Positions 1 through 64,000 of a stretch of DNA of 64,000 nucleotides are shown one piece after another; within the stretch, counting starts at the first letter, position 1, and each line of letters starts with the position of its first letter. The stretch spans positions 29,450,001 through 29,514,000 of the forward strand of contig CM126220.1 of assembly GCA_052327205.1 (NCBI GenBank), read 5' to 3'. Below the pieces are notes generated by a model. The model saw only the letters and a program-made list of their open reading frames with translations. It did no database searches and had not been told where the DNA came from. A program made the position numbers and the translations under genes. The DNA is from Somniosus microcephalus. Lineage: Eukaryota.

Positions 1-631
1 GGATACGTTGCATTTGCAGCAGTTCTGTCGTGACTCCCTCCCATCTTGTATAAGGAGTGCTTCATCTTCTTATGTCAGCACGGTAGGGGTTAGGAACTCG
101 TTGTGTAGGAAGATTGCATTTGATTATTTCTCGCAAGCTCATTAAACCGTTCTAAAAAGAATGGACTCATGATTTCAATAGAAATAGCAATAAGGGAAAA
201 TTTACCTTCTGCATTTTGACTACTTTTCGCCAAAGGGAAATCAACCCCCTGCTTGGGTGCTTGACTGTGCAGGGCCATGTTTTGGTCTTCCATGCCACAG
301 TTTAGATCTCCAGTGCCACCTTCACCCATTTATGTCTAGTTGGTTTGGTAGGCATTGGGAGTGTTGCTCCACGTATTGTAAATTTAGAAAATGGTGCCCC
401 ATAAGTTCTGCTTTGAAATTGTGCCATGTGATTATTAGAGTACAAACATTTAACACAATTATATGAGTTTCTGCTATTTTAATTGACCCATTTAATATAA
501 AATGATGTCGCAGAGCATAATTTCAAGGCCATTATTTTTTAGTGTCACATAGTCTCGGGGATTCTGGCACTAAGTAACATGGTTGAACTTGTTTGAGAAA
601 CGGAAAGTCAGTTCTGATTTTATTACCTCAG

Positions 632-863
632 GTGGAGAAGTCACTCCAGCGAATACAGAATGGCCAACGGAATTCCATGTACACCTCCCAGCACAGTGTA
701 GAGAACAAAGTGGGTGGTGTGCCAGGCTGGCAGTCGCTTCTCACGGCAGTCGGATTCCGGCTCGATCCTCCGGCCAGTGGACTTCCAGCAGCCGTCTTCT
801 TTCCAGTGTCAGACCCTGGAGATCGGCTTCAACAGTGCAGCACCACGCTCCAGTCGCTTCTAG
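632..863 (+). CDS. TTC28: TTC28 internal coding exon (VEKSLQRIQNGQ...LQSLL-G)
   Basis: cag|GTG acceptor, G|gtaatg donor, 232 nt (phase 0 to 1). Peptide matches the vertebrate TTC28 C-terminal region and joins the next exons in frame. Confidence 0.93.
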
Positions 864-3469
864 GTAATGACGGCACTCTGCATTGAGGTTTCACCCGATG
901 CGTTAACCTGTCCTTTCTCTTTCAGCTGGCAGACCCTGCTCTGCATTTCCAGAATTTTCTGTTTCCATTTCAGATTGCCCGCATTTGTGAATATTTTTTA
1001 AAATTGCGCTATACAACTTAAAAGATGAAGAACAATTTTACAATAAAAAAATGACTTGACATGCATGTCACTATATTTCCAAAAGAGTCTAAATAGTTTA
1101 AATTGCATGGCATTCATAACATTAAACAGTGCACCCTTAAAGGAACAGTGTTCCCATCAAACACTCCAAGGTCAGATACAGCATAGCTTAGATGCAGGGA
1201 AAAGCTTTCCTGTACATTTCCCCATCAAGCACTCTCAGGTCATGTGTAGCACAGATAAGATGCTTATGAAATCCCCCTCTGCCGCACCTCCTCCAGTCCC
1301 CTTGTGACAATTCCATTTGCAACACGAACTATCCTTGTGGTGCGGATTACTACTAATTTTGCCAAATTTTGGATAGTTTTATGCTGCTTATGTATGGCAA
1401 CTAACAACTGAGTTGAGATTGCCCCAAATTCATTTCATGTCAGAAATGGGAGATTTCCATCTGCTGGACTGGGCTGAATTTGAACCCCAATACGATGGAT
1501 GAAAAGTCAGTAGGGGTTACCTCCCAGTGGGTGTAAAGGTTCCCAACTTGTGCCATGATGGCCGTCACAAGAAATGCGTGGAAAACTGAACAACACCTTA
1601 ACCTTCGCCATGCTCTTGATAGCAGCAAATTTGTTTCTCAGTTGCAGCCAGGTATGAGAGATGTGAGTAACTGTATTGACTCAGTTGGCAACCTCCCACC
1701 ATGCAGCTTTTACACCAGTGCTTTTAAAGAGGAGTCACATTCTGTGCCAATTAGGGCCACCCTCCTTTGGGACACCTTCTACATCAGGGCATCCAACTCT
1801 TTAGCACCAAACAGAGCGGCTTTGCCCACATGTCTCCACTGTGTTATTGAGAAAACTTCTGCCACCACCATAACCTCCTTCCTTCCTTTTTTATGATAAC
1901 CTGCAGCTCTTTAAGAAATCCCCAGCAAAGGTGCTACAAGCCAAGCTTTCTGAGCAGACTGTTCCTGTGCTGGTAGCCTATTCAAATAAGTGAAGGGAGC
2001 TACCATTGCAAAATTCAGCAAGACCCTTGCCTATGCCATGGATGTGAGCAACCCCAATTTCTGTCAGCGTTGCAAAGTTGTCCCAGAGTGTGTTTTTCTT
2101 CCTTTTTCCACCAATTTTCTCTCTTCCCTCCACCTTTCCTGAAGACATTAACTCCTTGGTGGGGTGCAGTTCCACAGGTGCCCTCTGGTACCTTACCCAA
2201 ATGTCTATTTCTTTAGGTTTGAGGCCAGTCAGTGAATACTGGCAGGGTATTCAACAGTGGGGAGGGGCTTCACAGGTGAGCCTGACCCTGTCATCACCCA
2301 ATGTCCACATATATGCATTTCCCGTGAGGTGTTTCTAGACAGCTATCAGGAACAAGCTGATTTTTTTTTTCTTTCGCTTATGCAAGCATGCTGGGCTAAC
2401 TTGTAATGCTCCCCAAATCCAGTTGAAATCAAAGTAACATCACAGACCTATGATCAAAGCTGGGATCCTCCTAGCCTGTATACCTTAAACTCTGTACTGG
2501 TTCACTGAGCTGACCCATTAGAGGAGGCTATGTGCTAGAATTTTAGTCACTGGTGGTAAGGTGCTCATGTCACACCCACATGGCTGACAGACAACTTGAC
2601 AGATCTAGAATTACCATTGATGTTTGTATTACTGTATCTGAATCAAATCAAATAGTCACATTGTTAAGGTTTGGGGGGAGTGTTGCAGAGTGGCCTTAAT
2701 TGAGGAACAACAGGCAGTGTAAAGGGATCTGGAGTCTGACTGTGGGGAATGGCTGATCCAGTATATTGCATTTCCCAAAGTGCTCTTTGATAGAATTACT
2801 TAATTTTAATTATAATATGTTAAAATAAACCCCATCCTTTGTGATTGTTGGTGAAGTCATTATGCTCCCAGTGGTATTATACATTTATAAATGCATTGAG
2901 CTGTCTCGTACTGTGACATTCCTGACAGTTGCTTCCCCTCATTACGTTTGCTTTCAAAAAGTGGATTAATTTAAATATATATATATATGTACCTGTATAT
3001 ATATAAAATGCAGCTTTAAATTTGCTTCAGTGGAGGATTCCTTAGAGGTCACAGTATAAGTAATAATGAGGTGTGTGTAAAGATTTCAGTCAATAATGCA
3101 GAACATAACATTACGAGTGCCTTTTGGAGAATCATATTGCAAAATCATATTGCAGTTAATATATTTTTTATATCTATATATTACTTTTAAAGAATCATTT
3201 TAACATTTTTGTACCCCAAAACTTGTGGAATGAAATAAAACCTTACTTAGCTGGCTGATTCTATGTTCGAAGTGTGCCTGCGGCCTGCTGTGTCCTGTCA
3301 GTGTAGCAGGACTGACAGTTCTTGAGCAATCTAGAGATCAATCTATCACTCTTATAGCCAACTGAGACTGTGGGAGACAGAAATATCTCATCCACACCCA
3401 AGGAAGAAAGAAAGAGAACTGATGTAACAAAAAAGATAGATGATAAAAGCAAGCGGGCTGTTCTTCTGC

Positions 3470-4080
3470 ATGTCTCTGTGTTTAATATATCGCCATGCTT
3501 TTTGATATAACCATATTTATATAAATTACAGTGTTTTTATATCAGCTTGTCTTCTACATATTCATCACCGCATTGTAATTCTTTTGTATCGCTGTTTGTA
3601 TATTACCGTGTTTTTTTATCACCATATTTGTATATAATGTTGCATTTGTGTATGTCGTCATGTTTATATATGTCGCCAGGCTTATATACATCATCGTGTT
3701 TATGTATGTTGTATTTACATGTGTCACTGTTGTATTTGTCACAGGCTGCCAAGTATATATGTTGCTGTACATTTTGCTCTGTTTCTAATGCCACTGTTCA
3801 TCCATCTTCTTTACATACATCATTATTTCTGTATGCTGCCATATTTATTTTTGCCATGTTTGTGAATTGCTGTTTTATGTATTGTTTTGCCATGTCGCTG
3901 TGCTAATGTACGAGGTGCCATGTTTCCATATGCTGCGATTTGTCACTGTTTCTGCATTCTGCTGTGTTTCGGTAGATTGCCATATTTATATGTCGCTGTG
4001 TTTCTACATCTTTCTCATACATATTTTGCTCTGTTTCTATATGCCACAGTATTTCTATATGCTGCTCTATTGTAATAAGT
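3470..4080. repeat. Degenerate low-complexity T-rich array (tatatgtcgc/tgtg-like units)
   Basis: Recurrent tatatgtc, tgttt and tatat motifs; gives spurious Y/C/L/M-rich ORFs. Confidence 0.6.
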
Positions 4081-4089
4081 ATTATTAAT

Positions 4090-4230
4090 TGAATATTAAG
4101 GCAATCAAGGGATATGGGGATAGTGCAGTAAAGTGGAGTTGAGGTCGAAGATCAGCCATGATCTTATTGAATGGCGGAGCAGGCTCAAGGGGCCAAGTGG
4201 CCTACTCCTGCTCCTATTTCTTATGTTCTT
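4090..4230 (+). mobile_element. CR1 LINE 3' end fragment
   Basis: gatcagccatgatcttattgaatggcggagcaggctc...ctcctgctcctatttcttatgttctt tail shared with copies at 12.8, 24.0 and 29.4 kb. Confidence 0.8.
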
Positions 4231-4394
4231 AAGTCTAATGTATGGTGCATATTTCCTGAAAGTATAATACTTGCTTCCTGTAAATCTTTCTTGTCACTCT
4301 TTTCTGTCAGCATTGTTCTGTCACGCTTAAAGTTACCATTTTTAAGCCCAATTTATTTTACTTAACTGTTATTGATTAATTCTTTCCCTTTGAC

Positions 4395-6710
4395 AGACTA
4401 CCGCTGTGGCCATTCAAACTCCCATTTCCTCGAGGCACTGTTATCAACCATTCCAACTGCTGCTGCTTCCTTTCTCACCCGCCCATACCTGCTTGTCTCC
4501 CTTCTTGCCGGGTCGCTCGTCTGAACGGATCTCCCCTTCAAAGTATCCCAGCAATCTGTGATCACCCCCCGCCCACCCCTGCTCCCAGATCCCAGGACCC
4601 ATCTGCAATAGTCTCAGACCCTGGCACTCCCAACCCCACTGATGCCCCTTTTCCAATTCCCCCAGATTCTGGCACCTCCACTGCTGCTTCCAAACGATTC
4701 CATCCTTCTCCCAATTCTTTCAGATCACACGACCACCCTCCCTCCACTTCCATACTCCTGAAATACCATTCGCAGTACTCCTAAACCTTGCAAGAGGCCT
4801 CCTGTTACTCTCATACTCATGGACACCCAAAACACCATTATCCCTAATCCTCCTTGGACCCTCCAGAACTTTTCCAAAAAGCACAGAACTGCGCTTCAAC
4901 CCACACCTTGGAAACCGGCTCCCAGATCCCACCACCTCTCAGAGAACTCTCCTTGCACTATTCCCAAATCCAGATGATCCTCTCTCAGTCCTACCAGAGC
5001 CTAGTGTCCTTTTGCTTCTCCCACACTCAATTATGCATAAGCACAATCCTTGAACAGAGGCCCGACCAGTCCCCATCCACCACTACCCTCCTCCGCCTGG
5101 CTGAACATGCTCTCACATTGAAAAACTTCTCCTTTAACTCCACTCATTTCCTCCAAATCAAAGGTGTTGCTATGGGTACCCGCATGGGTCCTAGCTATGC
5201 CTGCCTTTTCGTGCGATATGTGGAACACTCTTTGTTCCAGTCCTACTCAGGTCCCCTCCCTCACCTCTTTTTCCGATACATTGATGACTGTATCGGTGCC
5301 GTTTCCTGCTCTCACCCCGAACTAGACAATTTAATTCACTTTGCCTCCAATTTCCACCCTTCCCTCACCTTCACATGGTTCATCTCTGACTCTTCCCTTC
5401 CCTTCCTCGACTTCTCCGTCTCCATCTCTGGGGATAGGTTATTGACCAATATTCACTACAAGCCCACTGGCTCCCACAGCTACCTGGACTACACTTCCTC
5501 CCACCCCGCCTCCTGTAAGGACTCTATTCCATTCTCCCAGTTTCTCCGTCTCCGCCGTATCTGCTCCGACGATGCCACCTTCCACACCAGTGCTTCTGAC
5601 ACGTCTTCCTTTTTCCTCAACCGAGGATTCCCCTCTACCGTGGTTAACACGGCCCTCGACCGTGTCCGTTCTATCTCCCGCACTTCTGCCCTCACCCCTG
5701 CCCCTCCCTCCCGGAACCACGATAGGGTTCCCCTTGTCCTCACCTTTCACCCCACCAGCCTCCACATTCGACGGATCATCCGCCGCCATTTCCACTACCT
5801 CCAAAGTGATCCCACCACCAAACACATCTTCCCCTCCCCTCCCCTTTCAGCATTCCGTAGGGACCGCTCCCTCCGAGACATCCTAGTCCACTCCTCTATT
5901 ACCCCCAACAGCCCTTCCCCTTCGCCTGGCACCTTCCCGTGCAAGCGCAGGAGATGTAACACCTGCCCTTATACCTCCCCCCTTCCCACTGTCTAGGGCC
6001 CCAAACACCCCTTCCAGGTGAAACAGCGATTTACTTGTACTTCTTGCAATCTAGTGTACTGTATTCGCTGCTCACGATGCGGTCTCCTCTACATTGGGGA
6101 GATCAAACGCAGATTGGGTGACCGCTTTGCGGAACACCTCTGTTCAGTCCGTAAGGGTGACCCTGAGTTTCCGGTCGCCTGTCATTTTAATTAACCGCTC
6201 CATTCCCACTCAGACCTCACCGTCCTTGGCCTCTTGCATTGTTCCACGGAAGCTCAACGTAAACTCGAGGAACAGCACCTCATCTTCCGATTAGGCACTT
6301 TGCAGCCTTCCGGACTCAATATCGAGTTCAACAATTTCAGATCATAACCTCGGCCCCTATTACATTTTTACTTATATATTTTTTTTCCACCCCTTTGTTT
6401 TGGGTTTGCCCTCCCCCCCCCTTTTTTTTTTCTCTCTCCCACATGGCAGCTGTCTCTCATCCTGCCAGTACACTTCACACCTCATCTGAGCCGTCTTTTG
6501 TCTCCACTGTCCTATTACCATCTCGTCTGGTTTTGAATACCTCTTAATGTCTCTTTACTTCTTTTGTTCCCTCCCCAGCCCTGCCTTTCGATCTATTTCA
6601 TTTCCTTTCCAGTTTTGAAAAAGGGTTAGACCCGAAACGTTGATTCTAATTTCTCTCCATGGATGTTGCCTGGCCTGCTGAGTTTTTCCAGCATTTTCTG
6701 TTGTTATTTT
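4395..6710 (+). mobile_element. Penelope-like retroelement (Neptune-like), degenerate and internally deleted; RT, Cys linker and GIY-YIG endonuclease
   Basis: QIKGVAMGTRMGPSYA and RYIDD RT motifs, CKRRRCNTC linker, VYCIRCSRCGLLYIGE GIY-YIG after an in-frame TAG at 5994. ORF ends ~6347; the 3' region carries a hammerhead motif. The N-terminal RT appears deleted near 5045. Confidence 0.9.
6611..6645 (+). ncRNA. Minimal type I hammerhead ribozyme motif, U3-A8 core variant
   Basis: agtt-TTGAAAA-a-gggt tag accc-GAAA-cgt-t-gatt; aligns base for base with the CTGATGA copies elsewhere in the window. Confidence 0.6.
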
Positions 6711-7062
6711 GCACAATTGCAATGTTTGGTACTTCCTGTCCCACCAATCAACAATACTGCTGCTTCTCACATCACGGGTTGGGTGGGCCAAGGGTCATGG
6801 CCATAAACATGCCAGGAATAGCTGACCGCTGTCTGACCACATCCTGCATCAATGACCTTAGCAGAATTGTACATTGTGCATTACATGGTATAACATTTCT
6901 ATATTTTTAAAACAGAACATCAAACTTTTGAGAATATATTACCATTTGTTTATCATGCTGTTTTTATATAGGTGACCATACTATTATTGTTATATGTCGA
7001 TATGTTTATCGCTAAATAATGACATATTTATACGTCATGCATGACATTAGATATTTTCATTA

Positions 7063-7485
7063 TTGAAAGAAAGACTTGCATTTATATAGCGCTTTTCACG
7101 ACCACCAGACGTCCCAAAGCACTTTACAGCCAATTAAATTCTTTTTTTTTGAAGTGCAGTCACTGATGTAATGTAGGAAACATGACAGCCAGTTTGCGCA
7201 CAGCAAGCTCCCACAAACAGCAATGTGATAAATGACCAGATAATCTGTTTTTAGTGATGTTGATTGAGGGATAAATATTGGCCAGGACACCGGGGATAAC
7301 TCCCCTGCTCTTCATCGAAGTAGTGCTATAAGACCTTTTACGTCCACCGGCACCTCTGACAGTGCAGCACTCCCTCAGCACTGCACTGGAGTGTCGACCT
7401 AGATTTTTGTGCTCAAGTCTGTGGACTGCGAACCCACAACCTTCTGACTCAGAGGCGAGTGTGCTACCAACTGAGTCACAGCTTA
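7063..7485 (-). mobile_element. tRNA-derived Deu-domain-type SINE (SacSINE-like) with L2-type tail
   Basis: Reverse complement of the family at 48830-50080; tail tatataaatgcaagtctttcttt. Confidence 0.7.
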
Positions 7486-8182
7486 TGTATGTATATAGCT
7501 TTATTCTATATAAGTCGCTGTGCGCTTAGATTGTATTTATATATGTCAGCATTCTATAAACACAGTGACAGCTGGATATACATTAGCAAATCTCCTGTGG
7601 TGCTGCTCGTGGTAAGCCAGCGACAATGCTGTTTATAAGGACAGGAACATTATACCATATAAAACACAGTATTATTCTGCTGCTCGAGTGTAGGCATGTG
7701 TCCCTTTTAGGCTATAACGTCTAATTAATATTAATTCAACACAATGAGTTCATTTGAAGGTTAATTGCTACTCAGACTGGAGATCAGAACCCTGGTTTTG
7801 TTTGAGGGAAAGTCAATTAGGAGCCTAAAGACCTTGTGGCTCTGGTATTTTTGTTCCTGGAAAGTTTTTTTTTCTGTACACTGCAAATGAATGCCATAAT
7901 GTGAGCAGGTAAGCTGTTGCGACATATGAAGCGTAAGGTACATGAAGTACTTGCATACATAAGGTTTGAATATTATTCTAAAGTTACATAATCTTGCGTG
8001 TTTATATGTGTGCCTATGTCTGCATGTATATTGGTGTTTATATATAATGTCACTGTTTACATATGTCCCATAAGCCATTGTCTTTATACAATGTATGTCA
8101 CTGTATTTATAGAGGGTGGTATTTACAGGCTGTATTTTTCTGAACTGTATGTACATGTCACACTGTTTTCCTTGTGTTAAAG

Positions 8183-8259
8183 GGTTACCCCATGCTGCAC
8201 TACAGGCTCTCTGCAAACTTATCACCGCTTCAGAGACGGGAGAACAGCTTATTAATCGG
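8183..8259 (+). CDS. TTC28: TTC28 coding exon (GLPHAALQALCKLITASETGEQLINR)
   Basis: aag|GG acceptor, CGG|gtgagt donor, 77 nt (phase 1 to 0); not in the ORF track. Confidence 0.92.
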
Positions 8260-11200
8260 GTGAGTACAAACGTCGTCCTCTAGATTCAGCGCGGAAAGTA
8301 GGTTGTGATGCTGCACTCCATGTCATGTCATTTCAGCTCTCCAGGACACAGCGATGTGCTTTGAATTTGGACTTGTGTTGTAGATTCTAATAATTTCCTC
8401 CTAATTAAATGCATGACATAATTAATTTATGTAAGCTTTTTGGGAAGGGGCTGAAATGGCAGCGATTAAATGGCTATTAATTTGATTTATTTTCATTCTC
8501 AGAACAAATGTATTTTGCCAGAGAGTGACCTTTGATAAAATGTGTAATAAATTTGTTGTGAAGTAGTAAAAATTAGAGTATGATGGACATGGTGAAAAGG
8601 TTCAAGGGCAGACGAGCAGCCTGCTAGCTGCAGTATTCGAATGCTGAGTCTAATGGCACCCGGGAAACCCGAGTACAGTTCCCAGTCTCGATAGCTGTTG
8701 ACAAAGAAGAAGGTGGGTTGGTGTCACCAACCTCAGCTTGATCTGTTACTGCCGTTGTTGGGGATGGGAGGGGAGGGGCGATTGTGGCTTAAAATAGTGA
8801 TTGGACAACTGGGAAACAACATTGATGCCAACAGTAAGCAGTTAAAAAACTATTGCACTCTCTTGACTGAGGAGTATATAATGTACTGGAGAAGGAGAAC
8901 ACCGGAAAACTGAGGAAAGATTTTTTTTTTGAAGTACGGTGAGGGCCAAATACAAGAGTTCACTTGAAGTCCTGGCAAAGTGTCAGGAGCTCCTGACCTC
9001 TGAATAATGTAACATTTGTAAGATGAGCAGATAGCCTGTTACAACAGAATCACGAAGCAGGTAAACTGTTGAATCCATCGTATAATGAGCAGATCCTGTT
9101 TAATGATGCACGGCCCGTGATCTGCAGATACTCATGGTTTAAATAAATTGTCACCAAATTTTTAAAAAATCACAGGGACTGAGGCAACATTTCTCCTTCC
9201 CTTCCAAAAAGCTATTATTGTCTGGCAAAGTCAATTGCCAGATACTTGGTAAGGATGCAAAGCAAGCCACGCGCATTTACTCCAGGGGGCCTGCCCTACA
9301 GCGGCCAACGTGATCTGTGTTTCAGTTAAGTTTTAGCAGTGGGATTTTCCTGACATTTTCAGGAAGCGCTTGCTTGGAAAAAACCCACACAAATGCAGCA
9401 ACACTGAACTTTTAGAGCTGGATTAGTGGCATCACCCCTTTCGAGAGCTGGGCGTGTAATACTGCCCCCGGTGTCTAATGAAAGGGTTCTAAAGGTGAGA
9501 GGTATTCTTGAACACTGCACTCTGAATTCATCAAGTTCTCTGATCTTGTTGAAGCAGGAAGCCTTGTAAACACCTTGTCTGCTGCAGAGTCCCAAGAGAC
9601 GAATGGTGACGTTAGTACAGAGTTTTTCTGTAACCGACTGTCAACAGCAGATATTTCTCAAATTCTGATTTAATCTCTTAAACACCTGCAGTGGTTAAGT
9701 CCATATTCAATAATGTGTTCAATGAATAAAATTGAAGCTCAAAAAAAATCCAGTATATATTGTAATGTGGTATGTGAGTGAAAATATTCCATTTGTAGAA
9801 CTCAAGCTCTGCTCTGTAACAAGTTAGTCGAGCTCAGCCAGGCAGCAGCAGGGCACTAGGGAGATGAAAAATGAAATAAGGATCCTCCCCCCTGATCACT
9901 ATCCAGTGAGACCTGAAGGCAAGTGTGCATCGAGGAACTTCAGGTGAGGACAGTATCAAGCTCAGCCTCGATAACTCCCACCAATGAATAGCCTGCCAGC
10001 ACTCTCTATCTGGACGCACCTTTTGGGAAGGGCATCGAAGGATGAGGAGAAACAAATTGCAGGTCGAACAAAGTTGCGTGTATCTATGGGCCACCCCTTG
10101 AAGGAACACTGACGAAGTGGGACTTCCCTTTTAAAGAGCCAGCTGCAGCATACAGCTCCTTAAAAGAACGTTGTCTAATGAAGGGGTCCTGAAAGTGGGA
10201 GGAGTTCCCGAACACTCTAAATTTGTCAAGTTCCCTGATCGCGCAGAAGCGGGAAACCTTGTAAGCACTATCTGCTGCAGAATCCTGAAGGATTGGCCAT
10301 CAACTAAGCAGCAGCACTGCTGAAGCTCCTTCACCAAAAACTCAAAATGTAGCACAATAAATGATCTCATTTTAAAAACTTAAAATATTTTCTAACATCG
10401 GAACAGTAGCAAATGTGTAACAAATAGTTTATTGCGTAGTTGGTGGTGTGTGCTGCTTTCATGTCACCCATACCAAGGACTGCATAATCAACTCATCTGG
10501 GATGTTAGTAAATTGTGTGTGTCTCACACAAAGTAGACTTGATAATGTCTAACCCCTAGTACAATGCCTTCTATTTCTCCACTCAAAGCTTCAATTCATG
10601 CAAGAATTGGTTGCTATACTTTTAGCTATTTTTCTGGAATATCTTCCTTCTTGGTACTTCGTCCTAGAGGCTATGCTTCAAGCATGAACCTCGATGGTGA
10701 ATACTGGCAGGCTACTAACCAGCCCTTTCCTGTCCTCAACATCCACACACGTACATTTCCAACGTTACTGGGTAGCGATTATCAATAGAATCATTTTTGT
10801 CAATTCTGAATTGCTTCAGTGAGCTGTGAGCTCTTTTATCGATTATTGTCAGGAGTAGAAAGGCTATAATGCTCCTGGAATTATGGGGGTTACAGGGGCA
10901 CTGGAACCTGCTGCTAGATGGAATACAAAGCTGTATTACACCCATTCCCTGGTGTCCTGGTGAAATTCAGTGGTGCACCTAGGCAACCGAATTCTGTCCC
11001 ACAACGTTAGTTCCTGATCTTAGTGAGCTACAGGGGATTGCCTTTGAACACAGCTGATGAGGAGTTGGGGGGGGGAAAGCTGCATTCCTGTCACTTATCC
11101 AAATGGCCAACCATGCAAGGGAATAGCGCATGCTGTGAGAAAGGATGCCGAAGAGAAACAAGAGTTGTGATTACACACTAAAGCAATGGGGAGACTCCAT

Positions 11201-12148
11201 TTAAGATTCAAAAGATGAATTAAATACTGGCAAATATATGGTTGTGAGAATTAAACCTGGAAATTATGCTGTGTAATAATATCGTTTGAACACTTAATAT
11301 ATTTATATCAAATTGCTTTACGATAGCTCAACAGGTGCATTAAAATACTTCTTTAAAATAGTGGACAAAAGAATTTGACACAAATACGATAAACATTCAT
11401 AAGCTAATATCCCACAGCGTAATTTCCAGACTTTGTTCTAATGGGCTATGACAGTTTTGACAGCGGTGATCTGCTGCTACCAGATGTAACTGGTGCACTA
11501 AATTAGTAGAGACACCTAGTGATAATTAGAAGCTCCTGCATCACTTTAACAATACAGATGTTGATTTTTTTTTGCAGCTTTCTGCCCTCTTCCCTCGTTC
11601 TTATCTTTTTGTTAAGCGCACATGGTGAGACGTTCCAACATGCTGTACCAGAGTGTGGTCAAATACAGGTCTTCTCCATCAATCCTCGAATGGAGACCAG
11701 GAGTACTCCCACAAGGAGCGAGGGCAGATCAGATACCCAGTCACCCCGTGTCACGTTCACACATCAAGCAGCTGGCTATAGTGCAGCATATGGTGGAGCT
11801 GGAGCAGGTCTTCAAGCTGGCTTCATGGCCAGGGATAAAATAAAGAAAATTACTTCCCAAAAAATAGTAAAACCGCAGCAAACACCCTTCCTCAAAATCT
11901 GAACCGTCTGCTTCCCTTTAATATCTCTTTTATGCAGCTGGCTTCATTACTCTCAATCAACCTAATGAAATGTGCGTTTGATGCAGGTTAACAGTGTTGT
12001 GCCAGACTCCGCCTGCTTGGTGTCTCTCTGTATATTTATTTAAGCTTTACTGTTTGGTGACTGCTGTTTCAATTTACTGCACTTGTATATCACCTATGCA
12101 TGAATCTAAAGCTTGTTGTTTTTCTTTCTCCTAATCTCCTCTTTGAAG

Positions 12149-12172
12149 GCTGTAAAAAATATGGTTGGAATG
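12149..12172 (+). CDS. TTC28: TTC28 24-nt microexon (AVKNMVGM)
   Basis: Pyrimidine tract, ctaat branch-like motif, gaag|GCT acceptor and ATG|gtaagt donor. Supplies the AVKNMVGM that links ...LINR to LHQVL... as recalled from mammalian TTC28. Confidence 0.88.
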
Positions 12173-12825
12173 GTAAGTGCATCAAACTGGATTGATCTAG
12201 TTAAAACATTGGATGTTGCAGTGAACTGTGTTAGCTCTTTGATCCATAGAGATTGCTTCCTGATACTCTTGTTTTTGCATTGCTCCCTTTGAAATTCACA
12301 TTCTTTATGCTGCTCAAATGTATTGCCGAGAGCTCCGTTCAGTAACAGATCTTTGTTTTTTATTTCTTCCCCCCTCTCCTCCCTCCTGCCACAGTCTTTA
12401 GTTATTTAGTTATCACCCTATAATTTTAAGTATTGTCATCCCAGGCTCTTTTCCCTGGCTCTCTTCCCTATCAGTGAGATGGCAAACAGCGGCTCTCTGG
12501 CCCTTCACAGTGACTCTGTTACTAGGTGGTATATAAGAGCGCATTCCATTCCCCCCCCCCCCAGTTTCTTCCTTCACGCCTTTGGGGAAACACCTCTCTA
12601 CTTCCAGTTACTAACTTCCCCCACCCCCATTCCCCGGCAGCCCAGCTTTGCAGTAAATATCAGGCACAAGCCGGCACTCTACAGTCCCACGGTCCATAGT
12701 GCTGGTATATCCCAATAAACCAGACCCCTAAGCCCCACTCTGTGCACCAACTTCTCTAGCTCTTCCATCAGTGAAACACATTTCTCTGTTGGGGAAAATA
12801 AAATGCTAGAAATACACAGGAGATC

Positions 12826-13150
12826 CCTTGGCTGGGAGGTCTAGAACGAGGGATCACAGTCTCAGGATACGGGGTTGGACATTTAGGACTGAGATGAGGA
12901 GTAATCTCTTCACTCAGAGGGTGGTGAACCTGTGGAATTCTCTACCACAGAAGGCTGTGGAGGCCAAGTCACTGAATATATTTAAGAAGGAGATAGATAG
13001 ATTTCTAGACACGAAAGGCATCAAGGGGTATGGGGAGAGAGCGGGAATATGGTATTGAGATAGAGGATCAGCCATGATCATATTGAATGGCGGAGCAGGC
13101 TCGAAGGGCCGAATGGCCGACTCCTGCTCCTATTGTTCTATGTTTCTATC
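12826..13150 (+). mobile_element. CR1 LINE 3' end (ORF2 C-terminus and tail), inside a degraded Penelope end
   Basis: SRTRDHSLRIRG...FTQRVVNLWNSLPQKAVEA..FKKEIDRFL peptide and CR1 tail. Confidence 0.88.
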
Positions 13151-15750
13151 CCTCAGCAGTGGAGATAAGTTAATGTTTTGGGTGTAAACTCTTCGCCAGT
13201 TCTGAAGGAGGACCTGAAACGTTAACCACTTCTTTTCTTTTTACAGGTACTGGTGGACCTGTTCTGTATTTCCACCATTTTCTTTTTGTTTTGGTCTTTT
13301 TAGCTCCACCTTTTATGTAGTTATGTTTACTTGATGCAGTTCTCCGAGTGAAATAAATCTAAATGTGTTTTAAATCTTAAATGGACAGGCACTGCTTTGG
13401 TACTAGCTCTACCCATCTAGTTTATTCAACAAAAGTAAGGATTAATGAACTCAGGGCTCCAGCTCCCCACCAGTTTGTTTCTAAAATCAAATTTGGGAAT
13501 ATGCTTTCAAATGCTGGCTATCTGAAAAAAGACATGGGAGTAATTAGAAGTATATCCTGTATAAAAATGTAGTTGCTTTTTAATCAGCGCTTGCATCCCC
13601 AATTGTACGCAACAACAGGGTGCAGGAATCAACTAGTTTATGGAGGAGAAGAAGTGCTTTCTGTGAGTTATGACATTTTCCCTTTTCTGTGCTCTCTCTG
13701 GCACATTTCATATGTTGGCTCCCTGGCTCCTCCCAGCATCACTCTTGAGGTGGCTGCTGAGTGACGCATGAGATCCTGCCTCTGCCTCTCTCTGGCTGTG
13801 TGGGGGCAACTGATTATCACCCTGAAGAGATTTCTAGGCAATAAACTAGTCTCACAACACTGTATACTTACACCAAGTGTGTGAGCGTTTATATGTTCAA
13901 CCTCGGAACTAAAACTCATTTAGTAATTAGTCATTTAGATTTGGAGTACTGGGCTATACTATAAAAGCCATTGTCTTTTAAAATGTGTTATCTTTATATT
14001 CCCTGTATTTTGCTCATGACTGAGATAACGTTTCCCAACTGCTATAAACTTTAGCACCTCTTAATCAACTTGGCAACCCTGAACAATAATTTTGAAATGT
14101 GATCGGACAAGGTAACAGACCCCTCTGCACAAGGCAGATTTGAATAACCTATGTCTCAGGACATTGAGTTTTGATGTCACTTAGATCAACTGCCCTGCAG
14201 TCCTATTATCATGCACACACTCAGTCAGTAGAGCTCTCATTCACTGACCTCTTTCTCTCTCTCACAAGCACACAAGAAAAGCTCATTCTTCCTTGTCTCA
14301 TTGTCAATCTTTCAATTATCTTCCTCTCACTAACTTCAACTATATCTCGCTCTGACCTGCTCCTTTCTCATTCATATTTTCTCCACCTTTCTCTCTGCCT
14401 CTGTTTTTTTTGCTGTCTCCTTTTTCTATTTTTCACCATCTTATTCAACAGCCTGCCACTCTCGCACAGTATCATTCTCTGTCGTCCCTTTGCTCTCACC
14501 TTCCACTGTGTCTCCTTACCCTTGTTCTCACCACTCTGAAGTATTTTAAATGTTTACTCCTGACAGCAGGCTGGCATGCCTGTTGGTATTACCACCAATA
14601 GAGGGAGCCCACGTATAATAAAGCTGGCAGTTGAGATATATTATTGATTTCTTCCTCCTCCTCCTGATGAGCAATCTGCCAATTTCAGGCAAGTCACAAA
14701 TATAAATGAGCTGAACAATAACCAGTGGAGCCCTCAGGTACCGAACCTCTATTTAATTTTTACAAAAAAATTATTAAGAGTGTAAGTTTGCAATGCCGGG
14801 AGCTCAAATCCTATCATCATCAAAACCTTTAAAAAGGATAATCTCATCCCATAAATTTGTGTGTGTTATTTATCTAGAGTGACGCCTTTCCTGTCTTACA
14901 GATGAAGATTTTATTTATGTGATCCTTTCTGATAGAAACCAAGGAATTATTTATTTCCCTTGCACGCCCATCCCTCCTACATTTGTGCTCCATTTTGTAG
15001 TTCTGTTTATTAATATACGATTCCCTTCTACTGCAGTGAATGTGACTGTGACTCTTCAACATTTACATTACTCCCCCTGTATCTGGAATACGGGAACAAT
15101 TGTACCTTTCTCTGTAAGACAGCTGAAATTAATGAAATAATGATCGTGTGTTTTTTTTTCACTTCTTCCTCCCAAATATTTTTCCTTCTCTACTGTTGAG
15201 GACATTGACTCCTTAACTGGGGTCTAGTTCCATGGGTGCCTTACCCAATGTGATGCTTCTTTGTCATAGTCTAGACAGTGAGTGTTGGAAGGCTATTTGA
15301 CTATTAGGGCTACCATAGATGACCTCAATCCTATCCTCATCCAATCTCCACGCACATACACTTTTCAGCAAGAGTCACTGGATAATGATTAGAAGCAGAA
15401 GTCCTGATTGATTTTTCCCCTCCCAGCCCATAGGCACAGGGGCTAATTATAGAACCCCTAACTGCTGCCTGAACGAACTCCGTACAGACCAGGAAGTGGA
15501 CCTTCAGCTCTACACGGATCAGTCAGACTCGGTGCTTTTGCCCTCATAAACCATCGGTGAAGCTACTTTGAGATTTTAAAATTAGGAAATTACTGTGTGT
15601 TCCTCACTCCGATGATCATCCAAGATAGTGATGCTGATTGATAAAGGCTCTGTCAGCTCCAGAAACCTAGGTGCTTAAGGCTGACTTGGGAGACCATTCT
15701 CATAGTAAAAGCCCTTTCCACAATAGCAACAGTAAAATGGTAGAGGCTTT

Positions 15751-16573
15751 GGGCTGGATTTTACCTGCCGAGACGAGTTGGGGGGGCGGGACCGCTGCCT
15801 TCCAGGTTCTAGTCCCGCCCCCAGCGGCGTCCGACGCACAGACGCTATTTTCCCCTGATTGGCATTGTTAAGCCCGCCCTGCGGGCTTGCTGGCCAATTA
15901 AGGGAAAGCTGGTGTCAGTTGCTGACGCTTCATCTGCCGGTTTTCTTAAAGGGACATGAGCCATTTATTTTTGACAGTGTTTGACAGCATTGAGGTGCTG
16001 TGAAACACTGACAATCACTGTACAAAGGTGAGCCCTTGCACCCAGGTTCTCTAATTACTCTCTCCTTAGGATAAAATAGATGGCAGCTGCAGGTGAGGGT
16101 ACAGAAGCGATCTGTCACTTCTCCCAATGAGGTGAGGCCCCCCAAACACTTCAAAGCTTGTCACCTACAGAAAAATCTGAAGACATTAAAAATGACTTTC
16201 CCAACATTTCCTTACTTCTGATACTCACCAGTGTCCCATTGCATCCTTCACACCACTTCTGCAGCTGTCATCTATACACAAACATTACAACAGACCCACA
16301 TCGCTCCTCACTTACCCTGGCAGAGTTCCCCGACATTGGGAAGCCCACAGCAGAAGTGTCAAAATGGGAAAAAGCCTCTTAACTGCCTGTTAACTACCTG
16401 TTAACAGGCAGTTAAGTGGCTAATATCCTCTTCCCGCCGCTTGGAGTCAGGTCCCTGTGCAAATCGGATACCCGACTCCTGGAAAGATTGGTGGGTGCGG
16501 GTTCGGGACCCGCTCCCATTCTTTTTGATTTTCCCAGCAGTCCCGCCTCCTCAGGGCTGGCAAAATCCAGCCC
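15751..16573. mobile_element. Non-autonomous PIF/Harbinger-type element (family A, copy 1)
   Basis: TIRs gggctggatttt / aaaatccagccc with 3-bp TTT duplication; homologous to 31611-32417 and 48885-49748, which are in the opposite orientation. Confidence 0.75.
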
Positions 16574-17325
16574 TTTCTCTTTCGGAGAGGACATCATCCA
16601 AGAATTGGGCCACATGCCCAATGGCCAGAAAAGAGTCCATCGAACGAATGGCAAAGACCAAATAGCAATCCAGCATCTCAAGCACTACAGCTCCACCTCC
16701 CCCATACCCCCATGGAAACCCTTGTCCTCAGCACTGGATATAGTTATCATGTGTTTTCACTGGATAATTGAGATTCTGACTGGACACAGTAGAAAGCATC
16801 AGCAGTGTCCAAATCACGTCAAAATAATAAAAGTAAAGGCTAGTTTGGTATTTATGTTTTCTGCTGGATGTTACCAGCGCATTCTACATATTCAAAACAG
16901 GGTAAAGACAGTTTGTAGCAGAACACTTTCAGAATCCTTTGTTGCTGTTCTATAACAATCCAAAGGCAATACTGTCTGAGTAAGGTGATGTTAAACAGTG
17001 CCACGTCATGAACACCTGCCATGTTTTACCACCTGATGCTCTAGTTTCCGCCAAGACTCTGACTGCCACAGCACACCTGCAGTCAACCGAGCTGCACATA
17101 CTCTTGAGCCTGAGGCAATCAAGGGCATCAGGACTGTGGCCTGTTAGGTGACACAAAGCAAATACAGAAGGCAGATACTCAACTTTTTGGGGGCCTGGCA
17201 AGAAATGCAATTTAATGTTAGGCTTACACCATCACAAATGCAAATACCTCTCATGTTGGGTCATGTAACAGCATAATTTAAAGGCAATTTTCAATATCTC
17301 GCTGGTCCATCTACCCCTTATACAC

Positions 17326-17512
17326 CGGGAGTGAAATTAGACATGGACGGAGACGCAAAACAGGGGGTATCGCATCGGTTGCCCGTTACACGCTCCGCCT
17401 AACATTCCGTTTCATTGTCTTCAATATAATTGATTATCGGGACTGTCCTATAATGGTTGTCAAAAGTGGCGTCGCCTATTTTGCGCCTGGCACATGTCCA
17501 ATTTTACCCCCC
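17326..17512. mobile_element. Short MITE
   Basis: Imperfect TIRs ggagtgaaattagacatg / catgtccaattttacccc. Confidence 0.55.
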
Positions 17513-17599
17513 ACCATCTTTAAAAAAAATTCCTCCTCTAGAAATTAATATTTAATTTTTGAATTAAACTCGCTAAAGCTCTGAATTAGGTTGCTTTAG

Positions 17600-18520
17600 C
17601 ACAATGCAGGAAGAGATGGAATTCAATTGGAAATGGGAAACACTGAAGGAAAGTGCTTCCGTCGCCATTCTTGGCCGTCACACTTCTGTTGAAAACAGCA
17701 CCCGAGTTTATTGCTAGCGTCAGTATTTGAACAAATCAATGGGCAAGTGATATACTGCTGAGCCTTGGTGAACAGGATATCGATGACCTGCTTAATACAG
17801 CTTTGTACTGTAGACTGAGAGATGCGGCTGAGATCTCTTGTAACAGACTGAAAGGAGCTAATGGCAAAGAAGTTAGAGGCTTTGGTGACTTTGGCAGCCA
17901 CTGGCAAAGAATGCCCCCCGCCCCCCCCGGTCTACCAGGCAGCAGGTCCTGTTGCACAGGTCTGCGATAGCCTGCCTGGAGAACGCAGCCTCTTGAGACA
18001 ATGACCAAGATACTGACTTTTGGCATGTACACGCTGTGTGCTGGGAATGGCCTTCTATGAGCAGCCCTCCTCACCTGCTGTCGTCTGATGCCCGCAGCTG
18101 GTGCTGGTTGCTGATGCGGCGGCTGCTGCTGCCCCTCTTCCTCCACGTGTTTCTCCATCTAAAAAAAAACTTGCTGTAATTGCACCCGCGACAAGCACAG
18201 AAAGCTTACGGAGGGCGATAAGGTCAGAAAAATAGCAGTCACGTCAGGTTTTACTGGCGGGCCAGGCACTGGGCATCACTGCTGCAATTATTAGTTAAAT
18301 GGCGTCTGGTCCTAATTGCATCATATAGGACCCTGATTTAAATTATTCCTGAAGCCCCCCACCTCCCTATGACGAGCATCTCTCCTAAATGGGAAAAAAA
18401 AATGAGACGGTTAAAATGGTGCAGCGGAAAGTGTGCTGCCACCGTTGTGACCATACGCCAGGCCCGGCCCGGCCCATTCCCACCGGGCCAGTTGGCTTTA
18501 AAGATTCTAAAATCACGTCA
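17600..18520 (-). mobile_element. Harbinger (HARBI1-like) transposase remnant
   Basis: Frameshifted RRPFPAHSVY...PVAAKVTKASNFFAISSFQ..DLSRISQSTVQSCIKQV..LF..AQQYI, typical of the Harbinger transposase N-terminal region. Boundaries approximate. Confidence 0.7.
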
Positions 18521-19322
18521 GTAAAACTATGTTCCAGGTTTCAGACTTGGTTACAGGTTGGTCTGGAACATGCTGCAGCTAATTCCATTTAGAGCCAAGC
18601 TGGGGTTTTCATAAATTTAAATTCAATAAATAACCCAATAAAAAAATAATCATTAGGTCATCTGGGGCAAGTCGCAAAATAAAAAGTCTCTTGAATGGCA
18701 ATGGATCCCCCTCATCCCATTCTTTTTGCACTGGCTTTGGATCTACCAAATGGGAGTTTGGTGGTAGAAGGGATGACAGTCAGATCAGGGGTCCAAGTGT
18801 CACTGAAACAGAGAGAGTGATGAGGAAGACATCTGTTTCTACACAGTAGTTCAATACTTTTTACTGTACTTTAAATGGAGAGTCAAAGGTTTATCCTTGC
18901 TGCCCTTTGGTTTAGGGCTCCGTGGACCAGGCACCATTCTCTGAGTGAGTTAGCTTGACTGATGACCTTCTCGCAAGCCTGCCCCAAACTTACTATTGGC
19001 ATGAGAGCCATCTGACTTGTTTTATTTCCCTCCTTCCTTGTGGGAAAGCAGCTGTTATTTTGGCAACTCCCTCCATGACATGGCAGAATTGGGAACTGGT
19101 CCTCAGGGTGAGATTGCGATGCTGACTCCATTCTGTGACGTAACGTATTGGTCATCCAACTCTCTGCACTGCCAATTGGCCATCGTTAACTTGCAATCTT
19201 CTCTTGTTCATGTGAGCCGATGTTCTCTTATTGTATTCTGAAGGTTGCTACCAGTGAGGTTACATGATACTTCAGCTTCCTCCGTTATTCAGCATTGAAA
19301 ATCAGGGTTTACATAGTGACAT

Positions 19323-19830
19323 GAGGGTAGATTTTGCCCCTGCGGTATCGGGGAGTGAGCCAGCCGGCCACCCGATATTGCCAGCAGGAGGCTTGGTCCT
19401 TTCTGAGGGCCAGGCCTCAACACGTGGCCTACGCAAACAAGTGCCCTTGATCATCCCACCGGCTCCAGGCCTGGACAAAGATAGCTCCAGGGGTGGAGGG
19501 GGAGGGAAGAGAACCTGGTGTGGCAGTGGCCTTGGTTGTTCTTTTGGAGTCCAGAGGAGCGCTCCTGCCCCTCCCAACCCCACAAAAATAAATAAACCAC
19601 GTTCCTGTCTCCTCGTTGGCTGAACCGCCAGCTGAAACTGTACAGAGCGTGCACCGCCTATGCACTGCCCAGTTGAGTCCTAAAATGCCGATTTGCACGT
19701 TAGAAGGACCCGCTGCCTGACTCAGGTGGGCACTCCGGCCACAGAAATGGGGATGGTATTGCGTACCCTACCATTTTTGGGGTAATACTACTCTGTTTCC
19801 ATCAGGCAGGAGGCAACAGAATCTCCCCCA
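19323..19830. mobile_element. Harbinger-like MITE
   Basis: gggtagattttg / aatctccccc termini, GC-rich interior. Confidence 0.45.
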
Positions 19831-19863
19831 TAGTAACAGATTCAGTCTGGTAGAAGAACTTTA

Positions 19864-20565
19864 GGGGGAAAAATTGAGTCGCGCCACCTTTGGGGTGCTA
19901 ACTTCGCCGGGGCGCCACTTTTAGTGCCCTGAAAAAATTAGCACCCCCGCGGCTGAAATTAATCGGTAGCACCCCAAGAGGAAAGCGGGACACTACTGGA
20001 AGTACCCCGCCTCCCTCTTGGGGCAAGGCGAGGGGATATCGCGACGCTACATGCCGCAGCGCCATGGTACTGCAGGCCTTCCTCCCCTTCTTAAACGGGA
20101 GGGGCCTTGCGCAGCGTGACCCAGGGGATCGGAGTGCCGGCAAAAGAGCCCGGCACGCAAGAAGTGCCGGGCTCACGGAGCGCAGCCGGCATCCCACGGG
20201 GTGGGGGGGGGGGTGCTGAAGAGGAGATCGGGAACAGCAACGTTGGCAGGCGGCCAACAACAAAAATGGCCGCCTGGCACCTCGCCTTTAATTAGTGCCG
20301 CCCTGGCCGCAGGTAGGATCCCCCTGACCCCGTCGGACATGGCATCTGGCGGTAAGTCAGGGGGCGCTACCGAAGATTGCGGCCGGGGTGCTGCACACGG
20401 CGATGACATCATAGCCAGCGCCGCGGGGCGCTAATGTTTACCGCCACCGCTAATCTCCCGCTGAATTTCGCGGGAGGTGTTGGTGGCGCCACGCCCGGGC
20501 ACTAGTTGCTTTGCGCCCCATTAGCGCCCTCTTAGGAAGGCGCAAAGTAACCGAAACTTTTCCCC
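19864..20565. mobile_element. GC-rich Harbinger-like MITE
   Basis: TIRs gggggaaaaatt / aacttttcccc flanked by TTA...TTA 3-bp duplication. Confidence 0.7.
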
Positions 20566-21260
20566 TTAGTCTAGCCCATTTATCCACCGTGTTCCCTTGG
20601 TACATTTCTAATAACTCTAAATCCCATTTGTTGTCAATAACCTGTCTAGTTCCTTCTTTAAACCCATTAGGGTGTCTTGTTCCAATCACCCATACCGGTA
20701 ATCTATTCCACATACTTGCCATCCTTTCAGTATTAAAAATAACGTTCCTCCTTCACTTCCTATTTTCTTTCGTTGTCCATAATCTGTAAATATATGACCT
20801 CTTGTGCTTAAATTCTGTAAAGAGCAGAAAAGCCTACTTGGATTCATTTTGTCCAAATCTTTCATAATGTTAAACACTTCTGTCACATCCCTCTCGGGAG
20901 AGAAAAGAACCAGAGTGGTCAATCTTTTCTCATACGTTATTCCCTTAAATTCTGAGATCAACCATGTAGCCCTCTCTGTACCCTTCCAATAATTGAATAT
21001 CTTTTTGAAATAGGGAGACCAAAACTGCATGCAGTACTCCAGATGTGGTCTCACCAGGGCCAAATACAGTTTTAAAATGACCTCTCTGGATTTATATGTT
21101 TAACCCCTTGTTGTACATTTTGTTTGCTTTATTAACAGCCTGGGAACAGTGTGCTGAACATTTTAGTGACTTGTCCACTGAAACACCAAAATCTCTCTCC
21201 TGCTCCGATACCTCAAGTACATTCCCATTCAGTACATAATCCACATCGCCCTTCCCCCTG
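20566..21260 (-). mobile_element. CR1 LINE 3' fragment
   Basis: ALVRPHLEYCMQFWSP...YEKRL..LFS peptide. Confidence 0.85.
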
Positions 21261-21317
21261 ACATGTCATTTTCTCTCGTGTTATTTTGTTTACACTTTTC
21301 TCTTATTTTTTGCACAG

Positions 21318-21447
21318 CTCCATCAAGTCCTCGTTCAGCTTCAGACTGGAGAGAAAGAACAAGATTTTTCTTCTGCGCCTATTCAGGTGTCCATAAGCGT
21401 GCAGCTCTGGCGGCTCCCTGGATGTCATGAGTTCCTGGCAGCATTAG
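21318..21447 (+). CDS. TTC28: TTC28 coding exon (LHQVLVQLQTGEKEQDF...CHEFLAAL-G)
   Basis: cag|CTC acceptor, G|gtatga donor, 130 nt (phase 0 to 1). Confidence 0.92.
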
Positions 21448-21707
21448 GTATGATGCAGTTCATGCAAAAGAGTACTTGGTAGTTAACCATTTTACAGAGA
21501 TTTGCCTAACTTATTCCCTCAGTTTCCAATCATTCTCGGCCTCTTTCTCTGATTTCCTGCCATCTGATGCCCCCTGTGGCCCGTTGAAGCTCTTTTCTTC
21601 CCCCAACTCCTCATCCATCCCAAAGGTGAACCCTTCAAGCTTAATTTTTTTGAGTCTAATGTTGAAGTAATTGTGCTCTAATCATCCCCTGGCTCAATCG
21701 GTAAAGT

Positions 21708-22222
21708 CTTCTCTTCTTCTCTCTTAGGCAGTCCCTCGGAACCGAGGATGACTTGCTTCCACATTAAAAATGAATTCGCAGGTGACTGATGAGTCCAATG
21801 AGGGACCGACAGTCTCTGTCACAGGTGGGGCAGACGGTGGTTGAAGGAGCGGGTGGGTGGGGTGCTTAGGTTGACGTGTGCTCCTTGCGCTGCCTGCGCT
21901 TGGCTTCCGCTTGCTCCTGGCGAAGAGACTCGAGGTGTTCGGCGCCTTCCCGGATGCTTCTCCTCCACTTTGTGCGGTCTTGGGCCAGGGATTCCCAGGT
22001 GTCGGTGGGGATGTTACACTTTTTCCAAGGAGGCTTTGAGGGTGTCCTTGAAGCATTTCCTCTGCCCACCTGGGGCTCTCTTGCCGTGCCGGAGCTCCGA
22101 GTAGAGCGCTTGTTTTGGGAGTCTCGTATCGGGCATGCGGACAATGTGACCCGTCCATTGGAGCTGATCGAGCGTGGTCAAAGCTTCGATGCTGGGGATG
22201 TTGGCCTGAGCAAGAACACCGA
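21708..22222 (-). mobile_element. RTE LINE 3' fragment inserted into a tRNA-derived SINE
   Basis: QANIPSIEAL...LQWTGHIVRMPDTRLPKQALYSEL..GKRAPGGQRK peptide, purine-rich (GAA/GA)n tail, cggtaaagt duplicated at 21699-21707 and 22223-22231. Confidence 0.85.
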
Positions 22223-23633
22223 CGGTAAAGTAAAGTGATACTGTGCCATACAAATCCCTTAGGTTCCAGGTTCAAACCCCTGCCTGTGCTGAGTCAGCTG
22301 ATCACAACAAGAGCAGCAGTTGAGGTCCTACAATTGGCCCCCGTGCCTTAAACTGGTGAGTGGGGGGGGAAAAAATCAGCTTTCCAGCAACATGGCTAAG
22401 GACACGATTGGGCTTGGCAGTGATGCTGCCCATGATATAATGGCCTGCCAACACATTCTGCCACATTTTCAGCAGCGCAAAGGAGAAAATTAGAAAGGAA
22501 GATATATCAAAGATACATTAATTTAATCCATCTTGCCATGCAGTGAATAACTTTTTAAAAACATTTTCATTCCTGAAATGACAACAGTACTCGTTCTAAT
22601 GATAGAGTCATGTCAGAGAGTGTCTGGGGTTTAAAATGGAATATTTTAACTTTTTCTTTTTAAAGAGAAAATGAAATTAATTGCTTTAAATAGACATCAA
22701 AATGACACTCACTGCCTCTTTAATTCAGAGAAAGATGTGGAAAGTTTAAAATTCTTTCACCATTTCAAAATTGCCTTTTAAATGAGCGAGTGACTAGCAG
22801 TCAGGCCTGGTTGATTACTCCTCTGTTCTAAATCATTAGAACCATTATGTTAAAGTGACTTTGAAAAAATTATCTTCTGTGCAGTCACCTTCCTGGGAGC
22901 AGGGCATTTATACGGTTTAATTTGCTGTGCTTTAGAATGCATTGTATCGGAATATCGTTCTGCAGAAAAATCCAAATTCACAAGAAAGTTATTTGAATAG
23001 ATCCTTTCTAAACAAACTTATCAGATCCCAAATCACTCCCGACAGGTCAGGAAATTGCTTTTGTCATCCTTCACTTTACTTCGCTGACACATTTTCCTCT
23101 TATCAGTGACACGAGCAAAGGCTGGTTAACAGTCAGATTTCCGGGGTGGGCTCCTGAATCTAAATTAGGACCACATTATATGTTTCTCCCTTTGGTTTGA
23201 GTGCTGTGCAGGTTGTAGCAGTAATAAATAAATGAAAGCTTGATGTTTTAAGGAGAGGAAAAAAAATTACAAATTTCCAGTTTGATATAGTGATGACAGG
23301 TTATCATCCTCATTATGGAACCTTAGCTTCATTTACTTTTAGGAGGAGAACAATTAAATCAATGCGAGTTGATTGATTACTACATCTTTAATGTCTCCGA
23401 GTCCTAGTGTTGTTGCAGTTAATGGGCTGTTGGTCTCAGCCCTGCCTAAAGAATCTGGCAGCCATACATTTATTTGCTCTCCCCTTTCGTCCTTTCCTCT
23501 CTCCTTTTCTTCTCCTGCAGGCACTGACTCTTGCTACGTGTTACAAATTCGGGTCTTCCGCAGATACTTTCTCGAGTTTGATTCCAGAGTTGCTTTTTCA
23601 CTGACCAATATCACAGTCACACAGTGCAGCCTT

Positions 23634-24005
23634 TCGGTAGCACGGTGGCATAGTGGTTAGCACTGTTGCCTCACAGCGCCAGGGACCCGGGTTCAAATCC
23701 GGCCTCGGGTGACTGTCTGTGTGGAGTTTGCACATTCTCCCCGTGTTTGCGTGGGTTTTCTCCGGGTGCTCCGGTTTCCTCCCACAGTCCAAAGATGTGC
23801 GGGTTAGGTTGATTGGCCATGATTAAAATTGACCCTTAGTGTTAGGGGGGATTAAATACGTGGGGTTATAGGGCTTGGGTGGGATGGCTGTCGGTGTAGG
23901 GACCGGGTGCTAGGGTTTGGATGATCAGCCATGATCTCGTTGAATGGCGGAGCAGGCTCGAAGGGCCGAATGGCCTACTCCTGCTCCTATCTTCTATGTT
24001 TCTGT
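23634..24005 (+). mobile_element. HE1-like V-SINE (tRNA head, V domain, CR1 tail)
   Basis: A box tggcatagtgg, B box ggttcaaatcc, tgtggagtttgcacattctcccc V domain, CR1 3' tail. Confidence 0.85.
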
Positions 24006-26330
24006 GAGAGAACATGCTCGTGTGAAGCACTGTGTTAGTGTGGAGGCTTTCTTTCATCACCAAATTTCACCAGAATAATCAACAAGTTTGTTCACAAGAT
24101 GACTCTCGCCCCCATGTTCTGTGCTGTTGTATTACAGAGGAACTCAAGAAAAGCCCATTCATCCCCGGAGTACACTGATGCTCCCATTATAGCATCCACC
24201 CCCAGTTCAACATCCGCATTGCTTTCGGCTCTACTCGCGTGCCTGGCACATTATACATTTATCATTCTTTGGTAAAGAAGTTCTTCATAATATCTATTTT
24301 AAATTTAATCTTCACTAATTTCCATTTTGTCCTCTGGTCCTACTTTCCTGGTTTATTTTCAAATAATATTCTGGGTTTACCTTATCTATATCATTTGATA
24401 TACCTCAATTAGGTCGCCTTAACTGTGCTCCTTTCCAAACTGCAGTGATTGAGTTTTTCAATTCTTTCCTTAAAAGTTTAATATCTCTTCACACACTGTG
24501 CCATTCATCTCCCAGTAAACAAAGCCCCAGCTGCAACAAAAACCCTTTTCATTTGTTTCACAGTTTCAATACAAATCAAATAATTTGCCTTATTTTCACC
24601 GGTCCTCTGTTTTCCACATTCTGTTTATTTTGTGGAGCGGGTAGGAGGGGCTGTTGTGGAGATGGTTGGAGATTACAGTACCTACAGGCTGAGTTACTGA
24701 TCTCCCTTGTGCTATTATGGGTACCACCAAGTAGAGCCCGGTCACTAGCCCCCTGCACTGTGGGGTCTGTTTTACTGACACAAACATTAGTGTACAGTGG
24801 CGTTTTTCTAACACACACCTGTGCAAATCACTATATTTTAGAAGCTGCGATACCCTTAGATTTTGCTGTGGATCACAATTGGGTATTGAGCCTTGGGGAA
24901 CCTGATTTCTTCTCTTGCTTGGAATTGTGTCCCGTAATCCATCAGTTAAACTGCTTACAAATGGTCTGAGAAGGAACAATTATGATTACATTTGAATGTT
25001 CTGAGTCAGAGATAAGCAAGATGTATTGTTAACCTTTTCGAAGAATTTGCCCAGTGGGTCCCAGTTGGATCATTTTCTGCCAGCCCTGTTCCCCTGGTTA
25101 CATTAACTGTCTACCACAGCCAATAGAAAGCTCCCCGCTTTTCCTCTTAACTATCTAGAATAAATGACAGGAAAAGTAAATAGATATTTGATTGCACCTC
25201 TTTGACTATTAAACAGCCGCTGCAGAAGCACCACGAAGAGCAAGTGTTCCGCAACAAATCTTTAAAGAATTCTATTCAGTAAAACGATTGTTTAAAATTT
25301 TGCAGGAAATATCAGCAATGGACACCTGGTTAGTTGGATGACTGCATTTTGAGAGTCATGGGTAATGTAGTGAATTACACAGTGATCTTTCACTTCTGGG
25401 ACTTGAATTCAAATCCAACCGAGAAAGATGGAATGGAGTTCTCTGTAAGGTAGCTGTCCTGTGAAAATGAGTTTGAGCAGCACCAAGCCAGGACCGAGTG
25501 GGCCAACAGTAAATTAGCAATCTCGCTGAGGGAGGCCACAGAATAGCCAGTGGAACATGCCATAGGGGGCGCTCTTCTGAGGCTGGGGCTGTTGCAACAC
25601 AGTACATGGGGCTTTACTCTGTATCTAACCTGCTGAACCTGACCTGGGATTCTGACACTGGGGGCCCTCCCAAACGGAAAGTGTTCCAGTTCCCATTATT
25701 GACATCACTCACCTTGATAAGTACAAACATTCACGCAACAAACAACTGCATTCAGACAGAAATATCACAATGTTGCATCTCTTGGTTCCCGGTGCCGATA
25801 TTCACACCAACCACTTACTATTGGCATTACTTATAGCAATTGGACTTTCTGGCCTTAAAAGGACAGGCCAATTTGAACACAACTCCGCCTTAGCAGCAGA
25901 ATAGTAAATCAAGCATTTAAATGGTGTAGTAATGCTGTCATTATAAAACAGTTTATCATCCCATTTACTGTGAGCAGCACCGATGGAGGCCTGCTAGTTT
26001 CTAATGTAAATTCGCCTTTTTGCCTTTTTTGTGTCACTCAGGCAAGTATTGGCCAAGGTTACCTATTTGAAGATTCCAGGGCAATGAATGGAATTGACAA
26101 ATTGTTCACTATGGTAAAAGGTTCAAATACTGGGGGGAAAGGTTAAAAATGAATAATTAGGAGAATGAAGAGAAGTTTGGTGGAAGATTTTCACCTGAAG
26201 GGCAATAGAGTTGCAGACTATATTAGGGAAAGCGATGGCAAAATACTGCAGATGCTGGAAATCTGAAATAACAACAGAAAACACTGGAAAAACTGAGCAG
26301 GCAAGGCAGCATCCGCGGAGAGAGAAACAG

Positions 26331-26367
26331 AGTCAACGTTTCAGGTCGAAGGCCCTTCATCAGAACT
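26331..26367 (-). ncRNA. Minimal hammerhead ribozyme motif
   Basis: agtt-CTGATGA-agggcc ttc gacct-GAAA-cgt-t-gact on the - strand. Confidence 0.65.
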
Positions 26368-26655
26368 AGAAAAAAGCAGGAAATGAAACAGATTAAAAAG
26401 CAGGTTTTAGGGGAAACAAAAGATGGGTCTAGATGAGGGGTGAATGCGCTAGCAGAATGAAAGACAGCTGCCATCTTTTGTTTCTTAACCTGCCCCATTA
26501 CCATCTCATCTCGCCTTGAATATCTCTTAATGTCTCTTTACTTCTTCTGCCTTCCATCCTATCACAGACCTTCCCTTTTGTTCTTTCATCCCCTCCCCCA
26601 TTTCCCAGCCCCTAAAACCTGCTTTTTAATCTGTTTCATTTCCTGCTTTTTTCTC

Positions 26656-26692
26656 AGTTCTGACGAAGGGTCTTCGACCTGAAACGTTAACT
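26656..26692 (+). ncRNA. Minimal hammerhead ribozyme motif
   Basis: agtt-CTGACGA-a-gggtc ttc gacct-GAAA-cgt-t-aact; palindromic ACGT at helix III. Confidence 0.7.
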
Positions 26693-27034
26693 CTGTTTCT
26701 CTCTCCACAGATGTTGCCTGGCCTGCTGAGTTTTTCCAGTGTTTTCTGATATTAGGGAAAGCCACTGAAGCAGACAGTATAAATGAGTCCAAGAAACAAT
26801 TTAGATAGATTCTGGAGAGATAAGTCTTCTAAAGAAAGAAAAAACTTGCATTTATATAGCGTCTTTCACAACCTCAAGGACGCCCCAAAGCCCTTCACAG
26901 GCAATGAAGTATTTTGAAGTGTAGTCACTGTTGCAATGTAGAGCAACATTGAGAAACTTGTGAGAAGGTGAGTTATCTAAAGGGAACGGGATCATTATTG
27001 GTCTTAAAAACCTTCTCATGTTTCTAAAATGTCT

Positions 27035-27803
27035 TGGCCCGAGATGGGGCAGTAATTCCTCCCCAAACGCATGAGTACGGAAGGGGTACTCACGCGTCTG
27101 GCCGGAGGAAATGCCGGTTTTCAGCATGCACAGCGCATGTGCTGAAAACCGGCATTTCCTCTCCTCTAACCCAAGAGGTGAAGAGGCTAGCGCGTGCGCT
27201 GTTGGGGGCAGCGCGTGCGTCTTGGATTTCCTCGGTTTTGGGGGATTTGCGCATGTGTAAAGGCCTCCGGTCTTTACGCTTGTAAAAAGCACACGTAAGT
27301 ATTTATTTTTATAGGTAAGTGGTTTAGTGTAATTTAGAATTTTTTTTTCCACAGGTTTATTATTTTAAAGAATCTACAATAAGGTAAGTTTAGTTTTAGA
27401 CCCTTTTTATTAAAAAATTATTTTTTTCAAAAAAAAAATTGTTTAAATTATTTTTTAAACTTATTTATACTTAATTTAATGATTGGGCTGTTTTTTAAAT
27501 TTTTATTTAAAGTTTAAATAGTGTTTTGGGCCCCCGTAGTTTTCATGAGTTTGACGGTTCTTACTCTCAAACTCATGAATGAACCTTCCCCTCCCCTGAT
27601 TGGTTGTACAGTGCTCATCTGATCCCAGCCGGCACATCGCACTAACTACGCCGCTGGATCAGGCAAGCACTGCGCGCTGACGTCTGAACCGGGCCTGTCA
27701 CAGGAAATGCAAGCAGGCCCGGGCTTCAGATGTCAGCGCGCAGGGTGAGTGCAGATTGGGGGCTTGCACGCGCGGCAAGCCCCCGACACCAAGTTCTGGG
27801 CCA
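27035..27803. mobile_element. Harbinger-like MITE with AT-rich core
   Basis: tggccc...gggcca termini with TCT...TCT duplication. Confidence 0.6.
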
Positions 27804-28247
27804 TCTAAAGTAATGCTCAATAATAATAATGTTCATGCTGACAGGTAATTTTTTGATGTGATCATTCTGGCGGCCTTAGTAGTTAAAGTAGGCTGGAATA
27901 GTCGGGGATGGCATCCAGCCCTTGAGAACTTTACTTGACTTTCTTCTGTCTGAGTCCCCAGTGCACTGCTTCTGTGCCCAACTGCATTCTAACCCCCCCC
28001 CCCACCAGCCTTGATTCTGCTTCTTTCAACATGTTTTTCATCAATAAATGTCATGCCTAGGCCGGACCCCCCTGTCCAAATATCCTTGCCTGTCTGGTCC
28101 ATTTAAACCCTAGATACCCTCTCTTAATGCATTCCATTTGAACCACCGCGTACACGCAGCTTCCTCTCCCCCCTCCCTTCCTCATCGTTCAATATTGATG
28201 ATTTGAAACTCAGCAGAGTGGTACTTGTCAGGCATTGACTAATGCAT

Positions 28248-28930
28248 TAGCAAAATACTGCGGATGCTGGAAATCTGAAATAACAACAGAAAATGCTGGA
28301 AGCACTCAGCAGGCCAGGCAGCATCTGTGGAGAGAGAAACAGAGTTAACGTTTCAGGTCTGGGACCCTTCATCAGAACTGGAAAAGGCTGGAGATGTAAC
28401 AGATATTAAGCAGGTGCCGAGGAAGGGGGAGGGGAGGGGAAGAAGGAACAATCTGTGCTAGGGTTGGAGGCAGGAGAGATTAAATGTTGCAAATGGGGAT
28501 GGCAGAATCATAAACAGCCTGAAAAATTGGAGCAGGGGTTATAGTCTGAAATTGTTGAACTCAGTGTTGAGTCCGGAAGGCTGTAAAGTGCCTAATCGAA
28601 AGATGAGGTGCTGTTCCTCGAGCTTACGCTGAGCTACATTGGAACAATGCAAGAGGCCGAGGACAGAGAGATCAGAGTGGGAGTGAAGCGGAGAATTAAA
28701 GTGACAGGCGACCGGAAGCTCGGGGTCATCCTTACGGACTGAATGGAGGTGTTCCGCAAAGTGGTCGCCCAATCTGCGTTTGGTCTCCCCAATGTCGAGG
28801 AGACCGCATCGTGAGCAGCGAATACAGTAAACTAAACTGCAAGAAGTACAAGTAAATCGCTGTTTCACCTGGAAGGGGTGTTTGGGGCCCTGGACAGTGG
28901 GAAGGGAGGAGGTAAAAGGGCAGGTGTTTT
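28248..28930 (-). mobile_element. Penelope-like element 3' fragment (GIY-YIG domain and 3' end)
   Basis: ORF 28539-28868 VYCIRCSRCGLLDIGETKRRLGDHFAEH...GLN; 3' tail with hammerhead. Confidence 0.88.
28343..28379 (-). ncRNA. Minimal hammerhead ribozyme motif (canonical core)
   Basis: agtt-CTGATGA-a-gggtc cca gacct-GAAA-cgt-t-aact. Confidence 0.7.
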
Positions 28931-29104
28931 CATGAAATTCCTTTGTTCCTTATTTTTATGAAGTTGTTGACATAACAAGTACCGAACAGCTAAATTTCAC
29001 GAGAACTTATTAACCAGTGTGTTACAAATATCACACAGCCAAATTTCAACCTAAAGGAATCTTGATGCTGAATGAAGTTTCCTCTCCTTTTTCCTCACAC
29101 TCAT

Positions 29105-29490
29105 CATGAAACATACAAAATTCTTACAGGGCTTGACAGGGTAGATGCAGGGAGGATGTTTCCCCCTGGCTGGGGAGTCTAGAACCAGGAGCCACAGTCT
29201 CAGAATAAGGGGTCGGCCATTTAGGACTGAGATGAGGAGAAATGTTTTCGCTCGGAGGGTGGTGAATCTTTGGAATTCTCTACCCCAGAGGTCTGTGGAG
29301 GCTTTGTCGTTGAGTATATTCAAGACAGAGATCAATAGATTTTTTGAATATTAAGGGAATCAAGGAATATGGGGATAGTGCAGGAAAGTGGAGATGAGGT
29401 AGAAGATCAGCCATGGTCTCATTGAATGGCGGAGCAGGCTCGAGGGGCCAAATGGCCGACTCCTGCTCCTATTTTTTATGTTCTTATGCC
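29105..29490 (+). mobile_element. CR1 LINE 3' end
   Basis: GESRTRSHSLRIRGRPFRTEMRRN..RVVNLWNSLP peptide and tail. Confidence 0.88.
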
Positions 29491-30270
29491 ATGCTCCAAA
29501 TTACTCCAATAGTAAGGAATGGTAAGTTTTCCTCAAGAGGTGCTGTTTCAAGTTATTGCCATCCACAGGGATATTTGCAGGAGTACCACGCTGTAGTTGT
29601 TATATATTGTCATCCTTCTTTCAAACAAAGTAAGAAGTTGACATATTTCACTAAAAAGTTTAGATGTGTATCAATAGAGGAAAAGAGCAGATAGTCCTGA
29701 ATTATCTCCTTTTAAATCCATTGATCTGTACGTTGCAGTCCTGTGATGTCCTATAAATTATCTGTCCACTGCACTGTATCACTATTACCAGTGGAAAATG
29801 AGCTGAAAACAGAAGTACACTGGCTTTGAACTGGAATCTCCAGCCCTCATTGAGTAAAGGACCAAGAGCCCAGAGAGAGGAGATGCAGCGAATTGAGGAC
29901 CTCAGACCCTGGCCAGTGCCAAATTTGTCTCAACTCACTCCTGTGTGCACTAAAATAAACTAATTGAAACATTCCTTTCGGCCAGTGTCCATGTTTGGGG
30001 CACTAACAATATTGCATCAGAAGTGGCAAGTCAATCTCTGCCACATGGTGAGGAGAAGGTGCTTCCCAACAGGGGCACTGAATAAATGAGTTCATCCCTA
30101 GAGGCAGTTACCATCTGATCACAGAGCAGCATTGGAGCAGGTCACTCATCCACGTTGTGAGATAAAGAGCATATGATGTGGAACAAGGGGCATCTAAAGA
30201 GAGATGAAAGAGAGAAAAACTGCTAGATTGTGGCCCAAGCTAACACTTCTTTTTGCAAACTGTTGTCCAG

Positions 30271-30378
30271 GCTTTGATCTGTGTGAGGTGGGCCAAGAGG
30301 AAGTGGTGTTGAAGACGGGGAAGCAAGCGAACAGAAAGACCATGCACTTTGCCCTCCAGTCTCTCCTTGCTTTGTTTG
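30271..30378 (+). CDS. TTC28: TTC28 coding exon (FDLCEVGQEEVVLKTGKQANRKTMHFALQSLLALF-D)
   Basis: ccag|GC acceptor, G|gtgagt donor, 108 nt (phase 1 to 1). Confidence 0.93.
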
Positions 30379-31610
30379 GTGAGTTCTGAAGCACGCTGTT
30401 ACAACTGAATCGCGATGCATGAAAAGCAGATGCCAAGAACTGTTAAGTATCAATCTATAATCAATACCGGGCAAGCCAACTAAAACTGAGATGAATGGAT
30501 TCTTTAGCGGTCACTGCTGTCTGAGCAGCAGCTGCCAATAAAAGCTGAGTTTCGTTTTACAAACATTTCAAAATTGGTTCCTCTGTTGCCAGGAGGAGCA
30601 GGACTGCTCTCCTGATTCCACAGTATCCCAATCGCCCTCTTCCCCCATTGCTGCTGCAACCCTTACATGGGTCTTGCCTGACATTGAGCTTCTTAAAATA
30701 GGCGAGCTGCCTATGGAGGCACAGCAGGCTCGTCCAAATAACATTAAGACCAAAACCCCAATTTTGTGTGGAGCGTGCACTGTGTGCAAGTATCCCATTT
30801 CAGCCCCAAAACGGGCCTAAAGGAATTTCAGCCTGTATAATTGCAAAATAAATTGACATGTCCGAAAGGGAAATAGATACTTACTTGGGAAGTAAGTGTG
30901 TTAAAGTATATATGGAGAAACGGCAGGCAATTGGGATTCAGAAGGTAAAGAGCTACCATGACCAATAACATGAAAGAGCCGGATCAATGGGCCAAATGGT
31001 CTGTCTATTCATACTCCAATATTCCTAAACAGCAGCACACAAAAGCTTCCAACAACTTCTGGCTCCTGTACAAAACCCACAAGCTCTCACGTTTAGAATC
31101 ATTAATAGGTGCTTTAAAAGGATCAGCTTGGCTCAGTTGGTGACATTCCTGACTCTTGAGTCAGATGGTTGTGGGTTCAAGCCTCACTCCCATTTGTGAG
31201 CACGTAATCTGTGCTGGCAAACAAGTGCAATACTGACGGAGTGCTGCACTGTCAGAGGCACTGCCTTTTGAATGAAATTTAAATAAGGCTCTCAGCACTT
31301 GCTTCAGTGTTCAGATGGACATTAAAAATCCTCGAGGAAGAATTGCTTTGTGAGTAATTTGCAGCAAAACTGTAAATGTGTTCTTTTGAATGCCTTAACA
31401 GTGTTGCTACACATTGCAACCAGAGAAAGTTCTTCCGCCCTCATGGCACTATTCAAAGAACAGGAAGTTCTCCTTGTGTCCTGGCCAACATTTCTCCCTC
31501 AATCAACACCATCAAAAACTTATTATCTGGTCATTGATCGCGTTACTGGTTTGGCATCCTTCCATGCACAAAATGGCTGCCATCTTTGCCTATATATCAA
31601 CAGTCACTAT

Positions 31611-32417
31611 GGGCACAATCTTGCCAGCCCTGGGGAGGCGGGACTGCCAGGAAAATGGCAGAATCTGGAGGCAGGTGCCCAACCTGCCTGCCTCCGTGCC
31701 ATCTTGCCAGGAGGCGGGTAGCCGACCCGCGCCAGGTCCCGTCTCCTTGGAGGCGGGAAGGGGATTAATGCCACTTATCTGCCTGTTGAAAGGTAGTTAA
31801 CAGGCAGATAAAAGAATTATCCCCATTTTACCCACACAAGTGCGGGTTTCCCGAAGGCTGCGAACCCCGCCAGGGTCACCGAGGTGAGTAGTGGGTCTGC
31901 GGGGGTCGGAGGGTTGCAAAAGTGCGCTGTGAAGGTACGTGATGGGTGCAAGTGTGGAGAGGTAATATGTGAGGTGAGTGGAAAGTGTTAGTAAAAGTTT
32001 ACTTACCTTTGTTTCTTCCTGCAGGCTTCAAGAGTTGGGGATGAGGAGAGTCTCACACCTCCGCAGCAGAGATGACAGATGGCCGTTGCATTCTCCAGTG
32101 CAGCAACCATCTAATTTCTGCTAAAGAAAGAGGTTTGATGAGGTCTTGAATTCAAGAACTCATCAAACTACATAGAATGTCAGTGTTTGACAGCTTCACA
32201 AATGATGACAATTCATCTGTCAAAAATTTTTGACAGATGAAACGTCATACGCTGACGTTTTCTGCAACCAGCTTTCCCTTAATTGGCCTGCTAAGCCTGC
32301 TGGGCGGTCAATCAAGGGAAAATAGCGTGGGTTGGCCACAACTCGATGGAGGCGGGACTAAAACCCGACAAGTGGGAGTCCCGCCTCCAGAAGCTCCCCA
32401 TTGGCAAGATCCAGCCC
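31611..32417. mobile_element. Harbinger-type non-autonomous element (family A, copy 2) nested in a Deu-type SINE (~31120-32470)
   Basis: gggcacaatcttgcc / ggcaagatccagccc TIRs, TAT...TAT duplication; SINE sequence resumes after it. Confidence 0.72.
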
Positions 32418-34194
32418 TATATTTAAAATAATTCATTGTACCCTTTGAGATGTTTCTTCGTTATAAGTTAACTATAACCTACCGCTCTCAACGGCTCAGC
32501 GTGTAAATGTACTTTGTGCTGTGGTCCTAAGTCCTGCATACCAGAGGACTCATGCAATATTCCTGATCTGCACGGAGGTATCTGACCTCCGCCACGGTTC
32601 CTGCTCCTGATTATCATCCAATGATCCCTGTTGAAAAGTGCATGTATGGACAGGTTCGGGCTTGGCTGTGACACCTTCCATAGTCCGGCAAGCTGCTGGC
32701 ACACACTGTCTAGGCTTACACTTGAAGAATTGACACTGAAGTGGGATTTTGGTGGGTGGCTGCTCCTTGTAGTACTGCAACCCAACAAAGAGTCAGCAGC
32801 TTCAAGAGAGGAGGGCAGCAAGTTGAAAACTTGAATTAATGTTGCTCCACCTCTTGCTCTCAAATTAAATGCTTCTTATTCAATTAACTTAGATCGGCTG
32901 ATGAGGGTTATTGAGGGCATTTAGTAAGATTATCTATTTGGGTTGCAAAAGAAGCCTTGAATTAATGGTGTCAGAAAGTTTAAAAAAAAATCATGATTCA
33001 TAATTTAAATTATTTTTTTGTTTAAGTGTCACTTGACCTTTTAACGGAGATTATCTTGCAGAAGCAGTATTAGTTTTAATGGAATTACACTCAGCAAAAA
33101 TGATTCATAATAGTAATCTCCGGAAGACTATGCATGCATGGAAGGATCTTATTTATTTATTTTATATAATTATTTATAATCTGATTTCTGTAAGCAACAG
33201 AAATAGGGTGAGGAGTGGGATACATCATCTATGATATGAACTGCAGGTTTGTATTGGGTACAGTTCATTCAGTTCTATAACAGATGAGTAACCAGCCCCC
33301 AAATAAATTAAATAAGAAGGTGTCTGCATAATTAGATGGGTCGACATTGCGTATTCAGGATTATATTTGAAGTGTGTTCTTGAGTATCCAGCAGAAATTT
33401 TATAATTTATTTTGTCATGTTGTTTATTAATGTGCGTGACTGCTCCTGATGCCTGCAATAGATTGTTCATCTGCTTTATTTTGATGTAAATTTTTTATTT
33501 TTTTATTTTTTTTGTTTTTTCATTTATTTTCTCCTGATTTCTTGGCATTCCCTCCCTCTCACCCAGGGTGCCAGGAGATTGAGTGACCTACCCCAGGGTC
33601 TATCTCTGCCAGAGGCACAGTAAAGCAGCGGTCAGTCGGTGTGCACCTGCTGCTAAGGTGACAAAGTCTGAGTGAGGGACACCGCCGACCAATTCTTTTC
33701 CCCTTTTTCTGGAAGCGCTTTGCCATTTTTCAGCCTGTATTCTGATGGTCCTTTTCAGATTAAGCATTTAGTATGAGACACAAGCTGGTCGGGCCAAATA
33801 AACATTTTCTTGGGAGGGGTGGGGGGAAATTTCCTATCCTCCATTGAGAACGCTTCAGAATATTTTAAACACTATATGGAATGCGAGTTTATATAGACAG
33901 AATGGTAGAATACATCTCCGCAGAAGCTAAAGCTTTATAATGCACTGGTCAGACCACTCTTTGGGTCCAATTTTATGCCCCCCAATAAAACCTGTGCTGG
34001 GAATGGCTGGCTGCCAGGAAGAAGTTAGCCCGCAGCGCTGCAAGTAATTCTGCAGGGTCAGAGCATTTTGAATAACTAGCATAAGCTCCCAGAACAGCTT
34101 CTGGGACACCCAGCAGTTTGTACAATTGTTCTGTCCTCGCAAGCTGTTGCTGATGGTCAGTGACATGCGATGATACTGTTCGCCCAGCTGAAAC

Positions 34195-34500
34195 AGCAAC
34201 AACTTGCATTTATATGGTGCCTTTAAAGTCGAAAAATGTCCCAAGTGCTTCACAGAGGTGTGAGGAAAACAGTGGCTGCTGAGCCAGAGAAGGAGATGTT
34301 TTGAAGAGGTGGCCAAAAGCATGGTCAAAGGACTGAGTTTCAAGGAGGGTCTTAAAGGAGGAGACAGAGGTGGAGAGGCAGAGAGGTTTAGGAAGGGAAT
34401 TCCAAAGTGGGGGGCCTAGACGGCTGAAGGCGCTTCTGCCAATGGTGGGGCTATGGGAGGGGCGATACACAAGAGGACAGAGTCGGAGGAATGGAGATAT
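34195..34500 (-). mobile_element. L2 LINE 3' end
   Basis: GRSAFSRLGPPLWNSLP...SFKTLL peptide and tatataaatgcaagttgttg tail. Confidence 0.8.
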
Positions 34501-34559
34501 TTGCAAATGTGTGTTCCCATGAATTGATGAATAATTCACAATGTTTCACTCTATTCCAG

Positions 34560-36223
34560 ATTCCACCGAACTGCCTAAACGACTCAGTCTCGATAGCTCC
34601 TCGTCGCTGGAATCTCTCTCCTCCTCTCAGTCTGTTTCCAATCCGACGGGACAGCTAAATCCACCATTTTCTCCCACTTACGGAGATTCAATGGCTTCAG
34701 ATGCCATCTCTGTGTACAGCCTCAGTTCCATCGCCTCCTCCATGAGCTTTGCTTCCAAGACAGACATCACTGGTGAAGGAATGCTCCAAAGGGGGCGACA
34801 GGACTACGAGAGGCCAAAGAACATTTACCCGCACAAGGCCGCCATGTTGCGAAGTAGATCTTCTCCACAGACAAGCAACACAAGCAGAGACGACGAAGAG
34901 TACGATGGATTCTCCATTATTAGCAGTGAGCCATTAAGTGTCTACTCTGACACCCTCAGGGTGTCTGCCTCACCAGACAAAGAGAGGACTACAGAACCAG
35001 TAGAACACAGCCATAACCTTGGAGACAAGCACACCTTCAAAGGTAATGCCAGTGCTTCCAGTTCTCCAGCTAAAATAACCCTCATTCCAAGTCCAAACTC
35101 GCCGTTTCAGAAGGTGGAATCCAGAAATAAACTTCCGAGTTCGGACACCGGAGAATCCGATCAGTCCAGTACGGAGACAGATAGCACGGTTAAATCACAA
35201 GAGGAGAAAGTGACCAAACTCAATCCTCAGGAGCTGGCACAGAAGATTTTGGAGGAGACTCAAAGCCACTTGCTTGCTGTTGAACGACTGTATCAAAGTA
35301 GTGGACCAGTTAGCAAAACAGGTTCTGCTGATGTTGATCATGGCATAACAGGGCATCATGGCTCTTCAGTTTTTAAATCTTCAGATACAAGTGCATTCAG
35401 TAGACCATTGAATGGCACTGGGCAGAAAAAGCAGTCTTCGCCAATAACCACAAAACCAAAGCCTCCAACACGAAGCTCATCACTTCAGAAGGTGAACTCA
35501 GGAAACAACACGCCTACTAGTGATATTACTGAGGTAGGTCAATCAGCGGGAGACTGCTATTCTAAAGGGGGCGATAGTAGACAAACCACAGCACCATCTT
35601 CACCCGTTGCGGATTTACGTCAATCTCCTGGCTCCTCAACTGATCAATCGCCAATCAAGATCAAATATCCCAGCTCCCCTTACAGTGCTCACATTTCCCG
35701 GTCTCCAAGCTCAGGCCACCAGTCTCCAGCTGGGAGTAACCCTTCTCCTGCCCTCTCCTACTCATCGGCAGGCTCGGCGCGCTCGAGCCCAGCTGACATC
35801 CCGGACCTGAGCAGATTGAAAATGACGGCCATTGACGAGAAAGTCAAGGCCGTCCACAATCTCAAAACTTTTTGGACGAGTGCTACGCAGCCTTCGTCCA
35901 GGCCTGTGCGGGCTCTGCGATCTAACCCTGCACTGGTGGCTTCCAAAGCTGATGCTCTAAGTTATTTGAATCTTTCACCAGCAAGGCGCAGCAAGAAGGA
36001 AGGAAAGGAGGATAAATTTGAGCTTAAGGAATTTTCCAAGCTTCCACACACAGACAAGAAAACCCAGAACGGACGTGGCGGTTGCCAGGAGACCAGTAAG
36101 CCATCAGAAACAACGCAGCCACCAAGTAGCATTCAAAGAGAGGCGCGTCCATTGAGATTCCCATCTGGGAATGGCTATAAATTCCTGTCTCCTAGAAAAT
36201 TCTTTCCCACCTCAAAGTGCTGA
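34560..36223 (+). CDS. TTC28: TTC28 terminal coding exon, Ser/Pro-rich low-complexity C-terminus
   Basis: ccag|AT acceptor; long open frame DSTELPKRLSLDSSSSLESL...GNGYKFLSPRKFFPTSKC-stop, as in TTC28. Confidence 0.95.
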
Positions 36224-37517
36224 AACGACCCAACCAGTCAGGCGCCAGATTTTTTTCATTGCCACATGACCTTGTGGAACTAGCATGTACAAGCCAATTG
36301 TGTCGGACATGCACCATTTGTAAACTGAACTCGTGTGTTGCGTGAACAGTACTAAAAAATTTTATACTGTTAAAGGAAAAAAAAAAGCAAAAAAAACTAC
36401 TGTGTAAAAAAATGTCATATTTTTATTGAATCAAAAAATGGCATTTTGCCTCATTTCTTAGTCATTTAATGGTTGATAACAGTTTATAAACGTCAAAAAT
36501 CACATTGGAATGTCAATCCGCAGTCAGTAGTATTTGTTGGAAAAACAAAATAAACTAGGCTTGTCAGTTTTAGGTTGCACCCAATTTTTATTGAAAGTGA
36601 CCTTTTTTAAAATTAGCGCCGTGTTTGCCAGTTTTTTGGTGCATTTCAGAGGTGCTGATGTTCTTTGTGCTGTCAACTTGCAGCAAGAAGGGTGAACAAG
36701 TGTAATTCCCATTCAGATCCCAGAGCTTCCTCCGAAGGTTTCTAAACACAATCACCAATCACTCTGTGGCTCAGCCAGAGGAGGCACAGGTCAGACTATA
36801 TAAAACAAAATTGGAATAGGTGAAACCCAAATAGGGGAACGTCTCACCGTGCACTTCAGATTACTACTTGTAAAAATTCCTCCACCTATTGGTTATAATA
36901 GCATTCCACTAGCCTCTGCTCTGCCTCTCGACTTTCAACTATTCCTGAATAATTCCATCCACTCCTGCAGATTTCTGTATGCTCAATATCGGGCATTGCA
37001 CAGGCCGCCTTTAACGCACTTCATTGGCTTGGGAGAGGGGTCCTTGTGGTTGTTTTGTTGTCCCAAGTGAATTGATGAGACGTCGGCTACACGAGTATGA
37101 CTGTCAATTGAGACTGGGATTCAAAGCTGTTGGTCAGGAAGGAGTCCAGTGCCCTGGAGGTGGAACTCCTGATCCAGAACTGGGCTGAGATATGAACGAG
37201 GGTCACGAGCCATCCAATTTTGGACCAAATAGTCCATTTTTAAAACCAGAAATACACTTTTATATCTTATGATGTGAAGGCATTAGTGATGAAGGTTTTA
37301 AGTGAATTATTATTAGCAACAAAACAAACCTCGGAATTCCACCCATGGTCCCATTCCCTGCCCTGGCCGACTGCACTCTCTGTCCTTCCACCTGTTTTGG
37401 ACTTGACGTAAAATGGCAAATTTACAACTGTGGTTCTGTAACTCCAGGTTGTCTCAGTAGATAACTACTTGACTGCTTGGAGAAATTGCTGTCAGATTGA
37501 TGGGAAATTTAGCAAAT

Positions 37518-37521
<4 letters not shown>

Positions 37522-37570
<49 letters not shown>
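37522..37570. repeat. (TG)n(AG)n microsatellite
   Basis: About 20 perfect TG units followed by AG units. Confidence 0.97.
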
Positions 37571-37571
<1 letters not shown>

Positions 37572-38094
37572 TTACATTTATCCATATCAGGGAGGGAAGA
37601 AAGGGCAGGGCTACCTAAAACTTTCAAGCCTAAAAATATTAAGAGTGTCTGTTAAATATACGTGTTAATGGTTGTTACATGAAATTCAAGGGAAAGAATA
37701 AGTCATAATATGATTTCTAAAGTAAGCAACAACAACAAAAGAGTGATGGGTGTAGCAGCCAGTGAGTTACTGCTGTGGTAGTTTTCCATGCTGTGGCAGT
37801 TAGTACTGTTTCATTGTGTGTTCAATAATATCATCAGAGCGCAGATGAATCTTGTGTACTGTACACCAGGGGGCAGCATTGCAGTATCTTTGTCAGCTTG
37901 TCCCATCACTCCAGTACCAATCCACTATCACCTGGTGCTTCTCCTGATAAGGATTTAACATCGACTGTGAGATCGATTACTGCAGGTTGTTCCGGTGGCT
38001 TGCAATGTTAATGATATTTTCTCTTTTTTTTCCTCTCGCTTTGATTTTTGTAAAATTTCCATGAGAGACACTCCTCATTTATATTCTATGAAAG

Positions 38095-38785
38095 TTTTAT
38101 ATGCACAACCTCAGTGAACATCCTCAGTGTCCTTTTGACCCTGAGCTGAGTTTCAACCGCCATACTGTATCACTAAGACTGCAACGTTCCACCTCCACAA
38201 TATTGCTTGGCTCTGCCCCAACCGCACGCCCACCACCTCTGAAACTCGCATCCGTGTCTCCAGACTCAATTTCTCCAAAATTCTCATCCGCCTCCTGAGC
38301 TTCACTCTAAACAAACTCAAACTCATCTAAGATTCTGGCACCTATACCCTCTTCCGTACTAAATCCCAGTCACCTATTGCCACCCCACCCCCATCCTTGG
38401 TGACATTCACTGGCTTCTCAACTCCCAATTGCAAAATCCGTGTCTACAAATCCGATAGTGCGTCCCCCCCCCCCCCCAAGCCCTCGGGCACCACACACAC
38501 ATTGCTGTTCTAACAGTGTGCCCTTCCTTCCTCTCCTCCTCCATTGGTGGTCGGAGCTTGAAGCCATTATGCCCTTCACTCTTATTAAACCATTCTGCTT
38601 TGCTGCATCTCTCTCCACCTTTAGAAGACTCCTGAAAATCTACCTCTTTGACCAGGTTATCTCCCTAACTCTGATCCCCAACTCCTCCCTGGTGTCCATT
38701 TTTCTCCCCCCGCCCCCACCTTTTCTGAAGTGCCTTGGGACGTTTCATTACGTTAAAGGCGCGATCTTAAACGTGAATTGTTTCT
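38095..38785 (+). mobile_element. Degraded L2 LINE 3' portion
   Basis: ttgaccctgagctgag, cattcactggcttc, aagactcctgaaaatctacctctttgacca and L2-type tail. Confidence 0.65.
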
Positions 38786-40441
38786 GTTACCTGGATTTTT
38801 AAATGATGAGAATTAACCATAACGGACAGGATTCCTGGTGCAGTTATAGAAGTGTTTTTATATTATTGTATTATATTGCATTGTTGGCACTTCCCAGTAT
38901 TAATCAGCCGAGCTCCCTTTTTCAGCAGCAGCGGAAGCCACTTGTTCATGGGCTTCCAGATCTGCTGTTGAAACTACCTCTTCTGTGGATCCAATTGGTT
39001 TGCAGGAGACCAGCAGTAGGAAGATCATTTGGGCATTACTGTCCCAGGGCCCGGACTGCACTGAACCAGAATGGAAAAGCATCTTTTGTCTTTTCTGTTT
39101 GAAGATCATAAACAGTACGAGAGGGTTGTACTGTATATGGAATCCCACCTCCTGTTTCCCCCTGTCCCTCCACCCATTCATACCAGCACTTCATGTTGTG
39201 CAAATCCCCCAGTTTCTAAGTGCAAGTGCTTTTCCCAGGCTAATTGCTCGGGTACAACACATTGTGTGGACAGAAAACCAATTCTCAGTGTCAGCATGGT
39301 AACTGTCTATTAATCGGGTTTACAGTGTAGAAGCAAAAACTAGAGCAAACATATTAACATTTCAAAACACGCCACACATGAGAAATAGATAATTTTGTCG
39401 GCTGCCTTTAAGTTGCAATGCAGGTTTTCACTTTTGAGTTGGAAGGATGACTGTTGGAAATCGCTGGGGTACCGCACCTTGTTCAGCTCCCATCACCTGC
39501 CCTGAAAATGTTGCTACATTTACCCACTTGATATGCACCCTACTTATTTTCTCAATATGCCGCCTTGCCTCGGAGTGAGAAGATTATGTGTTCAAGGCCA
39601 CTCCGGGACTTAAGCACATACGTTTGGCTCTGAGGGATTGCTGGAGATGCCATCTAAACCGAACCCCTGTCTTGTTCAGGTGGATGTATAAGAGCCTAGG
39701 CAAATCGCCCTGGGGTTCTGACCAACATTTAACCCTCGCTTGTTTGTGGGACCTTGCTGTGCATAAAGTGGCTGCCTCATTTACCTACATAACGACAGTG
39801 ACTTCAAAAGTAATTCATCAGCTGTGTTGGCTGATGCTGTTCCCATCCTTAATCACTTCTCCTTTTGCTTTTTTGTGCGTGTTTAAATAAATAGAGACCT
39901 GTATTTAAACAGAACACAGCATGACTAAGTGTTTTAGTGCAGGCATGAATTGCTTGATGTTTACTCTGTTTTTGTCAGCCCTTTCCCTTTCTCCCTTGTC
40001 TTCAGGGGGCTTTGGCCTGCAAACTCCATGTTCAGCTGGAATGCCTTGACCATGAACACGACTGCCTCTGTGAGTCATGTTTCTGGGATGAATATTCTTG
40101 TTTGTTTCAGACTAGGAGCTTCTATGTACATCCTACATTGCAGAGTATCGGGTGGAGGCTGCGCTGTGCTTTACAATCCGTGGACAGCTGATCAAGTACT
40201 TGGATCGATTGATGCAAGAATTGTCGCTTTTCCAATTCATGGCCTGAACTCATAATCCAATTACATTTATGGAGCCTGGCACAGCAGTCAGAGCTGGCGC
40301 CCCGCATATATTTGGGTAGCCCAAGCCTCCAGCCAGACCCAGAGCCCCTGTACTCGGACAGCTCGGAACTGTAGTGAAATCCAGAGCCCAATGCACTCGG
40401 GGAACCTGTCACTACAGTCAGATGTGTGCACTCCATACACT

Positions 40442-40552
40442 TGCAGTCCGACCTGGAGCACGTGTACTCGGCCCTGCAGTCCGACCTGGAGCACGTGTAC
40501 TCGGCCCTGCAGTCCGACCTGGAGCACGTGTATTCGGCCCTGCAGTCCGACC
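40442..40552. repeat. 33-bp minisatellite (3 copies plus a partial), with degenerate units on either side
   Basis: Unit tgcagtccgacctggagcacgtgtactcggccc; one C>T in copy 3. Confidence 0.95.
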
Positions 40553-43500
40553 CGGACCCCCCAAATGCTGGGGATGCCTGGCACTCCAGTTGGATCAGAA
40601 CTCTCTGCACTCGGGGCTGCAGTGAAATCATAATCTCAATACACGTGTTATGGACAGGGCGTTTGACTCACTGCTGAAGTGTAATACTGTATCTCATGGT
40701 TTAATCCAAGGTTCTGTTACCCTGTTTAAAGTATTCTGCTGTGACCTTCGCATGAAGTTTTTAGTAATATGAGAAGTGGAGTGGTGTATTTACGTCTTCT
40801 GAACTTTGAGTCCCGTCTGATAGACTGTGATGATCTTTTCCAGGCCTTGTACGTTCCTATGTAATCCATTCACCATCACATTCCCTTATTTAAGTGTATG
40901 GATGAACCAATCCTAAATTTCAGTGTTCAGCACGATTCCTGTACCTTAAAGCCAATCTCTAAGAAAGCATTTTTATGGGACGTTCACTCACTGAACACAT
41001 TAAAAAGCTTAAAATCAATATATATTAAACCCAAATTGTAGGTATATTGGGCTAGAAATTCATTATAGCTCAGGAATGGGTGGTGTCAGTAGAAAAGTTG
41101 GAGAATTAGCACCAGATGCTAATGTTTTTAGACTGCTCGCAAAATTCGTGCCCACTGCTCCTGCCAATAACTGTTGGCGGGGTGGGAGGGGGGGATTTGG
41201 CGTGCGGTGCTGGATTCGCCTCGCCCCAGCGATAATGCTCTAGCGTCCTGTTACTGAATTCTTCCCCCATATTCTTCCACGTGCGTAAAAAATATTTTTG
41301 CTTAACTGGCGTTATTAAACCAATGACAGTCTAGTAAAACAATTTCTTTAACTTATAGGGAAAATGTAGCCCTATATAATCTGATGTAAAATGCAGAGAA
41401 TAGACAGCTCTCAGTCCCAGCACCTTCGTGAAGTACAATGACTTCCACAAATAACAGATTGGGTTAATGCAGAGGAGGTTAAAGTTGGATTCATCCTGGT
41501 GATTGTTCTCTTCCTGTCAATGTTTTTGGTTCTGCTCCAGAACATCAGGGGCAGGTTTTTTGAAACCTCCCTTGTATACTGTGTTAGGGGGGTGGTGATG
41601 CATGATTCCTGCCCACTGAGCGATTCCTGCCCTGAGCTTATTTTGAAAGCAGTTCATCCTTTTCATCTCTTGATGAGAGATCATTTTTCTGTTGTAATTC
41701 TGTGCTTGAATCACTGATATTATAGAGTTATGATGGTGATTGAAGGCAGCATTGTTCAGTGCTTTTTTTGCGCTCTGATTTTTTTTTAAAGAGAGTTGCT
41801 GTGAGCGGAGACTATAATAGGACTACATGTGCTGTGCACGGAATGAAACGTTCCCTCATGCCTAGTCTAAACCTGCTGTTGCACTTTACAATTGGCGAGC
41901 ATACCAATCATTATAAACATTTCTATTGGGGTTTATAGGTTGAGTTCATTGCACCCCATGGCACTCTCTCTATGCAACCTGGAAGCATGTGTGCTCAGGA
42001 GGGCCAGTACTTAATAAGAGATGTACTGTCACATTGCCCAGCATTTGTCATGATTGGATAAAATTGCCACTCAAACAATGACAGTATTCCCAGAAATATG
42101 TACTTAAACTGATCTCGTAAAGATGTTTTGGAATTTGAGTAATTAAAGACCAGATAAAAATGCAATCACAAATATATTAGTGACTGTTCCTCTCAAATCT
42201 TTTTCACACCCCCCCCCCCCCCAAAATCTTAGTGTGCATTTAAACTTGCTTTCTGTACAAAAGCAGTTTCAGGTGTGCATCAACACAAAAGCTGACAGAA
42301 TAAATCTGGAACTAGACTCCAATCTGGCACTCGGCCACACTAAAGCTGGAGGTCATCTCATACTGGTTTGAGTTTGTAACAGCTGCAGTCTACCTCCAAT
42401 CCAACTACATTACTTTTTTTTTAATTTTGTACACAAACTTTGTAATGTAGGAACGAAGTGGATGCTCCCACCAATCCTTCTAGCTGTAAAAAATCAATTG
42501 CCCGGGGAGTGGAGCGGTACAATAAAACATTTACATTGTATCAGTCAGACTGAGGCCAGTCTGCAGCATAACTCCAACGATTGGTCTCAAATCAGTAACT
42601 GCAGTGTAATCGCAGCCTTGCTCATTCAGACATCAATTGGTTGAGTTTTCCAGGGTCCAGGAAATTCTGTGTGTTTGGTGTGCGTGGGGGCGGAGGGAGT
42701 GAGTGAGCAAAAGAGAGATGAGTGAAATAAGAGGAAAATACAACTAACAATTAATAAGTGTTTTGAAATGTGATGCAGAATGAAATCTACCAAACAATCA
42801 GTCCAATTCGTGGTGTTTTGAAGCCTGTTCTCTACACATTAAAAGTCAGAGATCATGCCATGCATCATTAGTGAGCAAATCCATGATCTTATTGAGTAGC
42901 GGAGCAGGCTCGAAGGGCCGTCTGGCTTGCTAATGTTTCTGATGTTCTTAAATGTTGATACATATATAGCATTTGTACTATTAATTACAGTAACAACTTA
43001 TCTGCAATTAGCAGCGAACTCGTTGTTTACATTCCCAATGAAAGGCACTGAATAGAATTGGTGATTTTCACACTCTGGGGAGGGGGAGATCCAAGCTTTA
43101 GTCATGTCCCCTCCTGTTGGCTGGAAACAGAACCTAATTCACTGCTGGAAGTTGCACGCTCACCATCTTATTGGGAATGCCCCACAGCCAACCCCTGACC
43201 CTGTCAGCAACACAAACCTGCAGCAACGGTAACTTGTTCATGAGGCAAATGGTTTTTTTCCAGATCCAGTTTATTAACCAGGATTTCTTGTGCCAGTCCA
43301 ATGATAATTCGCCAAAAAATAACCGTTTCTCACATTTGGCAGAAACCCCCCCCCCCTGTAAATACTAGCAACTGAAATAAAAAGCAAGATGCTGGAAACA
43401 CACAGCAAGTTCATCAGCATCTCGGAGAGAAAAGATCAGTTAATGTTTGAGGTGTAGACCTTTAGTCAGAATGTTCACACAGTGGGCCCAGGGTTGCAGA

Positions 43501-44256
43501 GTGCGTTTCAGGGTTCAAGCTTCTGATCGGGTGAAGTCAGTGGATAATTATTAACTTAACAGCAGTGCCTCTTCCACCATTACTGCCACACATCTGTTCA
43601 ACCATTGCGACTTTAAAAGTCTGCCCTTTAAGTGCAGGAAGCAATTTGCAACAATCCCAAGGTGGGGGCTGAACCATCTCCCGATCCAGGTTAAAAGTTG
43701 GTTTCTCCTATGCAACCAGTAATAGAAACCCAACCAAATTAAATATATAACCCAAAACAATGTACACACTTTTGACACTCGGGCGGTCAGTTTTTATTTG
43801 TCTCTTTGTTTGAGTTTCTTAATCATTTCCAAGCAGAAAAACCAGGCCATTTCCTGCTAAGCAATGCTGAATAGAACTGCAATGCTAGCCTTGGAGCTCT
43901 AGACTGTAGATAATAAAAAAAAAAGCTGTAAACTTGTATATATCTGATTTTATTTGAACGAGCTGGTTGTCTAAAACCCATTCTCTTCCTTTTTATGGTT
44001 TATTTATATGTACATATCTCAGTATTTTTTACAGCAGATACATTTTAATGGGTACCTTTTGATTTGCTTCACACCTGACAAGCTGCCTAGGAAGAATTTT
44101 AAAAAGAACAGACGAAGGTGATCAAGACACTTTATGCAAGGCGGATTTAACCGTGCTGACACCGCACCCATTCTTGTAATGCAGTATACAGTATAAATTA
44201 TAATATGCAATTAAAAATGTTACAGAAATAGAATTTGGAATACAAAGTTATTACTA

Positions 44257-44262
44257 AATAAA
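44257..44262 (+). terminator. Candidate distal poly(A) signal of TTC28
   Basis: AATAAA followed by a T/GT-rich tract (tgtatttcatgattgttattttg). Other AATAAA hexamers occur earlier (~36549, ~43376, ~43912). Confidence 0.3.
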
Positions 44263-46599
44263 CACATTGAAACTGGCTACTTGAGACTGTATTTCATGAT
44301 TGTTATTTTGAATATAGCAATGTCACAAAAATAGCCCATCGGGGAAGAATATGTCTGCCTATTAGTGCAGTTGATATCAGTCCCATTTTCAGAATGGTGC
44401 AAGCGTACAGTGCAAAGTTATGCTGTTGTTCCTGTGTCCATGTTGGCAGTGCCCAAGGGTGTCCCACAAGGTTTTATTCCTGGAGGTTAGTGCAGAATAT
44501 GAGCCTGGGAGATCCAAATCTGCTTTAAACTGTGGTCCTGCAGATGTACAATTAAACAGTGACAGATGTAGAGCAGGTTATGGAGACTGCTGTCAGGGCT
44601 GGCTTTCAATATGTGGGGCTCCTGCATTTCCACGCAAAACAGTGTGGCCCAGAATTTCTTCCAATCTCATGACCTGCAGCAGTCGAGGCTAGTGGTGTGA
44701 AATCACCACGTCAAGGTAATCTCACTCCCTGTACCATTTTCAAGTTTGGGAGGATATTGGCAGTATAATACTACACACATGGTGCCAACATGGCACAAAA
44801 GAGTGGATGTGCTTCATAAGCGAGGCAGATGATTCATTAATTGCTACAATCTGCTCAGGTACCAGAATTTTCATTGCCTGGAACTTTTTAATCCAATATT
44901 GTGGTACTCAGGCAATACTCAGGTTTGACTTGCTTGACTTAAAAAAAAACCTTCTAACTACCTTCCTGCATCCTAACCTTCTGAGTCTGGCCGAATTCCT
45001 GGCCCTGGCAGCTTGGTTTTTAAGAACCTGATGGTCAGTCTGTGTTTCTGTCCCCATATTATCTCCCTGTGTTCACAGCCACAGGAATGGACCAATGCCA
45101 GACAACCCTGCCGAACGCCCAGGACTAAAGATTTCCCAACTTCACGGGTGTATGATGTTTATCAATTAATGAGACAGATTGACAAACTGCTTTTTGGTCT
45201 TTGAGAAAACAAATTCAATGCCAAAGTCATTTGCAATTTAACCACATTTTGATACAGTGCTTTATCCCCCCCCCCCCCCAAACATGTGCGAATACACTTT
45301 ACTTTTAAAGTTAACTGTAGTTCAGTTCCAAATACTTTATGTGGAAAAATGGTCAAAATATCCCAAAGCATGATAGCTGTTTTGGGGCAATTAGAAAGGA
45401 CTGAGGTTTCAGTGAATGAAAATGCAACATCACTATTACTAATGCTTAGTTTATGGTTCATTCCAGGAATTGTGTGCACAACCATTTACACACACTGTTT
45501 TGTCCCCTATCTAGACAATTATCCACATGTACAATAACCAATGTTTCCTCCTAAACAACATAACTAAAGAAATATTCAACCAAGCAACAGAATTGTTTTA
45601 GATAGACTATCAGTGTTATTAAACCATGTACGGCTCTTCGGTATCTCCACTGTTGTCACCAAATGTGGTAAATTGTGGCAAAGGATAACTAATGAACACT
45701 ACTTTGGTATTTTTAGATATATTGCAAAAGTATGTTGTCCCTGTGTCATCTTTTCAAAAGTTCTAGTGGCTATGGTACCTAAGCAATTATAGAATACAGC
45801 AAACACCAGGGACCTACCATGCAAATGTCCCTTCCCATGATTTCCAAGGACAGCTCTGCCCTTATGTTGACACTACAACAAAACTACATCTTTATAAAGG
45901 TGGAAAACGAACAAAATTATTGTAAACATTTTTTACAGAAAGAATGGGGAAAAGAATGGATTTTCATTTATAACAGTCAATAGCAAAATCCACATGTTTT
46001 CATCTACCCTCTCTTCCCTGTCTCCTACCCCCAGCGACACATGTAATTTATTTAAGCCAAAGAATTTAGGTGGAAGTTGGCAAGAGGCATAGCCCAGGCA
46101 CCCTGAAGAGTGAGCAAGTGTACTGCTGGAGTTTAACCGGCTTGTACTGCACAATTTACCAGTACTGAGTATCAGTGCTACATTTCTGTTGCTTGTACAG
46201 CCAAGCTAATCCTACCCCATTTAGTTATCAGCTTGCAGGGTTACCTGAAGCTCAACGTGAAGGATCTCAGTTTCCAATGGCTGATATATCTGCCCACCTC
46301 CCATCCAGGAGCCACTAATCATTAATCCTTAGCTATGAGCATAAGCTTGGTTACTTTTTACATAAGTAACCCCAGTCACTCCTCCCAATGCTTCTGACAG
46401 TCATCCAAGGAGACCCAATCAGGGTTGAATGACAGCCTTCATATTTATGTTTCATCCGCCTGGGATGAGGGGTGCTCAGATAATGACCAACAACCGCTGG
46501 TACTAAAATATGCATCATATTTGCAATTAAGTTGTTGCTCCTATGAGGTTCCTATCAGCTCCCTGTGACTTTGTGAATTTCAATATAGGTAAGTGTGAG

Positions 46600-47098
46600 T
46601 TGGAGAAATACTCCTTGGAAAGTAAGAATTTAAATGGGGTAGAGGTGCAAGGGGTACAGATACGGGTTAACAAAGCCATAAAGAGTACAAAGCAAGCTGA
46701 AGGAATAGAATTGTAAAGCAGTGAAGTTATGTTTAACTTGTACAGAAGCTTGGTTAGACCACGCTTGAAGTACTGTGCTCAGTTCTGCACTGTATATTGC
46801 AAAAATGATACCGAAGCGTTGGAGAAAGTGCAAAAATGATGTACAAGGGTGAACCAGAACCGATAGGGTGCAACAATCAGGAAAGACTGAACAGGCTGAG
46901 GCTCTTTTCTCTAGAAAAAAGATTGAGAGGTGACCTGATAGAGATCTTTAAAATTCTGATGGTTGGCGATAGGGTAGATGTAGAGATGATGTTTCCACTG
47001 GTGGGGGGGGAGTTCAAAACTAGGAGTCACCAATATAAGATAGTCACCAATAAATCCAATGTGGAATTCAGGAGAAACTTCTTTACTCAGAGAGCGGT
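46600..47098 (+). mobile_element. CR1 LINE fragment, 3'-truncated against the putative PITPNB exon 1
   Basis: ERLNRLRLFSLEKRLRGDLIEIFKI...TRSHQYKI...FRRNFFTQR peptide; the CR1 tail is absent. Confidence 0.85.
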
Positions 47099-47099
47099 G

Positions 47100-48200
47100 A
47101 GCTGGAGTGGGGATGGGAAGAAGTGGTTTGCTCCGGATCGGGTCCTGGGGCTGGAGATGTCACCACACTGCATGCGGGTCTTGTGTGTATGTTTGGTGAC
47201 AGCAGTTGGAGTTTTTGCTACAGTGGTGCTCACCAAGGAATAGTAAGTGGAGGCTGAAACAGCGGAGATGTGCACCGCCCCCCTAAACTCGCGCTGTTCT
47301 TACCCCCGTCTGGCGAAGGGGCGGCGCAGTGGCCGCGGTATCGGCGAGTGAGAGAGGGACACTTTCAGCCCTGGTTCTGAGAGCCGGTGGCTGGGGGGTG
47401 AATCCTCCCTGCACCGGGGAAGCCCGTGTTCTGCCGGATTAAAGGGGATTTGATATCCAGAACCCTACTGCTATTCCCAGCCCTGAACTAAAACACAAAC
47501 CAGCAGCTCCAGCAAAGTGGCTGTTTGCACATGTCAGTCGATGTCAGTGATGTGACATTTCTGTGCATTATCATTTAGAACTTGATCCTGGAAACTGGTG
47601 GTAATTCGAGTTTAATTTCCTCCCTGTGCTGACACTGTACTTGGCTGTGTCTCGGGACTGGTGTCGGCCCCTGCAGAGCCCGAATGCAGAAGTGGAGCAT
47701 CTCGAATGTCCTCTGCTACCAGAGCCACGCAGACCTAAAGATCTGAGGGACTTCCACACTCCAGCCAGAGCCTGCGTGGAACAGTGGCGAGGGAAGGTGC
47801 AGCAACAGGACACGAGGAAGACTGTGTGAAGTTGAAACTCTTGGCCCCCCCTTCTCCAGTTATGTCGATGTTTTTTGGGGTGTGAACTATTGAAATGTAG
47901 GTCGCTCACGGTGCTTATGTTGGAGTCACTCAGTCCTGACACCCGGCGCTGTTGTTGGGTGTCGCCCTCTTTCGATTGTGGAGCTGCTTGTAAAATAATC
48001 GCCTTCATTATAATGTCGCCCCTGCATTTACAAAGTAACAAATAACCCGCATGTGTTGTTATTGATTGGTTTCTGCTTATCTGCCTGTCGGAAGTGGCTG
48101 TGCCGTGCCTCCTATCCCACTAATCCCAGTGCTGTGGACCGTCTCCATCGCTGCCTGGACGGGAGGATCCCAGTGCAAGTTTAGCGGCTGCTTTTTGTGT
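47100..48200. promoter_or_regulatory. GC/CpG-enriched region around the putative PITPNB exon 1
   Basis: Visibly higher CpG density (e.g. 47260-47440) against an AT-rich background, with no recognisable repeat. Confidence 0.45.
47157..47242 (+). CDS. PITPNB: Probable first coding exon of a class I phosphatidylinositol transfer protein (PITPNB by synteny) with an N-terminal extension
   Basis: GTG GTG CTC ACC AAG GAA TA|gtaagt matches the PITPNA/B exon-1 pattern M-V-L-x-K-E-(Y/F) with a phase-2 donor. It lies downstream of TTC28 in the same orientation beside CpG-rich DNA. In-frame ATGs at 47157 and 47172. Exon 2 was not found in the window. Confidence 0.6.
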
Positions 48201-48884
48201 GAGGTCTGCAAATACAGTACAAAGTTGCCTTTGAGTTACAAGGGAACTTTGTGGAAATGCACTTGAAGAAGTTGTTAAAATTATGGCGTCTTATCACCGA
48301 ATCAGGAAGTCCCGAATCGCTTTATAGCCAATAGATTACTTTTTGAAGTGTACTCGTGCTTATTCTGCCGGTGAACGTGGCAACCAATTTATACAAGGTC
48401 CCACAAACAGCAAATGCATTGAGTAAGGAGATAATCTTTGGTGGTGGTTGAGGGGAGATGTTGTTTAGGACTCTTTGAATAGTGCCGTGCAACATTTATC
48501 CCCATTTGAGTTGGCAGGTCGGGCCTCAGTAGGACCTCCTCTCTGAAAGATGGCATTTATTGATACACTGCTCCTCCAATACTGCAGTGAAGTGTCAGCC
48601 TAGATTAGAACCTTGTCTGTACAGTAATGGGACTTGAACCCATGACCTTCTGTCTGAGATGAATGCTACCAATTGAGCCAAACTGAAACCAGTAAGCCAG
48701 GTGACTGCTAATTCTCAGGCCCTCTAATAATTCAGCTACACATAAGTGTGTTCAATATTGTTTGGAAGTTGCTGATGGCATTATTGTTCACATTGCATAA
48801 AATTGAATTTAAATGAATTTAAACATAAACCTAGGCTGACACTCCAGTGCAGCGCTGAGAGAGTGCTGCACTGTCGGAGGTGCC

Positions 48885-49748
48885 AGACGGAATTTTGCTG
48901 GCGCACAGAATGCAGGTTTGGAGACGGGACCGCTGTCAAAAATCGCAAAGATTGACAGAGGGTAGGAAACCCGCTGTCAACCCGCCTCCAATCAATCTTC
49001 CCGGGAGTCGGGTCCCCGATTTGCGCATGGACCCGATACCTAGCAGCGGGAAGAGGATTATAGCCACTTAATTGCCCATTAACGGGTACTTGATAGTTGT
49101 TAACAGGCTCTTTTTCAATTTTGCCGCTTCTGCCTTGGGTTTCCGACATCTGGACACCACGCCAGGTTAAGTGTGGCGTGTTGTGAGTCTGCTGTAATGT
49201 TTCTGCACTGATGGTAGCTGCAGAAGTGGTGTGAAGGATCCAATGGTGCACTGGTGAGTTTCAGAGGTAAGAAAATGTTGGGAAAATCATTTTTAATGCA
49301 TTTACACTTTTCTGTAGGTAGCAAGTTTTGAATTGGATGTCTAGTCCCACCTCATTGGGAGAACCTCTCACTAGTGACGGATCGCTTCTGTAACCTCACC
49401 TGCAGCTGCCATCTGTTCTAGCCTAAGGAGGGAGTCACTGGAGAGCCTGGGTGCAAGAGCTCACCTTTTACAGTGATTGTCAGTGTTTGCAGCACCTAAA
49501 TGCTGTCAAACACTGAGAAATGAGCTGTCAAAAAAAAATTGTGCGTGGTCCCTTTAAGAAAACCAGCAGATGACACGTCATCAAATGACCGGCTTCCTCT
49601 TAATTGGCTGGCAAGCCTGCAGGGCAGGCTTAGCAAGGTCAATCAAGGGTAAATCATGTCCATGGGCCGGATGCAGTTGGGGGTGGGACTGGAACCCAGA
49701 AACCAGCTGACCCACTCCCAAGCCGTATCCATTTACAAAATCGCGGCT
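48885..49748. mobile_element. Harbinger-type non-autonomous element (family A, copy 3) nested in a Deu-type SINE (48830-50080)
   Basis: agacggaattttg / caaaatcgcggct termini, GCC...GCC duplication; the SINE reads ggaggtgcc|gtctttcag across it. Confidence 0.72.
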
Positions 49749-51407
49749 GCCGTCTTTCAGATGAAACGCTAACCCGAGGCCCTGTCTGCTCTCTTAGGTG
49801 GACGTGAAAGATCCCATGGCACTATTTCGAAGAAGAGCAGGGGAGGTATATCCAGTGTCCTGGCCAATATTTATCCCTCAAGCAACATATCAAAAACAGA
49901 TTATCTGATCATTATCACATTGCTGTTTGTGGGAGCTTACTGTGCACAAATAGGCTGCCACATTTCCCACATTACAACAGTGACTACACTCCAGAAAGTA
50001 CTTAATTGGCTGTAAAGCGCTTTAAGACGTCCGGTGGTCATGAAAGGCACTATATAAATGCAAGTCTTTCTTTTTCTTTCTTTATGTGTTCTCAGAATCA
50101 CTCCACGCCTTTTTTCTGATCCATGTTGGTTACTACCTTGCCCAACATATTTGCTGCCCTCCTCAACACCTGTATTAGACAATCTAGCGGCTGGGAGACA
50201 TATGATCTGCTTCAGCTGCGAGTGTGGCTACGACTTGCTGTGACTTCGGTGCAGATTGTGTGCATGCTTCCAGCTCTATGCTCTTCAGCCGCTGACCTAT
50301 TCTAGACTTTGTAGAGCCCTTGAATTCATTAGGAGAAGTCAGACAGGCAGGTAGAATCAAGGACAAGAAAAACCTGTCCACTGAAACTGGTCCTACCAGT
50401 ATTGCAAATTTCAGTTGATTGGACTGCACCTCAATCTGTCTTTGCTACCCTTGCCTGAAAGCTTGTTCCAGATGTTTATCACCCTTTACATTAAGTTCCT
50501 TTTGATATCTGATCTTCATTTTTCACTAATTTGTATTTGTGATCTCTGGTCCCATTATTCTGCCTAATTTTAAAGCAATCAGAATTTACCTTTGTGAGCT
50601 TCTCCCTCAACCAGCTTCTCTCTAAGCTGTAAACATTTTAAAACCTTTCTTTAGGGGTTGTTCTAGTTCTTTGCATTTTCTCCATTGCTTCCATATCACT
50701 TTTGCAGTGTTGGAACTTTCTAAATCAACCGTTACTTTTGCTGTGCCATTAAACAAACTTTTCCTAAGTAATATAATTGCCCTAGATAGTGTGTATTTGT
50801 AAATGAGTACACAGAATGACTTGTAGTAATGAGTTGGGATGTGTTCCATGTCGGCTAATAAATGTCTTCTGGATAGAATGTGCAGAGCAGCTGTTTCAGA
50901 TTTTATGTGGGTTTGTCTGCCTGGATTAAGATGGCACTTGAATATTGCCTACTTCTATTAGTATGATGGCAAATCTTGGGTATCACTGGCATTCTTGGAC
51001 AAGTGCTATACTATTAAAGGCTACACACAGCTGTCCGCTCTCCTCTGGAAAGTGTCCTTTGCTGAATAATGGCAATGTGCCACAAAACCTTTGGCCATAT
51101 ATGAGCGCACTGTCAACATTCTAAATATGTGATCCATGAAGTCTATGTATTTGAGTGTTTCTGTTGTTCAGAGTTGAATGCATTCCAAAGAGGAGTTACA
51201 TCATGTGTTCATCGAGAGCATTTTTGTGTTGGTTATATGGGATGCATTTTGGTGTCAGGTGGGCCCTGTCAAAGGCTGCTTGATCCTGGTCCAGTAGGTC
51301 ACAAAATTCTGCCCTTTGGATTGTCTGGTGAATGTGGGACTGCTATAACCTGATGGGACTTGCATCAGGTCTTTGTATCAGACTGTTAAACTGACAACAA
51401 CAACACG

Positions 51408-52205
51408 ATAGCAAAATACTGCAGATGCTGGAAATCCGAAATAACAACAGAAAATGCTGGAAAAACTCAGCAGGCCAGGCAACATCCGTGGAGAGAAATT
51501 AGAGTCGACGTTTCGGGTCGAAACCCTTTTTCAAAACTGGAAAGGAAATGAAATAGATCGAAGGCAAGGCTGCGATAGAACAAAAGAAGTAAAGGGACAT
51601 TAAGAGGTATTCAAAACCAGACGAGATGGTAATAGGACAGTGGAGACAAAAGACGGCTCAGATTAGGTGTGAAGTGTACTGGCAGGATGAGAGACAGCTG
51701 CCATGTGGGAGAGAGAAAAAAAAGGAAAGGAGGGGAAGGGAAGACCCAAAACAAAGGGGTGGAAAAAAAATGTAAGTAAAAATGTAATAGGGGCCGAGGT
51801 TATGATCTGAAATTGTTGAACTCGATATTGAGTCCGGAAGGCTGCAACGTGCCTAATCGGAAGATGAGGTGCTGTTCCTCGAGTTTACGTTGAGCTTCCG
51901 TGGAACAATGCAAGAGGCCAAGGACGGTCCGAGTGGGAATGGAGTGGTGAATTAAAATGACAGGCAACCGGAAGCTCGGGGTCACTCTTACGGACTGAAC
52001 GGAGGTGTTCCGTAAAGCGGTCACCCAATCTGCATTTGGTCTCCCCAATGTAGAGGAGACCGCATCGTGAGCAGTGAATACAGTATACTAGATTGCAAGA
52101 AGTACAAGTAAATCGCTGTTTCACCTGGAAGGGGTATTTGGGGCTCTGGACAGTGGGAAGGGGGGAGGTATAGGGGCAGGTGTTACATCTCCTGCGCTTG
52201 CACGG
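51408..52205 (-). mobile_element. Penelope-like element 3' part, same subfamily as 4395-6710, interrupted by the ERV
   Basis: Near-identical reverse complement of ~5936-6710; homology stops at ...cttgcacgg| exactly where the LTR TG begins. Confidence 0.9.
51503..51538 (-). ncRNA. Minimal hammerhead ribozyme motif, U3-A8 core, GUC cleavage triplet
   Basis: agtt-TTGAAAA-a-gggt ttcg accc-GAAA-cgt-c-gact. Confidence 0.65.
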
Positions 52206-52759
52206 TGTTGGGTGAAAATAAATTCACATCTAATCTGTGGTAAAGTAAAAGGTGCAGTTTATTGAAAACAGAGCTCTGGGAGAAGCGTCTCAGACCCCGC
52301 GGTCTGTTCGAGCACCTTCTCCCCGATCAACAAAATTCACAAGCTTATATACAGTACAAGACTGGAGCACATCGATAGCCTTGATTACATTACTTATTCC
52401 TTGGCCAGTCTGGCTTCGTGGCAACAGCCGCCCCCCTCCCCAATTATATTCCTTCAAAAACAACCTAATTATAACTTTACATCGTTAGCTAAGCCCCTTC
52501 TTTTAGTTCTGTCTTTTATCTAAGTTTGTCCAGTTATCTGGACAGCAGGGTCCTTTCTTACTTCATTGTGGCTTCGGCCGATCAGTGACTCGTGATTGGA
52601 CATGGCTAACCTTGTTATTGCAGCTTCTCATATCTCCACATGCTTAATCACTTTTGTAGTTCAGTCCATTGTGTTTTTAAACTAGTCTCGACTGAAACTA
52701 GGTTGTCCTGCTGTGTCGCTCAACTGCAACATTCAACTGGTTCAAATCCCAATCCTTCA
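52206..52759 (-). repeat. ERV 3' LTR (554 bp)
   Basis: On the - strand TGAAGG...CCCAACA, preceded by the PPT AATAGGAGGGAT (52760-52771). TATATAA at 52345-52351 and AATAAA at 52258-52263. The second LTR is not available to confirm the ends. Confidence 0.8.
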
Positions 52760-52911
52760 ATCCCTCCTATTGGTCCCGGTACAAATTTAGATTTTGCCCC
52801 GGGATACCAACTTCCAATGCCGTTTCTTGCCATCCACCGGGTAGTCACCCTGTATTGAGGGTTGGGCTCAATTGTCCTGAGCTCGTCCTTCGTTGCTCAT
52901 CATGTGACTCT

Positions 52912-54156
52912 TTACATGTGAGACTCGTTGTCCTCGTCATCTTCTCCTGTTGCTTGCAGTTCATCTGTCGTTGATAGCCAGGGTTTTATCGCATCTCCAG
53001 ATGCTACTGGAATGCCAGCGAGGGCCAATTTACAACATACTTTCAAAATCGTTGTCATAACACAACATATTGTCATCACTACAACAACAATTATAAATCC
53101 ATGTATCAAATACGATCCCCATGATCCTCCGAAGAGCCAGTCCAACCAACCTTCCCCTGAGGTTTGGTGTAATTTCTTTACCTCCTTTTGTATATGCTCG
53201 GCCAAATTGGTTATATTCTCTGAGCTATCTGGTATGTAGGTGCAGCACTCAGCGCCTATCATTGCGCATGTGCCACCTTCTTTAGCTAGGAGATAATCAA
53301 GGGCCATCCTATTCTGGAGAGCTATTGTTCTCATAGCCACCATTTCTGCACTTATTTCAGACCGGGCTTCAGCTGTGTCATTAGCTACTTTCTCTAATAC
53401 CGATGCTACGAGTCGAATTTCCTTTATTGCCCTAGCCTTCCCATACCCAGGGAATAAAATAGCGAAGAACCGCTCTGTTTCTGTAATTGCCCTTTTGGAG
53501 CGGTAATGGTGATGATCTGCTAGGGAGGGCAAGTGATGGATGTATGGCACCACATATCCCAAATAGCAGGACCCAGTCCAATTTCGTGGAAGCCATGGGT
53601 ATGCCTTATGTCCGCAAATAAAATAGGTCCCGTTATAGGCAGTTAGGTTCATCTTCGTTGTGAATGTGGAAAAGCCAGACTCGCCGTTACTCCCTGTGAT
53701 TCCGTTCCATTTTCCCCCACTAGTGAGGTTTGTTAAACCAGTTGTGTTAAATCACCAAACTTCTAAGGGTGAACCTTGTTCGAGGGTTGTCCAATTATGT
53801 TTACAACGACTGTTTCCTGCTTCCAGATTCCCTTCTTCCCCTCTGCTTACATTCCTTATCCAACATATCGCCCCAACGGATCTTCCTACCCCAGTTGTGT
53901 TTGTGAGGATAAGGTATGGTGGCTTTTCGCTTATATTATACACGGGTTTGTTCCATTCCTTCAAACATGTTTAAGGGATATCCTGCACTCCTGAACTGTA
54001 CTCTTTGTTCCTCCCGTTTTCTGCTCTGGGTGTCCTTACCATTAGTACTACTGCTCGTATTGTTTCTACTAACTAACCACTCAGCCATTTGAATTACATT
54101 CAATGGTATTGGTCTAAGAGGGATTCCCCCTCTGGAGTGGATTGGGATATGGCTAC
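52912..54156 (-). pseudogene. env: ERV env, 3' part (most of SU and all of TM)
   Basis: Furin site RSKR, fusion peptide, ISD LQNRMALDYLLAKEGGTC, CX6CC (CAMIGAECC), TM helix. One frameshift near 53957 and a TGA at 53752-53754. Confidence 0.93.
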
Positions 54157-54442
54157 TGATGTGCCTTCAATAACCACAAAACTAGAAGTTATAGGCTTAA
54201 ACAAGTTGGCTTTTAATCACTAAGATCAGAGCTACATCTCAACACACCGACTGGCTCATAGGAATGAGTCATACAGATCCGGGGATCTTTATGTAAGAGA
54301 AGTCAGGGGCGGAGCCAAGAGCCAAGACCTGGAACCTTCCAGGTTAGTCAGGAAAGAGGAAGTGAAACTATACACAGTGTGGGGGAGGGTAATATACATG
54401 AGTACAGGAAATACAGGATCAAGACAAACAGATTTCATTACA
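54157..54442 (-). repeat. Gypsy 3' LTR
   Basis: Differs from the 5' LTR at 3 of 286 positions by eye. Confidence 0.96.
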
Positions 54443-54443
54443 T

Positions 54444-57400
54444 TCACCCCTTCTTTAGATTTAGTCCATCGGGGTGATGTTTCTTAAAGTTGGTATAAGT
54501 GAGTCTGTCAGGAGGTTTTGCGGTTCTCAGTGATCGGCGCAAAGCCGGTTGGGGTGCCTCTAGGGGAGTGGATTCTGGTTCCTCCGCTGTCCGGGCCTCC
54601 GCAGTGTCTTCCAGGTTATCTGCAGTGTCCTCCAGGTTAAAGTTGGGTATTGATACCTCTGGGCGTCCTGTCGCTTTTTGGTGTAGGCCTTCCTCGGGTA
54701 GTCTCTCATCGTTCTCTCCGCTCCCCGAGGGAGCGAGGTCTTTTATGGAAACAGTGTCCTCTCGCCCGTCAGAGTATTCGATATAGGCGTACTGAGGGTT
54801 TGCATGGAGGAGCTGTACCTTTTCCACAAGGGGATCCATTTTATGGCCTCTCACGTGCTTCCGCAATAGTACTGTCCCCGGAGACGTCAGCCACGCGGGT
54901 AGAGATATGCCCGAGGTGGATTTCCGGGGGAAAATGAACATCTTTTCGTGAGGGGTAGCGTTAGTGGCTGTACATAACAGAGACCTTATGGAGTGGAGCA
55001 CGTCTGGGAGGACTTCCTGCCAGCGGGAGGTCGGAAGGCCTTTTGACTTTAAGGCTAACGTGACAGCCTTCCAAACAGTAGCATTCTCCCTTTCCACTTG
55101 CCCATTACCCCGGGGGTTGTAGCTAGTGGTTCTGCTAGTGGCTATCCCCTTCGAGAGCAAGAACTGTCGCAGTTCGTCACTCATGAATGACGTCCCCCTA
55201 TTGCTGTGTATGTAGTTCGGCATGCCAAACATGCAGAATAGATTACAGAGACACTTGATGACCGTGGCACTGGTCATGTCTGGGCAGGGAATGGCGAAGG
55301 GGAAGCGGGAATATTCACCGATGATATTGAGGAAGTATACGTTACGGTCGGCAGAGGGAAGGGGTCCCTTGAAGTCCAGACTTAGGCGCTCGAATGGCCG
55401 TGTGGCTTTGATAAGGTGTGCACGGTCAGGCCTGTAGAAACGAGGCTTGCATTCCGCACAGATGCGGCAGGCTCTGGTCATTGCCCTGACCTCCTCGATG
55501 GAGTGGGGCAGATTGCGGGACTTTATAAAATGGTATAGTCGGGTGACCCCTGGGTGACAGAGGTCGTTGTGGAGACCCTGTAATTTGTCCGTATGAATGC
55601 TGGCACACATTCCCCGCGATAGGGCGTCTGGGGGTTCATTAAGGGCTCCCGGCCTGTACATAATATCATAGTCGAACGTGGATAGTTCGATCCTCCACCT
55701 GAGTATTTTGTCATTCTTGATTTTCCCCCTTTGTTATTAAACATGAAAGCCACTGACCGCTGGTCGGTGAGCAGGGTGAAACGTTTGCCGGCTAGGTAGT
55801 GTCTCCAGTGCCGCACTGCCTCCACTATAGCCTGTGCCTCCTTCTCGACAGAAGAGTGCCTGATTTCAGGTCCCTGAAGGGTTCGGGAGAAGAAGGCCAC
55901 AGGTCTCCCAGCCTGATTGAGGGTCGCAGCTAAGGCAAAGTCTGACGCATCGCTTTCGACTTGAAAGGGAATGCTTTCGTCCACTGCACACAGTGCAGCC
56001 CTTTCAATGTCCTGTTTGATACTGGTGAAAGCCTCCCGAGCTTCAGCTGATAGTGGGAAGGACGTCGATTTAATGAGGGGTCGGGCCTTATCAGAGTAAT
56101 TGGGCACCCATTGGGCATAATACGAAAAAAATCCCAGGCACCTTTTTAAAGCTTTGGGATTGTGTGGCAGGGGCAGTTCCTTTAGGGGGCGTAATTGGTC
56201 AGGGTCCGGTCCAATTACCCCATCTTCCACCACACAGCCGAGGATACAGAGACGGGTTGTGTTGAAGACACATTTGTCTTCGTTGTAGGTTAGATTCAGC
56301 TTTAGGGCAGTTTTTAAAAATCTCGCAAGATTTAGATCGTGGTCTTGCTGGTTGTGCCCGCAGATAGTGACATTGTCCAGATAGGGGTAGGTAGCTTGTA
56401 GTTTATTCTCGTCAACCATGCGGTCCATCTCACGTTGGAAGACCGAGACCCCATTTGTTACCCCGAAGGGCACTCTGAGAAAATGGTAGAGGCGCCCGTT
56501 CGCCTCGAAGGCGGTGTATGGGCAGTCCTCCGTTCTAATGGGGAGCTGGTGATATGCGGATTTGAGGTCGATAGCCGAGAAGACTCGGTATTGCGCAATC
56601 TGGTTGACCATTTCTGATATGCGGGGTAAAGGGTAGGCGTCCAGCTGGGTATAAATATTAACAGTCTGGCTGTAGTCAATTACCATCCGTTTATTTTCGC
56701 TATTTTTAACTATGACTACTTGGGCACACCACGGACTGGTACTGCATTCAATAATGCCTTCCCGCAGGAGTCTGTCCACTTCCGCCTTGATAAAGTGTCT
56801 GTCTTCCAGACTGTACCGTCTACTTTTGGTCGCTGTGGGCCTACAGTTCGGAGCGAGATTAGCGAATAAAGAGGGCGGGCTGATTTTTAAGGTTGATAGG
56901 CCACAGACTGTGAGTGGCGGCTGGGACCCGCCATATGCTAGCGTGACACTTTCGTGGTGGCACTGGAAGTCCAGGCCCAAGATTACATTAACACAGAGTT
57001 CTGGCATCACAAGGAGTTTAAAATCCTTGTAGTCCGTGCCTTTTACAGTCAGTGTTACCACACAGTAGCCCAAAATGTCCGAAGTGTGGGGCTTAGCAGC
57101 CATAGCAATTCTGCTCCGTGTAGGGGTTACCGTTAATGAGTGCTGCCGTACCAGGCTAGGGTGGATAAAACTCTCGGTACTCCCACAGTCAATTAAACAT
57201 TTCGTTAAATTCCCGTTTACCTGTATGTCCATCATGGATTTTGTCAACGGGTGTGGCCTGGATTGATCCACCGTGATCGAAGCCACTGTTGGGCCCTGGG
57301 CGGCCGTTGAGTTGGGAAAAGATGGCGGATCCCAAGATGGCGGCCCGCACGGCACGCACGAGGCGGTGACGGAGTTGGAAATCGGATTCCCCCTGCAGAC

Positions 57401-58189
57401 TTTGCTAAAATGCCCCTTTTTCTTACATTTGAAGCATGTAGTGTCCTTCGCTGGGCATCGTTGTCTGGGGTGCTTGGCCTGGCTGCAGAAGTAGCATTTC
57501 GGGCCTCGAGACATTGCCGCTGTAGTAGGACTCCTGGGTGAACTTCTGTGTGGGGACTCCGGCGGTGTAGTGCTGGTCTGAGACCTGGATGGGGAAGATG
57601 GCTGATTCCACGATGGCGGCCCGCTCGGCGCGCATGAGGCGGTGAGGGCCGCATGGCCGGAAGAATAAGAGTCAGAGTTTTTCTGGGCCACGTCCAGCGA
57701 TCGCGCAGTGGCCACTGCCTTTTTTAAGTCCAGGACCTCCTTCTCCAGCAGTCTCTGCCGGATATAATTCGATTTGAGGCCCATGGTGAAGGAATCGCGG
57801 ACCAATTCGTCAGAGTACACGTTGGCCGTCACGGCCTTGCAGTTACAGTCCCGGACCAAGTCCTTTAGGCCCTGTAAGAAATCGTCCATTGATTCCTCAG
57901 GTCGCTGCCTGCGTGTAGCCAGCAGATGTCTGGCGTACACTTCGTTTACCGGCCTCTGGTATTGGGCCTTCAGGATAGTGATGGCCTCCGTGTAAGAGGT
58001 GGCGTCCCGGATGAACGAATAAATCTGATGACTAACGCGAGTAGTCAGTAGACTCAGTTTATCTACCTCGCTAGCGGATGAGGCCCTCGTGAAGAGTTCG
58101 AAGCATTTGAGCCAGTGTCCAAATTGATTTGATGCTTCAGCAGAATGTGGATCCAAGTCCAGACGCTCTGGTTTTAGGAGTCGATCCAT
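54444..58189 (-). pseudogene. Gypsy gag-pol polyprotein, broken by one frameshift near 55730
   Basis: Two CCHC knuckles, protease LIDCGS, RT DLKSAYHQ / PFG / YLDN, RNase H ESDAS, integrase HHCC followed by degenerate D,D,E. Confidence 0.92.
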
Positions 58190-58214
58190 CCTAGTATTCT
58201 TTAGTGATTAAAAT

Positions 58215-58500
58215 TGATGTGCCTTCAATAACCACAAAACTAGAAGTTATAGGCTTAAACAAGTTGGCTTTTAATCACTAAGATCAGAGCTACATCTCAA
58301 CACACCGACTGGCTCACAGGAATGAGTTATACAGATCCGGGGATCTTTATGTAAGAGAAGTCAGGGGCGGAGCCAAGAGCCAAGACCTGGAACCTTCCAG
58401 GTTAGTCAGGAAAGAGGAAGTGAAACTATACACAGTGTGGGGGAGGGTAATATACATGAGTACAGGAAATACAGGATTAAGACAAACAGATTTCATTACA
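58215..58500 (-). repeat. Gypsy 5' LTR
   Basis: Direct repeat of 54157-54442; GC box, CATAAA TATA-like motif and ATTAAA on the - strand. Confidence 0.96.
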
Positions 58501-58662
58501 GCTACATACCCAACATGCACTTTCTCCCTTGTCCCTTGCATACACATAACTCATATACAAAAAGGTATTAACATGGAATTCTCGCTTTTCCCATGCCGGG
58601 TGGCATGTCACTTTGGTCAATGCCACACATATTCCACAAAACAATACTATAGTCAAATACAT
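58501..58662 (-). pseudogene. env: ERV env, 5' part (signal peptide to CWVC)
   Basis: MYLTIVLFCGICVALTKVTC...SACWVCS; removing the Gypsy and one TSD restores CWVCSHIPIHSRGGIPLRP. Candidate splice acceptor ctaacag| at 58720-58721. Confidence 0.9.
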
Positions 58663-58743
58663 TTTAAAGACGTATTAACAATTTTCCAAAGGGTTATTGA
58701 GATTGATTGCAGGTATCACCTGTTAGATATACAAATATGTATT

Positions 58744-61700
58744 TTAGTCCTTGTAGACCTTCAGTTGAGTCCAGTGTTTCCACCGCCCCATCCCCTTTAT
58801 ATCTATATACATGCGCACGTATCCCCACTAATAAGGACTTGATGTGGTCCTGACCATTTTGGGGCAAAGCCTGTTTTTTCTGGTAAAATTTTAACCATTA
58901 CCTTAGTTCCCGCTGGAGGGATATGTGGAAGTGCAGTCAATTCCAAATCTTTATCTCTTTCCTCCTGTCTATCCCTAGTTTGCTGTCTCATTTCCTTTAA
59001 CTGGTTACTTAGTTCCAAGACGTACCTACGGACTCTATCTCTCAGAGGGCCTATATCCTCTCCTCCTGTTATTATTCCATGGGGGAGTTGCATCGCTCTC
59101 CCCGTCGTTAATTCGTAAGGGGACAAACCCGTCGTTCGGTTTGGGCTCGCCCTTAACTTCATTAACACGGTTGGTAATACATTTACCCATTGCTGTTGCT
59201 TTTCCCCTAACGCCTTGGCTAAGGCTGTTTTCAAAGTCCGGTTCATTCGTTCCACCATTCCCGAGCTCTGGGGATGGTAGGGAATATGGAATTTTTGCTT
59301 TATTCCCATCCATTCGCATATCTTTTTCATTACTATCCCTGTAAAATGTGTCCCCTAATCTGAATCGATTTGGATTGGTACTCCCCATCGGGGAATTATT
59401 TCTTCTGCCATTATTCTTGCCACTGTGGTGGCTGTGCAGTCCCTAGTAGGGAAGGCCTCGACCCATCGAGTAAACTGGTCTATAATTACCAAGCAATATC
59501 TCTTCCCCCTGGAACTTGGTAATGGTCCAGTGAAATCTATTTGTATCTTTTCCCAAGGGCCTCTAGGTCTCGGCTGGTGGGCCATTCGTATTTTTACTGG
59601 CCGTCCTGGGTTATGCTGGGCGCATGTCGGACACTTTTGACAATACTTTGCTACATCCCTTCCTACACCTGGCCACCACCATTCTTGTCCTACCAGATGG
59701 GTCATCGCCCCTCTGCCCGCATGATCTATGCCATGGTGTAACTCCAAGAGTGTTTGTCGAATACAAGCGGGGGCTATTACCTTCCCGTTCTTTCACCAAA
59801 CCCCCTGATCATCTGCTCTACCTCCTACCCAATACCATTCCTGCCTTTCTCCCGGCGCGGTATCCTGGTGCAACCTTCCGATGTCTATCTGGTCTACCTG
59901 TGTACTTGCTACCGGTAGTTCCTGTTCTAATGCCTGCTGCGCTGCCAAATCCGCGGCCCGATTACCCTCTTGTTGGCGGGTTTCTACCTTCTGATGGGCT
60001 TTAATTTTTACTACTGCTGCCTGCTTTGGTGCTTTTGCAGCTTTCAAGAGGGCCCCTATTCACTGTTGATGTCTGATAAGATCTCCTCCTGCAGTGACCA
60101 ATCCCCTTCTTCCCCAAGCTATCATATAATCGTGCACCACTCCAAACGCATATCTACTATCTGTGTAAATATTTACTGTTTTTCCTTCTGCCAGGGTCAG
60201 GGCCCCAGTGAGTGCTACTAATTCTGCCACTTGGGCTGATAATGCCCCGTCCAATCTGCCGGACAATACTGTTTCTAATTTTTCATTTACGACTGCCCAC
60301 CCAGTTCGGGGAGACCCGTCAACATATTTTCTGGAGCCGTCCACGTACAGGGTAAGCTGTGGGTCTTCCAGAGGATCTTCCTCCAAAGGGTCTCCGTCTA
60401 TTTCCTCACCTACTTCTGCACATACGTGGGGTTCCCCTGATCCCAGGATCCCTTCCGCGGGATTCTCCCCCGTATCCCTAACAATTACCACTGATTCGTC
60501 CTTAGGTATTAGGACCATCTCCCAACGTGCCCTTCGCATGTTAGATACTGACCGTAGCTTATTATTATTTAACATTTCTACTATCGTGTGTCTGGTATGG
60601 AGGATAATGTCCCCGGTCATTACTGTGGGCTCGCTAACCTTTACCGCCCACGCTGCGCAATCCAGTGCTGCTACACATCGTGATAATCCAGCGGCTACGG
60701 ATGACTGTTTAGTGGAGTAATATGCTACCGGCCGTCGCCTGTCCCCATGTTGTTGGGTTATCACGGCGGCGTAGAACCCCCCTTCGTTTTCACAATGAAT
60801 GTGGAATGGTTTCCTCATGTCGGGTAGACCGAGGCCAGGGGCCACTATCAGCGCTTGTTTTAAACTCCCATATGCCTGCTCCTGTTCTGGTCCCCACTCT
60901 ACCGGGGTATTACCGGGACTCCCCCCTTTCACCAATTTCTGGATGGGTTCTGCTATAGCTGCAAAGTTCGCTATAAAATTCCTACTATAATTAAAGAGAC
61001 CTAAAACCTTCCTGACTCCTCGTACTGAGACCGGTCGGGGCATCTCTTGTATGGCCTTCCGTCGGTCACCTGGCATGGCTCTGGTCCCCTGTGACAATTG
61101 TTGTCCCAGGTAAATAACTGTGCTCTGCCCGATTTGAGCTTTCTTAGGGTTTATCTTGAACCCTCCTATTTCCAGGGCTTGTAGGACTTCAGTTAACGCA
61201 GCTGCATGTCCATGCTCATCTTCCGAGGCGATTAACAGGTCATCCACGTATTGCAATACAGTGCTGCGGTACGGGTTGAGGTTCACTGTTTCTAACAGTG
61301 AACTCATTACCCGGTGGAATACCGCCGGGCTGTTATGGAACCCCTGAGGTAGCCTAGTCCATGTATGCTGTCTTTCCCCGACCGTAAAGGCAAACTTATT
61401 CTGGGATTCCTGGTCTAAAGGTAAAGACCAGAATCCATTAGCTATGTCCAAAACTGTAAAAATCTTGTGCTCCGAGTTCAAGGCATTTAAGATTGTGGAT
61501 GGGCTGGCCACTATTGGGTGCAATTTGGGCGTTACCTTGTTTAATTCCGTATAATCAATAGTCAGTCAGAATGATTTATCCGGTTTGGTGACTGGCCATA
61601 CGGGCGAGTTGGTCGTGCTTTCGGTAATCCTAATTATGCCCCTTTCTTCCAGATCACGCACTATTTCTTGTACCGCTTCCCGGGCTTTTGGTTTAATAGG

Positions 61701-62266
61701 GTATTGCTTATGGGGCTTGTGTTCCGGACCTGGAACCGTGATTGGCTCCATTTTTACCTGTCCGGTGTCCTGTTTTGTCTTAGCCCAAATCCCTTTCATA
61801 ATTTTGCATATGGTCCCGTATGGTTTCCGTTCTAGTTCCCAATCCCTGCTCAAAGATGCTGCACTCCCTACCCTAGCCAAATTGGTGCATGGTTTATCTA
61901 TACTGACCTTGGACCCATCTCCTTTGGACCAAACAATTTTATTTTGCGCGGAGTCCACCAATGTGTTAAATTCTTTTAGCAAGTCTATTCCTAATATGGT
62001 ACCTTCGTTATTTGGACACACATAAAAGTGGGCGGGGAGGAGTTTTCCTGTTAACTCTAAAACTTGTACCTCACTTTTATAAGCCTTAATTTTTATACCC
62101 CCTAATCCTACTATATATATATATATTCCTTGGTTGTTGGAAGGGGCAAATCAGTCAAGGATACTGATGCTCCTGTGTCAACTAACATTTCACACGGTCG
62201 GCCCCCTAATAATGCTGCTACATAGACTCGGTTATCCGAGCCTCCTTTTACGGGGGCCGCCTCCCG
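58744..62266 (-). pseudogene. pol: ERV pro-pol (protease, RT, tether, RNase H, integrase), disabled
   Basis: LVDTGA, LDIANGFWS, RLPQGFHNSP, QYVDD, LYVDGS, HHCC, IDFT/IDQF..DSD..E, terminal WKHWTQLK. Four premature stops (61566, 60060, 59793, 59355) and frameshifts near 62112 (TA expansion), 59770 and 58805. Confidence 0.93.
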
Positions 62267-63574
62267 TCATTGACTCTTCCCTTTCGACTTGAGGTACTCA
62301 AGAAAGTCCCTTCTATCCTCCGGACTGAGATAAGCGCCCTGTGTCTGGTCCACGTTTCCTTTCTTCTGCCAACAGCTGTAACTCTGGTGTCCTGGCTTAC
62401 CGCAATAGTCACATCCCCCTTTCTTTCCACTCCTGCAATCCTTTGCCATATGTCCCATCTTCCCACAATTATAACAGTTCCCCTGAATTCTCTTGTTTGA
62501 TTGTGATGCCTCCCCTGCTGCTACCCTTTCCTGTTTAACTTTTACACCTCCCTTTTCGGTGTGTTCAGATTCCTTTGCGTCTATCTGACATGCCCATTGA
62601 ACTGCGAGACCATACGTAGGGGCGGCTACTACCCCCATTTTTAGGATGGCTTGGTGTGCCGATGAGAGTCCATCCTTAAACATCTGGATGAAGGGCTGGT
62701 CTGTTCGTTGTGGGTTTGCTTGCCCTGACGATTCGCAATAGGCGTCAAACAATCGTTCTCCATAATCACTACTAGATTCTCCCTTTCTTTGCTTTATTGA
62801 TTGGATTTTTCCCCAGTTTATAGTAGGGGCCCCAAGTGCCGTTTCTACTGCGATCTTAAAGGGCCCGTATGCTGCCCGCTGTGCCGCCAGTGCGGCACCC
62901 GCAGGTACTGCATCCGCCCACGCTCCGTCTTGCATGCCTGCAGCGGGGTTTACATTTCTCCATTTGTCGGCTGGGCATTTCGCCCTAACTAACTGGTGGA
63001 TGTCTCGAGGATGTAAATCATGGATTTCCCATATTTCCTCTAAATTCCTCCAGAACTCTGAGTTCTGACTACGGGGTTTAAGGGTTCCTAAATCTTTAAG
63101 AATGGCTTGTTTTTCAAGAGGGGAGAAAGCCCGATATCGACTTTGAGCTGGCGCTGGGTGTCGTATTACGGGTGCCATCGGCACTACTGGAATATCATTT
63201 TCGTCTCTAGGTGGAGCCGAGGCATACGGCGGGGGGTTTTCTTTATCCCGTTCGTCTCCTTTTCCCTTGCCTGTCAATTCCATCCTTTCTACTAAAGTTT
63301 CTAATTCTGCTATTCTTATTTCTTGTTCTTCCATCTTACTGGTTTGTGTCTTAACCCTTTTTGTTAACATTACTACCTGATGTATTAAAATTACTCCTGC
63401 TTTCTTAGTTTTCTTTTGTTTCTGCTTTTCCCACCACTCCCGCTGTGTTATTGGTTTTTCTAGTGGATCCCACCCATCTTTCTTCATTTTATCGATCAAA
63501 CCCTTTTGGTCGTCAGCATAGAGCCGACTCATCGATCCTGGCGGACCCCAGTCTGGGCCTCCGCCTTCCACCAT
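62267..63574 (-). CDS. gag: ERV gag, open 435-aa frame
   Basis: Basic matrix-like patch, PPPY late domain, MHR-like QRKGESSSDYGERL, two CCHC knuckles, ends CAA-TGA-CGG in frame with protease. Confidence 0.9.
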   Translation of the reverse strand: MVEGGGPDWGPPGSMSRLYADDQKGLIDKMKKDGWDPLEKPITQREWWEKQKQKKTKKAGVILIHQVVMLTKRVKTQTSKMEEQEIRIAELETLVERMELTGKGKGDERDKENPPPYASAPPRDENDIPVVPMAPVIRHPAPAQSRYRAFSPLEKQAILKDLGTLKPRSQNSEFWRNLEEIWEIHDLHPRDIHQLVRAKCPADKWRNVNPAAGMQDGAWADAVPAGAALAAQRAAYGPFKIAVETALGAPTINWGKIQSIKQRKGESSSDYGERLFDAYCESSGQANPQRTDQPFIQMFKDGLSSAHQAILKMGVVAAPTYGLAVQWACQIDAKESEHTEKGGVKVKQERVAAGEASQSNKRIQGNCYNCGKMGHMAKDCRSGKKGGCDYCGKPGHQSYSCWQKKGNVDQTQGAYLSPEDRRDFLEYLKSKGKSQ

Positions 63575-63642
63575 AATGTATTAATTTTTTTTTTCACTAG
63601 TTTACCACGTTCCGGTCCACCCTAGTAACTCGTTCTCAGAGG

Positions 63643-63651
63643 TCTTACCTA
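63643..63651 (-). promoter_or_regulatory. ERV major splice donor candidate
   Basis: TAG|GTAAGA about 70 nt upstream of the gag ATG. Confidence 0.6.
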
Positions 63652-64000
63652 TCGTCCACCACTAGATGGTGGCGGTCCTGACTTGTAACTATCCCTGTCA
63701 GAGGTGCTCGTCTGGCACTTGCAGGCTCTAATACATTAGCACAATACGTCACTTAATGCAATCCAACAGATCCCGCAACGCAACACAGCAGAGAGACTTT
63801 TAGTCTGTCTCCGATTCCCAACTAACTCTGGCCTTCACGTGGGGCCCAGTCGCCCTCTTAATTCCGGCTCAGTATGGGTCCTCGAGACATTTACATTCCG
63901 AAATAACACATCAGGTTTCAATCAACTTAACTACTATTTAAACTGCATCTCTCACCTGTCACGGATACCAGATTCTTTCGATACTGCATTGCTGTCACAC

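Follow-up and report, generated by a model that had tools for sequence, protein, structure and literature searches.

A first exon with GTG in place of ATG, very probably the relic of a dead PITPNB, at the TTC28-MN1 locus of the shark Somniosus microcephalus

The window, by which we mean the whole stretch of 64,000 nucleotides analysed, corresponds to C19:29,450,001-29,514,000 within the 6.4-Gb genome of Somniosus microcephalus; 450 kb beyond it were added, giving 514 kb in total without N, and "extended" coordinates are the C19 position minus 29,450,000. On the upstream side lies the last coding exon of a gene for a TPR plus CHAT protein, which we take to be TTC28, on the downstream side lies MN1, and the remnant of a phosphatidylinositol transfer protein (PITP) gene stands between them on the same strand in a gap-free interval (Table 1). 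Two fused gene models from other vertebrates cover this region: five exons of the window match a catfish model (TPR, CHAT, then PITP-beta), and a 1,251-codon frame (extended 282607-286359) together with an exon at 311656 match a hamster model (PITP-beta, then MN1). Because these models match both flanks in the same order, the gene order can be read as TTC28, remnant, MN1, in keeping with the first-pass annotation, made from the letters alone, which had noted that in other vertebrates PITPNB comes after TTC28. A second, diverged copy of the last MN1 exon lies about 154 kb downstream (C19:29915808-29915984, plus strand); it is 51% identical to the hamster model, the main copy 73%.

Table 1. Features of the TTC28-MN1 interval and of the related genes elsewhere in the genome (positions without a prefix are those of the window)
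Feature	Position	Strand	Remarks
TTC28, last coding exon, in open frame	34535..36220	+	TPR and CHAT protein match; RNA in X5
High-copy repeat fragment	46642..47101	+	Ends 56 nt upstream of the first ATG and lacks the family's continuation; start is a bin edge
Former 5' UTR (likely)	47157..47222	+	Hydrophobic frame of 22 codons, rich in Val and Cys, with ATGs at 47157 and 47172 in frame; T/G-rich; single copy
PITPNB exon 1 relic, coding part	47223..47242	+	20 nt, length and phase as in intact paralogues; start codon is GTG
Relic 5' splice site	47243..47248	+	Canonical donor hexamer; read through unspliced it gives an in-frame TAG, then TAA
GC/CpG-rich start of intron 1	47243..47450	+	GC 0.63, CpG o/e 0.78
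Remnant exon 5	C19:29560196-29560254 (extended 110196-110254)	+	59 nt vs 75; acceptor AG lost
Remnant exon 6	C19:29562644-29562725 (extended 112644-112725)	+	82 nt vs 84
Remnant exon 7	C19:29583268-29583346 (extended 133268-133346)	+	79 nt vs 78; three stops
Remnant exon 8	C19:29619419-29619532 (extended 169419-169532)	+	114 nt vs 111; two frameshifts and a stop; 4-nt gain
MN1	from ~C19:29732607	+	Match of the hamster fused model
PITP-alpha (PITPNA)	C22:47.54-47.62 Mb		Examined exons all open; ATG in GC-rich setting
Third class I PITP gene	C35:38.52-38.59 Mb		Exons 1-3 open, ATG, CpG island

The exon-1 stretch translates as (V)VLTKE plus two bases, and the PITP first-exon pattern with GTG for ATG, as originally noticed from the sequence, was confirmed along with its canonical donor and its strong Kozak context (A at -3, G at +4). 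An acceptor-like T-run and AG precede the TG of this codon, the AG being bases 47222-47223. Met occupies the GTG position in 102 of the 105 stored PITPs carrying the motif KE[FY]R, a Met start being expected four residues upstream of that motif. For comparison with the start of intron 1, the exon-1 regions of the paralogues have a GC content of 0.55-0.60 and a CpG o/e of 0.55-0.70 (over 1 kb), and the CpG-rich patch here is likely the remains of a CpG island.

Farther downstream, remnant exons were located by tblastn with paralogue exons and vertebrate PITPs and by a frameshift-aware codon scan with a profile built from eight proteins. The first-pass annotation had proposed a search for further PITP exons, and exons 5-8 were indeed found in gene order on the plus strand, with 37.7, 57.2, 58.5 and 71.3 bits in the scan against 19-24 bits for the best other or reverse-strand scores; every one of them bears stops and/or frameshifts, adding up to four stop substitutions and five frameshifts over about 113 codons. 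The five exon relics (1 and 5-8) extend over 122 kb and have flanks of splice type, which indicates that introns were kept at the ancestral locus. Exons 3, 4 and 9 gave only null-level scores on both strands of the 514 kb in the frameshift-aware scan, where the same exons of the intact C22 gene reached 183, 98 and 139 bits. Since copies of these C22 exons remained detectable in 94-100% of 150 trials each after simulated decay (13% or 22% plus indels), exons 3, 4 and 9 have most likely been deleted; for exons 2 and 10 the detection power in such simulations was only 3-46%. No intact PITP exon occurs in the 514 kb, which reach past MN1, and the TTC28-MN1 locus lacks the open frame of about 270 residues, with a single PITP domain, that a functional class I PITP has. 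We assume that class I PITP function needs the inositol- and phosphate-binding residues and a membrane-docking tryptophan pair, which the remnant does not provide, and the inositol-binding residues presumably fall in exons 3-4, the undetected ones. A homologue search with the exon-6 frame, which is weak evidence, returned no candidate.

For phylogenetic placement the remnant was read with X at each break. It falls inside the beta clade in a 27-row tree (100/98), as sister to Callorhinchus beta (91/82), and the sister link recurs with weaker support (83/78) in a 14-row tree without Penaeus and Medioppia, which are poorly filled or long-branched, and without some other rows; in that smaller tree a grouping of the remnant with elasmobranch alpha was rejected (p-AU 0.004). 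With the PITP-beta of Callorhinchus milii (XP_042193699.1, stored as P0215) the remnant shares the length and phase of exon 1, the boundaries of exons 5-8 and its tree position, and 72 of 112 mapped codons are identical, a count tied with penguin beta and including one misregistered 4-codon piece. The trees contain no confirmed pitpnbl protein, and therefore the decision between beta and beta-like rests on synteny. Like vertebrate PITPNB, the remnant stands between TTC28 and MN1; it differs from it in having no open frame, GTG for ATG and a first exon without any read in two RNA runs. With PITP-alpha it has the exon structure and the 20-nt first coding exon in common, whereas the alpha exons examined are open.

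Searches of the whole genome with PF02121, rodent beta (P0105) and chimaera beta (P0215), which score the best candidates only and do not list the PITPNB remnant exons themselves, found class I exons 4-9 on C22 only. No intact PITPNB appeared elsewhere among these best candidates, which comprised only PITP-alpha and, on C35, a class I gene of three exons that is likely pitpnbl. Exons 4-10 of the C35 gene were not found genome-wide; a gap of 500 N begins about 160 bases after its exon 3, and exons 1-2 are repeated in inverted orientation across the gap, which is probably an assembly artefact. A match to the NUPR1 family on C35 was considered as a clue to the identity of this gene, but at a distance of 3.6 Mb it does not settle the matter. 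As a separate observation on class IIB genes, identical PITPNC1-like exon translations occur at C7:164.57 Mb and C43:17.31-17.33 Mb, so that, with C11 and C21, there are three distinct PITPNC1-like genes and a likely false duplicate.

How far the decay has gone can be read from the conserved positions. The 11 beta orthologues compared have 65 invariant columns, and the remnant departs from 16 of them, including K194R and W203L (P0215 numbering), and 16 of 130 constrained bases are changed (JC 0.13, interval 0.08-0.22; two ambiguous codons of exon 7 left out of the count), against 2 of 121 in the living alpha paralogue on C22. By simple arithmetic, a decay of 12% per base gives any given codon a probability of about one third of one hit, and thus the change of ATG to GTG needs no special cause. 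Furthermore, the GTG and the "acceptor" AG share one G, and hence a single A-to-G transition accounts for both. A mutation rate of 7e-10 per generation has been given for the epaulette shark (in part of PMC10587355); at this rate 0.13 substitutions per site would correspond to about 2e8 generations, too many for a usable date, although the figure points to a very old loss.

The disabling changes of exons 5-6 are real and not errors of assembly. Contigs from the DNA runs X1 (possibly the source of the assembly) and X3 (another sample of the same study under another organism label, differing by well under 1%) each span 3.1 kb with exons 5-6 in one piece, and the 8 substitutions and 3 indels listed between these contigs and the assembly over the 3.1 kb all lie outside the two exons. 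At exon 1, no difference from the contigs falls inside the exon among the 40 of 91 differences listed. Two RNA runs, X4 and X5, carry the species label of X1 and come from an unknown tissue; 24% and 31% of them, respectively, were read. Depth was 0 at 47109-47575 in both, without any joint at the 47243 donor, and exons 5-6 drew 3 and 8 reads in the two runs, again without a splice joint. In X5 the last TTC28 exon was covered on one strand, with a depth of 1.2-3.5 in three bins and 0.2 in a fourth; X4 is no valid control because TTC28 was uncovered there as well. An unused donor, which the first-pass annotation had named as evidence against a working first exon, was therefore seen in two runs, one of them with a working control, although as RNA evidence this is thin. 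A search for RNA runs containing 46900-47600 listed none, which speaks neither way. X5 also shows stranded, low and patchy RNA cover over 36220-40570, about 4 kb past the TTC28 stop, which suggests that the 3' UTR is long but ends short of the PITPNB relic.

Upstream of the GTG, the two in-frame ATGs open a hydrophobic extension, as had been described at first sight, and its 10-residue Kyte-Doolittle mean (KD10) reaches 3.05. The contexts of the ATGs (G at -3 and T at +4 for 47157; T at -3 and C at +4 for 47172) are both weaker than that of the GTG, and read unspliced the two frames give 23-28 residues, ending at a TAG that overlaps the old donor. Among 40,000 random local sites a fraction of 1.25e-4 held an ATG-led open frame of at least 15 codons with a 10-residue mean of at least 3.05, and among 5,000 dinucleotide shuffles 0.18% did; the looser cut-off of 2.0 gave 0.5% and 5.2%, and 2.0 plus a basic residue gave 0.17% and 1.0%, respectively. 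The hydrophobic ATG-led extension is thus real and rarer than chance. Drift alone can account for it only as a coincidence that a large scan, drawn to special-looking features, brought to light. No Pfam match was obtained for this small frame, and there is no intact frame downstream, hence no translated cargo protein. The repeat fragment on its 5' side, which we take to be a CR1-type LINE from the likeness of its translation to CR1 ORF2 (no Pfam hit), has a summed contig depth of 276,460 over its bin and loose ends at 47101.

Given these observations, the stretch is very probably exon 1 of a broken PITPNB, a unitary pseudogene that likely makes no protein and whose GTG is likely a decayed ATG. 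Four readings had been left side by side by the first-pass annotation, and the decaying gene among them proved right, with four downstream exons disabled and exons 3, 4 and 9 undetectable. The other three, namely a secreted or membrane-anchored PITP, initiation at GUG, and a start codon split by the acceptor-like site, all fail because each needs a working gene downstream; moreover, the acceptor AG exists only by virtue of the G that replaced the A of ATG. A live PITP-beta, translated from GUG or from an A|TG codon completed by an unseen upstream exon, might find some encouragement in the strong context of the GTG, the intact donor and the T-run and AG ahead of the TG. It is nevertheless hardly credible, given an interval devoid of intact exons up to and beyond MN1, class I exons 4-9 confined to C22, exons 5-6 whose disabled state two read-based contig sets share, and a first exon without reads in the two RNA runs. 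Just as little weight can be granted to the thought that the exon-1 pattern matches here by chance and has nothing to do with the remnant exons. It is true that across the genome the 26-nt pattern has 12 matches and its reversed control also 12, which is the chance level, but the other 11 include three ATG first exons that belong to the two further class I PITP genes, one on C22 and two on C35; and the match discussed here is the sole one in the 314 kb counted from the window start, on the right strand, just after TTC28, upstream of exons 5-8 and followed by a CpG-rich intron start. The genome-wide rate puts the probability of a chance match within the 74 kb that separate TTC28 from remnant exon 5 at about 1e-4 (arithmetic).

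The rarity of the hydrophobic frame leaves a slender probability that it is not a coincidence, being either a signal or anchor peptide from before the death of the gene or a membrane micropeptide made in some tissue outside the two runs. In the former case the living shark PITP-beta would have used an upstream ATG, and the GTG would have coded for a valine inside the protein. The unusual hydrophobicity of the frame would fit this, and with decay at the rate observed a real leader of 23-28 codons would remain open in 11-16% of cases, so that its survival is possible. However, the chimaera orthologue starts with Met at the GTG position and has no leader, and among nine upstream extensions of stored PITPs the seven long enough to score reach a maximum of 1.54. 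In addition, both ATG contexts are the weaker ones, and the core is Val/Cys-rich, out of T/G-rich sequence, and not Leu-rich, while vertebrate signal peptides usually are. Class I PITPs are, moreover, described in passages of the review PMC8266687 as small soluble proteins of about 270 residues with a single PITP domain; a signal or anchor peptide, if true, would be a route undescribed for them in those passages. We regard such an ancient leader as very improbable, and still more so the reuse of the dead exon, in which an unspliced transcript would encode a micropeptide of 23-28 residues ending at the TAG over the old donor. In favor of the latter are a complete small ORF with a hydrophobic core, its single-copy state and the CpG-rich patch directly 3' of it, and against it speak zero RNA reads in the bin in both runs, the weak ATG contexts, the repeat fragment 56 nt upstream and the missing Pfam match.

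The preferred reading, that of a decayed PITPNB, suggests the following course of events. PITPNB may have become dispensable when another class I PITP covered the exchange of PI and PC, the covering gene being perhaps the intact PITP-alpha on C22, possibly joined by the class I gene of C35. Drift would then have brought about one A-to-G transition, turning ATG into GTG and creating the acceptor-like AG; the upstream ATGs and the hydrophobic frame may have arisen within the T/G-rich former 5' UTR; and the promoter side as well as whole exons were presumably removed by repeats and deletions.

With regard to the breadth of the loss, a profile search built from frog beta and the remnant pieces yielded 833 matches, of which the best 120 were listed. 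Chondrichthyan names appear on four of these 120, the chimaera beta scoring 139 bits and three alphas from sharks or rays 132-134 bits, and the cluster of the chimaera beta has three members, all chimaera. Alpha proteins are known from at least 14 elasmobranch species and beta from none among the matches listed; chimaera, coelacanth, sturgeon and tetrapods have an intact beta. In such a search a shark beta, if intact, would be expected to rank above shark alpha, and for this reason a loss across elasmobranchs is likely. On this footing, 120 of the 833 matches plus cluster representatives and one shark genome read, it seems reasonably probable that all sharks and rays lack PITP-beta, and a single early loss in their lineage, after the split from chimaeras, would be the equally favored course.

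The exon-1 feature in itself would be ordinary pseudogene decay, and its value lies in the gene loss. According to the parts of PMC8266687 consulted, PITP-beta was long held to be essential and is now reported to be dispensable in mice, where Pitpnb-null animals are fertile and appear normal; no double nulls could be obtained. A shark that is a natural PITP-beta null, as all sharks and rays likely are, would speak for long-term redundancy among class I PITPs. In zebrafish, PITP-beta is reported to be needed for cone outer segments (a passage of PMC7921602, citing Ile et al. 2010), and one may speculate about a tie between the loss of PITPNB and the reduced cone system of cartilaginous fishes. 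A parallel is offered by noggin1, which, as stated in part of PMC10869764, was lost in sharks, rays and skates; both genes are kept in other vertebrates and were lost while paralogues remained. Unlike noggin1, PITPNB encodes a housekeeping lipid carrier for which a paralogue can partly stand in, and it has left recognizable exon relics, and its loss is seen in one genome and inferred for elasmobranchs. In the literature searched, which did not extend to subscription journals and supplementary gene-loss tables, no report of PITPNB loss in sharks was found.

Other elements were encountered in the course of the analysis. Two adjacent LTR-type retroelements lie on the minus strand of the window, at 58806-63580 and 54447-58207, one with matches to a zinc knuckle, RT and two RNase H domains and with in-frame stops, the other with matches to protease, RT and RNase H. 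At L043:6805-9771 (minus strand) a gag/protease-like frame runs, past a single stop and without change of frame, into a 440-codon coiled-coil-like stretch that we take to resemble RAI14/UACA (no Pfam hit), possibly a host exon or a retrocopy inside a retroelement. Finally, C19 carries at about 29,859,000-29,885,000 some 26 kb of low-complexity TG/CA-rich satellite, whose minus strand has frames that run without a stop for as many as 2,400 codons.
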